Positions 1 through 64,000 of a stretch of 64,000 bases of DNA are shown piece after piece. Every line of letters begins with the position of its first letter. The first letter of the stretch is position 1. The DNA comes from Myxococcota bacterium (GTDB taxonomy: Bacteria; Myxococcota_A; UBA796; CAJQPC01). The stretch covers positions 1-64,000 of the forward strand of contig JAZAMN010000049.1 of the NCBI GenBank assembly GCA_036229005.1, in the 5' to 3' direction. A program made the position numbers and the translations under genes. Below the pieces are notes generated by a model. It was given only the letters and a program-made list of their open reading frames with translations. It was not told the origin of the DNA and ran no database searches.

Positions 1-2
1 CC

Positions 3-1163
3 CCGCCCGCTGACTTCCCCCCTCCCATGCCGCCCCCGCCCCCCACGGGGCTGGAGGCTGCGCCTGCGGCTCCGCCGCCTCCGCCGACGCTCCCCTCGCT
101 GGAGCCGTCGATGGACGACTGGGACGACGTCCCGACCCGCATCGAGACCATGGCGGCCATCGAGGCGCAGGAGGCCGCTGCTTCCGCGCCGCCCGCCTTC
201 GGAGGGGCCCCGGCCGCTCCCCTCGGCGCGACGCCGCCGCCGCCGGCTCTCGACCACGACGCAGCGACCCAGGTCTTCGGGGCTCCGGAAGAGAAGCTGG
301 ATGCCACGATGCTGCGTGGGGGCGCGACCCCGGGCGCAGCGACCGAGGTCGGCGTGGTCGATGACTCCGGAGAGCTCGAAGATCCCTACGAGGACGAGGC
401 TGCGACCCGCATCCTGGGCAAGGCGCCGCCGGCGCCCCCCACGCTCGGCCCGCCCAGTGCGCCCCCCGCTGTGCCGCCTGCGCCCCCGACGGCCCCGCCT
501 CCCGGACCGCCTGCGCCCCCCGCGCCGCCTGCGCCCCCCGCACCGCCTGCGCCGCCCAGCGCCCCATTGGCGCAGAAGCCGCCCCCGCCGGTCCCGGCCG
601 CGGTGGTCGAAGAGGATGCGTCCGAGCGCAGCATGGGCCCCACGCCCCCGCCCCCCCCGGCGGAGGAGCCCAAGAAGAAGTCCAAGCTGCCCATGCTCGC
701 GGGCATCGGCTGCGGCGTCATCCTGGCCCTGGCGGTCTGTGGTGGCGGCGGCACATACCTGGCTGCCAAGCTCCTGGGCGAAGGCGGGAGCCTGCCCGTG
801 GACCTGCCCAGCGTCGAGCTGGACCCGGCCGAGATCGAGCCCAGCGAGCCGGTGGAGCCCTCCGAGCCCTCCGAGCCCTCTGAGCCGGCCCCCCCCGAGG
901 CTGCGCCGCCTGAGGCTGCGCCTCCCGCCGGTGGGATGACCTTCACCTCGCTGGATCCCGAGACCAAGAAGCTGACCGTCACCTGCACCGGCGAGAAGGC
1001 CAAGGGCGAGAGCTCGGCCACCGTCTCCCTCAGCTCCGACGACAAGTGCCTGGTGGTCGCCATCCTGAACGACCGATCGCGCCGTCAGGTCAGCGTCGAG
1101 AACCCCAGCGAGGGCAGCTACCAGTGCTTCGCGCCGGGCGGAAAGGATGAGTGTGTCCGCTGA
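3..1163 (+). CDS. Pro-rich membrane-anchored protein, 5'-partial
   Basis: Frame open from window start; Pro/Ala-rich linker, KKKSK followed by hydrophobic TM segment, small Cys-containing C-terminal domain. Confidence 0.75.
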   Translation, partial: PPADFPPPMPPPPPTGLEAAPAAPPPPPTLPSLEPSMDDWDDVPTRIETMAAIEAQEAAASAPPAFGGAPAAPLGATPPPPALDHDAATQVFGAPEEKLDATMLRGGATPGAATEVGVVDDSGELEDPYEDEAATRILGKAPPAPPTLGPPSAPPAVPPAPPTAPPPGPPAPPAPPAPPAPPAPPSAPLAQKPPPPVPAAVVEEDASERSMGPTPPPPPAEEPKKKSKLPMLAGIGCGVILALAVCGGGGTYLAAKLLGEGGSLPVDLPSVELDPAEIEPSEPVEPSEPSEPSEPAPPEAAPPEAAPPAGGMTFTSLDPETKKLTVTCTGEKAKGESSATVSLSSDDKCLVVAILNDRSRRQVSVENPSEGSYQCFAPGGKDECVR

Positions 1164-2352
1164 ACGCTCGGTGGTCGTCACCGGAGTCGGTGTGCTCTCC
1201 GCCTTCGGGCGCGGCATGGCTGAGCTGGCCACCGGGCTCCGGGAAGGGCGCTCCGCTCTGGCGGCGCCCCGGGCCTTTGACCCCGGGGGCCTGGAGTTCA
1301 CCGTCGCCGCCGAGGTCCGCACGCCTCTGAGCGTACCGCCCGGCTTCGAAGACGACCGCAAGGCCGCGATGGCTCTGCTCGCTGCGCGGGACGCGGTCGG
1401 TACGGTCGACATGAGCGGCGCGGGCGTCTACCTGGGCACCGGCCTGTCCTCGGTGACGCCCCGGGAGCTTGAGCAGGACGCGGCACCCTACAGGCGAGAC
1501 GGTGGGTTCGACCGGGCCGCGCTCCACCGGGATCTGGCCTCAGACCGGGTCGCCCCCAACCGACACCTCCCCGAGCGCACGACCGCCCTGTTGGCGGATT
1601 CCCTGGGCGCGCGGGGGCCGCAGCTCACCTCCTTCTCGGCCTGCGCAGCCGGGGCCCTGGGCATCGCACACGCCTTCCGGGCCATTCGCCGCGGGGAGCT
1701 GGATCGGGCGCTGGCCGGGGGCATGGACGCGATGATCCACCCCCTGGGCGTGCTCTCCTTCCTGGTCCTGGGCGCGCTGTCTCCGGGGACCTGCCGGCCC
1801 TTCGACCGCAACCGCTCGGGCTTCGTGATCGGAGAGGGCGCGGCCATGCTGCTCCTGGAGGAGGAGTCGGTCGCGCGGGCGCGGGGCGCGCACATCCTGG
1901 CGCGGGTGCTGGGCGCTGGCTCCAGCGTGGACGCCTACAACGTCACGGCGCCTCACCCCGAGGGCAAAGGGGCCGAGCTGTCCATGCGGCGGGCCCTCAA
2001 GGATGCGGGGCTGGATCGCGTGGATCATGTCAACGCCCACGGGACCGGCACACCGCTCGGGGACAAGGCTGAAGCCGCCGCCATCTCCCGGTTGCTCGGC
2101 AGCGAGGTCAACGTGTCGTCGATCAAGGGGGCCGTCGGCCACTGCATCGCCGCCGCCGGGGCTGTAGAGGCCGCCGCGTGCATCGCAGGGCTCGCCGAGG
2201 GCTGGTCCCCGGGGACTGCGCTCTGCGAGAGCGTGGACGATCTGGGCGTGCGTGTACAGCAGGAGCCGGCCTTCGACGCGCCGCAGACCATGCTGAGCAA
2301 CAGCTTTGGCTTCGGGGGGCAGAACACCACCCTCATCTTCGGGAGGGCCTGA
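1147..2352 (+). CDS. Beta-ketoacyl-ACP synthase (FabF-like ketosynthase)
   Basis: VVVTGVG start, SACAAG active-site Cys, NAHGTGT, KGAVGH, SNSFGFGG motifs. Confidence 0.93.
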   Translation: MSVSAERSVVVTGVGVLSAFGRGMAELATGLREGRSALAAPRAFDPGGLEFTVAAEVRTPLSVPPGFEDDRKAAMALLAARDAVGTVDMSGAGVYLGTGLSSVTPRELEQDAAPYRRDGGFDRAALHRDLASDRVAPNRHLPERTTALLADSLGARGPQLTSFSACAAGALGIAHAFRAIRRGELDRALAGGMDAMIHPLGVLSFLVLGALSPGTCRPFDRNRSGFVIGEGAAMLLLEEESVARARGAHILARVLGAGSSVDAYNVTAPHPEGKGAELSMRRALKDAGLDRVDHVNAHGTGTPLGDKAEAAAISRLLGSEVNVSSIKGAVGHCIAAAGAVEAAACIAGLAEGWSPGTALCESVDDLGVRVQQEPAFDAPQTMLSNSFGFGGQNTTLIFGRA

Positions 2353-3150
2353 ATGCCCGCCGTCTCTGTGGTCGCTGTCGGTCTGCTCTGCCCTGCGGGC
2401 ATCGGTGAACAGGGGGCCTCCGGTGGCCGCCCCGGCGAGGTCCCGGGCTTCCGGGCGCGCGCCTACGTGGACAACCGCAAGAACCTCAAGCTCATGTCCC
2501 GAGCCGTCAAGCTCGGAGTCAGCGGCATCCGCCTGGCGCTGAGTGGGGCAGGGGACTGGGAGTCCGTTCCGCCGGAGCGGCGGGGCATGTTCGTGGGCTC
2601 CACGCCGCTGGGGGGCGAGATCGGCGATCTGACCCCCGCCCTGGAGCTCTGCTCCGACGAAGACGGGCACGTGGACCTGGGCAAGTTCGCCCGCGAGGGC
2701 ATCGATCGCATCCACCCGCTGTGGCTGGTCAAGGGCTTGAGCAACAACGTGCTGGGCTTCGCGAGCGCCACCCACAACTTCCAGGGCGCCAACGGCAACT
2801 ACTGCGACGGCGCGCTGTCGGGCGCCAACGCCCTCCGAGAGGGCTGGGCCGCCATCGCCGAGGGGCGGGCCGATGTGGTCGTCGCGGGGGCGGCTGACTC
2901 TCTGGTGGGGCTGGAGGCCCTGTTCCCTGGCGACAAGGCCTCGGAGGGCGCCGCGTTCTTTGCGCTGGTGCCCGGAGAGCTCCCCGGGTGCGCGCGCCTG
3001 GTGGAGGGGAAGGGGACCCTGCCCGACGAGTACAGCGAGCTGGGCAACATCGGCGCCGCCACCGAGCTGGTTGGGCTGGCACGAGGGCTGCTGCGCGGCG
3101 AGTCCGGTCTGGGGCTGCCCGCCGTCGGGCTGCGCCTTGAGATTCCCTGA
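2353..3150 (+). CDS. Truncated ketosynthase-like protein (chain-length-factor-like, probably non-catalytic)
   Basis: KS N-terminal features (ERRGMFVG, LSNN, AIAEGRADVVVAGAADS) but no ACA catalytic motif and no His motifs; abuts the KS gene. Confidence 0.75.
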   Translation: MPAVSVVAVGLLCPAGIGEQGASGGRPGEVPGFRARAYVDNRKNLKLMSRAVKLGVSGIRLALSGAGDWESVPPERRGMFVGSTPLGGEIGDLTPALELCSDEDGHVDLGKFAREGIDRIHPLWLVKGLSNNVLGFASATHNFQGANGNYCDGALSGANALREGWAAIAEGRADVVVAGAADSLVGLEALFPGDKASEGAAFFALVPGELPGCARLVEGKGTLPDEYSELGNIGAATELVGLARGLLRGESGLGLPAVGLRLEIP

Positions 3151-3225
3151 ACCCCTATAGACCCGGGCCCATAGCCAACCCTGGGTCAGTAGGGTAACTA
3201 AGGGCCCACGCACCGAGTGAGAGAC

Positions 3226-3639
3226 ATGAGCGGCATCATCACCGACCCCGCAATCTACGCCAAGGTCCAGAACGCCATCGCCGAGGCCTTGGGCCTGGAC
3301 GATGACGAGGTCGAGGCAGACGCACTGTTGATGGAGGACCTGGGCGCTGAGTCCCTGGACTTCCTGGACATCGTGTTCCGGCTGGAGCGGGCCTTCGACA
3401 TCAAGATCCCCCGAGGCGGCATCGAGGCCCAGGCCAAGGACGAGCTGGGTGACACCGGCGAGTACGAGGTCGACGGCGTCTTGACCGAGCTGGGCCTCAA
3501 GCGCCTGGCCGAGGCCATGCCCGAGGTCCCCGCAGAGGACTTCAAGCCCGGCCTCAAGAGCTCCGAGATCCCCACCCTCTTCCGCGTCGCGACCTTCTAC
3601 CGTCTGGTCGTGAACCTGCTGGAAGAGAAGGGCGCCTGA
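3226..3639 (+). CDS. Acyl carrier protein, long form
   Basis: DLGAESLDFLDIVFRLE phosphopantetheine motif; ~137 aa with an insertion after IKIP. Confidence 0.9.
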   Translation: MSGIITDPAIYAKVQNAIAEALGLDDDEVEADALLMEDLGAESLDFLDIVFRLERAFDIKIPRGGIEAQAKDELGDTGEYEVDGVLTELGLKRLAEAMPEVPAEDFKPGLKSSEIPTLFRVATFYRLVVNLLEEKGA

Positions 3640-3640
3640 G

Positions 3641-4618
3641 CTGACCCCGCGCTTCTGCTTCCTGGTCCACCCGCTGTCCGCCGGGCAGCGCATGGTGGTG
3701 GGGTTCAGGCGCGGGAACGTGCGGATGGCCCTTGGCCGCCGCGCCGTCGGAGAGCCCGGCCGCATCGCGCGGGTCGGGATCCGCGGCGTCTGCGAGGGCG
3801 AGGTCATCTCCGTCCCGCTGGTCCCCCAGGAGCTGCTGGAGGACCAGGAGCGCGCGCTGGACGGAATGACCCAGGCCGTGCGCGTGGCCGGGCCTGTGCA
3901 GGCCGTGGGGCTGGGCTCGCTGCTCAGCGTCGTGGCGGGCCGCGGCGTGGCTCTGGGCCAGCGCGTCTCCGTCCCCGTGACCACGGGCAACGCGGCGACC
4001 GCTTGGGCGGCCTGGCGCAACGTCCACCAGGTCCTCGCGGAGACCGGACATCGGCGGGTGGCCCTGCTGGGCTTCTCCGGTGGTGTGGGGCGCGTGCTGG
4101 CGGAGCTGCTGGCTGAGGACGGCGTCGAGCTCGTGCTGGGAGGCAAGGGCAGGGCCCTGGAGAAGCGGGCGTCAAAGCTCGGCTTCTCACTGCTCCCAGA
4201 GGCGGAGGCGGCGGCGTCGGCGCCGGTGGTCGTGGGCGCCGCGACGACCGGAGGCACCCTGGATCCCCAGGCGCTCCAGGAGGACGCCGTGGTGTTGGAC
4301 GTGGCCCTGCCCCCGACACTCCAAGCCGGTCCTCGCCCGACCGGGGTGCGCGTGCTGGCTGGAGAAGCGGTCTCCCTGCCCAAGGGGTGGGCCCGGGATG
4401 GCTGGGGGCAGCTCTACCACCTCTTCGCCGGCTATGGCCCCTGGCAGCTCTTTGCCTGCCTCGCGGAGCCATTGGTTCTGGCCCACACCGGCCGGGATCG
4501 CCCCTTCGCGCAAGGGGCCCGGGTGCACGCCCAGGACGTCCGGGACTTCGGCACAGAGGCGGTCAAGCTGGGCTTCTCCCCGCGCTTGGCCCGAGGATGG
4601 ATGCAGGCCCCGGCTTGA
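3641..4618 (+). CDS. Acyl-ACP reductase-like / COG5322-type NAD(P)-dependent oxidoreductase
   Basis: RFCFLVHPL N-terminal motif upstream of first ATG (3692), GLGSLLSVV, TTGN, Rossmann LGFSGGVG, QLFACLAE resembling the catalytic Cys motif of cyanobacterial acyl-ACP reductase; start codon uncertain (CTG 3641). Confidence 0.7.
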   Translation: MTPRFCFLVHPLSAGQRMVVGFRRGNVRMALGRRAVGEPGRIARVGIRGVCEGEVISVPLVPQELLEDQERALDGMTQAVRVAGPVQAVGLGSLLSVVAGRGVALGQRVSVPVTTGNAATAWAAWRNVHQVLAETGHRRVALLGFSGGVGRVLAELLAEDGVELVLGGKGRALEKRASKLGFSLLPEAEAAASAPVVVGAATTGGTLDPQALQEDAVVLDVALPPTLQAGPRPTGVRVLAGEAVSLPKGWARDGWGQLYHLFAGYGPWQLFACLAEPLVLAHTGRDRPFAQGARVHAQDVRDFGTEAVKLGFSPRLARGWMQAPA

Positions 4619-4659
4619 TCCCCTGCCCGCTGAGGGCCTCCAGGTCGTAGACTGCGGGC

Positions 4660-5550
4660 ATGTTCGTCTGCCCCGAGACCCGCACCTCGCTGGAGGCTTG
4701 GTACTCCAACGCCGCCGACACGCTCTACCCCCACCTGGAGGGTGTGCCCGTGTTGGTCCCAGACCCCAAGGCCTTCCTCCGGCGGCACGGCCCCTGGAAC
4801 CCGCGCGACGGCGTGGTGGGGCAGGTCCAGGAGCCCCTGGGGGTGAGCGAGCCCGATGCGGTGACGCCCTTCCTGGCGCCTGGAGAGCTGGGGGTCAGCG
4901 GGGTGTTCGGCGACGCGCTCCTGGACCTGGGGCAGCTCACTCCGGACGCCTGGCTGGCCGCCTTCGTGGCGCAGCATGGGCACCCCGGACCGGCCTGTGA
5001 CGTGGGCTGCGGTCTGGGCAACATGGCCCGACTGATGGCCAAGCAGGACCGGCCCGTGGTGGCCTTCGACCGCTCTCCGGCGGCGGTGCTGACGGCCAAG
5101 GACCTGCTCACCGGGCAGCTCACCGAGAGCCTGATGCCGACCCACTCCCGGGGGGCCCGCAGCGTCCGGGTGCCGCCGGTGGCGATCGACACGCCGCTGC
5201 GTATGGCCATCGCGGACGCGCGCTTTCCGCCCCTGCCCAAGGACTCGATGACCTGGGTGCACCTGGGCATGCTGATCGACGTGCTCGAGGGCGATGACCT
5301 GGTCAAGGCCCTGGTGGAGTCGGTGCAGCTCCTCGTCCGCGGGGGCCTGCTGACGGTGAGCACGGCCTACAACTCGGCGGGGCCCTTCATCGAGAACGAG
5401 CCCAGCCCGGTGGACGACCTGCGCGAGGTCTTCGAGGAGCTGGGGCTGCGGCTGGTCGAGGAGCGCGACCTGGTGCCCAAGGTGACCCGGCACTACGACC
5501 GCAGGTTCACCGTCGAGCTGGTCCACTGCCTGGTGTTCCAGCGCGGGTGA
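4660..5550 (+). CDS. Class I SAM-dependent methyltransferase with Trm112-like N-terminus
   Basis: FVCPETR...YPHLEGVPVL N-terminus; DVGCGLG motif I; ADAR. Confidence 0.75.
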   Translation: MFVCPETRTSLEAWYSNAADTLYPHLEGVPVLVPDPKAFLRRHGPWNPRDGVVGQVQEPLGVSEPDAVTPFLAPGELGVSGVFGDALLDLGQLTPDAWLAAFVAQHGHPGPACDVGCGLGNMARLMAKQDRPVVAFDRSPAAVLTAKDLLTGQLTESLMPTHSRGARSVRVPPVAIDTPLRMAIADARFPPLPKDSMTWVHLGMLIDVLEGDDLVKALVESVQLLVRGGLLTVSTAYNSAGPFIENEPSPVDDLREVFEELGLRLVEERDLVPKVTRHYDRRFTVELVHCLVFQRG

Positions 5551-5556
5551 GGGGGC

Positions 5557-6264
5557 TCAGAGGGCGGCCTCGGCGGCGGCCTTGGCGGCGTCCCAGTCCC
5601 CGGTGACCTCGACGATCGCGGAGTCCCGGTCGAGCACCACGTAGAAGGGCAGGGTCACGTCGTGGCCGGCCAGGTACAGGCGCGCGTAGAAGGCGTTGAT
5701 GTCCTGGCCGTCGGAGCTGTAGCTCTCGTTCCAGGTGACCGGGAAGCTCAGGGACTCCTGCTCGGCCCAGGCGGCGCAGTCTTCCGTGCTGGCGTTCTGG
5801 TCCTTGGTCTCGCCCTCGACCAGGGACTGGACGACCCAGAGGCCCTGCTCCACGTTGGCGTCGTGGAAGGCCTGGAGATCGGGGTTGGCCACCGAGCAGG
5901 GGCCGCACCAGGCGGCGGTGACGTTCAGGACGACCACCGTGCTGTAGAACTGGCGCATGGTGAGCGCAGCGCCGGTGGCGTCGGTCATGCCGGGGTCGGG
6001 GATGACCTGGCCGAGCTCCCAGCCCTGGCCGACGACCTCGTCCTGCTCGGCCTGCCAGTCGCACTGGGGCAGGCCCTCGGGGACGGACCAGCACAGGGTG
6101 CCGTCGGTGCCCGCGTCGTACTCGACGCCGTCGTCGAAGCCATCTCCGTCGCTGTCGCGGACGAAGGGGTCGGTGCCCAGCTCGTCCTCGATGTGGTCGA
6201 GGACTCCATCGCCGTCGAAGTCCTTGACCTCGGGCTCACAGGCGCTCAGGAGCAGCAGGAACAT
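5557..6264 (-). CDS. Thioredoxin-fold (TlpA-like) lipoprotein with DxDGDG repeats
   Basis: LSAC lipobox, DFDGDG/DSDGDG motifs, AAWCGPC. Confidence 0.8.
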   Translation of the reverse strand: MFLLLLSACEPEVKDFDGDGVLDHIEDELGTDPFVRDSDGDGFDDGVEYDAGTDGTLCWSVPEGLPQCDWQAEQDEVVGQGWELGQVIPDPGMTDATGAALTMRQFYSTVVVLNVTAAWCGPCSVANPDLQAFHDANVEQGLWVVQSLVEGETKDQNASTEDCAAWAEQESLSFPVTWNESYSSDGQDINAFYARLYLAGHDVTLPFYVVLDRDSAIVEVTGDWDAAKAAAEAAL

Positions 6265-6339
6265 GCGGGGCCTCCTTGTGAGGGCCTCATACTCCGGGGC
6301 GGGCAGAGCCTCAATGTCGAGAACCTGCCCTGCTGCGGG

Positions 6340-7098
6340 CTACTCGTTGGCGAGCAGCTCGGCGACCTTGGCCTTGGCGCCCTCTTCGTCGGTGGCGGCG
6401 AACACGACGCGGTGGTCGCGGTCCAGCACGATGAAGGTGGGGATGTAGCCCTCGTAGGTGCCGGCGATCGAGAACTCCGCGTAGGCGGTGTTGTAGTAGT
6501 CGCCGTTGTACTCGTAGCTGGCGTCCCAGGTCACGGGGGAGGTCACGTTGTAGGTCTCGGACCAGTTCAGGACGTCCTCGGTGTCCGGGGTCTGGTAGGA
6601 GGCGTCCTCGATGAAGATGGTCACCGCCATCACGCCGTCGGGCTCGTTCTCGCGGGCCCACTCGGCGAACCCGGGGGCCGCCGCCTGGCAGGGGCCGCAC
6701 CAGCCGGCGCTGATGTCGAGCACGGTGATCATGCCGTAGAAGTCCCAGCTCCCAAGCTCGTTGCCGTACTGGTCGTTGAGGGGGAAGTCCGGCACGATCT
6801 GGTTCATCGCGTAGCCCTCGCCGGTCACGCCCTCGGAGAGGGTGCGGCAGTTGGCCCAGCCCTCCGGCACGTCCCAGCACAGGTTGCCGTCGGTGCCGGC
6901 CTCGTACTCGCTCAGGTCGTCGAAGCCGTCGCCGTCGCTGTCGGCGTTGTCGGGATCGGTCCCGAGCTCAGCCTCCTCGGCGTCGGTCAGGCCGTCGCCG
7001 TCGGCGTCGGCGGCCACGCTGTCTTCGGCTTCGCCGGTGCAGGCCAGGGCGAGCCCGGCGAAGAGGACGATGGGGAGGGAGAGGAATCGGGCGCGCAT
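6340..7098 (-). CDS. Thioredoxin-fold (TlpA-like) lipoprotein, paralog of neighbour
   Basis: Start MRARF with AGGAG RBS; ALAC lipobox, DADGDG/DSDGDG, AGWCGPC. Confidence 0.8.
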   Translation of the reverse strand: MRARFLSLPIVLFAGLALACTGEAEDSVAADADGDGLTDAEEAELGTDPDNADSDGDGFDDLSEYEAGTDGNLCWDVPEGWANCRTLSEGVTGEGYAMNQIVPDFPLNDQYGNELGSWDFYGMITVLDISAGWCGPCQAAAPGFAEWARENEPDGVMAVTIFIEDASYQTPDTEDVLNWSETYNVTSPVTWDASYEYNGDYYNTAYAEFSIAGTYEGYIPTFIVLDRDHRVVFAATDEEGAKAKVAELLANE

Positions 7099-7195
7099 GG
7101 GGGGCTCCTGTCTGTGGTCGGACGTGGCAGGGTACACGTCGTCCCAGAGGATGTCGCGCCTGTGGACGGGGTTTTGCAAAAAGCGGTCCGGTCGC

Positions 7196-8302
7196 CTACC
7201 AGCTTGACCCGGCTCCACCTCCGCCTGAGCGCCCGCCGCCGAAGCTCCCACCGCCGCCGCCGCCGCCCGAGAACCCACCCCCCGAGCCTCCGAAGCCGCC
7301 CGACGACGAGTTGGTCGTGCTCCGCTGCTTCCGGGGCAGGGTCACCATGCGGCTGCCCTGGTAGTCGCAGTGCATGCAGTCCGTCTCGATCTCCGCCAGC
7401 CCGCTGGAGGTGTAGGTGGGGGCCTCCAGCACCGTCCGCACGCTCGAGGCCGTCCGGTGCGCGCACTGGGGGCACCTCTCGTAGCCGGAGAACAGGATGC
7501 TCCGGGAGAAGCGCTTGATCGCCTGGCACTCCGGGCAGATGTAGACGTCGTGCTGGACGGATCCCAGCTCCTCCTCCAGGACCTCGCCCTCGGTCAGGTG
7601 CTCGTCGTCGTCGACCTCGTTGATGAGCTCCATGAGCACGGGGGTCTCGTGCTCAAAGCAGGTGCGCCTCCTCCTCCGGATCCAGAAGCCGCCGCCGCCC
7701 AGCAGCACCAGGCCCGCGCCACCTGCCAGCGCCAGCCCCAGGGTCTCGGTGCTCTGGGAGCCCTGGTGTTCCTGGTGGCCGTGGGCGTCCTCCGCCACGA
7801 ACGCTGGCGCCGCAGCACCCGCCTTCACCGCCTCTGGATCCCGCCGGAGCTGGGTGTCCACCGCATCCACACCCGCGACCAGCCCCGCGGCGAAGTCCCC
7901 CGACTTGAAGTGGGGCACCATCTCCCGCTGCTGCATGGCCCCCAGCCAGCCGTCCGTCAGGATGGCCTCGAGCCCGTACCCGGTCTCCATCTCCAGCCGC
8001 CGGTCCCCCAGGGAGAGGAGGATGAGCAGACCGTTGTTCGCCTCAGCATCGCCCACACCCCAGCCATTGGCCAGGGCGGTCGCCAACTCCTTGGGGCTCC
8101 CGTCCACCGTCGAGGACACCGTCACCACGACCACCTCCGCGTCGGTGTCCTGGTGCAGGGCCTCCAGCCTGGCGTCCAGGGCGGCCTCGGACTCGGCGTC
8201 CAGCAGGTGCGCCTGGTCGCTGATCCAGCGGTTGTGGGGGCGGGGGTTTTCGATCTCCTGCCACTGGGCGGCCAGGGAGAGGGAGCAGAGGAGGTAGAGC
8301 AT
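7196..8302 (-). CDS. TPM-domain membrane protein with C-terminal Zn-ribbon and Gly-rich tail
   Basis: WISDQAHLL, WGVG..NNGLLILL, ETGYGLEAILTD, TM, CxxH/CPEC/CxxC/CxxC, FGGGRSGGGGAGSSW. Confidence 0.88.
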   Translation of the reverse strand: MLYLLCSLSLAAQWQEIENPRPHNRWISDQAHLLDAESEAALDARLEALHQDTDAEVVVVTVSSTVDGSPKELATALANGWGVGDAEANNGLLILLSLGDRRLEMETGYGLEAILTDGWLGAMQQREMVPHFKSGDFAAGLVAGVDAVDTQLRRDPEAVKAGAAAPAFVAEDAHGHQEHQGSQSTETLGLALAGGAGLVLLGGGGFWIRRRRRTCFEHETPVLMELINEVDDDEHLTEGEVLEEELGSVQHDVYICPECQAIKRFSRSILFSGYERCPQCAHRTASSVRTVLEAPTYTSSGLAEIETDCMHCDYQGSRMVTLPRKQRSTTNSSSGGFGGSGGGFSGGGGGGGSFGGGRSGGGGAGSSW

Positions 8303-8356
8303 GGGGAGCCTGCGGGGACACGCGCGATCGCGCCGTTCTATCGGGTGTTCAGCCTA

Positions 8357-8833
8357 TCAGTGCCTGCCCCTTCTCTGGCCGTGGCTGTAGCCAATGGGCA
8401 TGTAGGGGCGCTGGTCGGTGTTCTCGTAGCCGCAGTGGCGGCAGCTTGTGTGGACCTTCATGGTGCCGGGGCGCCCATTGGAGGGCTGCGAGAGGACCTT
8501 GCGCTGCTCGGTCGAGGTGTAGTGCTTGCAGACGCCGCAGAACTTGTAGCGGGAGAAGGGCTGGCGCAGCGCGAAGGTCTTGACCTCCTGGCACTCCGGG
8601 CAGACGTAGACCTGGTGGAACACGGCGCCGAGGTCCTCCTCCAGCTCCTGGCCGTCGGTGAGCCAGACGTCCTCGTCCGCCTCCCGGACCTTGGACATGC
8701 GCACTGGCTTGGGGTGGGCGCGGCAGATCCGCCGGGCCCGATAGCGCAGGGCCTCCCAGGCGAGCACGCCCAAGAGGATCAGGACCACCGGCGCCCACGC
8801 CAGCTGCTCGGTCGGAATCGCTGCGATGCCCAT
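8357..8833 (-). CDS. TM plus Zn-ribbon protein homologous to the C-terminal half of the TPM protein
   Basis: CRAH..EDVWLTDGQELEEDLGAV..VYVCPECQ..CGVC..CRHC matches the neighbour's CFEH..DEHLTEGEVLEEELGSV..VYICPECQ. Confidence 0.75.
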   Translation of the reverse strand: MGIAAIPTEQLAWAPVVLILLGVLAWEALRYRARRICRAHPKPVRMSKVREADEDVWLTDGQELEEDLGAVFHQVYVCPECQEVKTFALRQPFSRYKFCGVCKHYTSTEQRKVLSQPSNGRPGTMKVHTSCRHCGYENTDQRPYMPIGYSHGQRRGRH

Positions 8834-8883
8834 GCTTGCTCCCCCAGGCCCTCTGGGGCCGTCCTTTCCGCTACTCTACCCCC

Positions 8884-9636
8884 ATGGAACTGCGCGAGAA
8901 GCTCCTGAGGAACCCCAAGGTGCCTGACGCCTTGGTCGACGACGTGATCCACCGGGCCCAGGCGCTCAAGGACGCCGAAACCCAGCGGGGGGAGGGTGCC
9001 TCTCTCCAGGAGATCCAGGCCGTCGCGGCGGAGCTGGGGATCGAGCCCGAACACGTGGCCGACGCCCTGGGACAGCTCCGGGGCGAGGCCCAGGACGCCA
9101 AGGAGCAGGAGGCCGCCGAGGCCGCGCTGGAGGCCGAGAAGGCCCGGGTCCGTCAAGCGCAGATCAAGCGCTTCGGTGCGATCGGGCTCGCGGTGTTTTT
9201 GGCCTTCGGGGCGCTCTTTGGCGGGACTGCGATGGTGGGCCGCAGCCAGGTATTGGACGCGCAGGCCACCCTGGGGCAGGCCCAGGCGGCGCTGGAGGTG
9301 CAGCTCGATCGGCAGGCGGCGCTGGTTCCGCAGCTCGTTGTCCTCGCCGGTGGTCAGAGTGCAGAGTTGCGCGAGGCCCAGGATGCGCTGGGTGAGGCAC
9401 AGACCCTCGAGCAGCGACTCGCCGCTTCCCAGGAGCTTTCGGTGTCGGCGGCCCAGGCACTCAGCGGGGTGGAGACGGATGAGGGGACGGCCCTGAACCT
9501 GCAGTACGAGCTGACCGGGGCCACCAACCGCATCACGACGGAGCAGCGGCGCTACGCGGAGGCGGAGGCGGCCTACCAGTCGGCGACCAGCGGTGCGGCG
9601 GCCCAGCTTGCGATCGGGCTTGGCCTCGCACCCTGA
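8884..9636 (+). CDS. LemA-family membrane protein with N-terminal helical extension
   Basis: TM then VQLDRQAALVPQLV and LQYELTGATNRITTEQRRY, LemA-like motifs. Confidence 0.7.
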   Translation: MELREKLLRNPKVPDALVDDVIHRAQALKDAETQRGEGASLQEIQAVAAELGIEPEHVADALGQLRGEAQDAKEQEAAEAALEAEKARVRQAQIKRFGAIGLAVFLAFGALFGGTAMVGRSQVLDAQATLGQAQAALEVQLDRQAALVPQLVVLAGGQSAELREAQDALGEAQTLEQRLAASQELSVSAAQALSGVETDEGTALNLQYELTGATNRITTEQRRYAEAEAAYQSATSGAAAQLAIGLGLAP

Positions 9637-9670
9637 GCCGGGTCCCTGATTCCCGTCAGGGACGCAGTGA

Positions 9671-11158
9671 TCAGGTCAGCAGCGCGTCCAGGGGGCCCGT
9701 GGCGATGCGCGTCTCTCCTTCGCCGCCGAAGTCGTCCAGGGGCACCCCTGCGGCGTAGCCCAGGGTGTTGAAGAGGTTGGAGAGCTGCCGGTTCTCGGCC
9801 TGCTCCACGCCCGGGTAGTGCAGGGTGCGGCCGCCGGTGTTCAGCCCCAGCGCGCCGCCGCCCAGGAGCAGGGTGGGCCACTCCGAGCCGGTGCTGTGGT
9901 GCTGCTCGCCGTTGTCGGAGAGGTAGAGGATGGCGGTGTGGTCGAGCATGGTGCCGTCGCCTTCGGGGACCGCGTCCAGGGTGCGGGCGAGCCTGGCGAT
10001 CAGGGAGACGTGCTCGCGGGTGACCTGGTGGATGGCGTCGGCGTAGACGTTGCTCTCGCTGGCCCCGCCGGAGAGGTGGTGGAGGTCATGTCGGCCCAGG
10101 TCGGGCTCGATCCCGCTCACCTCCTGGAGCACGCGGGTGTACCGCATGTAGCCGAACTCGCCGCCCGTCCCCGAGGTCACCACGGCGACGTTCGTGAGCC
10201 CCCCGAGCAGCGCGGCGGCGACGTTGTCCATCTGGGCCTCCAGCACGTCGAAGTGGTCTCCGGTCGCGTAGAGCGGGTTGGTGCTGGGGTCTTCGGGGGC
10301 GGGGAAGGGGGTGCCGGCCTCGGAGAGCGCGGTGGCCATCTCCTGGAGGCGCTGCTGGCGCGTCTTCACGGCCTCCAGGCTGCTGAGGTAGGCCTCGAGC
10401 TTGGCGCGCTCCCGGCTGTTCCCCGGGAAGGTGGCCAGGGCCGCGTTGACGTCGTCGATGGCGAAGTCGAGCTGCAGGCTCTTGCGGTAGAAGTCGCCCG
10501 CCCCGGAGCTGCCCGGGACGAAGCCGAAGAGGTTGCCGTAGGACAGCCCCGGGTCCAGGCTGACTGGGGCGGAGCGGCCCTCGCCGAAGGCGCAGGTGGC
10601 GTTGGAGAGGATGGCCCCGCTGGAGCCTACGCCAACGCGCACGCAGTCAAAGGGCGTGCTGCCGCGCACGGTGGACTGGGCGGCGAGCCAGGCGTCGATG
10701 GTGGGTCCGGCCGGTCGGCTGGAGCTGGAGCGGGTGGAGGAGAGGGCGCCGAAGTGGGAGCTGTGCCCACCGTTCGTGATTCGGGAGCTCAACCCCAGCA
10801 GCACCGCGGCCTTCTCACTCAGGTCGGACTGGTCGGCCCCAGCGAGGAGAGGGTCAAGCGCCAGCGCGGTCCCCAGATCGCCCTGGGTCTCCAGCATGGC
10901 GCTGTGGCCCACGCGGTTGTAGGCCCAGCGCAGGGTCCCCAGGTCGTAGCCGCTGCTGGCGCTGGCCTGGGCCGCGTCCTGGGCGCTCTCGCTCAGGAAG
11001 CTGATGGGCTCGATGCAGTTGCCTTCGACCACGATGACGAAGCGGCGGGCGCTGGGTTCGGCGGCGGTGGCGGCGCGCATGAAGGGGTGGAAGAAGCCGG
11101 CGCCGGCGCCCAGGGCGCCCAGTCCGGCCAGAAGCTGTCGGCGGGTGGGGCGGGGCAT
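9671..11158 (-). CDS. DUF1552-family protein with Tat signal
   Basis: TRRQLL Tat motif; HDLHH, EGDGTMLDHT, SDNGEQHH; coupled to DUF1592-like gene. Confidence 0.8.
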   Translation of the reverse strand: MPRPTRRQLLAGLGALGAGAGFFHPFMRAATAAEPSARRFVIVVEGNCIEPISFLSESAQDAAQASASSGYDLGTLRWAYNRVGHSAMLETQGDLGTALALDPLLAGADQSDLSEKAAVLLGLSSRITNGGHSSHFGALSSTRSSSSRPAGPTIDAWLAAQSTVRGSTPFDCVRVGVGSSGAILSNATCAFGEGRSAPVSLDPGLSYGNLFGFVPGSSGAGDFYRKSLQLDFAIDDVNAALATFPGNSRERAKLEAYLSSLEAVKTRQQRLQEMATALSEAGTPFPAPEDPSTNPLYATGDHFDVLEAQMDNVAAALLGGLTNVAVVTSGTGGEFGYMRYTRVLQEVSGIEPDLGRHDLHHLSGGASESNVYADAIHQVTREHVSLIARLARTLDAVPEGDGTMLDHTAILYLSDNGEQHHSTGSEWPTLLLGGGALGLNTGGRTLHYPGVEQAENRQLSNLFNTLGYAAGVPLDDFGGEGETRIATGPLDALLT

Positions 11159-13488
11159 CAGTTCTCGCCCTCCTCTTCGGTGTGGCGCATGAGCAGGGCG
11201 TCGTGGGTGGCCATGACCTCGAGCATGGAGACGAAGGAGCCGCCGCTGTCGTCGTAGGCGAGCTCCATCTCGGAGAGCACGCAGGCGTCGGCCATCGTCT
11301 CGTCCCGCCCGGCGAAGTAGCGGAAGGTCTGGCGCACGAAGCAGCGCTTGACGTAGTCGGAGCCGGCCAGGGCCTCGGTGAGCTCGATGGCGTCAACATA
11401 GCTGCCGTTGAGCGCGGGGTCGGGGGCGTTGTCCAGGTAGGTGGACCCGTCGGGGGCGTAGCCGTGGTCGTCGGCTCGCAGCATCCCGGCGTGGTTGTAG
11501 ATCTCGAAGGCCATGCCCAGGCTGTTCATGTCCTGGTGGCAGACCATGCACTCGGCCTGGCCCTCGATGCTCTCGTCGATGCGGTCGCGGGCGCGCAGGG
11601 TGCCGTCGCTCTCGATGAGCTGGGCGGGCACGTTGACGAACTCCAGGGGCAGCACGGACTGGCAGAAGAGGTGCTCGCGGATCCAGTGGCCGCGGGAGAC
11701 CGCGCTGGGGCCGTCCTCGAAGGCGTCGCCGTGGGTGGCCAGCCAGGCGGGGTGGGTGAGCATGCCGGCGCGCTCGTAGCTGGGCAGGTCGGCCCAGCGG
11801 TGGGCGGGGCTCTCGTCGCCGATGTCGCCTTCGACGTCGAAGATGCGGTTGGTGTAGTCGGTGGACGCGGAGATGGAGCTGCCGGCGTAGCGGGTGGTGC
11901 TCGCCAGGTACCAGGTGCGGGTGGTGAGCAGCTCCGCGAGCACATCGTGGTCCTGCACGACGATGCGCGCGATGGTGTCCTCGAAGAGCTGCAGCATCGT
12001 GGGCTCGTGGCCGTAGTACCCGCTCTGGAGGTTGGAGAAGCTGTTGTCGATGTACCCCTCGACCTCGCTGCCCTCGTAGAAGGTGGTGGCCTCGGGCGTG
12101 TCCTTGAAGAGGGTGGGGAAGTCTTCGACGTCGAAGAACTCCAGGAAGAAGTGGTCGATGCGGTTGGCGAGCCACTCTTCGGCCCGGGCCTGGCTGCGGC
12201 GGCTGTCTCCCCAGTCCAGGTAGGTGTCGGTGCGGTCGGGGTCGGTGCCCATCGCGTAGAGGCGCAGCAGCGCGCTGGCGACCTCGGGGTCGGAGATGCT
12301 GCCGTCGGCGGCTGCGGCCTGGAGCTCGGGCATGTTTCCTTCGATGACCAGGTCGTAGCTGTTGTGGGCGCCGAGGCCCCAGCGGAACACGCCCTGGGCG
12401 CCGATGGCCCGGTCGTCCAGCATGTGGCCCATCATCCGGGCCTGCTCCCAGGGGCCCAGGCGGCGCAGCCCATCGCTGTCGGGGTCCCCGCCGAGCTCAC
12501 TGCGGAAGAGGGCGCCGGTGCTAAGCCAGGCGGCCGAGTTGATGTGCACCAGGGTCTCCTGGCGGGTCCAGCCCTCGCTGGCCTCCAGCTCGAAGGCCTG
12601 GTCGGCGAAGGCGCGGAGGCGGGTGAGCTCGTCGTCTGTCGGGGGGCGGTAGTAGGCGCCGCCCTCCAGGTAGGCCCGCAGGTAGGTGTCGATGCAGGCG
12701 CTGTCGGGCTCGGCGTCCTGGTAGATGCAGCGGAAGCTGCTGTCCTTCTGGGGCTGGTGCTGCCGCGAGTAGTCGGGCTCCGGGTAGATGTCGCTCCACC
12801 CGCCCCCGCCGTAGTGGGCCAGGTTCAGGTAGAGGTCCAGGGTGGCCTCGTCCATGCCGACGTCCTCGGCGTAGGTGGAGAAGCGCGCGGACGCGGGGAC
12901 GGCCAGGGGGTTGGAGGCCGCCGGGCTCGTGGCCTTGTGCCCGATGGTGCTGCGCCACTCCACGTCGTTGAGGCGGCGGATGCGCGCGGGGGAGCTGGAG
13001 ACGGTGCCCGGCTCGCAGGTGAACAGCGCGTCTTGGTCCAGGTCGTTGGGGTCGTAGGTCGTCTGCACGTCCTCGCCCTCCTCGCAGCTCGCGCCGGCGT
13101 CGATCCACTCCCCGAGCAGCGCCAGATCGGCGGCGTCCAGCTTCCCGCTGGGGGGCATCAGTTGCCCCGTCCCGCCCACGCTGGCGTGGCTGTCCTGGAC
13201 CTTGTGCCAGAAGTACGACGCCTCCCGGTCCCCGGGCTCCAGCAGCGCCATCTCGGGCACCTGCGTGGCGGGCTGTCCGGCCAGATCCCGCAGGTCCCGC
13301 AGGTCCAGGCCCCCCGGCGCCGACGCGGCGTGGCAGCCCGTGCAGTGGGTGGACATCAGCGCCTGCACCTCGGCGCAGGGCCCCTCCGCGATGGGGGCGG
13401 TGTCTTGGGTGGTTTGGGTGTCGTCCGTCCCGCCGCTGATGCCGCCGCGATCGCGGCAGGCCAGCAAGGCCAGCAGAGTCAGGCTCAT
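11158..13488 (-). CDS. DUF1592/DUF1588/DUF1585 protein with N-terminal cytochrome c domain (lipoprotein)
   Basis: LLAC lipobox, CTGCH...MPP, RRL, ERAGMLTHPAWL, RGHWIREHLFC, CMVCH, CFVRQTFRYFAGR. Confidence 0.82.
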   Translation of the reverse strand: MSLTLLALLACRDRGGISGGTDDTQTTQDTAPIAEGPCAEVQALMSTHCTGCHAASAPGGLDLRDLRDLAGQPATQVPEMALLEPGDREASYFWHKVQDSHASVGGTGQLMPPSGKLDAADLALLGEWIDAGASCEEGEDVQTTYDPNDLDQDALFTCEPGTVSSSPARIRRLNDVEWRSTIGHKATSPAASNPLAVPASARFSTYAEDVGMDEATLDLYLNLAHYGGGGWSDIYPEPDYSRQHQPQKDSSFRCIYQDAEPDSACIDTYLRAYLEGGAYYRPPTDDELTRLRAFADQAFELEASEGWTRQETLVHINSAAWLSTGALFRSELGGDPDSDGLRRLGPWEQARMMGHMLDDRAIGAQGVFRWGLGAHNSYDLVIEGNMPELQAAAADGSISDPEVASALLRLYAMGTDPDRTDTYLDWGDSRRSQARAEEWLANRIDHFFLEFFDVEDFPTLFKDTPEATTFYEGSEVEGYIDNSFSNLQSGYYGHEPTMLQLFEDTIARIVVQDHDVLAELLTTRTWYLASTTRYAGSSISASTDYTNRIFDVEGDIGDESPAHRWADLPSYERAGMLTHPAWLATHGDAFEDGPSAVSRGHWIREHLFCQSVLPLEFVNVPAQLIESDGTLRARDRIDESIEGQAECMVCHQDMNSLGMAFEIYNHAGMLRADDHGYAPDGSTYLDNAPDPALNGSYVDAIELTEALAGSDYVKRCFVRQTFRYFAGRDETMADACVLSEMELAYDDSGGSFVSMLEVMATHDALLMRHTEEEGEN

Positions 13489-13564
13489 TTGGGGCTCCCA
13501 GGCGGGAGCAGGCTACCAAGCGTCCCTGGGTTGGGGGAGGGCGAAAGGGTGACAGGGCGGGGCT

Positions 13565-14006
13565 CGGGTATCAGGTATCGGGTATCGGGTATCGGGCCTG
13601 AAGTTGCTCCAGGTCGAGGCGCTGTCTTTGGGGCGGACCCGGAAGCGCAGTCGGGGTTCGGACCTGTGGCGCGGACGGAGTTCCAGGCCCTCCCCGAGGC
13701 GCTTCCACAAGTCGGCTGCCACCAACGCGGGGAGCCCGGCCGAGCGTCATCGGCGGTTGCCGGTCCCCGGTCGCCTGTCGCCGCGGGGAGGGGCCGGGTA
13801 TCGGGTATCGGGTATCGGGCCTGAGGTTGCTCCAGGTCGAGGCGCTGTCTTTTGGGCGGACCCGGAAGCGCAGTCGGGGCTCGGACCTGTGGCCCGGACG
13901 GAGTTCCGGGCCCTCCCCGAGGCGCTTCCACAAGTCGGCTGGCATGCACGAGGGAGCTGGCCGAGCGTCATCGGCGGTAGCCGGTTGCCGGTCGCCTGTC
14001 GCCGCG
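13565..14006. repeat. Repeat cluster A: two tandem ~220-bp units, each starting with an (RGGTATC)n heptamer array
   Basis: 13565-13786 and 13795-14006 nearly identical; ends ccggttg-ccggtcc-ccggtcg-cctgtcg-ccgcg. Confidence 0.95.
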
Positions 14007-14030
14007 CGGAGTCAAGCCGATGGGGGGGCT

Positions 14031-14453
14031 CTACGCCTTCCGGTCCAGCTCCAACTCCCACCGATCCAGGCGCCTCTGCGCGTAGCCGGCGACAACGGGG
14101 CGCGCGTCGCGGACGAGGTCTCCCAGGGCTGCTCTGGCCTCCTGGGTGCCGGTGTCCGCCAGGGCCCAGCAGCACTTGCGGGCGAGGGCGTCGCTGTAGT
14201 CGTAGGGTGTGTAGGGCACGTCGGAGCGGGCGGTCTCGAACAAGGCTGCGACGGCACCCGGAGCGCGCAGCTCCTGCAAGGCCAGGGCGATGTCCTCGTG
14301 CCGGGCGTGCCAGCGGGCCTGCAGGGCCTTGCAGAGGGTCGGGACCACCTCGGGGCCGAGGCCTTGGGACCAGGCCTCGTCCAGGTGGTCTTCCAGGTCG
14401 TCGGCGTCGCGGCGTCGGACAGCGTCGGCCAGGAGCTCGGCGGGGGAGGGCAT
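14031..14453 (-). CDS. HEAT/PBS-lyase-like repeat protein
   Basis: WHARHEDIALALQ, LARKCCWALADTGT helical repeats; GGAG RBS. Confidence 0.75.
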   Translation of the reverse strand: MPSPAELLADAVRRRDADDLEDHLDEAWSQGLGPEVVPTLCKALQARWHARHEDIALALQELRAPGAVAALFETARSDVPYTPYDYSDALARKCCWALADTGTQEARAALGDLVRDARPVVAGYAQRRLDRWELELDRKA

Positions 14454-14601
14454 TGGAGGCTCCGGAGGGTGGAGGGGCAGGTCTCAGATGGGGATGAGTA
14501 TGCTCAGTCCCTGGGCTGCCTGGGCACCCCAGTCGCTTGGGTTGTCTTCAGAGTAGGCCTTGGAGTAGTAGAGATGCTCCGGTCATCTGGGGAGGCGAAC
14601 C

Positions 14602-15562
14602 ATGGCCCTGCTTGTTCTACAGTTCATTCTTGGATGTGGCCGTGCTGGAGATTCTGGGCTCTCTGACTCGGAAGACCCCGGACCCGATGAGATCCGGATT
14701 GTGGAGTTCAGCTCCACGGACGTGCCCTTCTGCTATGCAGATTGGGGACGAGTTCAGTTGCTGGGCCATGGACAACCAGCAGAATGAGTATGAGTTGACG
14801 GGGGACTACCCGGACTTCCCGGTGCGGGAGTTCTGGCCTTGGGAAAGCCGAGAGCAGGATCGCCAGATCGACTGGTGGGCCCTGGGCGAAGACGGAGAGT
14901 TTCACTCTCTGAACGGTGACTTGCCGCAGCACTTGGAATTCCCCACGGGAACCGATGGAAACGACTATCTGGAGCTCACCCCCCCAGGTAACGGCATGTG
15001 CATGATAGGCATGGATGGGGTGGTGGACTGCATCCTTGGCGCTGCGGATGCAGGCGGTACTGTCGCGGCTCGTGAGTTGGTCATGTTCGACAGCAACAAC
15101 GAGAGGGGTCAGTGTGCGCTCGACGCTGATGGCCAACTCGCGTGTGGGTCGGCCTCCTACGGGGGGGTGCCACGGTTCTGGGAGCCCGTAGGTGGGCTCG
15201 AGGCGCTCGCGAGCGTCAAGAACTTTGTCTGCGGGGTCTCTACGAGTGGCTCTTTGCAGTGCGCCAACATGAGTTATGAGGAGCCCATCGTCCTGCTTGA
15301 GGAGCCTATGGGGGGAGACTATGTCGGCGTTTCCATGTCGCCGTATGACGGGACTACCTGTCTGACCTCCCCCGACGACTCCGTTCACTGCTTCGAGTTT
15401 GGGGACCTGCCGGTCGTCTTCAGCCCTATCTGGGACTCTTCTCCAGGCCTTCGAATCGGCCAAGCCCGAGCCGCGCCAAGGGAGCCTTGGGTGGTCTGCG
15501 GCGTCGATCTGGACGCGAACATTCCCCAGTGCTGGGACCTGGACGGCAATACACGATTCTAA
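14602..15562 (+). pseudogene. Frameshifted lipoprotein with RCC1-like Cys-containing beta repeats, lower GC
   Basis: Signal/lipobox MALLVLQFILGC in the 14602 frame; repeats (CALDADGQLAC, CGVSTSGSLQC, CLTSPDDSVHC) in a different frame from ~14740. Confidence 0.6.
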
Positions 15563-15678
15563 GGACTTGAGTGACTCCTCGGGGAAGCCCCATAGGAGTG
15601 GGGATTGATCCTTGGGGAGTTGCCGGCGGGGGAGGCCATTGGAGGCTCCGGGGGAGGAGATGAGGGCGGGCTGGGGCT

Positions 15679-16148
15679 CAGGTCCCGGGTATCAGGTCTC
15701 GGTCATGACGCCGATGGTGGGCCGAGGCGCTGTCTTGGGGGAGGACCCGGAAGCGCAGTCGGGCTCGGACCTGTGGCGCGGACGGAGTTCCGGGCCCTCC
15801 CCGAGGCGTCCCCGCAAGTCGGCTGCCACCAACGTTGGAGCCTGGCCGAGCGTCATCAACGGCGGTTGCCGGTCGCCTGTCGCCGCGGGGAGGGTCAGGT
15901 ATCAGGTATCGGTCATGACGCCGATGGTGGGCCGAGGCGCCGTCTTGGGGGCGGCCCTGGAGCTTCATCCGGGGGCGAAACTGTGGCCCGGACGCAGGAC
16001 CGGGCCCTCCCCGAGGCGTCCCACAAGTCGCTGCCACCAAGGCCGAAGCCCGACCGAGCGTCATCGGCGGTCCCCGGTCCCCGGTCGCCTGTCGCCGCGC
16101 CCTACCCCGAACCCTGACCCCCGATACCCGATACCTGATACCCGATCC
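15679..16148. repeat. Repeat cluster B: two tandem units of the same family plus an inverted (GATACCY)n array
   Basis: 15679-15887 and 15896-16099 share the core with cluster A; reverse-complement heptamers at ~16115-16148. Confidence 0.93.
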
Positions 16149-17618
16149 CTACGTACCGCAGAAGGTCTGATACCCCTCGGTAAACCCCGAATCCGCCGGC
16201 TCAGAGAAGGAACGGTTGTCCTCGCTGGCGGTGAAGGGCTTGGAGAGCACGGACATCAAGCGGTCGGAGACGGTGAGGTCCCCGGTCTCGGCCGCTGCGA
16301 GGGCCTCTTCGACCCGGTGGTTGCGGGGGATGTACTCGGGGTTGACGAGGTCCATGGCGGCGGCCTGATCTGCGGCCTGCCCCTCGACCGCCAAGCGCGC
16401 ACGCCAGCGTCTGGACCAGAGCCCCAAGGCGAGGCCATCGGGGTACAGACCGGGTACAGCGGCGTCGCCTTCCCGGAGCAGGGTGGACAGGCGGCGGAAG
16501 CCCAGGGTGAAGTCGACCTGGCCCTTCTCCAGCAGCTCCAGGAAGTCGCTGATGAGCTTGCGGTCGGCCTCGGCGGGCTTCTGGATGCCCAGCTTGGCGG
16601 CCATGCGGCGCAGGTAGGCCTGCTCGAAGCGCTCGCCGTAGCTGCCGCGCAGGATGTCGGTGGCGGCCTCGGCGGCCTCCTTGCCCTCGCCGGGGATGAT
16701 GGGGAGCAGGGCCTCGGCGAGGCGGGCGAGGTTCCACATGCCGATGCCGGGCTGCTGCCCGTAGGCGTAGCGGCCGTGGTGGTCGATGGAGGAGAAGACC
16801 GCGGCGGGGTCGGTGGCCTCCATGAAGGCGCAGGGGCCGTAGTCGATGGTCTCGCCGCTGATGGTCATGTTGTCGGTGTTCATGACCCCGTGGATGAAGC
16901 CCAGGGACATCCAGCGGGCGATGAGCTCGGCCTGGGCCTCGCAGGTGGCGGCGAGCAGGCCCAGCGCGGGGATGGGGGCCTCCGCGGCCTGGGGGGCGTG
17001 GCGGGCGATGGCGTGGTCGCAGAGGGCCTGGAGGTTGGGCAGATCGCGCCGGGCGCCGAAGAAGGCGAAGCTCCCGACGCGGATGTGGGAGGCGGCGCTG
17101 CGGACCAGGATGGCGCCGGGCTCCTCGCGCTCGCGCCAGACGGGCTCGCCGGTGGTCAGGACGGCCAGGCTGCGGGTGGTGGGCACTCCCAGGTGGCGCA
17201 TGGCGTGGGCCATGATGTACTCGCGCATCATGGGCCCCAGGGTGGCCTTGCCGTCGCCGCCCCGGGAGTAGACGGTGCGCCCGGAGCCCTTGAGGCTCAG
17301 GTCGTGGAGGGCGCCGCTGGGTGTCTCGACCTCGCCCAGGAGCGCGGCCCGGCCGTCGCCGAGCTGGGGGTTGAAGTGCCCGAACTGGTGCCCGGCGTAG
17401 GCCTGGGCGATGGGCTGCGCGCCCTGGGGGAGGCTGCGGCCAGCCAGGAAGTCCAGGCCCGCGGGGGTGGAGAGCCAGTCGACGTCCAGGCCCAGGTCCT
17501 TGGCGAGACCGGTGTTCAGGCGGAGCAGGGCCAGGCGCGGGAAGGAGGTGGGCTCCCAGGGGGCCCCGGGGTCGGGGAGGGCGTCGGCGTAGCGGTGGTG
17601 GAGCGTGGGGGCGGGCAT
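16149..17618 (-). CDS. selO: Protein adenylyltransferase SelO/YdiU
   Basis: YAGHQFG, LGDGRA, KGSGRT, GDGKA, GFIHGVMNTDN, TIDYGP, C-terminal TFCGT. Confidence 0.95.
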   Translation of the reverse strand: MPAPTLHHRYADALPDPGAPWEPTSFPRLALLRLNTGLAKDLGLDVDWLSTPAGLDFLAGRSLPQGAQPIAQAYAGHQFGHFNPQLGDGRAALLGEVETPSGALHDLSLKGSGRTVYSRGGDGKATLGPMMREYIMAHAMRHLGVPTTRSLAVLTTGEPVWREREEPGAILVRSAASHIRVGSFAFFGARRDLPNLQALCDHAIARHAPQAAEAPIPALGLLAATCEAQAELIARWMSLGFIHGVMNTDNMTISGETIDYGPCAFMEATDPAAVFSSIDHHGRYAYGQQPGIGMWNLARLAEALLPIIPGEGKEAAEAATDILRGSYGERFEQAYLRRMAAKLGIQKPAEADRKLISDFLELLEKGQVDFTLGFRRLSTLLREGDAAVPGLYPDGLALGLWSRRWRARLAVEGQAADQAAAMDLVNPEYIPRNHRVEEALAAAETGDLTVSDRLMSVLSKPFTASEDNRSFSEPADSGFTEGYQTFCGT

Positions 17619-17645
17619 TGGGAACCTGGCTGTGGGGAGAATGGG

Positions 17646-18524
17646 TCAGTGGGCCAGGTTCTGTGCACGGTGGCCGCGTCGGGCCAACTGGCACTGCTTG
17701 GGGGTCACGCCGAAGTGGCGGCGGAAGGCGCGGATGAAGCTGGAGACGTCGGCGTAGCCACACTCCCAGCAGGCCTCGGTGACGTTGCAGGCGTCGTGCT
17801 CCAGCAGGGCGCGGGCGCGACCCAGGCGCTGCTCGCTCAGCCAGCGGCCGGGGGAGCTCTGGAAGATCCGGTGGAAGTCGCGCTTGAAGCTGCTCAGGCT
17901 CCGCCCGGTGAGGTCGGCCAGGTCCTGCAGTCCGACGGGGGTGAAGCAGTGCGCGGTGACGATGTCGCGGAAGCGGGCGTCGCCTTCGGTCACGGCGGAG
18001 GACATCGCGCCCGCCCAGAAGGCCCGCGCCGACGGCGAGTCGCTGGCCAACATCAGCTCCTGCACCTTGAGGCCCAGCAGGCGGGGATCCAGGGGCTCGT
18101 GGACGAGGCGGGCCAGCGCCTCCAGCAGGCCGGTCACGTAGGGGGTCGGGGTCTGCACCACGGGGACCGGAGCGGCGGGCGAGGCGGGCCAGTCGGCCAG
18201 GTATTGGTGGGCCAGTCCCTGGAGCAGGGGTTGCCGGAGGACCAGCAGGGTGGAGGCGTAGGGCCCAGCGGCGGGCAGGGTCTCGGTCATCACGTGGACG
18301 CCGGCGGGGAGCAGCACCATCTGGCCCGCCTGGACGCTGAGCGTGTCGCCGGGGACGGTCAGGAGCTTCTGGCCGGCCCGGACGAACACCACCATCGGGG
18401 TGCTGACCAGCACGCGCTGGCGCTGGACGCCGTGATGGTTGCGGTAGGCCAGGACGGCGCCGACGGGGAGCTCGACCCGCTCAGCGTCGGGCGGCAGATC
18501 TTGGGGGACGTGCAGGGTGCGCAT
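17646..18524 (-). CDS. AraC-family transcriptional regulator
   Basis: LADLTGRSLSSFKRDF and NVTEACWECGYADVSSFIRAFRRHFGVTP double HTH; divergent from ybhB-like gene. Confidence 0.92.
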   Translation of the reverse strand: MRTLHVPQDLPPDAERVELPVGAVLAYRNHHGVQRQRVLVSTPMVVFVRAGQKLLTVPGDTLSVQAGQMVLLPAGVHVMTETLPAAGPYASTLLVLRQPLLQGLAHQYLADWPASPAAPVPVVQTPTPYVTGLLEALARLVHEPLDPRLLGLKVQELMLASDSPSARAFWAGAMSSAVTEGDARFRDIVTAHCFTPVGLQDLADLTGRSLSSFKRDFHRIFQSSPGRWLSEQRLGRARALLEHDACNVTEACWECGYADVSSFIRAFRRHFGVTPKQCQLARRGHRAQNLAH

Positions 18525-18662
18525 GCCCCCAGAGAGCACGCGGGACGCGGTCGCGGCAAGCGCGCCGGTGCGGTTGAGCCGAATTGTCGACTTTCTGGGC
18601 TGTGGGGGCGAGCCGCTGGGTGGGGTCGGGGGCCAGACTGTCTCCGAACCCAGGAGGTCCCC

Positions 18663-19238
18663 ATGGCGCATCTCGCGCTCTTTGCTCTGCTCGCTTGTGC
18701 CCACACCCCGCAGGAGGCCGCCGCGGCCCCAGCCCAGGTCGATGAGGTGAGCGGTCAGCCCTTCACCCTGCAGGTCCGCTCGGACACGCTGCAGGCCGGC
18801 CAGCCCATGCCGCTGGAGACGGTGTTCGACGGCTTTGGCTGCACTGGAGGCAACGTCAGCCCACAGCTCTCCTGGTCTGCCGGACCAGAGGGCACGGCGT
18901 CCTACGCGGTGATGATGTACGACCCCGACGCGCCCACTGGGGTCGGCTTCCACCACTGGTGGGTCGCGAACCTGTCCCCGGAGACCCTGTCCCTGGCCGA
19001 AGGCGCCGCGGGCTCGGGCCTGCCGGAGGGCGCCGTCGAGGGCCGGAACGACTACAGCACCAGCACCTACGGAGGGCCCTGCCCGCCAGAGGGGCGCACC
19101 CACCGCTACCAGTTCACCGTCTGGGCCCTGGACAGCGAGCTCCCCGTGGACGAGAACACCTCCGCCGCGGTGGTCCGCTTCCTGGTGCGGAACAAGACCC
19201 TGGCAGCGGGGCGATTGGAGGCCACCTACGCCCGGTAG
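18663..19238 (+). CDS. YbhB/YbcL-family (PEBP) lipoprotein
   Basis: GGNVSPQLSW, DPDAPTG, HWWV, YGGPCPP, HRYQFTVWALD; GGAGG RBS. Confidence 0.93.
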   Translation: MAHLALFALLACAHTPQEAAAAPAQVDEVSGQPFTLQVRSDTLQAGQPMPLETVFDGFGCTGGNVSPQLSWSAGPEGTASYAVMMYDPDAPTGVGFHHWWVANLSPETLSLAEGAAGSGLPEGAVEGRNDYSTSTYGGPCPPEGRTHRYQFTVWALDSELPVDENTSAAVVRFLVRNKTLAAGRLEATYAR

Positions 19239-21110
19239 CTACCCGACGAGCTCGCCCAGCTCTTCCCAGCGCTCCATGGCGGCCTCCAGCGCCGCCTCCT
19301 TCTCGCGCACCTGGGCGTCCAGCTCCTGGACCTTGGCGATGTCGGTCGCGCACTCGGCCATCTGGCTGTGGAGCGCCTCGATCGCGGCCTCGGTGTCCTC
19401 GATGGTGGACTCGAGCTTCGAGAGTTCCCGCTGGGCCCGCTCCTTCTCGCGTTGGGCCCGCTGGCGCTCCTTGTAGGACAGAGCCGCCTCCTCCTTCTCC
19501 TGCGAGATCTCCTGGGCCTTGCCGTCCTGGAGCTGGTCGGGGGGGAGCAGGTCGCGGGGCTCCAGGCCCTCGTGGATGTCCAGGCCGTCCACCGAGAAGC
19601 GCACCACGTCCGTCGCGCAGTTCTCGATCAGATATCGGTCGTGCGTGACGATGACGACGGTGCCCTCGAAGTCGTTGATCGCCTGCACCAGGGCCCCGAC
19701 GCTGATGACGTCCAGGTGGTTGGTGGGCTCGTCGAGCAGCAGGACGTCCAGCTCTTTTGCCGTGAGACCCGCCAGGGCGACGCGCGCCTTCTGACCGCCG
19801 GAGAGGGTGCCGATGGGCTGCAGGGCCTTGTCCCCGGAGAGCCCGAGCGCGCCCAGAGCGGTGCGTGCCTGGGTCTCGGTGACCAGGGGGGCCATCTCGC
19901 CGACGGCGTCGACGGGCCGCAGCTCGGGGTCCAAAGCCAGGGCCTGATCCTGGTGGAAGATGCCGACGCGCACGCCCTTTGCGAGCACCCTGCGGCCGGA
20001 GAGGGGGGCGAGCTGACCGCCCAGGATCTTGAGGAGCGTGGACTTGCCGCAGCCGTTCTCGCCCAGCAGCATCCACTTCTGACCGCGGCGAAGATCCAGG
20101 TTCAAGCCGGAGAAGAGGGGCTTGTTGTAGCCGCCATCGATCTCCCTCAACTCCAGGACCTCGGCGTGTCGGGCTTCTCGGGACCGGAAGCGCAGGCGAG
20201 GACCGGCTTCCCTCTCTGGCGCGCTCACCTGCTCGGCCTGCAGCTTCTCCAGGCGCTTTGCGCGGGACTGGGCCTGCTTGGCCTTGGTGGCCTTGGCGCC
20301 GAATCGCTCGACGAAGCGCTGGAGCTTGGCGGCCTCGGTGGCCTGCTTCTCGGCGGTCGCGGCCTGCAGGCGGTCCCGCTCGTCGCGCTGGCGCAGGTAG
20401 GACGTGAAGTTGCCCGAGTAGAAGTCCAGGGCCTTGGCCCGCAGCTCCACGATGCCGTTCACGCAGCGGTCGAGCACGTAGCGGTCGTGGCTGACCAACA
20501 GCAGGGCGCCGGGGTGCTGGGCCAGGTGGTCGGCGAGCCAGGCGCGGGCGTGGAGATCCAGGTGGTTGGTGGGCTCGTCCAGCAGCAGGATCTCGGGCTC
20601 GGAGAGCAGCAGGCGGGCCAGGGCGATGCGCATGCGCCAGCCGCCGGAGAAGAGGCGACAGGGGCGCTCCCAGTCGTCCTTGGAGAAGCCCAGGCCGTGG
20701 AGCACGGAGCCGATCTTGGCGTCCTTCTCGTAGCCACCCGCCGCGGAGAAGGCGGCCTCGGCGCGGGCGTGGCGCTCGATGGACTCGGGGCTGCCGTCCA
20801 GCTCGGAGATGCGCAGGTCCAGGGTGGCCTGGAGCTTGTCCAGGTGCTCCATCCCGCTGGCGGCCTCGTCCCACAGGCTGCGCTCGCTGCCCTCGACGCC
20901 GGCCTGTGGCAGGTAGCCCAGGCGGCCGCGGGTGTGGATCTGCCCGCTGTCCTGCAGGTGCTGACCCATCAGGGTCTTGAGCAGGGTGGACTTGCCGGCG
21001 CCGTTGTGGCCGACCAGGCCGACGCGGTCTCCGGGGCGCAGGTGCCAATCCGCCTCGATCAGCAGCTCCTTGCCGCCGGCAGAGAGGGTCAGGTGCTCCA
21101 GGCGGATCAC
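19239..21110 (-). CDS. ABC-F family ATPase
   Basis: Two NBDs ([36 protein letters not shown] twice), C-terminal coiled coil, no TM. Confidence 0.95.
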
Positions 21111-22447
21111 GCCCCGGCCTCCACCAGCTCGCCGCGCAGGCTGTTGGTGAAGCCGCGCAGGATGCGGACGGGCACGGTCTGGCCGACAAGGTCAGCGGAG
21201 CCCTCGAAGTTCACCGTCTTGAAGGTGCCGGTGCGCCCGGCCATCACCTTCTCCTCCCACTTGGAGGGGCCCTCGACCAGCACGTCGTGGACCTGGCCGA
21301 TCATGCCGTGGTGCACGTCGAGCTGGATCTCCTGCTGCCGCTTCTGGAAGCGCATCAGGCGCTCCTGGGCCACGGCCGGGTCGACCTCGGGGTCCTTGAG
21401 GCGCAGGGCCGGGGTCCCGGGACGGGGGCTGTACTTGAAGGAGAAGCTGCCTTCAAAGCGGACTTCTTCGAGCAGGGTCATGGTGTGCTCGAAGTCCTCA
21501 TCGCTCTCGCCGGGGAAGGCCACGATGATGTCCGTGGTCAGCGAGATGTCGGGCCGCGCGTCGCGGAGCTGGGCCACCACGTCCATAAAGCGCTCGCGGT
21601 TGTAGAAGCGCTTCATGCGGCGGAGGATGCGGTCGCTGCCGGACTGCACGGGCAGGTGCAGGTGCGAGGTGAGCTGCGGCAGGTCCCGGTAGGCCTGGAC
21701 CACATCGGGGCCCATGTCGCGGGGGTGGCTGGTGGTGTAGCGGATGCGCTCGACGCCGGGCACGTCGGCCACCGCGTAGAGGAGCTGCGCGAAGTTCAGC
21801 TCCCCGGGCACCTTGAGGCCGTAGGAGTTCACGTTCTGGCCGATCAGCGTGATCTCACGGGCGCCGCCGGCGACGACGTTGCGCACCTCCTCGATGATCT
21901 CGGCGCTGGGCCGGGAGAGCTCGACGCCGCGGGTCGCGGGCACGATGCAGAAGGTGCACTTGTTGTCGCAGCCCTTCTGGATGGTCACGAAGGCGCCGAC
22001 CTTGCCGGCGTGGGTGACCTCGCGCACGAACGCGTATTTCTCGTTGTCGAGGAAGGAGTTGGCCAGCACCCGGCGACCTTGGTTCACCTCCTCCACCACC
22101 TGGCGCACGTTGGGCACGTGGTCGGGTCCGAGAACGAGGTCAACCTTGCCGCGATACTGCTTGAAGAGCTGCTCACCGGCGTGCTGGGCCATGCAGCCCG
22201 TGATGCCGATCTTGGTGCCGCCCTCGCGCAGCCTGGCGACCTCGCCGATGTAGGAGCGCAGCTTCTGCTCGGGCTTCTCGCGCACCGAGCAGGTGTTCAC
22301 CAGGATGAGGTCGGCGTCCTGTTCGGACTCGGCGGGCTCGTAGCCATCCTTGCCGAGCAGGGCCTCCATCTTCTCGGAGTCGTAGACGTTCATCTGGCAG
22401 CCGAAGGTCTTGATGAAGACCTTCTTGGGGGCGCTGTCGGTGGACAT
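21107..22447 (-). CDS. miaB: tRNA-i6A37 methylthiotransferase MiaB
   Basis: TFGCQMNVYDS, NTCSVRE, radical SAM CDNKCTFC, C-terminal TRAM domain. Confidence 0.96.
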   Translation of the reverse strand: MSTDSAPKKVFIKTFGCQMNVYDSEKMEALLGKDGYEPAESEQDADLILVNTCSVREKPEQKLRSYIGEVARLREGGTKIGITGCMAQHAGEQLFKQYRGKVDLVLGPDHVPNVRQVVEEVNQGRRVLANSFLDNEKYAFVREVTHAGKVGAFVTIQKGCDNKCTFCIVPATRGVELSRPSAEIIEEVRNVVAGGAREITLIGQNVNSYGLKVPGELNFAQLLYAVADVPGVERIRYTTSHPRDMGPDVVQAYRDLPQLTSHLHLPVQSGSDRILRRMKRFYNRERFMDVVAQLRDARPDISLTTDIIVAFPGESDEDFEHTMTLLEEVRFEGSFSFKYSPRPGTPALRLKDPEVDPAVAQERLMRFQKRQQEIQLDVHHGMIGQVHDVLVEGPSKWEEKVMAGRTGTFKTVNFEGSADLVGQTVPVRILRGFTNSLRGELVEAGA

Positions 22448-22514
22448 GGGGGCTCCGCGGTGGGCGAGTGGGCCGGTCTAATCGCCTCTGGGGGAGGGGA
22501 CCACGCGGGCAGGG

Positions 22515-23225
22515 CCGGGTATCGGGTATCGGAGGTCAGGTCTCCGGGGGGCGCGGGGCGAGAGGCGACCGGGGACCGGGGACCGCCGATGACGCTTCTG
22601 CGGGCTCCGGCGTTGGTGGCAGCCGAGTGGTTCGGGCGTCTCGGGGAGGGGCCGGGCGGGCCCGGAGACGGCTGGGGGTATCAGGTATCAGGAGTCAGGT
22701 ATCGGGGGGCTCGCGGCGACAAGCGACCGGGGACCGGCAACCGCCGATGACGCTTCTCTGGGCTCCGGCGTCGTGGCAGCCGACTGGTTCGGGCGTCTCG
22801 GGGAGGGGCCGGGCGGGCTCGGAGACGGCTGGGGGTTTCAGGTATCGGGTATCAGGTATCGGGGGGCGCGGGGCGACAGGCGACCGGGGACCGGCAACCG
22901 CCGATGACGCTTCTCCGGGCTCCTGCGTTGGTGGCAGCCGACTGGTTCGGACGTCTCGGGGAGGAGCCGGTCCTGCGTCCGGCCCACAGTTCGGTCTGTG
23001 GACGGCATTCTGGGATCGCCCCGCAGGCAGCGTCTCGCCCTTCCCGGCAGCGCCCATGTGCTCGCACGAGGTCGCGGCCCTCCCCCCAACGCCCAACTCG
23101 TCAGCTGCCACCAACGCACCGAGCCACCCCAACCGCCATCGCCGGTCCCCGGTCGCCGGTCGCCGGTCGCCGCCGCGCCCCAACCCCGTCCCTGATACCT
23201 GATACCCGATACCTGACCTCTGACA
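22515..23225. repeat. Repeat cluster C: three inverted cores (~158-bp period) plus one forward degenerate core, bracketed by inverted heptamer arrays
   Basis: gcgaccggggaccggcaaccgccgatgacgct...gtggcagccgact is the reverse complement of the A/B core; (RGGTATC)n on the left, (GATACCY)n at ~23192-23225. Confidence 0.93.
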
Positions 23226-23289
23226 CCCGCCCTCCCGGAGTGGACGCCGCCCTCCCAACGCGCCATCCTCTCCCAAACAGAGAGCCCCC

Positions 23290-23838
23290 ATGTCGACCGC
23301 CCGCCCCCTCCTCGCGGCCAGCTTGCTGGCTGGTGTCCTCGCTTGCGCCCCCAAGCCCCAACAGTGGAGTCCGCCCACGGCCGAGGTCGGTGAGGACGCG
23401 TTCATGGTCGACGCCGACTTCACCTGCTTCCAGAACTGGCCCCAGGTCGGCAACTCCTACTTCGGGATGCTCAGCGGCAGCCACGGGCCCGCGTACGCCG
23501 CCGCCGATCAGGGGCAACTCCCCTACCCGGTCGGCACCATCGTCCAGATGTTCCCCGGCGAGGCCATGGTGAAGCGCCACGCCGGCTTCTCCCCCGAGAC
23601 CGACGACTGGGAGTTCTTCAAGCTCAAGACGGTCGACGGCCAGACGGTCATCGTCGAGCGGGGCACCACCGAGATCAAGAACATCGCCGGGGGCTGCGCC
23701 GAGTGCCACGCGGCCGCGGCTGAGACCCACGACTGGGTATGCGGCGCCGAGGGCGGCTGCGAGCCTCTGCCCGACTTTGTGGTCAAGCGCGCACACCGGG
23801 CGGTGGAGAAGGACAGCCGCTGCGAGAAGCGCGACTAG
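23290..23838 (+). CDS. Cytochrome c lipoprotein (cytochrome P460-like)
   Basis: VLAC lipobox, YPVGTIV, AMVK, DWEFF, CAECH heme motif. Confidence 0.65.
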   Translation: MSTARPLLAASLLAGVLACAPKPQQWSPPTAEVGEDAFMVDADFTCFQNWPQVGNSYFGMLSGSHGPAYAAADQGQLPYPVGTIVQMFPGEAMVKRHAGFSPETDDWEFFKLKTVDGQTVIVERGTTEIKNIAGGCAECHAAAAETHDWVCGAEGGCEPLPDFVVKRAHRAVEKDSRCEKRD

Positions 23839-23877
23839 CCTCGCCCCCAGACCGGCCCCCCCGACAACGGCGGAGCG

Positions 23878-24762
23878 CTACCCGCACCAGGTCGACAATT
23901 CCTGGGCCAGGGCGTCAAAGACCACGCGCACCCGCGCCGCCGTCCGCAGCTCCCGCCGGGCGGTCAGGTGCAGCGGGACCGGGAACCCCGGCGCCACCCC
24001 GGGGAGGATGCGCCGCAGCGTCGGCTCCCCCTCGCCCACCGGCTCCATGAGCATGGCCAGCCCAGCGCCAGCGCGCGCGAGCCCCAGGTGGCTCCACTGA
24101 CTGGCCGAGCTCAGCCGCAGGTTCTCCAGGGTCACAGGGAAACCCGCAGCCTGCAGGCCCTGCAGGTACACCGCCTTGGGCTCGAAGGCGATGAAGTCCG
24201 CGCCCGCCAGATCCTCGATCCGGCGAGGTCGCCCGTGGCGCGTCAGCCACCCCACGCTGCCGTAGAGCCAGGCCTGCAGGCTGCCCACCTTGCGCGAGAT
24301 GAGCTCCGGGTCCTGGGGCGGCACGTTCCGCACCGCGATCTCCGCAGCCCCTCGCGACAGGTCGCTGAGCTGGTTGTCCGCCACCAGCTCCAGCTCCAGC
24401 TCCGGGTGCTCGGCCCGCAGACGCCCCAGGACGCCGGGCAGCAGGAAGCCGCAGATGGCCTCGCTCGCCGAGATCCGCACGCTCCCCCGCAGCTCCTGCG
24501 CCCGCCCCGCCGCCGTGAAGGAGACGCGCGCGGCGGCCTGCTCCATCCGGCGCAGCTCGGCCTCCAGCTCGCGGGCCAGCGGGGTGGGCAGCAGCGCACC
24601 GCCCGCCCGGGTGAAGAGCACCGCCCCGAGCTGAGACTCCAGCGCCGCGACGTGCCGACCGACCGTGGGCTGGGAGCTGCCCAGGGCCTCGGCGGCGGCG
24701 GTCAGCGAGCCCGTCTCCAGCACGGCCAGCAGGGTGCGGGCGTGGTTCCAGTCAAAGTCCAT
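23878..24762 (-). CDS. LysR-family transcriptional regulator
   Basis: GSLTAAAEALGSSQPTVGRHVAALE HTH; substrate-binding domain. Confidence 0.94.
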   Translation of the reverse strand: MDFDWNHARTLLAVLETGSLTAAAEALGSSQPTVGRHVAALESQLGAVLFTRAGGALLPTPLARELEAELRRMEQAAARVSFTAAGRAQELRGSVRISASEAICGFLLPGVLGRLRAEHPELELELVADNQLSDLSRGAAEIAVRNVPPQDPELISRKVGSLQAWLYGSVGWLTRHGRPRRIEDLAGADFIAFEPKAVYLQGLQAAGFPVTLENLRLSSASQWSHLGLARAGAGLAMLMEPVGEGEPTLRRILPGVAPGFPVPLHLTARRELRTAARVRVVFDALAQELSTWCG

Positions 24763-24866
24763 CAGCGCGGTCCATTCATTCTTGAATAGCACACCCCCAC
24801 CATTGGCCGTTGGGCACACACACTTGAATCCATAGACTCCAGACACCCCACAAGCTGGAGCAACAC

Positions 24867-25517
24867 ATGGACATCCGCATCGGCCGCGGCGTCGGATTCG
24901 CCGCCCTCTCCCTGGTCTTCATCGCCCCCTTCTCCCTGCTCTACGTGCCCGAGCAGACCCTGCGGACGGGTGACCTCGCTGGCACGGCAGAGCTTCAGGT
25001 GGTGGAGCAGGCCCTGGTGCGCTGGGGGTTGGCCGGAGAGCTCGCGGTGGTCGGGATCGAGCTCTTCCTGTTGAGCCTGCTCTGGCTGCTGCTGCGGAGA
25101 GAGAGCCCGGTGGGCGGCGCGATCCTGCTGAGCAGCCGACTGGCGATGACGGTCCTGCAGAGCGCCGGGGTCATCGCGGGCTGGGCGGCTCTGCAGAGCT
25201 TCACGCAGGGGTGGCTGGAGGTGGGCGGCGGCCTGCTGGCTCTCAAGTCCAGCGGCATGCTGGTGTGGCAGGGCATCTTCGCGCTCCACTGCGCGGTCCT
25301 GGCGGTGGTCCTGTGGCGACGCGCAGACAGTCCCCGCTGGATGGCCGTGGGCATGGGCATCACCGCGCTGGCCTACCTCGCGATCGGCGTCGGCCCCCTG
25401 CTGGCGGACTCCCCCCTCTGGACGCACTCCGCCCTGAGCGGCCTGGCCATGGGCGAGCTGCCCTTCTACCTGTGGCTCGCCTTCCGCCGCGCCCCCAAGT
25501 CCCCCGCGCAGGTGTAG
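24867..25517 (+). CDS. Integral membrane protein (DUF4386-like)
   Basis: Multiple TM helices; GELPFYLWL C-terminal motif; GGAG RBS; divergent from LysR. Confidence 0.65.
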   Translation: MDIRIGRGVGFAALSLVFIAPFSLLYVPEQTLRTGDLAGTAELQVVEQALVRWGLAGELAVVGIELFLLSLLWLLLRRESPVGGAILLSSRLAMTVLQSAGVIAGWAALQSFTQGWLEVGGGLLALKSSGMLVWQGIFALHCAVLAVVLWRRADSPRWMAVGMGITALAYLAIGVGPLLADSPLWTHSALSGLAMGELPFYLWLAFRRAPKSPAQV

Positions 25518-25526
25518 ATTGGGCGC

Positions 25527-26336
25527 ATGTTCGCACTCCTGCTCGCCTGCACCGCCGACCCCACCGCCACCCTGCCCTTCGAGGCCGACGTCGCCTTCAC
25601 GGTCGAGCGCGGCGCCCTGGGCCCCGAAGAGGTGGGCATCACCACCGGCGGCGTGCTCTCCGAGCCCGAGCGGGGCGTGCTCTACGCGGCCTCCGGCGAC
25701 GGCCTCTACGACCTGGTCCTGCTCACCGGCCCCCTGATCCCCGGCGAGGTCGAGGTCAGCGCCATCCGCTACCGCAAGGGCCAGCAGTTCATCAGCGACC
25801 GCGACGCCGACTGCAGCCTCAGCCTGACCACCCTGGAGGACATGGCCACCGTCGCCGGCTTCTCCTGCACCGGCCTGCTCCCGGAAGAGGACCTGGACGA
25901 CCCCGAGGCCGAGCCCTGGAGCCTCTCCGGGACCTGGAACGGCGGCGTGTTGACCGAGCAGGACGCCCCCAGCGCCACCATCCAGACCGGCGTGTACCGC
26001 AGCCGCTTCCGCTGGGAGGGAGAGGAGCAGTCGCTGACCGTGGATCAGGGCGCACCGCGTCTCCCCTGGATCTCCGGCCAGTGGTGGACCCTCTTTGGCA
26101 CCAGCGAGGACACACTACTGGACTTGCTCGTCAAGCAGACCCCGGAGACCGGCGCCATCACCCTGGAGCGCTCGGCCTCCACGCTGTCGGTTGGCGCCGT
26201 GGTGCTGGAGCTCGACGCCGACGAGGAGCTGGAGATCACCCTGGGCGACTGGAGCGAGACCGGCACCAGCTTCGAGGTCCCCCTCTGGGAGGATCTGCAG
26301 GCCGGAGACGACGCGCTGACGCTGACCCTGCGCTGA
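25527..26336 (+). CDS. Hypothetical lipoprotein
   Basis: MFALLLAC; host-like codon usage; TAGATT-N6-ATG. Confidence 0.7.
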   Translation: MFALLLACTADPTATLPFEADVAFTVERGALGPEEVGITTGGVLSEPERGVLYAASGDGLYDLVLLTGPLIPGEVEVSAIRYRKGQQFISDRDADCSLSLTTLEDMATVAGFSCTGLLPEEDLDDPEAEPWSLSGTWNGGVLTEQDAPSATIQTGVYRSRFRWEGEEQSLTVDQGAPRLPWISGQWWTLFGTSEDTLLDLLVKQTPETGAITLERSASTLSVGAVVLELDADEELEITLGDWSETGTSFEVPLWEDLQAGDDALTLTLR

Positions 26337-26344
26337 GCTGAGCC

Positions 26345-26836
26345 TCAGCCCCGCTCAGGCTCCGGGATGGAGTCATGGACGGCCACCCGGTCCTGCGGGA
26401 GCATGCGGCGGGCCTCCCAGGTGACGCCCTCCTGCTCCAGCAGCTCGGCCCACGCGCGGAAGTAGAGGATGACGTCCTCCCGCTGGTTGTGGCGCAGGCT
26501 GGATCGGCCAGGGATGCGCGCGAGCACGTCGGGGTGGCTGAGGTACTCGATGTGGCGGATGTCCTCGAGCTGCAGGCCCTTGGAGAGCATCACGTCGATG
26601 ACCTGGTCGATGGGCAGGCCGCTGTTCTCGCAGTAAGACCGCGCGGTCTCGGTCCAGTCGCCGTCCCGCTCCAGGGCCCAGCGGTGCAGGTCGGCCTTGT
26701 GGTGGCCGGTCATGACCTGCGCGAGGTGCCCGCAGTTGCAGGCGCCGGAGTTGCCCCACTCGTAGTGCGGGGAGCTCTCCAGCAGGGTGACGGTGTCCTT
26801 GAGGTAGCCGACAAGCTGCGCTCTGTGGATGCCCAT
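26345..26836 (-). CDS. Hypothetical protein with CNCGH motif
   Basis: YEWGNSGACNCGHLAQ; host-like codon usage, GGAG RBS. Confidence 0.75.
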   Translation of the reverse strand: MGIHRAQLVGYLKDTVTLLESSPHYEWGNSGACNCGHLAQVMTGHHKADLHRWALERDGDWTETARSYCENSGLPIDQVIDVMLSKGLQLEDIRHIEYLSHPDVLARIPGRSSLRHNQREDVILYFRAWAELLEQEGVTWEARRMLPQDRVAVHDSIPEPERG

Positions 26837-26878
26837 GGTGCACTCTCCGAAGCTCTCAGGCCTCTGGAGTAGTCGAGC

Positions 26879-27961
26879 TCAGCTCACAGCTTGCAGGGCA
26901 TCCAGGGTGTCGGCGTCCACGATGCCGGTCTGGGAGAGGCCCCGCCCGGACTGGAAGGCCTTGAGGGCGCGCTCGGTCCCGGGGCCGAAGTCGCCGTCGA
27001 TGCCCAGGCTCTGGCCCGAGGTTTTGAGCAGCCCCTGGAGGGTGGTGACGGCCAGCTCCGCGGCCTTCCCGCTGACCCCGCGCTCGAGCACCAGGGTGCC
27101 GGCCTCCACCCGCTTCCAGGCCACCTGCTCGGTGAGCTCCTCCAGCGCGATGTCCATGCCGCCGACCGCGCCCATCATGGTGATGACCCCGAGCTGCTTG
27201 TCCACGGTGCGGCTGGAGAAGCGCCCGTCGCTGACGTACTTGCCGGAGCTGTAGGCGTCGGTCCCGCTGTAGACGTAGGGGCTCACCCGCCCGCGGTTGT
27301 GGTAGCCCAGCCCGTTGTAGGCCTCGGCGAAGGTGGCCAGGGTGGCCGGGTCGCGGGTGTCCTCGGTGATGCCGAGGTTGTCGCGGTGTGCGGCCTTGTC
27401 GCTCATGGTCAGGGCGTGGACGGCGGCCTCGTGCCAGTCGTGGAAGACCGGGATGTCGGTGGGGTGGTTGACCGCCGGCTTGCCCAGGGGGTCGCCCTGG
27501 TGGAGGTACTTGTTGAAGCTGCCCGAGCACTCCCGCCAGTGGATCGCGGCGATGAGCTCGGCGGGAAACCCGGTCTCGGCGGCCACGGCCTCGTAGCGCG
27601 CTTTGTGCTGGGCCCAGTGCTCCTTGAAGGAGGCCAGCTCGCTCTTGAGCCCGGCGCTCAGGGTGAGGCTGAGCCCGCCCTGCACCCGTTCACTGTGGGC
27701 CTCCTTGACCTGCGCCACCTTGCCGGTGGGCTCGCTGTTGCGCTCCACCTGGACGTCCTGCAGCCCGCCGCTGGTGGCCTGGGCCAGCAGCTCGGTGGCG
27801 GTGGCCTCGTCGGTCTCCCGGCCGCTGATCAGCTCCAGGATGGCGGCGTTCCCGGCCCGCCCGACGTAGGACATCCAGTCCGGCTGGTTCGACGCGGCAG
27901 CGGTCTCCCCGGCTGCAGCAGAGGTGGAGGTGCTGGACGAACGGTGGGACTGAGCAGGCAT
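26879..27961 (-). CDS. Lysozyme-like (COG5526-type) protein with C-terminal peptidoglycan-binding domain
   Basis: AAIHWRECS, YNGLGY, SPYVYSGT, GKYVSDG; IDGDFGPGTERALKAFQ...TGIVD PG-binding motif. Confidence 0.82.
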   Translation of the reverse strand: MPAQSHRSSSTSTSAAAGETAAASNQPDWMSYVGRAGNAAILELISGRETDEATATELLAQATSGGLQDVQVERNSEPTGKVAQVKEAHSERVQGGLSLTLSAGLKSELASFKEHWAQHKARYEAVAAETGFPAELIAAIHWRECSGSFNKYLHQGDPLGKPAVNHPTDIPVFHDWHEAAVHALTMSDKAAHRDNLGITEDTRDPATLATFAEAYNGLGYHNRGRVSPYVYSGTDAYSSGKYVSDGRFSSRTVDKQLGVITMMGAVGGMDIALEELTEQVAWKRVEAGTLVLERGVSGKAAELAVTTLQGLLKTSGQSLGIDGDFGPGTERALKAFQSGRGLSQTGIVDADTLDALQAVS

Positions 27962-28051
27962 GGGCGCTCTCGGTGCGGCCCCATGCTAGCGGAGGCGGAC
28001 CGGATCCCAAAGCGCTGCGCGGCCGGCTTCGGGCCCGCGCAAGCTCCTGCC

Positions 28052-28669
28052 TCAGTTTCGGTTCTCGAAGAAGTCCAGATCCACGCTGATGGCGCAGGCC
28101 AGGCAGATCGCCTTGAGCTCCGGGCTGCCGCTGGGGAACTCCACTCCGAAGGTGTCCGCGTCCGAGAAGGCCTCCTTGAACAGGCCCCCCCACTTCTTCT
28201 GGATGCTGCCGATCTGGGCGCCGCCGGCGTCCAGGATCGGGAAGGTCCACAGCTTCCAGATGGGCGCCTGGATCTGCGCGACGACGGAGCCCGCAGCGTC
28301 CAGCAGCTCGTAGCGCTTGTGCAGGAAGGCCCAGCGGCGCTCGACGCTGCCCAGCTTGCGCCCCCCCGAGGCGATCTGCAGGCTGGAGAACATGAAGAAG
28401 AAGGGCCGCTCCAGGGTGAGCAGCTCCTGCCCCTGGTTGTCCAGCACCTTGACCGTCATGGGGCGGTGGGCCCGCAGGAGCTGCCGCTTGACCACGTCCA
28501 TGAAGCCGCCGCTCTGCTCGCCCATCATGGCCAGGCGCTGGCCCCGGTCATCCAGCAGCTCGTACTTGTTGGCGGACTCGAAGCCCATCACGATCTCGCC
28601 CCACTCCTTGATCTGGCGGATCATCACCTTGGAGGTGCTTTGAAGCAGGGTGCTCAGCTCAGCCTTCAT
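28052..28669 (-). CDS. Phospholipid scramblase / LURP-one-like protein
   Basis: GFESANKY, IQKKWGGL..E.FSDADTFGVEFP, IxxDFFE. Confidence 0.85.
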   Translation of the reverse strand: MKAELSTLLQSTSKVMIRQIKEWGEIVMGFESANKYELLDDRGQRLAMMGEQSGGFMDVVKRQLLRAHRPMTVKVLDNQGQELLTLERPFFFMFSSLQIASGGRKLGSVERRWAFLHKRYELLDAAGSVVAQIQAPIWKLWTFPILDAGGAQIGSIQKKWGGLFKEAFSDADTFGVEFPSGSPELKAICLACAISVDLDFFENRN

Positions 28670-28683
28670 GTGCGCGTCTCTCC

Positions 28684-29778
28684 TCAGAGCTCCAGGTCCA
28701 CCCAGACCAGCCGGTGGTCGCTGCCTTCGATGCTGCGGTCGCCCTCGGGCCACCACACGCCGCTGGCCACGGGGTCCAGATCGGCGCTGGGCAGAACGTA
28801 GTCCACGCGCTGGCCCCAGCCCGCCGTGTCGTGTGCGGGGTCGCCCTGATCGTCCGGCCGGGAGTCCGCGGCCACCGCCCCATCCGAGCTGGGGACCAGC
28901 GCCCCCGTCGCGGTGTCGGCGTGCACCCGCGGGTGCTCCAGGAGCTGCTGGATGGCGCCATCGACGCTGTCTCCGTCCACCGGGTCGGCGTTCATGTCGC
29001 CGAACACCACGAAGGCGTCATCCTCGCTCAGGCCCCCGCTGCCGCCCTGGTCGTCGCGCAGCCAGTCCGCGCCCTCGATGATCTCGGCCAGCAGGCGGAT
29101 CTCGTCGGCGTTGCGCAGGCCATTGCGGTCCTCGTCGCCATCAAAGACGGGGGGCGTGGGGTGGGCCGACAGCAGGTGCAGGGTGGTGGACCCCACGGTG
29201 ACGGGCACATCCACGTGGTTCTTCGACGACAGCCGCAGCAGGGCAAGGTCCTCCTCGCTGTACCAGGGCGCGTCCCCGTCGCTGGGCAGCCGGGCGTCGG
29301 GCATGTCCTGCCAGAGCAGGGTCTGCCAGGTGCGCAGGCTGTCCTGGTCCAGGGGGTAGCGGGAGAGCACCGCGAAGGCGTACTGGCCAGGGTGCGTGCC
29401 GTAGCCCTGTGCGTCCCCCGGCCCGTCGGTGGCGCCGTCGTGGTCCAGATCCCGGCCGGTGGGGACCCCGGTGTTGGACGGGGCGTGCCAGGTGTAGGGG
29501 TAGGGCTCGGCCAGCAGGGCGTTGAAGGCGGCCAGCAGCGCGCCGTCCTCGTCGTGGTCCAGCTCCTGGAGGATCAGGATGTCCGCGCCAGCGGCGTCCA
29601 CCACCCCGGCCACGCGCTCGCCCTGCGTATCGCTGCCATCCTGCAGCCGGTCGAGGACATCGGTGGGCGTGTCCCCAAAGAGCGACGCGTTGTAGGTCGC
29701 GACGCGGATCCGCTGGGTGGAGGGGGTGTCCGCGGGCGGCGTGGACTTGGGGATGCAGGCCAGCAGGGTCAACAACAT
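28684..29778 (-). CDS. Endonuclease/exonuclease/phosphatase-family lipoprotein
   Basis: ATYN, LQE, HPTPPVFDG, GDMNAD, RVDYVLPS, SDHRLVW. Confidence 0.9.
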   Translation of the reverse strand: MLLTLLACIPKSTPPADTPSTQRIRVATYNASLFGDTPTDVLDRLQDGSDTQGERVAGVVDAAGADILILQELDHDEDGALLAAFNALLAEPYPYTWHAPSNTGVPTGRDLDHDGATDGPGDAQGYGTHPGQYAFAVLSRYPLDQDSLRTWQTLLWQDMPDARLPSDGDAPWYSEEDLALLRLSSKNHVDVPVTVGSTTLHLLSAHPTPPVFDGDEDRNGLRNADEIRLLAEIIEGADWLRDDQGGSGGLSEDDAFVVFGDMNADPVDGDSVDGAIQQLLEHPRVHADTATGALVPSSDGAVAADSRPDDQGDPAHDTAGWGQRVDYVLPSADLDPVASGVWWPEGDRSIEGSDHRLVWVDLEL

Positions 29779-29934
29779 GGTCACCTCGTTGGCGGACTAA
29801 CGTGGACAGAGGCGCGGGGGCTGCGGGGGGCCAGAGGGTGAACCCCAGATCCAGCGCAGGCTCCGGTGCCCTCCTCTGCACAAAAGGACCCCTGTCTCCC
29901 CATATACTTGGAGACCCGACCGGCATAAAGGACC

Positions 29935-30945
29935 ATGGACAAGGCCACCTTCCAAGCCCGCCTCAAGGAGCTGCGCACCGAGCAGAGCAACCAGTCCCTG
30001 CCGGGGCTGATCGCGACCTGGATCGCGCTGCCGGTGGTGCTCGCGACCCCCGTGCTGCTGGGGGCGCCCTGGTGGACGATGCTGCTGCTCTGGCCGCTGA
30101 TCGGCTGGCTCCAGTACCGCATCGTGATCTCCGGCCACGAGGCGGTCCACAAGACCCTCTGCTACCCGGAGGCCCTCAACGAGTTCTTTGGGGTGGCCGG
30201 GCAGGCGCTGGTGGGCGTGAACTTCGCGGCCTACCGCCTGCAGCACATGGACCACCACCGGGCCCCCACCGAGAACGAGGACCCGGACGCGCACATCTAC
30301 ATGGGCATCATCAACACGCCCAAGGGGATCCGGCGCACCCTGTGGTGGACCCTGGGCACGGCGGTGGAGATCCTGATCAAGATCCGCCAGAAGGGCACCG
30401 GCGGCTACGGCACCAAGCGGGAGATCTCGGCCAAGGTCGCCCGCGACAAGAAGCTGCACACGCTGCTGGTGTTCGCCTTCCAGCTCGCCATCCTGGTCGC
30501 CTCGGGCTTTGGCCTGGCGCACATGGTGGACGTGGATCTGGTGGAGATGGTGGGCAAGGGCTGGATCGGCTGGGCCCACATCCTCATCGGCCTGCCCGCC
30601 GGCTACTTGTTGTTCTGGTTCGGCCCCCTGAGCCTGTTCGCGGTGTTCCTGAACCGCTGCCGCATCCTGATCGAGCACGGCCTGCCCATCGCGATGGCCC
30701 GAGAGATGCCCGAGGGCTGGGGCGGGCGGCGCATCCCGACGGTGGACATCGTGCCGGGGCGCCTGGAGCAGGAGCTGTTCGCGCCCTTTGCGTTCAACTA
30801 CCACTGCGTCCACCACCTCTACATGGCGATCCCGCACTACAACCTGGCCAAGGCGCGCCAGCTCTGCCGCGAGTACGGGGTCGACGGCTACCACGAGCTG
30901 GAGGGCAGCTACCTGACCGCTCTGGTGCGCACGATGCAGGCTTGA
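29935..30945 (+). CDS. Membrane fatty acid desaturase-family protein
   Basis: His boxes HEAVH, HMDHH, HCVHH; TM segments. Confidence 0.9.
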   Translation: MDKATFQARLKELRTEQSNQSLPGLIATWIALPVVLATPVLLGAPWWTMLLLWPLIGWLQYRIVISGHEAVHKTLCYPEALNEFFGVAGQALVGVNFAAYRLQHMDHHRAPTENEDPDAHIYMGIINTPKGIRRTLWWTLGTAVEILIKIRQKGTGGYGTKREISAKVARDKKLHTLLVFAFQLAILVASGFGLAHMVDVDLVEMVGKGWIGWAHILIGLPAGYLLFWFGPLSLFAVFLNRCRILIEHGLPIAMAREMPEGWGGRRIPTVDIVPGRLEQELFAPFAFNYHCVHHLYMAIPHYNLAKARQLCREYGVDGYHELEGSYLTALVRTMQA

Positions 30946-30958
30946 TAGAGCGCGCGGC

Positions 30959-31234
30959 ATGTCTGAACAGAAGCCCCAGCTCGAAGAGCTCATCGACTTC
31001 CCCTCCCTGTTCACCTTCCGGGCGGTCGCCAGCGCGCGCGTGACCCTGGCCGAGGAGGTGCGGACTCTCGTCGAGTCCGGCGTGGGCCGGACCGCCAAGA
31101 GCGTGGAGATCCAGGCGTCCAAGAAGGGCGCGTTCTCGTCGGTGCGCGTGACCACGATGGTCCACAGCGCCGACGAGGTGCGCGGCGGCTACGCGGCCCT
31201 CAAGGGGCTGGACGGGCTCAAGCTGCTGCTCTGA
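30959..31234 (+). CDS. YbeD/DUF493 family protein
   Basis: LIDFPSLFTFR, SKKGAFSSV motifs, 91 aa. Confidence 0.85.
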   Translation: MSEQKPQLEELIDFPSLFTFRAVASARVTLAEEVRTLVESGVGRTAKSVEIQASKKGAFSSVRVTTMVHSADEVRGGYAALKGLDGLKLLL

Positions 31235-31240
31235 CTCGCC

Positions 31241-32185
31241 TCAGACCTGGCAGACCAGGATCTTGAGCGGTCCCTGCCCGTCCGGGCTGGGGAAGTCGGC
31301 CTCGACCTCCAGCCAGTGGTGGGAGACGATGGGTCGGCCACACTTTTCGCCCGTGCGCAGCATCTGGGCCAGCCACTGCTCGCGGGTGACGTGGGCGTGG
31401 TGGTTGGTGGCCAGCAGGCGGCCGCCCGGGGCCAGCGCCATCAGGCAGGGCTTGGCGAGCGCGGGGTAGTCGCGCAGGATGTCCACGGCGCCCAGGGCGC
31501 CCTTCGCGAAGGTCGGGGGGTCCAGGATGACGAGGTCGAACTGGCGTTTGTCGAGCTTGATCCCCACCTTTCTACGCCCCCGCCCCTTGAGCGCGAGGCC
31601 AGCGAACTGGCGGGTGGCGGCGAAGAAATCGGCCCGCAGGAACTCCATCTCCAGCCCGTTGGCGGCGGCGTTCTGCTGGCCGGCCTCCAGACACCAGGCG
31701 CCGTGGTCCACGTTGAGGACGCTGCGCGCCCCGCCCTTTGCGGCGGCGAGCCCCGCCCCGCAGGTGTAGGCGAAGGTGTTGAGCACCCGGGCCCCCTGGG
31801 CGTTGTCGAGCAGCCAGCGCCGGGCGACGCGGAAGTCCAGGAAGAGCCAGGGATCCAGGCCCTTGTGGTGGATGCGGCCGGTGTAGCGCAGGCCCAGCTC
31901 CTGGAAGGTGAAGGGCGGGCTCTGGGGCTGCTTTTCGCCGCGGTGTCGCCACTGGATGGGGCCCAGGGTCTCCTCGACGGTGGCGCGATCGGCCTCCGAG
32001 AGGGGGGTGCCCCAGCTCTGGGCCAGAAGGTGGGGGCCATAGCGATCGATGGCCAGGTTCTCCCTCCCCTCGTTGCGGCCATGGAAGACGCGCCAGGTGT
32101 CGCAGCCTTCGGACCGCAGGGCCTCGATCAAGGGGGCGCGGCGGGCCAGGGCCTGCTGCAGGCTGTGGGCCAGTTCGGTGGACAT
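31241..32185 (-). CDS. Class I SAM-dependent methyltransferase (RlmI-like)
   Basis: LFLDFR, VLNTFAYTCG, FDLVILDPPTF. Confidence 0.88.
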   Translation of the reverse strand: MSTELAHSLQQALARRAPLIEALRSEGCDTWRVFHGRNEGRENLAIDRYGPHLLAQSWGTPLSEADRATVEETLGPIQWRHRGEKQPQSPPFTFQELGLRYTGRIHHKGLDPWLFLDFRVARRWLLDNAQGARVLNTFAYTCGAGLAAAKGGARSVLNVDHGAWCLEAGQQNAAANGLEMEFLRADFFAATRQFAGLALKGRGRRKVGIKLDKRQFDLVILDPPTFAKGALGAVDILRDYPALAKPCLMALAPGGRLLATNHHAHVTREQWLAQMLRTGEKCGRPIVSHHWLEVEADFPSPDGQGPLKILVCQV

Positions 32186-32214
32186 GGGCGCTCCGAGGGG
32201 CCCCCGGCGCTGAC

Positions 32215-33246
32215 TCAGAAGGGGCAGCTCGGGGACAGGGAGAGGGCCGAATAGGCCTCCGCCGGCAGAAAGTCCAGGCCGGTCTCGGACTGGGTGGCCA
32301 GGGACCAGCCGGGCTGCGCGCCGACGCCCAGGTAGGAGACGGCGGCCAACGCGCTGGTGGCGGGGGGGATCCAGACGCTCAGGGCCATCTGGCCCTCGTA
32401 GCAGGCGGGGAGCGCGGGGGTGTCCTGGCCGATGCTGAAGCGGCCGTTGCCGTTGTTGTCCAGGTAGAAGAAGGCCAGCTCGATGGCGCCGCCGGGGAGC
32501 AGCGCGTCGGTCGCGGGGAGGCGGTGCTCGGCGGGGGGCGCGCCGTCCAGGGTGATGCTCCAGGCGGAGGCGACGATGTCCTGGTCGGCCAGGGGCTCGA
32601 GCACCGAGGGCGCGCTGAACCAGGAGGCGGGCAGCATGGCGACGCGGCCGGGGCCGTAGTCCTCGGAGTAGCTGCCGGAGAGCGCCAGGGTGTCGACGGG
32701 CTCCAGGCTCAGGCTGAGGGGGAGGTTGTCCAGATCGGTGACCTGGGTGGTGGTGGGCAGGCTGCGGAAGGCGTTCCAGCCGCCGCGGAAGCCCAGGAAC
32801 TCCATGACGGAGGTAGGCTGGTCGATGTAGAGCAGCGAGAAGTCGGCGCTGCCCAGGAAGCGCTCGTCGCTGTCCAGGCTCGCGTCGCCGTCGAGATCCT
32901 CGAAGACCAGGAGCATGCCGTAGCGGCCCTGGGGCCCATCGGCGCTGTCCAGGGGCCAGAGCGCGCTGGCGCCCGGGTCGTCCAGGGTGAAGCTGGCGGC
33001 GCCGTCGACCAAGGCGGCGGTGGAGACGGTCTCCAGATCCTCGACGCCGGAGAGCCCGACCTGGAAGCTGACCAGCATGACGGCGTAGTCCCCGTCCAGT
33101 TCGCCCACGACGCTGACGCTTTGCGGACCGGGGTCCACGGGGCCGCTGTCGTGGGTGTCGGTGGGCACCACGTAGGGCCCGGTGTCCTGGGGGAGCGGCT
33201 CGACGCAGGCCAGGCCGCTTTGGAGGAGGATGGGGAGGAGCTGCAT
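32215..33246 (-). CDS. Hypothetical acidic lipoprotein
   Basis: GLAC lipobox; DLDGD/DNNGNG motifs; TACACT-N6-ATG. Confidence 0.7.
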   Translation of the reverse strand: MQLLPILLQSGLACVEPLPQDTGPYVVPTDTHDSGPVDPGPQSVSVVGELDGDYAVMLVSFQVGLSGVEDLETVSTAALVDGAASFTLDDPGASALWPLDSADGPQGRYGMLLVFEDLDGDASLDSDERFLGSADFSLLYIDQPTSVMEFLGFRGGWNAFRSLPTTTQVTDLDNLPLSLSLEPVDTLALSGSYSEDYGPGRVAMLPASWFSAPSVLEPLADQDIVASAWSITLDGAPPAEHRLPATDALLPGGAIELAFFYLDNNGNGRFSIGQDTPALPACYEGQMALSVWIPPATSALAAVSYLGVGAQPGWSLATQSETGLDFLPAEAYSALSLSPSCPF

Positions 33247-33288
33247 GGGCAAAGTGTAGCAGTCCCCTCCCCTATTGGCGCCGGGGGC

Positions 33289-34365
33289 CTACTCCTCGGG
33301 GAAGCTGCAGCTCCCGTCGAAGGCGAGGCGATTGAGGTCCTCTTGGGGGACGGGCGTGACGCCCTCGCCGGCGATGGTGATCAGGTTCCAGCCCCCGCGG
33401 AAGCCCTCCTCCAGGTAGAAGCCGGCCAGCTCATAGCTGGTGGCCATCTCCAGCCAGGCGGCGGCGCTGATCTGCCCGTCCAGGCACATGGTGTGGGCGC
33501 TGCCGAACTCGCTGCTCTGGTCCAGGCTGCCGGAGAGGTTGGTGTCGTAGTAGGCGATGGGCACCTCGATGAGCCCGTCTTCGTTGGCGTGGTCGGCGGG
33601 GGGCGCGTCGCTGAGCTCCAGGGAGAAGCTGTCGGAGACCAGCGCGTCGTAGAGCGGCGTGACGCTGGTGTCCCCGTCGAGCTGGGCGCCGGAGAACAGG
33701 CCCAGCCGCCACTGCCCGTCCTCGTCCGGCAGGGGCAGGTCCGTGGTGCCGGAGAAGGCCAGCGCCTGGGGCGCGAGGTTGGTGGCCAGGGGGATGTTGG
33801 ACTTGACGTGGATGGTGGGCAGGTCGGCGCCCTCGTCCTCGAAGCCCTGCCAGCCGTCGGACACGATGAAGCCGAGCTCCCCCTCGACGCCCTCCAGGTA
33901 GAGGACGGAGGCGGGGCCCACGCCCCAGATCTCCTCGCCGGCCTCGTAGGCGCCGCTGGCGTCGGCGTCGTCGAAGATGGATACCAGGTAGAACGCGCCG
34001 ACGGTGTCGTAGCCGTCGATGAAGGCGTCCAGGCTGTCGGAGGCGGGGTTCTCCACGGTCACGGAGGCCTTCCCGCCGGCGATCACGCCCGTGCCCGCCA
34101 TGCCCAGGAAGGCGCCGTCCCCGGCGAAGTCCACGCGCTGGACCTCCACGGTCAGGCCGTCGGCCTCGCCGTCGATGGTGAAGCCCAGGGTCTCGGTGAC
34201 CGGGTCGGTGTCGGCGTCGGAGTCCGAGTCGGAGTCCGCGTCGGTGTCGGAGTCGGAGTCCGCGTCGGTGTCGGCGTCGGCTTCGGTGCTGGTGTCGTCG
34301 AGCTCGAGCTCTCCGTCGGTGCAGGCCAGCGGACCGAGGGCGAGAAGGGCGAGAAGTGTGTGCAT
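33289..34365 (-). CDS. Hypothetical acidic lipoprotein with D-x-D repeat linker, paralog of neighbour
   Basis: PLAC lipobox, DADTDADSDSD run (~34198-34290), shared L.D.PPA.H...IE....Y.D motif; GGAGG RBS. Confidence 0.75.
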   Translation of the reverse strand: MHTLLALLALGPLACTDGELELDDTSTEADADTDADSDSDTDADSDSDSDADTDPVTETLGFTIDGEADGLTVEVQRVDFAGDGAFLGMAGTGVIAGGKASVTVENPASDSLDAFIDGYDTVGAFYLVSIFDDADASGAYEAGEEIWGVGPASVLYLEGVEGELGFIVSDGWQGFEDEGADLPTIHVKSNIPLATNLAPQALAFSGTTDLPLPDEDGQWRLGLFSGAQLDGDTSVTPLYDALVSDSFSLELSDAPPADHANEDGLIEVPIAYYDTNLSGSLDQSSEFGSAHTMCLDGQISAAAWLEMATSYELAGFYLEEGFRGGWNLITIAGEGVTPVPQEDLNRLAFDGSCSFPEE

Positions 34366-34401
34366 GGGGATCCTCCAGGGCAGAGCTTGCCTCACAAGCG
34401 C

Positions 34402-35175
34402 TCAGCTCTGCTTGGACCCGCCAGCCCCCGGGACCTGAAAGGCGGGGCGCCCATTTCTCTGCAGGCTGGCCAGGCGCTCGGGGTCGAAGGCCCAGCGGCC
34501 GCGCACCGTGGGCTCCTGGATGCGCTCGTCCAGCAGCTCCAGGTAGCGCACGCGCGGGATCTCCCGCGCGCCGAAGCGGGCCAGGTGGTCGGTGTAGACC
34601 TGGGAGTCCACCAGGTCCACGCCCCAGCCGGCGAGCTGATCCACCAGGGCGACGAAGGCGATCTTGGAGGCATCCGGGGCCAGCGCGAACATGCTCTCGC
34701 CGAAGAAGATGCGGCCCAGGCAGACGCCGTAGAGGCCCCCGACCAGCTCCCCCTCCGGGCTCCAGGCCTCGACGCTGTGGGCGAACCCGGCCTCGTGGAG
34801 CTGCGTGTACCCGGTGAGCATGTCCTGGGTGATCCAGGTGCCAGCCTGTCCTCGCCGGGGGACCTGACCGCAGGCCTCCATGACGGACCGGAAGGCAGTG
34901 TCGAGGGTGAGCCTGTAGGGTGCCTTCTTGAGGGTCTTCCTCAGAGACCGCCCCACCCGCAGCTCGTCCACGTAGAGCACAAAGCGCGGGTCGGGGGAGA
35001 ACCACAGGATGGGCTGATCTTCGCTGTACCAGGGGAAGATCCCGGTGGCGTAGGCGGTGAGCAGGCGGCGAGGGTCCAGGTCCCCACCCCAGGCCAGCAG
35101 CCCGTCGGGGCGGGCCAGGTTCGGGTCCGGGAACACGTGCTCCGGAGGCAGCGAGAAGACAGGCACCCCAGGCAC
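34402..35175 (-). CDS. aat: Leucyl/phenylalanyl-tRNA--protein transferase
   Basis: GLLAWGGDL, AYATGIFPW, GTWIT, AHSVEAW, FFGESMF, ASKIAF; exact start uncertain. Confidence 0.95.
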   Translation of the reverse strand: MPGVPVFSLPPEHVFPDPNLARPDGLLAWGGDLDPRRLLTAYATGIFPWYSEDQPILWFSPDPRFVLYVDELRVGRSLRKTLKKAPYRLTLDTAFRSVMEACGQVPRRGQAGTWITQDMLTGYTQLHEAGFAHSVEAWSPEGELVGGLYGVCLGRIFFGESMFALAPDASKIAFVALVDQLAGWGVDLVDSQVYTDHLARFGAREIPRVRYLELLDERIQEPTVRGRWAFDPERLASLQRNGRPAFQVPGAGGSKQS

Positions 35176-35211
35176 CTAACCCCGGGACGGTCGCCGGGAT
35201 AGGGGCCGGAC

Positions 35212-35865
35212 ATGGACCAACTTCAAGACCTCTTCATCGGGATCGCCGGCATGATCGGCGCCGGCAAGTCCACCCTGGCCACGGCTCTGGGGCAGCACCT
35301 GAACCTGCCCGTCTACTACGAGCCCGTCGCGGACAACGACTACCTGGAGGACTTCTACCGGGACACGGCGCGCTACGCGTTCCAGACGCAGATCTACCTG
35401 CTCAACCGGCGCTTCCAGCAGCACCAGGAGATCATCTGGCGCGGCGGCGGCGGCGTACAGGACCGCACCATCTACGAGGACGCGGTGTTCGCCAAGATGC
35501 TGGTGGACGCGGACCTGATGGACGAGCGGGACTACCAGACCTACCTGAGCCTGTTCCGCCACATGTCCAACTTCATGTGTCGCCCCAACGTCATCGTCTA
35601 CCTGGACGTGAGCCCGGAGCGCAGCCTGGAGCGCGTGCGCATGCGCAACCGCGGCGTCGAGAGCGGCATCACCCTGGAGTACCTGGCGGGGCTGCACCGG
35701 GAGTACGAGAACTTCGTGCAGAACATCTCGCGCACGGTGCCGGTCATCCGCGTGGACTGGGACCAGTTCCGCGACACCGAGGAGATGGCCGCCGTGATCG
35801 AGCGCGAGTACCTGACCAGCAGCTTCCTGCGGCAGGTCACCTGGCAGCCCACCCGGGCCAACTGA
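35212..35865 (+). CDS. Deoxynucleoside kinase
   Basis: GMIGAGKST P-loop, YEPV, QIYLLNRR, DRTIYED. Confidence 0.93.
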   Translation: MDQLQDLFIGIAGMIGAGKSTLATALGQHLNLPVYYEPVADNDYLEDFYRDTARYAFQTQIYLLNRRFQQHQEIIWRGGGGVQDRTIYEDAVFAKMLVDADLMDERDYQTYLSLFRHMSNFMCRPNVIVYLDVSPERSLERVRMRNRGVESGITLEYLAGLHREYENFVQNISRTVPVIRVDWDQFRDTEEMAAVIEREYLTSSFLRQVTWQPTRAN

Positions 35866-36779
35866 TGGCCGGGCTGGTCGACGAGATCGCCGAGATGCTG
35901 GCCCTCCCCCGGGGGCTGCAGCTCGAGCGCGCTCAGGCCATCCGCGACCGGCACGCGGCGGACGCCCACCCCGAGGAGTGGAACACCCGCTTTGGCCCGG
36001 ACTCGCTGTTCTCGGCGTGGACGGACTGCCCGCTGATGCGGCCGCTCTACGCCAGCAACCGGGCGCTGATCACGGCGCACCTGGCCGACCGCTCCGACTG
36101 GCGGGCGGTGGAGATTGGTGGCGGTGATGGGCGCCTCTGGGACCAGCTCCCCATCGAGACCCCGGGCACCCTGGTGGTCGTGGATCCCGTCGCCGAGGTC
36201 CACGCGCAGGTCGCCGCCCGGCTTCCCTCGAACATCCGCCTGGAGTCCTTCGTCGGTCTGGCCCAGGACTTCCAGGGCTGGGACGAGGTGGACCTGTTTG
36301 TCTGCAGCCTGACTCTGCACCACGTCGCTGGCCTGTCCGCCCCCCACCGGGAGACACACGGGCTCGCCGGCGAGGGCAAGCTGGAGATCCTGGAGCGGGC
36401 GGCTGCCGCCTTGGCTGCACGGCAGGGCCTGGGCATCCTCAACGAGGCCGACGTCTACTGCGAGATCGACCTGGCCCCTGGGCACCCGCAGCTCTTGGAC
36501 CACCTGCTGGACTCCTACCTGCGCCGCTGCGGCAAGGCGCTGGTCGACGCGGTGCAGCGCCAACCGGACCACCCCCTGGCGCCGCGCTGGGCGACCATCC
36601 TGCACCGCTGGTGCCTGGATCAGCTCGCGGTGGGGGAGCTGCCCCTGGAGCAGCGGGACGTGTACGAGCTGAGCGTCGAGCGCTGGGTGGCGCTGCTGGA
36701 GTCGGCCGGGCTGAAGGTGACCTCGCTGGCGTTCACGGATCCCTACCGCTTGTTCTGTCAGTACCAGTTGCGGGCGTAG
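35865..36779 (+). CDS. Class I SAM-dependent methyltransferase-like protein
   Basis: EIGGGDG, SLTLHH; TGATG coupling to the kinase. Confidence 0.75.
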   Translation: MAGLVDEIAEMLALPRGLQLERAQAIRDRHAADAHPEEWNTRFGPDSLFSAWTDCPLMRPLYASNRALITAHLADRSDWRAVEIGGGDGRLWDQLPIETPGTLVVVDPVAEVHAQVAARLPSNIRLESFVGLAQDFQGWDEVDLFVCSLTLHHVAGLSAPHRETHGLAGEGKLEILERAAAALAARQGLGILNEADVYCEIDLAPGHPQLLDHLLDSYLRRCGKALVDAVQRQPDHPLAPRWATILHRWCLDQLAVGELPLEQRDVYELSVERWVALLESAGLKVTSLAFTDPYRLFCQYQLRA

Positions 36780-36869
36780 CCCGCGGGGTGAGCCCGCCGG
36801 GTGAGCCGGGCAGGTGGCGGACCAGCCCGCCCCTCTTCCCAGAAGGACGGGCCGAGAGACGGGCGAAGT

Positions 36870-37190
36870 CAGGCGTCCGTCGCTGACCTGATCGCAGAAG
36901 GCCCAGAATGGGTCCCCTCCGCTGGGATCGATCCAGTAGGGCCGCTGGTGGTGACGCCGCTGTCGAGCAGGTCCAGGCAGCTCTTGCCAGGACAGCTCTC
37001 CCCTGTTCCCTCGACCCCCTAGTCCGTGAGCTCGTCGCAATCGCTGTCCAGGCCATCACAGAGTTCTTCGGCGCCGGGGTGGATGGCGGCGTTGTCGTCG
37101 TCGCAGTCCTGATCGACGGGGTAGCCGTCCTGGTCCACGTCGACGGGCGCGGTGTCGACAGGGTCGGTGTCCGCGGTGTCCTCCAGAGCG
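36870..37190 (-). pseudogene. Decayed MopE-type metal-binding motif plus fibrinogen-like (YCD) domain fragment
   Basis: DQDGYPVDQDCDDDNAAIHPGAEELCDGLDSDCD, in-frame TAG at 37019-37021, SCLDLLDSG, frameshift ~36939, YWIDPSGGDPFWAFCD. Confidence 0.72.
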
Positions 37191-37290
37191 GGTGTTCCCC
37201 ACCAAGGCCCTATGCACCGGCGCGCGTGTGCTTCTGGACGAGTCGTTCAGGGACTGGCCCCCGTCACCCTTTGCGCCGTCGACTGAAACC

Positions 37291-37328
37291 GAGAAGCCCC
37301 GCCCCTCCGGAGGGAGAGACGGGGCCGG
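37291..37328 (-). terminator. Probable terminator downstream of the tuf paralog
   Basis: Minus-strand gccccg-tctct-cc...gg-aggggcggggc hairpin followed by ttctc. Confidence 0.5.
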
Positions 37329-37332
37329 TTGG

Positions 37333-38523
<1,191 letters not shown>

Positions 38524-38583
38524 GGGTGCCTTCCTCCCTTGCGGGTGTTGGCGGTTGAAGGGGGCCGGGCGGATCCCGACCCC

Positions 38584-38626
38584 GAAACGAAGAACGCCCC
38601 CTCGGGCGCAGAGGCCGGAGGGGGCG
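38584..38626 (-). terminator. Intrinsic terminator in the tuf leader (attenuator)
   Basis: Minus strand cgccccctccggcctctgcgcccgagggggcg followed by ttcttcgttt. Confidence 0.8.
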
Positions 38627-38659
38627 AGCAGGGCGAGCTTCAGCTTGGGGTGGCTGTGT

Positions 38660-38752
38660 CTACCTGAGGTCCCTCCGGGCGCACGACGACGACGACGCGC
38701 TGGACGAATCCAGCGAGCGGCCAAGGTCGGCGAGGGGGGGGATGAAGCTCAT
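38660..38752 (-). CDS. Putative leader peptide (uORF) [30 protein letters not shown]
   Basis: ATG..TAG, 30 aa, directly preceded by TAACTT-N7; ends 33 nt before the terminator hairpin. Confidence 0.65.
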
Positions 38753-38828
38753 GCGGGCCAAGTTAGGACCCGGTTCTGGAGCGGCAAGGGGGCGGGTGCG
38801 ATTTGCGGGAGAGTACGCCCCAAGGCGC

Positions 38829-39632
38829 TCAGTCGAGCTCGCTGAGCCAGCGCATCCAGTCGGCGGTCACGCCCTCGGGGACCTCGCCGGCGGACAGCCT
38901 GCGGTGCAGTTCGGTGCGCAGCAGGATCTTCTCACGGTGGGGATCCGGTGGGAGGGAGCCCCCAGCCCGATATCCCCCCAGGAAGGCCTCGCGGGTGCCA
39001 GGGAGCTGGCGGAAGACGCTCAGGTGCAGCTCCACGAAGTCCAACTCGCGGGGGCCCCAGCAGCAGTTGACCCAGTCCACCACGCCGCCGATGGTCCAGC
39101 CCTTGCGCGGGTCCCGCACGACCTGGACGTTGCCCAGGTGGTAGTCGCCGTGTACCAATCGGGGGGTGGCGCCGAGAAGCTCCGGGCGCTCGGGGATGGC
39201 GCCCTGGTAGTCGGCCGGCTTCCGGCAGCGGTGGATGGCCGAGAGCTGGCGGCCCATCTCGAAGCAGAGGTCCGGGAGGCCGTCGAGGGAGAGCCGCCCC
39301 TGCTTGTACAGGAACCAGGCGGACTGGCCGGGGACGTGGGCCATGATCGCCCCGCCATCCAGCAGCAGGTAGGGCTCAGGGAGCTTGACCCCGCGCAGGC
39401 GGGAGATGGCCTCGGCCTCGGCGGCGAGGCCTTGCTGGGCGCTGCGGTCCTCCAGGTTCTCCCGGCGGGGGATCTTGAGCAGGCGCTGCTCCGCGCCGGG
39501 CTCGGTGAGCTTGAAGAGAAGGTGCTGCGCCCCGCCCGCCTGTGGCTGGAGACCCTCCACCTGGATGCCGGCCTGGCCGAGCAGCGCCTCTGCCCGCTCC
39601 CGCGCCTGCAAGGCGTCGATGCTCTCGCTCAC
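38829..39632 (-). CDS. Aminoglycoside phosphotransferase-family kinase
   Basis: LLKIP, HGDYHLGN, VVDW; GTG start inferred. Confidence 0.82.
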   Translation of the reverse strand: MSESIDALQARERAEALLGQAGIQVEGLQPQAGGAQHLLFKLTEPGAEQRLLKIPRRENLEDRSAQQGLAAEAEAISRLRGVKLPEPYLLLDGGAIMAHVPGQSAWFLYKQGRLSLDGLPDLCFEMGRQLSAIHRCRKPADYQGAIPERPELLGATPRLVHGDYHLGNVQVVRDPRKGWTIGGVVDWVNCCWGPRELDFVELHLSVFRQLPGTREAFLGGYRAGGSLPPDPHREKILLRTELHRRLSAGEVPEGVTADWMRWLSELD

Positions 39633-39744
39633 AAACTCTCCGCTGGGGTCTGGTCCCGCGCCCCGGTGTCCTCGCTCGGGCCACGGCGCGCAGCGATTGT
39701 AGCGGGGGGCTTGTCGCTGGCGCGGGTGAGCGCAGATTTGGGGC

Positions 39745-40497
39745 ATGGAAAACAACCGCTCCTCCCTGCTCCGTCCCTTCGGAATCCCCATCCGCCTCCA
39801 CAGCTCCTTTCTGCTGCTGGGCGGCGGCTACATCCTCTGGCAGGCCCTCTCGGGGGGCGCCTCGGCGGCGGCATCAGCGCTGCTGCTGGGCGGCATGCTC
39901 TTTGGATCGGTCGCCCTGCACGAGCTGGGGCACGCGCTCACGGCGCGGGCTTTCGGGCTGCGGACGCGGGACATCACGCTCTACCCCTTCGGCGGCGTCG
40001 CGGCGCTGGAGGGCGAGCCCAAGCCGGGGCGCCAGGAGGCGCTGATCGCCCTCGCGGGCCCAGCGGTCAACCTGGTCCTGGCGGCGATCGCCCTGCCCTT
40101 CGCCCTGAGCGGGAGCGCGCTGGCCCTGAGCTTCGTGGGGCTGAACGCCATCATGGGCGTTTTCAACCTGCTGCCCGCCTTTCCCATGGACGGCGGCCGC
40201 GTGCTGCGGAGCTGGATGGCGCGCCGCTCGGGCGACCCGCTGCAGGCCACTGAGCGCGCCCTGGGCATCAGCCGCTGGCTGTCCTGGGGGATGCTCGCCA
40301 TCGGCGTGTTCCAGGGGGGCAGCCTCGTGCTCGTGGGCCTGGCCCTGCTGTGGATGAACCGCCAGGAGCGCCGCCGGCTGGAGATGCAGCGGCTGGAGAT
40401 GCAGCGCCGCGCCCAGGTCCGCGCGCGCCGAGAGACCAAGGTGGTCGCCCACGACCACTGGCAGGGGCCGCCGATGTGGAGCCACCCCGCGGTCTGA
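39745..40497 (+). CDS. Site-2 protease (peptidase M50)
   Basis: HELGH, AGPAVN, FNLLPAFPMDGGR. Confidence 0.94.
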   Translation: MENNRSSLLRPFGIPIRLHSSFLLLGGGYILWQALSGGASAAASALLLGGMLFGSVALHELGHALTARAFGLRTRDITLYPFGGVAALEGEPKPGRQEALIALAGPAVNLVLAAIALPFALSGSALALSFVGLNAIMGVFNLLPAFPMDGGRVLRSWMARRSGDPLQATERALGISRWLSWGMLAIGVFQGGSLVLVGLALLWMNRQERRRLEMQRLEMQRRAQVRARRETKVVAHDHWQGPPMWSHPAV

Positions 40498-40516
40498 GCG
40501 GCCTCCCAGAGACAAA

Positions 40517-40554
40517 GCGCCCCGCCCGTGCTCCAGGAGAGCGGGGCGGGGCGC
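40517..40554. terminator. Probable bidirectional terminator between convergent genes
   Basis: gcgccccgccc...gggcggggcgc 11-bp stem. Confidence 0.6.
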
Positions 40555-40574
40555 CTGCTTTGGGGACCCAAGGC

Positions 40575-42401
40575 TCAGTCGTCGAGGCCCTTGAGCTCCA
40601 GGTGCACGGTGACGTCCTCGTCCAGGACCAGGAGCTTCTCGAACATCAGCGCCTGGCCGTCCACCGGCATGGAGATCTCCACCGGGCTGACGCCGGCCTG
40701 GGTGGCGCCGGTCTGGGCCTGGTAGCTCATCTCCATGGCCGCCTGGCCCGCGGAGCCCAGGTACTCACCCTCGGGCGTGACCGGGGTGTTGAACCACTCC
40801 ACCTGACGCAGGCTGCTCTCGGTGGCGCGCTTGCGGACCTTGGCCTCCCAGGGGACGTAGACGCTCCAGCGGTAGTAGGTCACGGGCACGTCGGTCTTGG
40901 GCAGCTCCAGATCCACCATGGCCTGGCCCTTCTCGTCGGGGGCCTGTCCGCCCTCGACGTAGACCAGCTCGACCGTGAACGCCGCCAGCGAGCCGCCGCT
41001 GGCCTGGCTGCGGACCAGGGGCACCAGCACCATGCCGCTCTCATCCACCGCGGGCTTCACGGCCTTGCCGGCGACCTTGGCGCTCCAGATCTCGGAGCCC
41101 TCGGGCATCTCCAGGCGCAGGAACTGGCGGCGGTTGTTGCGCACGTGCCAGGTCACCCGGTTCATGACGCGGCCGTCCGCGGTGACCATGGTCACGGCCT
41201 CGGCGGTGTCGGCGATGGTCACCAGGACGTCGACGTCCTCGTGCTGGGAGACCGAGAGGGGCACCTTGTAGTCGGCGTCGCGGTACTTGTAGCCCAGGAG
41301 CACGGGCTGGTCGGTGCGGCCCAGGATGGAGGCCGGCAGCTCACGCACGTCGATGCGGCGGGCGCCGCTGACCTCGCCCGAGGTGACCTCGATGGTGGAC
41401 AGAGCCGCCACCCCGACGAAGCCCTTCACGCGCTCCACGTCTTGAACCATCAGGGTGGGGACATCCAGATCCTCTCCCCCCTCGGCCAGCGCGCGCTCGT
41501 AGTCGAGCATCAGGCGGTAGCTGCCCAGCGCCTCGAAGTTCAGGTCCACCGTGACGAGCTGCTGCTCACCCTGGGCGGCGACCTTCCACTCGCGGATGCC
41601 GGAGCCGGACACATCCAGCAGGGTCACGTCGCCGGGGATCATCACGGCGAGCTGCTCAACGCCCTGGTGGACGATGGTGTAGTTGACGTCGCTGTGGCCC
41701 ATGACCACGCCCTCGGACACGCCGACCAGGGAATGGACCTCGGCGTAGACGCGGCCCTCCTGGGTCTCGCCCTCTACCTCCTCGATCTCCCGCTGCCAGG
41801 ACACGGAGAGGTTGCCGGTGGCCGGGAGGATGGCCTCCATGTGGCGGAAGTCCCCCTGCCGCTCATCGCGCACGAGCTGGGCGCCGCCGACGGTGAAGGA
41901 CAGGTCCTCTCCCCCGGGGACATCCAACTCCACGGTGGTGCCGCCGCTGGGCGCCATCTGGAAGCTCATGGACGAAGAGCCGTCCGTCTCGAACACCGAG
42001 GTCGCCAGCTCCAGGTTCACCGTGAAGGTGTCGTGGCGGTCGGTCACCAGGGTGTACCAGCCCCCCTGGATGAACACGGGGGCGTTCTCCCGCCCGATGG
42101 TCGCGGACTTGAGGCCCACGGAGGCCGGAGCGATGGGGATGGTGACCCAGCCCTCGGCCTTGTGGACCTGCACCTGGAGGTCCACGTCCCAGAGGGCGGC
42201 GCTGCCGTCGTCGGTGACCTCGCCGCTGTAGGTGGCGGCGTTGATGGACCAGTGGCGCGGCGCGACCTCAGGGACCTTCTCCGGGGCCTTGCCCTGCTCG
42301 TAGAGGGTCTTGAACTCGCTCCAAGGCATCACGACCTTGGCGTCCGGCAGGTCACCGGGTGCCGCCAGGCTGAGGGTGGAGAGCAGCAACATGGGGCTCA
42401 T
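40575..42401 (-). CDS. Hypothetical secreted beta-rich protein
   Basis: Signal peptide; strong host codon bias; ATGA overlap with upstream paralog. Confidence 0.8.
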   Translation of the reverse strand: MSPMLLLSTLSLAAPGDLPDAKVVMPWSEFKTLYEQGKAPEKVPEVAPRHWSINAATYSGEVTDDGSAALWDVDLQVQVHKAEGWVTIPIAPASVGLKSATIGRENAPVFIQGGWYTLVTDRHDTFTVNLELATSVFETDGSSSMSFQMAPSGGTTVELDVPGGEDLSFTVGGAQLVRDERQGDFRHMEAILPATGNLSVSWQREIEEVEGETQEGRVYAEVHSLVGVSEGVVMGHSDVNYTIVHQGVEQLAVMIPGDVTLLDVSGSGIREWKVAAQGEQQLVTVDLNFEALGSYRLMLDYERALAEGGEDLDVPTLMVQDVERVKGFVGVAALSTIEVTSGEVSGARRIDVRELPASILGRTDQPVLLGYKYRDADYKVPLSVSQHEDVDVLVTIADTAEAVTMVTADGRVMNRVTWHVRNNRRQFLRLEMPEGSEIWSAKVAGKAVKPAVDESGMVLVPLVRSQASGGSLAAFTVELVYVEGGQAPDEKGQAMVDLELPKTDVPVTYYRWSVYVPWEAKVRKRATESSLRQVEWFNTPVTPEGEYLGSAGQAAMEMSYQAQTGATQAGVSPVEISMPVDGQALMFEKLLVLDEDVTVHLELKGLDD

Positions 42402-44923
42402 TTCGTCTCCCGATAACGAAGGGTCAAGGTGGGGGATTGTCCTGGTTCGAGCAGGCGCTGGGTCACCACCAGGGGCTGGCCATGCTCCGGAACCGGGATG
42501 GCAAGGGTGGTGGCGGCGAGGTCAGGCTGGTTGCGCAGGCTGGGGACCGCGGGCGCGGCGTTCCCTGCCGGAGGGGGCGGCGCAGGCGGGGGTGGCGCGC
42601 TGCTTCGATCCGCCCGGGGGCGCGCGGGCTGGGCAGGAGCAGCAGCTCCGTAGGCCCCGCCCCCGAGGGCGTTGGTGGTGGTGACGCTGACGGAGCCGAC
42701 GACCACGGACTCCAGCTCCACTGGCTCTGCGGCAGGCACGTCGAGGCGCTCCTCGGAGTAGACGACGCTGGGCTCCTCGGGCACCTCGAAGTCGTCTTCG
42801 TCGACGATGAACACGTCCTCGGGGCTGAGCAGCTCGCCTTCGATCTGACCTTCGTCCCAGGCGTATGTGGCGTCTGCTGAGTCGACCACTCCGGCCACTC
42901 GGTCAAGCATCAGGCTCTCGGTCTGGGCCTGCTCCGCGGGCGCCTCCTTGTAGTCGAGCACCGCGTCTCGCGACTTTGCGCGCTTGCGGGCCTCGGCCAG
43001 GCCGCTGCTGGAGCTCCCCCGGTAGTAGTCCTGCTTCTTGGACTCGGCGTGCTCGTAGCGGGCCAGCTCGTCGGACATGCGCTGGACCTGTTCGTAGGTC
43101 TCGATGGCCTCCTCGTAGCGGCCCTCGTTCATCAGGCGCTCGGCCTCCTTGAGGCTCTCCTCCTGCTCGACCTCTTCGTCGGCGACCTTGGCCTTGGCCA
43201 TCTCCTTGACCCGGCGGCTCATGGCCTCATCGGCCTCCGAGCCGGTGGCATCCCGGCCCCCCACATCCCCGCTGAGCACGTCCAGGTTGGTCTGCAGGCG
43301 CTGAGCGTTGGCGTTGTCCGCGTCCAGGCTCAGGGTCTGGTCCACGTAGCTCTGGGCCTTGTCGAAGTCGTTGTCCTGGTAGGCCTCCAGGGCCAGGTTC
43401 CAGGTCTCCCGGGCGGCGAGCTCCTGGCTGCTGGTGGTCGTGGCGTAGACCAGCTCCGTGCTGGACTCCGCGGCCACCCGCGCGCTGCCGCCCTCGATCT
43501 TGCCGCGGTAGCCAGGGGGCAGCCGGGCCACCCACTCCAGGCGCGCGACCGGCGCGTCGTACGCGGGCAAGGTGAGCTCTCGCTCGCCCTTGTGGCCCCA
43601 CTCGGCCTCCTTGGCCAGGAAGGTGAGCTCCACCTGGATGGCGGTCAGCCCGGCCAGGGTCTCCACGGAGCGCTCCAGCGGGACCCCCATTCGGCCATCC
43701 TCCCAGCGAACGGGCGCCACGCCGTCTCCGTTGACCCGCGCCGCCCAGAGCTCGAAGCCGGGGGGCAGGCTCACCCCCAGGAACTGCCGGGACGCGTTCC
43801 GCACGTCCAGGCTGCAGCGCATCAGGGTGCGGCCCTCCACCGACTGGGCGGCCGTGCAGCGGGCGAGATCGACCACCAGCTCCGGACCGTCCAGCGAAGA
43901 GAGCCTGAGGGCCTGGAGCTGCAGGCTTCCGGCGCCCGTCCAGGCCGCAGCAGGGGCGGCGTCCCCCAGGGAGCGGGCCTTTGGGGGGAGCTGTTCGAGG
44001 GCGACGGTCCGCATCCCCTGGGCGCTGGGCTGGAGCAGGGTCTCCGAGTCCCCGGCGAGGGTCAGGCTGTAGGTGGTGCCGCCCGACTCCGTGGGCTCCG
44101 GGTGCTGCACGGTGGCCTGCTTGCCGCTGAAGGTCTGGCGCCACTCCACCTGCACTTCGAAGGCGCCCTCCACCTCGGCCAGGGGCTCGATGGTGAGGGT
44201 CTGGCCGCTCTGCTCCCAGCGGGCGACGGCGGAGCCACTCAGCATGACCTCGCTGGCACCAGGGGGCAGCCTCAAGTGGAGGGTGGACAGGCTGCCCTGA
44301 CGGAGCTCCCACCGAACCCGGCTGCGCTGCCGGATCGCTCCCTCCTCCAACCACGCGGCCGACTGGACCTCGGCCCGGACGACGCGGCGATGCTCGACCA
44401 CCTGCTCCCGAGCGGGCTCCCAGCGCAGGGTGACCTTGGAGCGGGGGGCGATGGTCCCCTGGGGCTGGCCATCCACCCAGGCGTCCAACTGCTCGCCCCG
44501 GACGTGGACCTGCTGGCGCGGCGCCTGGGCGACGTAGAGCTGGGAGAGCCCCCCGGCGCTGCCCTGCCCCGGGAGCGTGCCCTGGACGCGGATCTCCTGG
44601 TCGGCCTGCAGGAAGCCGGTGAACCACCAGTTCCCGTCCGGGCCCTGGTGCAGCGGCAGGTTGTGCTCCCGGAGGAACACGCGGCCGTCCAGTACGGGAA
44701 GGCTGACCCAGGCCGGGCGCAGAGGGTGGATCAACACGCGGATCTCCACACCCACCTGCTCAGCACCCGGCGTGATCTCCAGCGCCGACTCCGTGGCGAG
44801 CCAGGCCACGGGCGCCTGCTCCTGGACCACGGGCTCCGGCTGATCCCAGATCTGGTCGATGGGCGCGACGACGTGGGCCGACTGGGCGAGGGCGCTCAAG
44901 CTGTACAGGATGGAGAGCTTCAT
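42398..44923 (-). CDS. Hypothetical secreted protein, paralog of neighbour with TPR insertion
   Basis: Shared VRNxxRQFL...VPLxRS...VEL motif; TPR-like helices. Confidence 0.8.
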   Translation of the reverse strand: MKLSILYSLSALAQSAHVVAPIDQIWDQPEPVVQEQAPVAWLATESALEITPGAEQVGVEIRVLIHPLRPAWVSLPVLDGRVFLREHNLPLHQGPDGNWWFTGFLQADQEIRVQGTLPGQGSAGGLSQLYVAQAPRQQVHVRGEQLDAWVDGQPQGTIAPRSKVTLRWEPAREQVVEHRRVVRAEVQSAAWLEEGAIRQRSRVRWELRQGSLSTLHLRLPPGASEVMLSGSAVARWEQSGQTLTIEPLAEVEGAFEVQVEWRQTFSGKQATVQHPEPTESGGTTYSLTLAGDSETLLQPSAQGMRTVALEQLPPKARSLGDAAPAAAWTGAGSLQLQALRLSSLDGPELVVDLARCTAAQSVEGRTLMRCSLDVRNASRQFLGVSLPPGFELWAARVNGDGVAPVRWEDGRMGVPLERSVETLAGLTAIQVELTFLAKEAEWGHKGERELTLPAYDAPVARLEWVARLPPGYRGKIEGGSARVAAESSTELVYATTTSSQELAARETWNLALEAYQDNDFDKAQSYVDQTLSLDADNANAQRLQTNLDVLSGDVGGRDATGSEADEAMSRRVKEMAKAKVADEEVEQEESLKEAERLMNEGRYEEAIETYEQVQRMSDELARYEHAESKKQDYYRGSSSSGLAEARKRAKSRDAVLDYKEAPAEQAQTESLMLDRVAGVVDSADATYAWDEGQIEGELLSPEDVFIVDEDDFEVPEEPSVVYSEERLDVPAAEPVELESVVVGSVSVTTTNALGGGAYGAAAPAQPARPRADRSSAPPPPAPPPPAGNAAPAVPSLRNQPDLAATTLAIPVPEHGQPLVVTQRLLEPGQSPTLTLRYRETK

Positions 44924-45054
44924 GGGTTCGCTCCGACAACGCGTGACGCTTGGGGGTCCTTACACCGCTTCTTGAAACCCCCCGGTGAAAGGCAGGCCGG
45001 GTGCTCCGTCACTGTGTTACCCGCTGGGCTTTGAGATCGCTTCCGGGAGCAGGA

Positions 45055-46383
45055 ATGTCCAAGGCCAACATCACCCCCCCCTACCCCACTGGAGAGGCCG
45101 CTGCGGTCGCACGCAAGGCGGCTCTGAGCCCCCTCGCCGCAGGCATGGGCGGTTCCCGGATCCTGGCGATCGCGGCGGAGGTCCGGACGATGCTGGCCCA
45201 GGGCCACACCGTCTGCAACCTGACCGTCGGTGACTTCTCCCCAGAGCACTTCAAGGCGCCCGAGGTCTTCCGGCAGAACCTGGTCGAAGAGGTCCAGGCC
45301 GGACACACCAACTACCCGCCCAGCGACGGCACCCCCGAGCTCAAGCAGGCCATCGTCGACATGTACAAGCGGCGGCTGGGCATCGAGTTCCCCATCGAGT
45401 CGGTGTTCATCGGCTCCGGCGCCCGCCCGCCCCTGTTCTCGGCCTACGCCAGCTTCCTGGATCCCGGCGACGTGCTGCTCTACGCCGCGCCGAGCTGGAA
45501 CAACCACTACTACACCTACCTGAACCAGGCCGAGGCCGTGGTGATCCAGACCCGCTCCGAGGATGGCTTCATGCCCACTCTGGAGCAGATCCGCCCCCAC
45601 CTGTCCACCGCCCGTCTGCTGCACTTGAACTCTCCGCTGAACCCCACCGGGACCTGCATCGGCCAGCAGCAGATCCGCGAGATCGCCCAGGCCATCGTGG
45701 ATGAGAACCGCCGCCGGGAGGCCGCGGGTGAGAAGTCGCTGCTGATGATCTACGACATGGTGTACTGGATGCTCACCTACGGGGACACCGAGCACCACGA
45801 CCCCATCCGCGAGGTCCCCGAGGTCGCCCCCTACGTGGTCTACGTGGACGCCATCTCCAAGAACCTGGCCGCCACCGGCCTGCGCGTCGGCTGGGGCATG
45901 TGCCCCCCCTACCTGCAGACCGCCTTCAAGGCCCTGGTGGGTCACACCGGCGCCTGGGCTCCCCGCCCCGAGCAGCTCGCCACCGCGTCCTTCTTCAACG
46001 ACGACGACGCGCTGCAGGCCTGGCTGGACAGCTTCCGCGGCGCGCTGCAGGCCCGCCTGGACCTGATCCACAGCCGCTTCGAGGCCATGGCCGCCGATGG
46101 ACTGCCCGTGGAGGCCATCCACCCCCAGGGCGCCATCTACCTGAGCGTCCGCGTCGACCTGCTCGGCCGCACCCTGGCCAACGGCAGCACCATCCACTCC
46201 AGCGAGGACATCCGAAGCTTCCTGCTGCAGGAGGCGGGTGTCGCCGTGGTGCCCTTCGAGGCCTTTGGCCTGGAGGACGCCCAGGGCTGGCTGCGCATGA
46301 GCGTCGGCGCCGTGGGCATGGAGGAGCTGGCCGCTGGCCTGGACCGCCTGGAGCAGGCGATCCGCAAGGCGCTGGGCAAGTAG
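45055..46383 (+). CDS. Class I/II PLP aminotransferase (aspartate aminotransferase-like)
   Basis: NSPLNPTG, IYDMVY, ISKNLAATGLRVGW. Confidence 0.93.
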   Translation: MSKANITPPYPTGEAAAVARKAALSPLAAGMGGSRILAIAAEVRTMLAQGHTVCNLTVGDFSPEHFKAPEVFRQNLVEEVQAGHTNYPPSDGTPELKQAIVDMYKRRLGIEFPIESVFIGSGARPPLFSAYASFLDPGDVLLYAAPSWNNHYYTYLNQAEAVVIQTRSEDGFMPTLEQIRPHLSTARLLHLNSPLNPTGTCIGQQQIREIAQAIVDENRRREAAGEKSLLMIYDMVYWMLTYGDTEHHDPIREVPEVAPYVVYVDAISKNLAATGLRVGWGMCPPYLQTAFKALVGHTGAWAPRPEQLATASFFNDDDALQAWLDSFRGALQARLDLIHSRFEAMAADGLPVEAIHPQGAIYLSVRVDLLGRTLANGSTIHSSEDIRSFLLQEAGVAVVPFEAFGLEDAQGWLRMSVGAVGMEELAAGLDRLEQAIRKALGK

Positions 46384-46402
46384 CCCGAGCAGGCAGCGTG
46401 GT

Positions 46403-46873
46403 TCACGGAGGCGCTCTGGCTGCCTCCAGCGCGTGGCCCTCGGTGAAGAAGGCCACGTGTTGCACCAATCCCGCTTCCATATCGATGAGCAGCAGCCCGT
46501 CTGGCTCGAACACGAACCAGTATTCGAGGAGCTGCCTGCGCGTAGGCGCGTAGCCCACGTCCGGTGCCAGATCCCCGGTCTTGACCTCGGCGATGTAGCG
46601 CAGCCCATCCCGCTCCACGAGCAGGTCCGCGCGCACACCGACCTCGATCACCTCGCCGTCGACCACAAGCTCCCAGGAGCCGCGTAGCTGCCGTTCCAGG
46701 ACGGTGAACCCCTCCTGTTCGAGCAAGTCCTCCGCCTCCTCCTCCCCAGAGAGGGCGCGTCCATTGCGGGCCCGGCTGCGACGCGAGCCCCGAGTGCTGG
46801 CCCGCCACCACATCAGCGCCGCCAACCCAAAGAGGCCGGCGAGCAGCAACAGCAGCAGTTCCTGAATGCTCAT
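46403..46873 (-). CDS. Membrane-anchored PD-(D/E)xK nuclease-like protein
   Basis: N-terminal TM; GE..A..LL, ADLLV, AEVKTG, RQLLEY. Confidence 0.65.
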   Translation of the reverse strand: MSIQELLLLLLAGLFGLAALMWWRASTRGSRRSRARNGRALSGEEEAEDLLEQEGFTVLERQLRGSWELVVDGEVIEVGVRADLLVERDGLRYIAEVKTGDLAPDVGYAPTRRQLLEYWFVFEPDGLLLIDMEAGLVQHVAFFTEGHALEAARAPP

Positions 46874-46950
46874 GCATCCAATGGAACACGGGCAGAGACC
46901 AAAAATTGTCCGGGGGATCCCGCCGCGGCCAAAAAAGATAGGAGCGCCCC

Positions 46951-47631
46951 ATGTCGTTGATCCTCCGCCGCGAGACCGACTGGCTATGGCTGCTCAAGCC
47001 CGCCGGGCTCCCGGTCTTCCCGCTGCACCGTGACCCCGGGTCGGACTGCGTCCTCAAGCGCCTGCTGGCCGAGCTCCCGGAGCAGGGGGAGTGCGCGTGG
47101 CCCGAGGGCTTTGAAGGGGGCCTGGCCCACCGCCTGGACATCCCGACCTCCGGGCTCGTGTTGGCCGCTCGGTCCGGCGAGGCACTGCTGTCCGCACGCG
47201 CTGCGTTCAGCGCCAAGGCCCTGACCAAGACCTACCGCTTCCTCAGCGGCGGGGAGCTGGACCACGACCAACTCAGCGCGGACGGGCGCTGCACACTCCC
47301 CATCGCCCACCACCCCAAGAGCCGCCGAAAGATGGTGGTCCAGCGCCACGCGCGCACCCGCTGCCGGGGCAAGTGGTACCCGGCGGACACGCGCTTCCGA
47401 CACCTGGGCGGGCGGCGCTATGAGGCGGTGATCGTCACCGGGGTCATGCACCAGATCCGCGTCCACGCCGCCCACTGTGGCGTCCCGCTGCTGGGAGACA
47501 CCCTCTACGGAGGACAGGCCCTGCCAGCGGAGTCCGCCGGTTCAGGGCCTGCCTTCTACCTGCACCACGCCCACCTGGCGGGGCTGGGGTCCTGCCCCTT
47601 CACCCCACCGCCGGTGGACTGGCCAGCCTGA
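46951..47631 (+). CDS. RluA-family pseudouridine synthase
   Basis: KPAGL, HRLDIPTSG, TGVMHQIRVH, GDTLYG. Confidence 0.92.
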   Translation: MSLILRRETDWLWLLKPAGLPVFPLHRDPGSDCVLKRLLAELPEQGECAWPEGFEGGLAHRLDIPTSGLVLAARSGEALLSARAAFSAKALTKTYRFLSGGELDHDQLSADGRCTLPIAHHPKSRRKMVVQRHARTRCRGKWYPADTRFRHLGGRRYEAVIVTGVMHQIRVHAAHCGVPLLGDTLYGGQALPAESAGSGPAFYLHHAHLAGLGSCPFTPPPVDWPA

Positions 47632-47646
47632 GCGCTGCGCCGCGGA

Positions 47647-48117
47647 CTACTCGGCGTCGAGCTCCTCGAGGCGGTGGTCGACGGCCGCGAGCACGGTCTT
47701 GCGGTTCTTGTTGGCCAGCTCCCAGCGCTGCACGCAGAGGACGCCGACGCGGTCGAGCTCCTTGACGGCGGCGATGGCGCTTTTGGCGTTGAGCTCCTCG
47801 TAGCCCTCCACCGGGATGGCGGTCACCAGCTCCAGGCGGCTGTGGACCAGGCGCTCGGCGTTGTCGGCGACGCTGCTGATGACGGGCAGCTCCTCGGCCT
47901 TCTCGAGCAGCTCTTCCGCGCGCTCCAGGGTCTTGATCTGACCGCGCCACAGGCGCTCACGGCCCTCGCTCTCCAGGCGCTTGGCGCGGCCCTGCAGCTC
48001 GGCACGGACCTGCTCTCCGCGGGTGCGGAGGCGCTCAGGGGCATCCTTGAGGCGCTCGGGCGCCTGGCGCAGACGCTCGGGGGCACTCCTGACGGCCTCG
48101 GTCACTGCTTCCAACAT
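47647..48117 (-). CDS. Hypothetical helical protein
   Basis: APERL repeats; PVEGYEELNA...WELANKNRKTVL C-terminal motif; GGAGG RBS. Confidence 0.7.
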   Translation of the reverse strand: MLEAVTEAVRSAPERLRQAPERLKDAPERLRTRGEQVRAELQGRAKRLESEGRERLWRGQIKTLERAEELLEKAEELPVISSVADNAERLVHSRLELVTAIPVEGYEELNAKSAIAAVKELDRVGVLCVQRWELANKNRKTVLAAVDHRLEELDAE

Positions 48118-48260
48118 GCTTCCTCCACGGAAATGAACGACCATTCAGTCGGGGTTCGCCCTGTAGGTACTCACGGATCCCCCCAAGGTCAAGCGCCATT
48201 TGACGGGCACTATCTGCGAGCGGCTTGCACTCCAGCCCTGGCTGTGGCATCGCGAGAGGC

Positions 48261-51200
48261 GTGCCGACCTCACCGCCCCCCTTGCCCAGCCGCTACACCT
48301 GCCTCCACCGCCTGGGGACGGGCACGACCGCCCAGGTCTACCTGGCCCGCGACGAGGTGAACCAGCAGCAGGTCGCCTTCAAGGTCGTACGGCAGAACCT
48401 GGCCCTGCACCGCCGCTTCCGCGCCCGCTTCGCCCGCGAGGTCTCCCTCAGCGCGCGCCTGGTCCACCCCCACCTGGTGCCCGTCCATGACGCGGGCACC
48501 CTCAGCGATGGCCGCCCCTTCGTCGCGATGGCCTACGCGGATCAAGGCAACCTCAGCGACCTGCTGCGCCAGGGCCTGCGCACCACCCGCCTGCTCAAGC
48601 TCTGCGAGCAGGTCTGCCGTGCCCTCGCCGCCCTGCACAGCCGGGGCTTCCTGCACCTGGATCTCAAACCCGAGAACGTGCTGGTCCACACCGACTCCGA
48701 GGGTCAGCCCGCCGCCTGGCTCTCCGACCTGGGCATCGCCGACGAGGTCAGCGACCTGCTGCGATCCGCCCAGCGCAGCGCCGGCACCCCCACCTTCATG
48801 GCCCCCGAGCAGCTCCGTGGACACACCCAGGAGCTGGGCCCCTGGACCGATCTCTTCGCGGTGGGCCTGATCCTCCACGAGGCCCTGGGCGGCGTACGCG
48901 AAGACAGCATGCTCCCCGCCGAGCTCCTGGACCTGCGCCTGCGCGGCATGCCTGAGCTGGAGCCCCAGAGGGGCATCCCCGAAGAGCTCATCGTCCTGGT
49001 GCGCAACCTGCTGGATCCCGAGCCGCGCCAGCGCTACGACCGCGCCGCCGATGTCCGCCGACTGATCCGCGCCATCCGCAAGTCCATGGCCGAGGACGAC
49101 CCGGAGCTGCGCCTGGACCTCTCCGACGGTGAGTGGTCGATGATGGACCAGACCGGCCCCCTCCCCGGTGAGGCCTTCGTCGAGGAGGAGCCCGAGGCCC
49201 CCGTCGCTCTGCGCTGGAACCGCGTGCCCCCCGGCCGCCTTCCCAAGACCCCGCCCCTGCGCCCCCCCGCCGCGCCTCCCCCCGCATCCCTGGCCCTGCT
49301 GGCCCTGCGCGAGCGCCCCCTGGAGGAGCGCGACGCCGAGGTGCTCGAGGTCTGGTCCCAGGCCCACGAGGTCGTGGACACCCAGTCCGCCCGGGTGGTG
49401 CTGCTGACCGGTGGCGCGGGCTCGGGAAAGACCGCCTTCGCCAGGAACATCGGCCGGGTCCTGGAGGAGGGCGGCTGGATGGACGTGGTCACCCTGCGCT
49501 ACCACGAGCCCCCCAGCGCCGACGACGGGAGCACCGGCGCGGTCAGCGGCCTGCTGCTGCCCTGGCAGGACACCACCCAGGACCTCCAGGATCGCCTCTG
49601 TCGCTGGATCGCCCGCGACCGCGAGACCACCCTGGACCGCGTGAAGAACGAGGCCCGCGTGCTCACCCGCTGGTGCGGTCACAGCGGCGAGGGTCCCCCA
49701 CCTGATGCCGCCGTGGGGCTTCACTACCTGGTCCGCCACCTGGACCGCCGGGCCTGGCGCGGCGGGTCCTGCCTGATCCTGGATGACGCCCACCTGGCCC
49801 AGGAGCTCGGCGAGGGCCTCTCCCTGGCCGAGGCCATCCTGGAGGGCGCCATGGGCCGCCGCCCTCTGTTGGTCGTGGTGACCCTGGACAGCGAGGCCCT
49901 GGAGGGAAGCCTGGCCGAGCGCGTGGACAGCCTCGTTTCCCGCGGCGCCACCCGCATCGAGCTGCAACCCCTGGGGGCCGAGGCCGCCCAGCGCATGCTG
50001 GAGAAGAGCTACCAGGTCGCCCCCGAGCTGGCCGAGCGCCTGGCGCACTACATGCCCAACCACCCCTTCTATGCCGGGGCCTTGCTGCGGGATCTCGCCG
50101 CCCGCGGACACCTCGACACCACAGAAGCGGGGGAGCTGGTGTTGAAGGAGGGGAAGCAGCTCGCGAACCTGATCCCCCCATCGCTGGAGAAGCTGTTCTC
50201 TTCGCGCCTCCAGGCAGCTCTGTATGCAGCCGAGGACAACGAGGCCGCGAACCTGGCCCTGGCCGCCATCGCCCTGGCCGGCCCCCGGCCCCCCGTGGCT
50301 GTCATCAAGCACATCTCCGAGGGCGGCGTGGACTCCCTGATGGCCAGCGGCCTGGTCCTCCAGGAGGCCGGGATGCTGCGCTTCGAGGAGCAGCGCCTGC
50401 GCGCGGTGGCCATCGACCACGCCCACAAGCACGCCAACGTTCCCGCCATCCACGCCTCCCTGGCGCAGGGGTGGGCCGCCCTGGGCGAGCGCACGGGCGC
50501 GATCGTCGACCTGCCGCTCGGGCGCCACCGCCTCCGCGCCGGTCAGCACCGCCGGGCCGTCCCCCTGCTCCTGCGCAGCGCCCGCCACCTGCTCGCCTCC
50601 AACCGCTACGCCGCCGCCGGGCGGGCCGCTGGGCTCGCCGGAGAGGCCGCCGATGCACTGGACACCCTCTCCCAACGCCAGGAAGCCCGCCGGCTCCAGG
50701 CCGAGGCCCTGCTGGGACTGGAGCGCACCGACGAGGCCCTGGAGAAGGTCCGCGAGGCCCGGCAGCTCGGCAAGGGCGAGCGCCTCGTGCGCGCCCGCAT
50801 GGTCTCCCTGGAGGCCCGCATCAACCTGGAGCTGGGCCGCAGCGAGCGGGCCGCCGAGCTCGCCGAGAGCGCCTTCCAGGGCTTCTGGGCGCTGCGCGAT
50901 CGCGAGGGCCAGGCCGAGGTCGCGCTGCTCCGCGGACAGCTCGCCCGCGCCGAGAACCGCCTCAAGGACGCCGTCGAGCAGTTCGAGCTGGTCCTGAGCC
51001 ACCGCCCCGTCTGGCACCCCAGCACCGTGGCCGCGCTCTCCGCCCTGGCCGAGCTCTGCCTTCACCAGGGCCAGCCCAAGCGCGCCCGCCGGGCCGTACA
51101 CCACCTGGCAGACGCCGCGCGCCGCACCGGCAACACCCGCATCTCCTCGGCCGCCAACTTCGCCGCCGGGCGCGTCATGCTCGCCGAGGGCCACTACGAA

Positions 51201-51725
51201 GAAGCCGACCGCCTCTTCCAGTCCTCCCGGGCCAACGCCGCCGCCGCCGGCGAGGTGCGCATGCAGCTCAACGCCCTCAACGGCCGAGGCGAGGTCGCCC
51301 GGCTGCGCGGACAGGTGGAGCGCGCGCGACAGATCTACGAGACCTACGGCTCCCTGGCCCACGCCAAGGGCTTCTTCCTGCTGGAGGCCGTCTCGATCAT
51401 CAACCGCGCCCTGCTGGCCCTCAACGGCAGCGATCTGCACCAGGCGGAGACCCTCGCCATCCAAGCCGCCCAGGTCATGGCCACCCGCCCCCGCTCCTGG
51501 CTGTGGCTGCACATCGCCATGATCCGCGCCGCCGCCGCCGCGCAGGCCGGTGACCTCGACCGCACCACCCAGTGGTGGGAGCTCGCGCGGGAACGGGGCC
51601 TGGAGGATGTGCGCACCAGCGACCTCTACGGCCCCCTCCGCCTCGTCTCCCAGAGCGCGGAGCGGCACGGCTGGGCAGATCTCCAGGCCAGCGCCAGCCG
51701 GATCCTGGCGCGGATCGCCCGCTGA
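48261..51725 (+). CDS. Ser/Thr protein kinase with P-loop NTPase and TPR domains
   Basis: LGTGTTAQV, VAFK, HLDLKPEN, DLG, GTPTFMAPE; GGAGSGKT, LILDDAH; TPR C-terminus; start uncertain. Confidence 0.9.
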   Translation: MPTSPPPLPSRYTCLHRLGTGTTAQVYLARDEVNQQQVAFKVVRQNLALHRRFRARFAREVSLSARLVHPHLVPVHDAGTLSDGRPFVAMAYADQGNLSDLLRQGLRTTRLLKLCEQVCRALAALHSRGFLHLDLKPENVLVHTDSEGQPAAWLSDLGIADEVSDLLRSAQRSAGTPTFMAPEQLRGHTQELGPWTDLFAVGLILHEALGGVREDSMLPAELLDLRLRGMPELEPQRGIPEELIVLVRNLLDPEPRQRYDRAADVRRLIRAIRKSMAEDDPELRLDLSDGEWSMMDQTGPLPGEAFVEEEPEAPVALRWNRVPPGRLPKTPPLRPPAAPPPASLALLALRERPLEERDAEVLEVWSQAHEVVDTQSARVVLLTGGAGSGKTAFARNIGRVLEEGGWMDVVTLRYHEPPSADDGSTGAVSGLLLPWQDTTQDLQDRLCRWIARDRETTLDRVKNEARVLTRWCGHSGEGPPPDAAVGLHYLVRHLDRRAWRGGSCLILDDAHLAQELGEGLSLAEAILEGAMGRRPLLVVVTLDSEALEGSLAERVDSLVSRGATRIELQPLGAEAAQRMLEKSYQVAPELAERLAHYMPNHPFYAGALLRDLAARGHLDTTEAGELVLKEGKQLANLIPPSLEKLFSSRLQAALYAAEDNEAANLALAAIALAGPRPPVAVIKHISEGGVDSLMASGLVLQEAGMLRFEEQRLRAVAIDHAHKHANVPAIHASLAQGWAALGERTGAIVDLPLGRHRLRAGQHRRAVPLLLRSARHLLASNRYAAAGRAAGLAGEAADALDTLSQRQEARRLQAEALLGLERTDEALEKVREARQLGKGERLVRARMVSLEARINLELGRSERAAELAESAFQGFWALRDREGQAEVALLRGQLARAENRLKDAVEQFELVLSHRPVWHPSTVAALSALAELCLHQGQPKRARRAVHHLADAARRTGNTRISSAANFAAGRVMLAEGHYEEADRLFQSSRANAAAAGEVRMQLNALNGRGEVARLRGQVERARQIYETYGSLAHAKGFFLLEAVSIINRALLALNGSDLHQAETLAIQAAQVMATRPRSWLWLHIAMIRAAAAAQAGDLDRTTQWWELARERGLEDVRTSDLYGPLRLVSQSAERHGWADLQASASRILARIAR

Positions 51726-51773
51726 CATCAGCCCGTCGCTTCTCGGCGGCAGACAGGTGGTTAATCCACCTCC

Positions 51774-54368
51774 ATGAACGACATCCTGCAGACCGCGAGC
51801 GCCCTCGAGCTGGGCGATATCCGCCGCCACATCCCCCTGGACGGCAACCTGCCCTACCCCGCTGGCGGGAGCGCCAAGGCCCACCTGGTCCAGAGCGGCA
51901 GCGGCGTCTGGCTCATCGCGCAGGCCCCCGGCCGCGATCCCATCCAGCGCAGCGTGGCCGGCAACCCGACCCTGCGTCTGGAGACGCGCATGCTCGGCGA
52001 CCGCCTCCACCTGGACGGTCAGAGCTTCGGCATCCCCTTCGGCCGCAGCCAGGACGTCCGCTTGGCGATCGGCGCCGGTCGCGTCTTCGCGGAGCGCCCC
52101 GTCAGCGGCCCCATCACCCCGGTGGAGGGCGTGTTCTGTGACCCCGCCGAGGAGACCGCCCAGGCCTGGCTGCGCGCCAACCTCGAGCCCGAAGAGCGCG
52201 TGCTGGCCTGGCTCTCCAGCAGCGAGTCCCGCGCCCTCGGCTCCGAGATCATCGACAGCGACGTCGCGCCCGTCCGCTACCTGCTGACCTCCGAGCGCGC
52301 CCTGCTCGTCATCATCAACGAGGTCGCCGACCGCCTCATCCTCCCTCTCCCCCGCGAGCCCCTGGGCGTCGAAGAGGGCGGCGGCCGCCGGGAGATCCGC
52401 AGCGGCCACCAGCGCTGGACCTCCACCCGCACCAACGTGGCCCTCTACCGCGGCGTGGCCGAGCTCCAGGGCAAGCAGCGCTCCGGGCGTCTGCGCAGCG
52501 CGGCCCAGGCCAACCACGGCGCGCACCCCCAGATCGCCGCCCACCTGCTGGGGGCCATCGGGAGCGACGCCACCCCCGTCGACGGCCTGATCACCGCCCT
52601 CTTCCGCGGCCAGATCGGCGACCAGGACGCCCCCAAGGACCGCGTCCTGCTCAAGCTGATCCGGCAGGTCCGCAGCACCCACGAAGACTCCTTCGAGCTC
52701 CTGGATCTGCTCCAGCGCTGGTCCCTCGGCGGCCCCGAGCTCATGCGCATCGTCAAGCTGGGCGTGGACGACGCCCCCGAGTCCGCCGAGTGGTTCCTGG
52801 CGCTGCACCGCGCCGCCCACCAGGCCGCCACCGGAGAGGGCGCCGAGGCCGCCGCCGCCGATCTCGCCCTCGCCGAGCACCTGCTGTTGGCCGGCCGCCA
52901 GGACGAGGCCCTGGTCCTCCTCGAAGACCGCTTCGCCTCCCTGCCCGACGAGCAGCTCTCCGACCTGCTGCCCCCCCTGGACGCCGACCTCACCGAGGGC
53001 CAGGCCGGTCAGGCCCTGCGCATCCGCACCCTGGAGCTGCTGGCCGCCGCCCGCGGCGACACCCGCCCGGATCTCCCCACCGTCGCCGAGCTGGCGCGCC
53101 TCCAGCCTCTGGTCAGCGAGCGCCTGCAGCTCCTGGTCGAAGAGAGCGCCGACCGCCTCGACATGGAGGAGCTCAACCTCCGGGCCACCCAGTGCCTCGC
53201 GCTCTTCAAGGATCTCTCCGCCGGCGAGGACAGACTGGAGCCGACCGCACCCCCGCCCGCGTTCGACGGCACCCAGCTTGAGATGCTGCGGCACCCCGCG
53301 GCCCGCAGCGAGGGCACGCTGTCCTGGCTCCAGGGCTGGCTGGCCCGCCAGAAGCGCCCGGACGCCGTCACCATCAAGAACTATTGCGAGCGCCTCAGCC
53401 CGCAGCGCCACAAGCCCGCCGTGCGGGCCCTCACCCAGTCCGTCTCGGCGCTGGGGCTCCCTGGGGTCGAGGCCTACATCAGCCACGGCGAGCTGGCCCA
53501 CGGCCTGCGCGCCTACCACGACGACCCCCACTACCTGCTGATCGGTGGTGCCCACCTCTACGACGAGGACGCCGACTACATGCGCCCCGCCGAGCTGCGC
53601 TTCGCGGTCGGCGCGGAGATGGCGCACATCCGCTTCGAGCACACCCGCGTGACCAGCGGCGAGGTCTGGGACGGCACCGTGGACAAGCTCAGCTCCGCGC
53701 TGGACATCGCCGCGACCGCCCTGACCCTGGGCTCCTACGCCCCCGTGGGCAAGGTCCTGGAGTCCAAGACCACCCACAAGCTGCTCTCCTCGCTGTTCTC
53801 GCCGACCACGCTCCAGCGCATCTACAAGGGCACGGACGGCGCCAAGGCCATCACCACGGTGGGCGGCGACTTCACCCAGGCCCTCAAGAAGGGCGCGGAC
53901 GGCGCCGGCCGGGCCCAGACCCTGAGCATCGCCGCCAAGGGCGCCATGGAGCGCGTGCGCGGCGTGGGTGTGGCCGCCCCCGCGGGCGGGCGCTCCAGCC
54001 TGGGGGTGGACGAGCAGAAGCTCATCGTGGCCCACCGCGTCATGCAGCTCACCGCCGATCGCGTCGGCCTGGTGCTGTGCGGGGACATCCGCTCCGCTGT
54101 GCGCGCGCTCTTCCTGAGCTCCGCCCGCTACCTGCCCGAGCTGGCCATCGCGGAGGAGCACGGGCTGGACCACGCCCTGCAGCGCCGGGACAGCGAGGGC
54201 CGCATCCTGCACCAGGACCTGGCCATCCGGGTGGGCGCCCTGATCTCCTTCTACCTGAGCGCTGAGTACGAAGCCCTCCGCACCTCACTGGCGCCCAAGC
54301 GTGCACAGCTTGGGTCTTCGGACCTGGCGACGGCGCAGCCGTTGCCGGCCGGAGCCGGCGAGGAGTAG
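51774..54368 (+). CDS. Large protein with C-terminal degenerate M48-peptidase-like domain
   Basis: ELRFAVGAEMAHIR and QLTADRVGLVLCGD resemble M48 motifs but lack full HExxH/ExxAD. Confidence 0.7.
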   Translation: MNDILQTASALELGDIRRHIPLDGNLPYPAGGSAKAHLVQSGSGVWLIAQAPGRDPIQRSVAGNPTLRLETRMLGDRLHLDGQSFGIPFGRSQDVRLAIGAGRVFAERPVSGPITPVEGVFCDPAEETAQAWLRANLEPEERVLAWLSSSESRALGSEIIDSDVAPVRYLLTSERALLVIINEVADRLILPLPREPLGVEEGGGRREIRSGHQRWTSTRTNVALYRGVAELQGKQRSGRLRSAAQANHGAHPQIAAHLLGAIGSDATPVDGLITALFRGQIGDQDAPKDRVLLKLIRQVRSTHEDSFELLDLLQRWSLGGPELMRIVKLGVDDAPESAEWFLALHRAAHQAATGEGAEAAAADLALAEHLLLAGRQDEALVLLEDRFASLPDEQLSDLLPPLDADLTEGQAGQALRIRTLELLAAARGDTRPDLPTVAELARLQPLVSERLQLLVEESADRLDMEELNLRATQCLALFKDLSAGEDRLEPTAPPPAFDGTQLEMLRHPAARSEGTLSWLQGWLARQKRPDAVTIKNYCERLSPQRHKPAVRALTQSVSALGLPGVEAYISHGELAHGLRAYHDDPHYLLIGGAHLYDEDADYMRPAELRFAVGAEMAHIRFEHTRVTSGEVWDGTVDKLSSALDIAATALTLGSYAPVGKVLESKTTHKLLSSLFSPTTLQRIYKGTDGAKAITTVGGDFTQALKKGADGAGRAQTLSIAAKGAMERVRGVGVAAPAGGRSSLGVDEQKLIVAHRVMQLTADRVGLVLCGDIRSAVRALFLSSARYLPELAIAEEHGLDHALQRRDSEGRILHQDLAIRVGALISFYLSAEYEALRTSLAPKRAQLGSSDLATAQPLPAGAGEE

Positions 54369-54369
54369 C

Positions 54370-56139
54370 TCAGGCGGTGGGGGCAGCGGTGGTGTCCGCC
54401 TCGGTTCCCTCTCCTCCCTCTGGAGCCTTCCGGGCGCGGAAGCGGGCGATGTCCACCTGCAGGGACTCCCAGTTGAGCCACAGGATCATCACGCCGGTGT
54501 AGAGCATCAGGCCCCAGGCCATCCAGCCGATGTGCACCACGCGCCAGTGGGAGTGGTTCTGCTGCACCCAGTTGATGGCGGACTCCAGCGCGAAGAGCCC
54601 AGCCAGCCCGACGGCGTTGCGGCCCTTGGAGAGATCGCCCGCGTGCATGGCGACCAGGGTCCCGCGGATGACGTAGTAGTAGTAGCTGGCGGTGGCCATC
54701 AGGAAGAAGGGCACCACGCCAAAGGCGAAGGCCTCGTCGTCGTCCTTGCGGCGCAGACCCAGGCCCAGGAGCAGGACCAGCAGGATGGCCACGGGCTGAC
54801 GCCAGGACTTCTGCATGGCGATGCGCGTGCGGCGGCCGGCGTTCATGCGGTTGTTGAAGCTGGGCTTGGGGCGGCCCTGGGTCACGTAGGTCAGGGACTG
54901 GCCCATCTCCTCGGGCAGGAACGCGGCGCCGATGGCGAAGCCCTGGCGCATGGAGGAGAGGTTCTCTTCGGTCGTGTGCTCGAAGAGGTTCTCGAAGTGC
55001 TTCTCGATGGGCTGCGCGGAGCCGAAGGTGGCCACGACCCCGCCCCACAGGGCCAGGTGCACCGCGAAGAACAGGCCGCCCAGCTTGAGCAGGGGCATCG
55101 GGAAGGGCCGCGGCGAGGACACCTTGCGGGCCTTGTCCCAGGCCCACTCCCCCAGCTCGATGGCGCCCTTGACCGCGGGGCCGAAGAGCCAGACGGCGGG
55201 GAAGACGCGGAAGGCGGTGGACAGGGCGGTGGCGGCGCCGGCCCAGCCGTGCTTGAGCTTCTTGAGCAGGGCCGTGGCGATGATCAGCAGCGAGACGTAG
55301 TCGTAGCGGCCGAAGGCCCAGGTCAGGGTCGGCCAGCGCATGCTGTAGGTGGTCATCAGGAAGAGCAGCAGCCAGGCGGCGGCCTCGAAGCCGTAGGCCC
55401 AGGCCACGAAGCCCACGGCCACCAGCAGCCAGGCCAGGTCGGTGTAGCCCAGCAGCTTGACCCACTCGACGGGGACGGCCTGCGCCATGGGCTTGGCGAT
55501 CATCACCCAGGTGGGCGCGCCGTTGAAGCCGTGGTCCCAGACCATCTGCTCCCAGGTGCTCTGGGTGAAGCCCACGACGTTGCGCTGCAGGTACACAAAG
55601 TCGTGCTTGAACTGCTCCCACTGCTCGGGGGAGTCGAAGAGCGCGCGGATGCGCTCGTGCTCGGCCTTGTCGCGGGCGAAGGCGCCGTACTCGACGAAGT
55701 AGTAGCCCTGCTCCTCGGTCTGGAACTGCACCGTGGGGGGCATGCGGAAGTGGGGGCCGCCCTCCTCCAGGTCCGCGAGCAGCACCGCCGGGTAGAGCTC
55801 GAAGTAGCCGAGCTGATCGTAGTAGCGGGCGTTGAGGTAGTAGTGGGTGAGGTCGTAGGCGTCGACGCGCCCCGCCTTCACGTCGCCCAGGCCGTAGACA
55901 TAGGTCCAGTCGTGGCGGGCGTAGTTCTCCACGGACATCAGGGTCAGGCCGCCCAGCAGCGCGAGCAGGCCGATGCGGCTGCCCTTGGCGAGCTTGTCCT
56001 GACGGGGCTTGAGCCAGCGATTCCAGGCCCAGAAGAGCAGGACGAGCACGGCGGCGGCGCCGGCCAGCCACACCTTCATCTCTTCGGTCTGGTTTCGGGA
56101 CAGGCGGGTGAAGGCCCACCACTGGTTGAGGATGTCCAT
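54370..56139 (-). CDS. Polytopic membrane protein, GT-C/GT87-like
   Basis: Many TMs with a periplasmic loop; YDLTHYYL, DHGFNGAPTW, RVFP, YYYY. Confidence 0.6.
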   Translation of the reverse strand: MDILNQWWAFTRLSRNQTEEMKVWLAGAAAVLVLLFWAWNRWLKPRQDKLAKGSRIGLLALLGGLTLMSVENYARHDWTYVYGLGDVKAGRVDAYDLTHYYLNARYYDQLGYFELYPAVLLADLEEGGPHFRMPPTVQFQTEEQGYYFVEYGAFARDKAEHERIRALFDSPEQWEQFKHDFVYLQRNVVGFTQSTWEQMVWDHGFNGAPTWVMIAKPMAQAVPVEWVKLLGYTDLAWLLVAVGFVAWAYGFEAAAWLLLFLMTTYSMRWPTLTWAFGRYDYVSLLIIATALLKKLKHGWAGAATALSTAFRVFPAVWLFGPAVKGAIELGEWAWDKARKVSSPRPFPMPLLKLGGLFFAVHLALWGGVVATFGSAQPIEKHFENLFEHTTEENLSSMRQGFAIGAAFLPEEMGQSLTYVTQGRPKPSFNNRMNAGRRTRIAMQKSWRQPVAILLVLLLGLGLRRKDDDEAFAFGVVPFFLMATASYYYYVIRGTLVAMHAGDLSKGRNAVGLAGLFALESAINWVQQNHSHWRVVHIGWMAWGLMLYTGVMILWLNWESLQVDIARFRARKAPEGGEGTEADTTAAPTA

Positions 56140-56264
56140 GAGCCCGGAGATACACCGGCAACCCCCGACCGGCCACCGCATCCTTGCGCATCTTGCGCTG
56201 CATCCCGCCCCCCGGGCTTGCAGTCGGCCCCTCAACGGGTGAGGTGCCGCACTCGGAGGTGACC

Positions 56265-58787
56265 GTGTTTCTCGCATTGCTCGCGACCCTTTCCTGCACC
56301 GGCTCCAGCCCCGCGGAGCTCACCGGCCAGGGAATCGTGGTGTCCGCGCCCACCCGAGAGGCGCGGGTCGAGCAGGCCCTGGAGCGCGCCGGCGCTGCCC
56401 GCCTGAACGAGGGACTGGTGGCTGCGCTCGTCGGTCACGAGGCCAAGATCTGGGCCGACGCCCCCGAGAAGATCAAGGACATGCCCCCCGGCATCGAGGT
56501 CAGCGACGCCTTCGGCAGCGCCGAGCGCAGCGCGCTGTTCTGGGGCACCGACGAGCAGGCCCTGCACCAGGCCATGCTGGACGACGGCGCCTCGCTGCTC
56601 TTCCTTCGCTGGGACATCAGCGGCAGCGTCGATCGGGGCAAGTGGGTGGCCAGCCGGCTGTACCACGACGACTACCGCCAGTTCTTCACCCTGGTGGCCC
56701 TGGACGACCACTACCGCGTCTACCAGGTCAACCCCCAGCCCAAGCAGTTCCCCCCCCAGCTCGCCCAGCTCACGGCGGAGGCGGTGCGCGCCGGGCTGCG
56801 CGGCGAGGAGATCCCTCCCCTGCCCAACCTCCCCACCGAGGACGGCAAGAAGTGGAACCTGCTCGCCACCATCCGCCTGGAGGGCGGCCGGGAGTTGGCC
56901 ACCGGGATGTGCTTCCGCGACACCTACGACGCCTGCGTGCGTGAGCTGGCCCGCGACCTGGAGCGCGAGCACCGCCGCTACGTGGAGTGGTACGGCGGCC
57001 CCAAGATCAAGGACCAGGCGGACGACTTCCTGATCCACGTCCACCGCGTCACCGAGCGGGCCCCCCTCTACGCCACCCAGCGCGAGCAGCTCGAGGTGCT
57101 CTTCGAGCGCGGCATCGACGGCGCCGTCATCCTGGAGCCCGAGAACGCCAAGGCCGCCATCATCCCCGGCAGCGTGGCCTACACCCGCAGCTACATCAGC
57201 GTGGACCGCATGCTGCGCCACGGCGCCCAGGAGTTCCACCTGGGGTCCCTGCGTCCCTGGCGCGAGCCCGAGAACCGCCTGGAGAAGATGCGGACCATCG
57301 AATACCTCCAGCTCCCCCCCAGCCCAGAGTACCCCCAGGCCCGCCTGGTGCCCCTGTTCCGCGGCGTCCCCCCGGTGCCCATGGAGAGCGTGGACATCCA
57401 GCGCCTGGAGGAGTCCGTCGTGGCCGCGGGCGACTGGTACATCCGCAACCTGCACCCCAACGACCAGCCCCTGAACTACGCGCCTGGGCAGGTCACCTAC
57501 AAGATGTGGCCCTCGGAGAACCGCTACTCCAACGAGTACAACCTGGTGCGCCACACCCTCTCGACCTGGAACCTGGTCCTGGCCTGGAACATCGAGCCCA
57601 AGCCTGAGTTCATCGAGGGCGCCCGCCGCTCCCTGGACTGGACCCTGAGCTGGGCCAAGACCGAGACCCTGCCCGACGGCACCAAGATGACCTTCATCGA
57701 GTACCCCCAGCTCGATGAGAACGGCCACAAGCGCCTGGTCGGCGACCCCAGCACGCCCCCCGCGGCCCTGGACGACCTCAACCCGGCCCACAACCGCAAG
57801 CTGGGCTCCGTGGTCGTCGGCCTGATGGGCATGATCGACCTCGCCCGCGCCACGGACGACCACCAGTGGGACGACCTGATGGTCGAGATGGGCAACTTCG
57901 TGCTGCACATGCAGGAGGACGACGGGCGCTTCAACCCCTACTACGTCCCCCCCACGCACCCGTACTACGGCGAGCGCAACGACATCGTCCCCGGCGAGGC
58001 CGCCCTGGCCCTGGTCATGCTCTACGAGTACACCGGCGACGAGAAGTGGATCGAGCCCATCCCCCGCTACTTCCAGTTCTACGAGGGCTGGTGGGACGAG
58101 CGCGTCGACCGCAACAACACCTCGCTGGCGTGGCCCGAGAACTACTACCCCAACGACCAGGACCGCCTGGATCTGGTGCAGTTCGGCCCCTGGAGCGTGA
58201 TGGCCGCCAACGCCTACCACCGCGCCACCGGCGACGACTCCGGCACCGACTTCGCCATGCGCGTGGGCGAGTGGATGATCGACAGCTACCAGTGGGACGA
58301 AGAGCGCGCCCCCTGGCCCGACTACGTGGGCGGCTACTACAAGAACCCCGCCGAGCTGCCCGCCATGCAGGCCTTCTGCTACGCCGAGGGCACCGCCGCC
58401 GCCTACCAGCTCGCCCTGCGCGCCCGCCCCGAGAAGCGCGAGTACTTCGAGCGCCACACCCGCGAGACCGCCCGCATCGCCCTGCAGATGCAGTACGACG
58501 ACCTGAGCGTCTACCCCTTCTCCCGCGGCGACGAGGTCTGGGGCTCCACCCGCTACACCCTGACCCAGACCAAGACCCGCATCGACTACGTGCACCACGC
58601 CCTGTCCGCGGTCTACCAGTACATCGAGGCCGCCAAGGTGGACCCCGACCTGCCCGCCAGCGTCAAGGTCTCCCCCCTGCGCCAGCAGATGGAGGCGATG
58701 GAGGCCCAGGCCCGCGGTGAGACCCCCGAGAGCGGAGCCCCGACCGCCCCCGTGCCCCCCAAGCAGGACCAGGCCGGGCAGGAGTAG
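56265..58787 (+). CDS. Lipoprotein with AMMECR1-like segment and C-terminal alpha/alpha-toroid domain
   Basis: LSC lipobox, GGAGG RBS; GIDG, YNLVRH, KLG, PGEAALAL, RIDYVHHALSA. Confidence 0.6.
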   Translation: MFLALLATLSCTGSSPAELTGQGIVVSAPTREARVEQALERAGAARLNEGLVAALVGHEAKIWADAPEKIKDMPPGIEVSDAFGSAERSALFWGTDEQALHQAMLDDGASLLFLRWDISGSVDRGKWVASRLYHDDYRQFFTLVALDDHYRVYQVNPQPKQFPPQLAQLTAEAVRAGLRGEEIPPLPNLPTEDGKKWNLLATIRLEGGRELATGMCFRDTYDACVRELARDLEREHRRYVEWYGGPKIKDQADDFLIHVHRVTERAPLYATQREQLEVLFERGIDGAVILEPENAKAAIIPGSVAYTRSYISVDRMLRHGAQEFHLGSLRPWREPENRLEKMRTIEYLQLPPSPEYPQARLVPLFRGVPPVPMESVDIQRLEESVVAAGDWYIRNLHPNDQPLNYAPGQVTYKMWPSENRYSNEYNLVRHTLSTWNLVLAWNIEPKPEFIEGARRSLDWTLSWAKTETLPDGTKMTFIEYPQLDENGHKRLVGDPSTPPAALDDLNPAHNRKLGSVVVGLMGMIDLARATDDHQWDDLMVEMGNFVLHMQEDDGRFNPYYVPPTHPYYGERNDIVPGEAALALVMLYEYTGDEKWIEPIPRYFQFYEGWWDERVDRNNTSLAWPENYYPNDQDRLDLVQFGPWSVMAANAYHRATGDDSGTDFAMRVGEWMIDSYQWDEERAPWPDYVGGYYKNPAELPAMQAFCYAEGTAAAYQLALRARPEKREYFERHTRETARIALQMQYDDLSVYPFSRGDEVWGSTRYTLTQTKTRIDYVHHALSAVYQYIEAAKVDPDLPASVKVSPLRQQMEAMEAQARGETPESGAPTAPVPPKQDQAGQE

Positions 58788-58835
58788 ACTGGGCGCCCCG
58801 GGGGTCCTGGCCCCCTCCCTTCACCCGGACGGTCC

Positions 58836-59774
58836 ATGCTCCTGCCCCTCATCGCCGCCGCCACCGCGGCCGAGCCTGCCCACTACCACCCCGAGAACAT
58901 CGCCGCGCAGAGCCAGACCTTCGCGCGCTTTGCCCAGGTGGCCGGCCCCCGCTTCGAGGAGCTCCAGCAGCAGCTCGCCGGATCCGCGCGCGCCATCGAC
59001 CTGCTCGATACCTCGGTCAACCTGCTGGGGGACCGCGCCCCCGCGGAGCTCGTGGCCTACCGCGACGGCCTGCGCTCCGAGCTCGCCCGCGGCTACCTGG
59101 AGGCCCAGTCCCACGTCTCCTGGTTCGAGGAGGCCAGCTCCTCCGTCTTCCTCCAGGCCCTGGACCTGCAGCTCAAGTCCCTGGAGTCGGAGTACACCCT
59201 CACCCGCTGCAAGGCCCGCTCCGGCATCGGGGCCATCACCGGGCCCGGTGCCAGCCTCAAGTCCTGCGAGGGCACCGACCTGAACGCCCAGATCGCCGGC
59301 GCGCTCGACAGCTCACAGCAGCTCAGCGAGGTGGTGGATCAGCTCGTCGCAGAGCCTTGGCCCACCGTCGCAGTCCAGGGCACCGAGCAGCCCGTCGTGC
59401 CTTGGCTCGCCAGCGAGGACTACGTTCAGTTGGCCGTGCTCGAGCGCAAGCTGGCCGGCAAGGTCCAGCGCCTGAACGAGGCCCTGGACGATGACCTGGC
59501 CCCTCTGGAGGAGGCCCTGGCCGACACCAGCAGCGAAGCCGGCCAGCAGGCCCTCGCCGATGCCGAGGAGCTCCGAGGTGCCTACGAGGCCGAGGTGGCC
59601 CAGTGGGGAGCCACCCTGCTCGCGGCGCTCGAGAAGCCCCTCAAGAAGAAGAAGCTGCTGGTCGGCCTCTGCGCGAACCCCGAGGCCCTGGGTGGGTGTG
59701 TGGGCACGGACCGGACGGCCGATGTGATCGAGGCGGTCAAAGGCGACAAGAAGGTGCAGAAGGCGCTGCAGTAG
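58836..59774 (+). CDS. Hypothetical secreted helical protein
   Basis: Short signal peptide, host codon usage. Confidence 0.75.
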   Translation: MLLPLIAAATAAEPAHYHPENIAAQSQTFARFAQVAGPRFEELQQQLAGSARAIDLLDTSVNLLGDRAPAELVAYRDGLRSELARGYLEAQSHVSWFEEASSSVFLQALDLQLKSLESEYTLTRCKARSGIGAITGPGASLKSCEGTDLNAQIAGALDSSQQLSEVVDQLVAEPWPTVAVQGTEQPVVPWLASEDYVQLAVLERKLAGKVQRLNEALDDDLAPLEEALADTSSEAGQQALADAEELRGAYEAEVAQWGATLLAALEKPLKKKKLLVGLCANPEALGGCVGTDRTADVIEAVKGDKKVQKALQ

Positions 59775-59817
59775 GGTCCAGAGGGAGTGGTAGCCTCCTG
59801 AAAATCGGGAGCTCACC

Positions 59818-60348
59818 ATGATTCACGTCCTCTTCGCGGCCGGCTTGGCCTGCACTGCCCCCACCAGCGAGGACACCGAGCTCCCCTCCACCACGCAGGA
59901 CAGCGACACCGGCGAAGACCAGGTCGGCTTCCCGTTGCCCTGTCAGGACGACGACCCCGCGGCACCCTACGGCACCCTCTGCCCCAAGGGCTTCGCAGCC
60001 GAGGACGCGCTCGTGCTCTCAGTGTTCTCCGACGAGCCGTTGCAGGACGCCCGCTTCGACATCCAGCTCAGCGACTACCGGGGCGAATGGACCGCCAGCC
60101 TGGGCTCCGAGAGCATCGAGTCGGGGGACGGGATCCACACCGCGGGCTTCTGGATGCCGAACGCCATCCACACCGGAGGGACCCTGGACGTCGACATCGC
60201 GCTGGAGCTGCCCTCGGGTCCGGCCGACCTCTGCGACGCGGAGGCCTTCTACTGGAAGGTCGTGTGGCTGGACCAGCAGGAGATCCCGCACACGGAGTCC
60301 GCGGACTGTGCGCACTGGAGCGTCACCTGGACCAACTCAGGCGCTTGA
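59818..60348 (+). CDS. Hypothetical lipoprotein
   Basis: GLAC lipobox; TAGCCT and GGAG upstream. Confidence 0.7.
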   Translation: MIHVLFAAGLACTAPTSEDTELPSTTQDSDTGEDQVGFPLPCQDDDPAAPYGTLCPKGFAAEDALVLSVFSDEPLQDARFDIQLSDYRGEWTASLGSESIESGDGIHTAGFWMPNAIHTGGTLDVDIALELPSGPADLCDAEAFYWKVVWLDQQEIPHTESADCAHWSVTWTNSGA

Positions 60349-60351
60349 GGT

Positions 60352-61614
60352 TCACCCCAACAGATCCCGCGCCGCCCCCACCGTGAACAAACTCCCCGCG
60401 ACCACCACCAGCCCCGGCTCGCTCAGGGCCAGGGGCAGGGCCTCTTCGATGGGGCCCGCGGGCATCACGGGGATGTCCAGGTCCACAAGGTCCTGGGCCA
60501 GCTCGCCGGCCTTGCGGGCGCGGTCGTGGGCGCAGTGGGTGGTCAGGATGCGGCCGAACTGAGGGGCCAGGATGCTGGCGATGGCCCGCACATCCTTGTC
60601 GTCGCTCGCGCCCAGCAGCAGGGTGCGCGGCTGATCCCAGTCCATGGCGTCCAGGGCCGCGGCCAGGGCGGTCGCGCCAGCCGGGTTGTGCGCGCCGTCC
60701 ACCAGCACGCGCTCCCCCAGCCACTCCAGCCGGCCAGCGTGGCGCACCTGAGCCATGCCCTCGCGGATCGCGCCATCAGGCACCCGCAGCAAGGGCGGGA
60801 GCAGGGACAGCGCCCGGATGGCGACCGCCGCGTTGTCGAGCTGGTGGGCCCCCGCCAGGCCAACGGTGACCTCGCTGATGCCGCCGTCTGCCCAACCCAC
60901 GACGAAGTCCCCGTGGCTGCCCGAGGGGTGAAAGTCCTCCCCCAGGACATGCAGAGGCGCCCCTCGCTCCAGGGCCGTCAGCCGGATCACGCGCAGGGCC
61001 TCCTGGGGGAGACGCCCCACGACCACGGGCACGCCGGGCTGGATGATGCCCGCCTTCTCCCCCGCGATGGAGCCCAGATCGGGGCCCAGCCGGTCCTGGT
61101 GATCCAGGGCCACGGTGGTGATGACGGAGACCTGCGGGGTCATCACGTTGGTCGCGTCCAGGCGGCCGCCCAGCCCGACCTCGACCACGGAGAGATCCAG
61201 CTTGTTCCTGGCGAACGCCACAAAGCCCGCGACGGTGAGCAGCTCGAAGTAGGTGAGCGGCTGGCCCTCGGGCAGCTCGGGGCAGTGCTCGGCGGCCCAG
61301 CGCGTGGCGTCGGCGTGGATCTCCTCGAGCAGCTCGGTGAGCTCGGCGTCGGGGAGCGGCTGACCGGCCACGCGGATGCGCTCGTTGACCTCTTGCAGGT
61401 GCGGCGAGGTGAACAGCCCCACCCGCTTGTCCGCGGCGCTCTGGCAGGCGGCGATCATCGACCCCACGCTGCCCTTGCCGTTGGTCCCCCCCACGTGCAC
61501 CGAAGGCACCGCGTCCTGGGGGCTGCCCAGGTGCGTGAGCAGGTCCCGGACCCGCTCGATGCCCAACCTCACGCCAGCCTGGGCGGCGCGGTTCAGCAGG
61601 GGGTGGCTCCTCAC
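60352..61614 (-). CDS. folC: Folylpolyglutamate synthase / dihydrofolate synthase
   Basis: HVGGTNGKGS, TSPHL, EVGLGGRLDATN, DGAHN, AGSLF. Confidence 0.96.
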   Translation of the reverse strand: MRSHPLLNRAAQAGVRLGIERVRDLLTHLGSPQDAVPSVHVGGTNGKGSVGSMIAACQSAADKRVGLFTSPHLQEVNERIRVAGQPLPDAELTELLEEIHADATRWAAEHCPELPEGQPLTYFELLTVAGFVAFARNKLDLSVVEVGLGGRLDATNVMTPQVSVITTVALDHQDRLGPDLGSIAGEKAGIIQPGVPVVVGRLPQEALRVIRLTALERGAPLHVLGEDFHPSGSHGDFVVGWADGGISEVTVGLAGAHQLDNAAVAIRALSLLPPLLRVPDGAIREGMAQVRHAGRLEWLGERVLVDGAHNPAGATALAAALDAMDWDQPRTLLLGASDDKDVRAIASILAPQFGRILTTHCAHDRARKAGELAQDLVDLDIPVMPAGPIEEALPLALSEPGLVVVAGSLFTVGAARDLLG

Positions 61615-62504
61615 GCGGGGGCCGACTCGGCTTCTGGGGCCTGAGCGGGGGCCTGGCCCAGCATCCAGCGCAGGGTCAGGGCCAGCTCGCCGCGGAGCTG
61701 GTCGCGGGGCACGATGCGGTCGATCATGCCGTGGTCCAGCAGGTACTCGGCGGTCTGGAAGCCCTCGGGCAGGGTCTCGCCGATGGTCTGCTCGATCACG
61801 CGCTTGCCGGCGAAGCCGATCAGGGCCCGGGGCTCGCTGATGATCACATCGCCCAGCATCGCGAAGCTGGCCGCGACGCCGCCGGTGGTGGGATCGGCGA
61901 TGACGGAGATGTAGGGCATCCCGGCGTCATCCCGCAGCTTTGCGAGCGCGGCGCAGGTCTTGGCCATCTGCATCAGGGAGAGGATGCCCTCCTGCATGCG
62001 GGCGCCACCAGACGAGCTGATCACGATGGCCGGCACCTTGCGCTCGGCGGCCCGCTCGTAGATGCGGGTGATGCGCTCGCCCACGACGGAGCCCATGGAG
62101 CCGCCCATGAACGAGAAGTTGAACACGCCGATCTCGACGTCGATCCCCTCGATCTTTCCGGAGCCGCCGATGAAGGCGTCCAGCTCGCCGGTCTTGCGGC
62201 GGGAGGCGTCCAGGCGCTTGGGGTAGCTCTTGGAGTCCACAAAGCCCAGGGCGTCGGTGGCCTCCAGCCCGCCGTCCTGCTCGGTGAACGAGCCGGCGTC
62301 CAGCAGCAGATCCAGGCGCGCGCGGGCGCCCAGGCGGAAGTGGTGTCCACAGTGCAGGCAGGTGCTCAGGCGCTCAGCCAGCGCGGGCTTGTAGAGGACC
62401 TCGCCGCAGCCAGGGCAGCGCACCCAGAGGTCCTTGACCTCGCGCTTGCGTTGGCTGGGCTGCAGATCCTTGGGACCCTGCTCGAACCACTTGGTGTCGC
62501 TCAT
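61611..62504 (-). CDS. accD: Acetyl-CoA carboxylase carboxyltransferase beta subunit
   Basis: CPGC..CLHC Zn finger, FMGGSMGSVVGE, SGGARMQEG, PTTGGVAASFA. Confidence 0.97.
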   Translation of the reverse strand: MSDTKWFEQGPKDLQPSQRKREVKDLWVRCPGCGEVLYKPALAERLSTCLHCGHHFRLGARARLDLLLDAGSFTEQDGGLEATDALGFVDSKSYPKRLDASRRKTGELDAFIGGSGKIEGIDVEIGVFNFSFMGGSMGSVVGERITRIYERAAERKVPAIVISSSGGARMQEGILSLMQMAKTCAALAKLRDDAGMPYISVIADPTTGGVAASFAMLGDVIISEPRALIGFAGKRVIEQTIGETLPEGFQTAEYLLDHGMIDRIVPRDQLRGELALTLRWMLGQAPAQAPEAESAPA

Positions 62505-63409
62505 ACCTTCCTCTCGGACGCGGACCCGCCCCCTAACGCGGACAAGCGCAGGCTGTCCCCCTCCAGCGTCGCCGGCTGCCCCCAGACGAACGCGTGGTTG
62601 GCCGCCCCATGCCCCACCGGGAGCCCCGACAGCACAGGCACATCCAGGGGTTCCAGCAGCTCGGTCAACAGCTCGCGCAGGGTCCAGTGCTCCGGGGTGC
62701 GGGTCCCCACGAACTCCCCCAGCGCGACGCCGACGATGCCGTCCAGGGTGCCGCTCGCGGCGAGCTGGTGGAGCATGCGGTCCAGCTTGTAGGGGGGCTC
62801 GGCGATCTCCTCCAGCAGCAGGATGCAGCCCCGCAGGTCCGGCTGCAGGGGCGTCCCGGCGATGGAGGCCAGCATGCACAGGTTGCCGCCCACCAGGGGG
62901 CCCTGGGCGCTGCCGGGGATCCAGGACTCCCCGGTCCAGTCGGCCTCAGTCTGTCCTCGCAGGCACCGCAGAGCGCGATCGCGGGAGGCCTGGTCGGCGT
63001 GATCGGCGGTGGAGTGCAGCACTGGACCGTGCACACCTCCCCTCCCCTCCTTCCAGAGCGCCGCGTGCAGGGCGGTCCCGTCGGAGAAGCCGATCACCGG
63101 TCGATCGTCCAGCGGGGAAGGGAGCGGCTGGCAGATGCGCGCCAATCCATACCCACCGCGGGCCATCCAGGCGGCGTCCACATCCGGAGACTGGAGCGCC
63201 CAAGCGAGGTCTTCCTGGCGCTGACGGTCCGTGCCCGCCAGGTAGCGGTGGGTGCGGCCCAGGTTGGGAGCCCGCACCACGCGGTAGCCAGCGCCCTCCA
63301 GCCAGGCGATGCCGGCCTCCAGGCGCTGGGGATCGTAGGCCCCCGAGGGGGAGAACACGCCGACGCGGGCGCCGGGCTGGAGCGGCCGAGGGGGGATGAT
63401 GGCAGGCAT
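62501..63409 (-). CDS. LD-carboxypeptidase (peptidase S66)
   Basis: ARGGYG, GFSDGT, GGNL, LLEEIAE, PVGHG. Confidence 0.93.
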   Translation of the reverse strand: MPAIIPPRPLQPGARVGVFSPSGAYDPQRLEAGIAWLEGAGYRVVRAPNLGRTHRYLAGTDRQRQEDLAWALQSPDVDAAWMARGGYGLARICQPLPSPLDDRPVIGFSDGTALHAALWKEGRGGVHGPVLHSTADHADQASRDRALRCLRGQTEADWTGESWIPGSAQGPLVGGNLCMLASIAGTPLQPDLRGCILLLEEIAEPPYKLDRMLHQLAASGTLDGIVGVALGEFVGTRTPEHWTLRELLTELLEPLDVPVLSGLPVGHGAANHAFVWGQPATLEGDSLRLSALGGGSASERKV

Positions 63410-63431
63410 GGCGGGATGCTAACTTGGGGCC
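63410..63431. promoter_or_regulatory. Overlapping divergent -10 elements for two leaderless genes
   Basis: Plus TAACTT(63420-25)-N6-ATG; minus TAGCAT(63421-16)-N6-ATG. Confidence 0.6.
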
Positions 63432-64000
63432 ATGAAGCGCTACCTGACCTCCCTGTCCGGAAACTCCCAGAAGCTCGACGGGGGTGCGATGTTCGGCAAC
63501 GCGCCCAAGGCCCTGTGGACCCGCTGGGCCCGCGCGGACGAGCTCAACCGCATCGACCTGGCCTGCCGCTGCCTGCTCATCACCGAGCAGCCCGAGCAGG
63601 GGCCTCCGCGCCACATCCTGCTGGAGACCGGCATCGGGGCCTTCTTCGAGCCCAAGCTGGCCGAGCGTTTTGGCGTCCAGGAGAGCGAGCATGTGCTGCT
63701 CGGGGAGCTGGAGCGGGTGGGCCTCAGCCACCAGGACATCGACGTGGTCGTGCTCTCCCACCTGCACTTCGACCACGCCGGCGGCCTGCTGACGCCCTTC
63801 CAGGAGGGCCAGGAGTCCGAGCTGCTGTTCCCCAAGGCCACCTTTGTGGTCGGGCAGACCGCCTGGGAGCGCTCGCAGCACCCCCACCCGCGGGACCGCG
63901 CCAGCTTCATCCCCCGCATCCAGGCCCTGCTGGAGCAGAGCGGGCGCCTGGAGCTGGTGGACGGCGAGCACAGCCCCACCCTGGGCCCGGACTACCGCCT
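63432..64000 (+). CDS. MBL-fold metallo-hydrolase, 3'-partial
   Basis: [29 protein letters not shown]...[10 protein letters not shown]; runs off the window end (absent from the ORF track). Confidence 0.9.

Follow-up and report, generated by a model that had tools for sequence, protein, structure and literature searches.

The divergent EF-Tu gene (tuf) on the minus strand of the window, by which we mean the whole 64,000-nucleotide stretch of DNA that was analysed, is preceded by a leader that is probably a ribosome-controlled transcription attenuator, acting through an intrinsic terminator, that would switch this spare EF-Tu on under general translation slowdown. That the leader forms some ribosome-controlled switch, of whatever type, appears very likely. 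Many other genomes, likely myxobacterial, show this arrangement in front of related EF-Tu genes and tRNA clusters, so its likely role is to restrict continued transcription to times when ribosomes are slow. From 5' to 3', the leader and its gene comprise the following features.

38787-38782, minus strand: -35-like hexamer TTGCCG, 16 nt upstream of the -10 box
38765-38760, minus strand: -10-like hexamer TAACTT, 7 nt 5' of the uORF ATG at 38752
38752-38660, minus strand: uORF of 30 codons, the putative sensor, Ser/Ala-biased, with a peptide that is not conserved
38741-38732, minus strand: C-run in uORF codons 4-7, able to pair with the antiterminator segment; a possible weak protector, not conserved
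38715-38698, minus strand: UUCG-capped hairpin within the uORF, spanning in-frame Asp-Ser codons
38678-38671, minus strand: putative antiterminator segment CCGGAGGG, whose 3' end lies 8 nt ahead of the uORF stop codon
38626-38595, minus strand: terminator-like hairpin, whose 5' arm includes CCCTCCGG (38622-38615)
38594-38584, minus strand: imperfect U-tract TTCTTCGTTTC, directly 3' of the terminator-like hairpin
38538-38533, minus strand: Shine-Dalgarno-like GGGAGG of tuf, about 45 nt beyond the U-tract
38523-37333, minus strand: divergent EF-Tu gene tuf (protein P0001, 396 aa)
37326-37286, minus strand: terminator-like hairpin 3' of tuf, holding the same CCCTCCGGAGGG word, so that the unit is monocistronic here

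Every element listed in the initial annotation (the TAACTT box, the ATG, the 30-residue uORF, the hairpin with its U-rich tail, and tuf) was found in its place, and the -35-like hexamer is absent from that account. This hexamer reads TTGACN in most orthologues, compared with TTGCCG in the window leader, and a strict sigma-70 scan of the window gave no promoter call upstream of the uORF. The uORF start is predicted to be leaderless or near-leaderless. No counterpart of the UUCG-capped hairpin inside the uORF was seen in the leaders of relatives. The upstream neighbour is an APH-family phosphotransferase gene (Pfam PF01636; 38829-39791, minus strand), which ends 41 nt before the -35-like box and was not seen at orthologous tuf loci.

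In the mechanism that we propose, transcription would begin at the uORF ATG (38752) or immediately upstream of it. A ribosome keeping pace would cover CCGGAGGG in the last ~9 codons, the hairpin would fold and transcription would stop near 38585. A ribosome lagging or stalled within the first ~21 codons would leave the segment free to capture the 5' arm of the hairpin before the 3' arm exists, giving read-through into tuf, and we infer that stalling is what induces the gene. The signal would most likely be general elongation trouble, such as EF-Tu- or ribosome-targeting drugs or damaged or uncharged tRNA, with the Ser/Ala codons tuning the sensitivity of a general slow-ribosome sensor.

In the window, the hairpin at 38626-38595 folds at -26.1 kcal/mol, a stability that none of 200 shuffled sequences reached. 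As the initial annotation had it, CCGGAGGG is the exact complement of CCCTCCGG in the 5' arm; scored without regard to position, this pairing was not significant in 70%-GC DNA (p=0.17; z=-0.45), so the 8-bp complement is unremarkable on its own and the case rests on relatives. With position counted, the nascent pairing probability was 0.75 against 0.03 for shuffled uORFs, and 0 of 15 shuffles reached 0.75. A screen of the genome yielded 889 promoter-plus-uORF candidates, five of which satisfied loose hairpin and pairing rules; by context, only the window leader among these five resembles an intergenic leader before a real gene. Rfam returned no family at gathering score for the window, and two lncRNA matches (E 0.9 and 6.8) were dismissed as chance. 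BLAST found no second copy of the leader in its own genome, where a covariance model of the leader gave one weak second match, a gene-end terminator.

Relatives were sampled as 36 loci of the divergent EF-Tu clade; because the genomes are related, the p-values that follow are overstated. A strict rule (TTG-type box, 16-18 nt, TA/CA box, ATG uORF) was satisfied at 21 of the 36 loci against 83 of 3000 random windows, and in these 21 leaders the -10 box lies 6-13 nt from the ATG, with 9 nt in 12 of them. Inspection located nine further uORFs (SD-led, or with GTG or contig-edge starts), which brings the uORF-bearing loci to 30. Hairpins were chosen by a fixed C-run rule, and one is present in 25 of these 30 loci, i.e. 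25 of the 36 clade loci, with 22-35 nt between stop codon and hairpin in 20 of the 25. These 25 leaders formed the set for the pairing tests, from which L122, L123, L130, L001 and L002, carrying other structures, were excluded. No recognisable uORF leader was seen at L273, a further clade member. L126 keeps both antiterminator and terminator but has lost the normal uORF; in its place there seems to be the beginning of an unrelated lipoprotein-like frame, owing to a rearrangement or an assembly join.

Covariation of uORF and hairpin among orthologues had been set beforehand as a test of the initial annotation, and it was observed. In 21 of 25 leaders (7.1 expected), the segment that pairs best with the hairpin 5' arm has its end within the final 24 nt of the uORF, and in 22 of 25 a leader's own arm scores higher than foreign arms do on average (permutation p 5e-5), a result that holds with one leader per genus (n=18). 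In the terminator stem, 5 of 10 pairs are changed on both sides in a 22-row alignment (2/500 shuffles), a count that is as high with the partner slid by +1, since G/C runs and alignment errors permit it. Variant arms are matched by variant segments in L085, L111, L128, L131, L134 and L136; the leaders L120 and L121 pair poorly, and a matching G-run on the 3' side is missing from L085 and L111. The antiterminator segment is read in all three frames, as Arg-Arg in the window and as Gly-Gly or Glu-Ala/Glu-Gly in relatives, so the Cys-Ala-Arg-Arg codons first singled out do carry the segment here but are incidental. What is conserved is a predicted RNA switch and not the uORF peptide, and, as far as the comparison of sequences goes, the uORF attenuator is real and conserved.

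Folding was modelled with a 30-nt ribosome mask on a transcript in which the 5' arm had been made and the 3' arm had not. In the window leader, the antiterminator probability was 0.54-0.80 with the P site at codons 1-21 and ~0 from codon 22 onwards, and the nascent probability was 0.53 without a ribosome and 0.8 with codons 1-4 masked. Across leaders, masking of codons 2-7 gave a value above 0.4 in 21 of 23, whereas a mask over the stop did so in 2 of 23, which is the switch geometry predicted from the window, and the mean probability was 0.76 in real uORFs versus 0.12 in shuffled ones. This masked-fold geometry and the covariation in orthologues support the competing antiterminator proposed initially. 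Without a ribosome the prediction is mixed (>0.4 in 14/23 leaders, <0.15 in 8/23), and a 1:2 protector helix was inconsistently predicted across leaders. As for the choice between terminator and antiterminator, the geometry fits, but at equilibrium the terminator of the full leader forms in 20 of 23 leaders even without a ribosome, so the switch would have to be co-transcriptional and rest on folding kinetics.

Compared with shuffles, the uORFs use more Ser, Leu, Phe, Ala and Asp and less Pro, Arg and His (z of 3.3 for Ser, 89 vs 66; -5.5 for Pro; -4.3 for Arg). The same attenuator could accordingly be a dedicated serine (seryl-tRNA) sensor, like the classical amino-acid leaders, a reading that we consider unlikely. 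It would account for the Ser excess, for SSS in 10 of 30 uORFs, for in-frame Asp-Ser in 8 of 18 uORFs (2.05 expected) and for the placement of Ser in the window uORF, where 8 of 9 Ser codons fall where a stall would free the antiterminator; Ser makes up 19% of the stall-permissive zone versus 13% outside it. It is at odds with the 6 of 25 tuf-linked uORFs that hold at most three Ser, with the Ala-rich uORFs of L128 and L129 (15 and 12 Ala) and with the five uORFs before tRNA clusters, which have only 0-2 Ser each; moreover, a run of three TCG codons is seen in just 4 of 30 uORFs and the downstream gene makes no serine. Ser is enriched but not universally so, and these compositions make general slow-ribosome sensing the most likely reading, in preference to a serine-only one.

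Two other candidates for the sensed feature were rejected. The Pro-Pro pointed out in the window uORF is present there but not conserved, occurring in 2 of 30 uORFs against an overall depletion of Pro, which disqualifies it as a stalling motif, and a pan-codon leader finds no counterpart in the 12.2 distinct amino acids per uORF (12.4 in shuffles). Regarding drugs that might set off the general slow-ribosome sensor, the accessible text of PMC6685928 describes a resistant second EF-Tu as helping against ternary-complex blockers and not against kirromycin-type drugs beside a sensitive copy, so GE2270A- or pulvomycin-like stress would fit better than kirromycin.

A uORF switch might instead act mainly through translation initiation or Rho, the hairpin being a pause or structural element and not an intrinsic terminator. 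Precedents are toiL-topAI (PMC12121999) and Salmonella tufB (PMC12360218), as far as the available portions of these sources describe them, and such an action would suit the weak or absent U-tracts of L083, L084, L127, L134, L136, L085 and L111 and the position of the hairpins near the tuf start in L085 and L136. We hold it to be improbable, since there are at least 4 U per 10 nt in 18 of 23 leaders (the tract being weak in 5 of 23), the SD region of tuf in the window leader is nearly unstructured (-2.7 kcal/mol) and distant from the U-tract, almost identical hairpins are found after tRNA genes and gene ends in these genomes, and the leader also heads tRNA genes, which are untranslated. Slightly less probable still is a plain terminator of an upstream transcript, arising from the lineage-common CCCCTCCGG palindrome beside a chance ORF and a chance complement: this hairpin word also stands at the ends of other genes and after tRNA-Pro, 11 of 31 covariance-model matches in the order look like such terminators and the phosphotransferase gene ending at 38829 lies on the same strand, but the upstream neighbour and its strand differ among orthologues, no promoter-like site was found between hairpin and tuf in 25 of 25 leaders, the periodicity of 18 uORFs is coding-like (GC3 0.80 vs GC1 0.60 and GC2 0.64) and the complement covaries with the variant arms.

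The putative attenuator with an intrinsic terminator is found beyond the tuf loci. The covariance model of the leader gave 31 matches in 28 of 151 genomes of the order: 12 before a tuf paralogue, 6 before tRNA genes or clusters for which the stretch retrieved shows no tuf (G001, from the genus of the window, G019, G440, G059, G450 and G425), 2 that have a uORF but run out at a contig edge, and 11 that resemble plain terminators, many of them after tRNA-Pro. A further tRNA cluster lies behind a leader in G067. In G133 (L260/L277) the leader precedes a small HTH-like gene, not tuf or tRNAs. Twelve leaders outside the training of the model show 22-34 nt between stop and hairpin and a cognate permutation p of 0.022, evidence that is partly circular because the model encodes the segment.

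Five of the clade loci sit inside tRNA arrays. G194 and G221 each have the leader, here with a uORF of 108 and 100 codons respectively, in front of a 37-tRNA array; the tuf paralogue is part of this array, and HNH and TROVE/Ro60 genes come after it. In G047, five tRNAs and tuf are preceded by the hairpin part of the leader. The leader is thus at the array head for three of the five array-embedded paralogues that have none directly upstream; the array-head matches are weak at genome scale (E 0.6 and 1.7) and rest on position and anatomy. No array of the 37-tRNA type was found in the window's own genome. Since the leader would gate tRNA arrays in relatives, often including tuf, it is likely a control element of a translation-rescue module.

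Two further motifs were observed around these structures. At three array heads a palindrome-like GACATC..GATGT lies behind the terminator and overlaps a TTGACA-like box (L248 ~13640-13670, minus; L249 ~4300-4330, plus; L255 ~125-150, plus), and it is possibly an additional promoter together with an operator. Behind tRNA-Pro genes, many genomes of the order carry almost identical U-tailed CCCCC-T-CGG hairpins, apparently at integration sites, as in L238-L240, L242-L245 and G000:C54 near 72954.

The gene behind the window leader encodes a three-domain EF-Tu with an intact P-loop, T61, D80-H84 and N135/D138. P0001 exceeds the PRK00049 cut-off (524.5 vs 449) and falls under that of TIGR00485 (504.5 vs 522.4). 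The housekeeping tuf of the same genome lies on contig C11 behind tRNA-Thr/Tyr/Gly/Thr; its product is ~56% identical to P0001, whose gene is without the GGT/GCT high-expression codon bias seen in the housekeeping copy. Of 154 genomes of the order (own genome counted), 23 carry homologues at 60-69% identity, and close homologues are present in 18 of 401 genomes sampled across the phylum; the three other genomes of the genus yielded none. A quick maximum-likelihood tree built from 79 proteins places 29 clade members on one side of a branch (SH-aLRT 100), and five actinobacterial EF-Tu3-like proteins group separately (SH-aLRT 100); the clade may be sister to actinobacterial EF-Tu3. The housekeeping EF-Tu of relatives falls together with a Myxococcota record in this tree, which makes the host a likely member of Myxococcota. 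A metagenome scan with the clade alignment recovered mostly housekeeping EF-Tu, with 2 of 80 loci being clade members, and a plasmid search gave 27 records, all below 60% identity. Two metagenomic clade members, L138 and L192, form a long-branch pair and lie within tRNA-rich regions. Extra EF-Tu-like genes of 46-48% identity are present in two genomes of the same family (G020:C99:1256-2398 and G016:C801:1227-2372).

R333G is found in 36 of 36 clade members, and changes are frequent at 160, 216, 218, 259 and 262 (E. coli numbering), including E259Q and D216G/F218H. We take these positions, 333 among them, to line the drug pockets of EF-Tu; a literature search for a link between the clade substitutions and EF-Tu drug sites returned no paper. 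The three closest proteins (P0001, P0002 and P0003) share an RTTA(D/N)I insertion (P0001 residues 119-123) and Q124T, unseen elsewhere in the clade. Escape from Doc-type phosphorylation, the site of which is presumably T382, was rejected as an explanation, T382 being retained in 35 of 36 members.

Taken together, Myxococcota may hold a portable, repressor-free translation-rescue regulon, in which one family of uORF attenuators measuring ribosome speed would directly gate whole sets of spare tRNAs, genes for RNA repair and an EF-Tu clade whose drug pockets are remodelled, and in which the spare EF-Tu, by speeding translation of its own sensor, would close a feedback loop; we advance this tentatively and rate its chances as a little short of even. 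The clade would be a second distinct bacterial EF-Tu clade besides the actinobacterial one, with its own likely built-in stress switch. The leader renders testable both the role of spare EF-Tu copies and the switching-on of long tRNA arrays outside cyanobacteria, and if the signal is EF-Tu inhibition, it would offer a ready-made sensor for drugs of a class to which few inducible responses are known. No published description of the leader or of the EF-Tu clade was found in a literature search that reached few subscription papers.

Classical leader-peptide attenuators (trpL, hisL, leuL, ilvB) combine a uORF, competing 2:3 and 3:4 helices and a U-tract. The tuf leader shares the uORF, the competing helices and the U-tract with them, but has no conserved control codons tied to its downstream product, EF-Tu. 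Likeness to the long tRNA arrays (L-arrays) and the Anabaena trn operon is limited to G194 and G221, with their long tRNA array and HNH and RNA-repair (TROVE/Ro60) neighbours. In the accessible text of the sources, those arrays respond to translational stress by induction, lie beside HNH and rtcB genes and are controlled by direct repeats and the TrcR repressor (PMC8421152; PMC10272220); the main text of PMC8421152, in the form available, has no occurrence of 'attenuat' or 'leader'. Salmonella tufB is described as subject to early Rho-dependent termination when ribosomes are fast and to read-through when EF-Tu is short, in a uORF-like manner (PMC12360218, accessible part). Unlike the tuf leader, this control acts on a housekeeping copy and without a separate intrinsic terminator/antiterminator pair.

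Streptomyces EF-Tu3 (actEF-Tu2) resembles the clade in being a dispensable-looking divergent second EF-Tu with a stress-linked expression logic. Both presumably carry changes near the drug-binding pockets. EF-Tu3 differs in forming a separate clade in the quick tree, at 53-54% identity, and in its substitutions (G275A, R230A/K, D216N, F218L and R262G), only the change at 160 overlapping. According to the available text of the respective sources, Streptomyces tuf3 is stress-induced through the WblC regulon with control at the promoter (PMC7157823), the drug resistance of EF-Tu3 is summarised in PMC12309360 and PMC6804068, and actEF-Tu is named as the only distinct bacterial EF-Tu subfamily (PMC4342817). 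EF-Tu3 genes have leaders of their own, with a uORF and a different hairpin: all five actinobacterial EF-Tu3-like genes examined (L279-L283; L280-L282 are Streptomyces EF-Tu by source names, their tuf3 orthology being inferred) show a leaderless-looking Ala-rich uORF of 31-44 codons that ends in GAR[RS], lies 90-260 nt upstream of the EF-Tu start and is followed by a long hairpin beginning at the stop codon. In four of the five an A-run directly precedes the -35-like box, a feature that has been described for WblC promoters. The accessible literature yielded no description of this type of leader, and a published note on the tuf3 leader is possible.

The closest parallel is the whiB7/wblC attenuator, in which, as the accessible text of the sources has it, a uORF, an antiterminator in or near its 3' end and a Rho-independent terminator are arranged so that efficient translation leads to termination and translation stress to read-through (10.1101/2023.06.02.543512; PMC11550727). 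The tuf leader likewise has, judged by sequence, a short uORF at the transcript 5' end, a predicted intrinsic terminator between uORF and regulated gene, a modelled antiterminator that excludes the terminator and could be covered by a ribosome close to the stop codon, and a biased amino-acid make-up (Ala in whiB7/wblC, Ser/Ala in the tuf leader). By analogy, the leader is predicted to work like the whiB7/wblC attenuator, but it differs from the whiB7 leader in having tuf downstream and no Rfam match. It also occurs in another phylum, its uORF is mostly shorter (22-42 codons, ~100 at two array heads), and it would gate an EF-Tu paralogue and tRNA arrays directly, not a transcription factor. The attenuation mechanism itself is of an already known kind; what is added is its link to bacterial tRNA arrays and the evidence against a serine-only reading.
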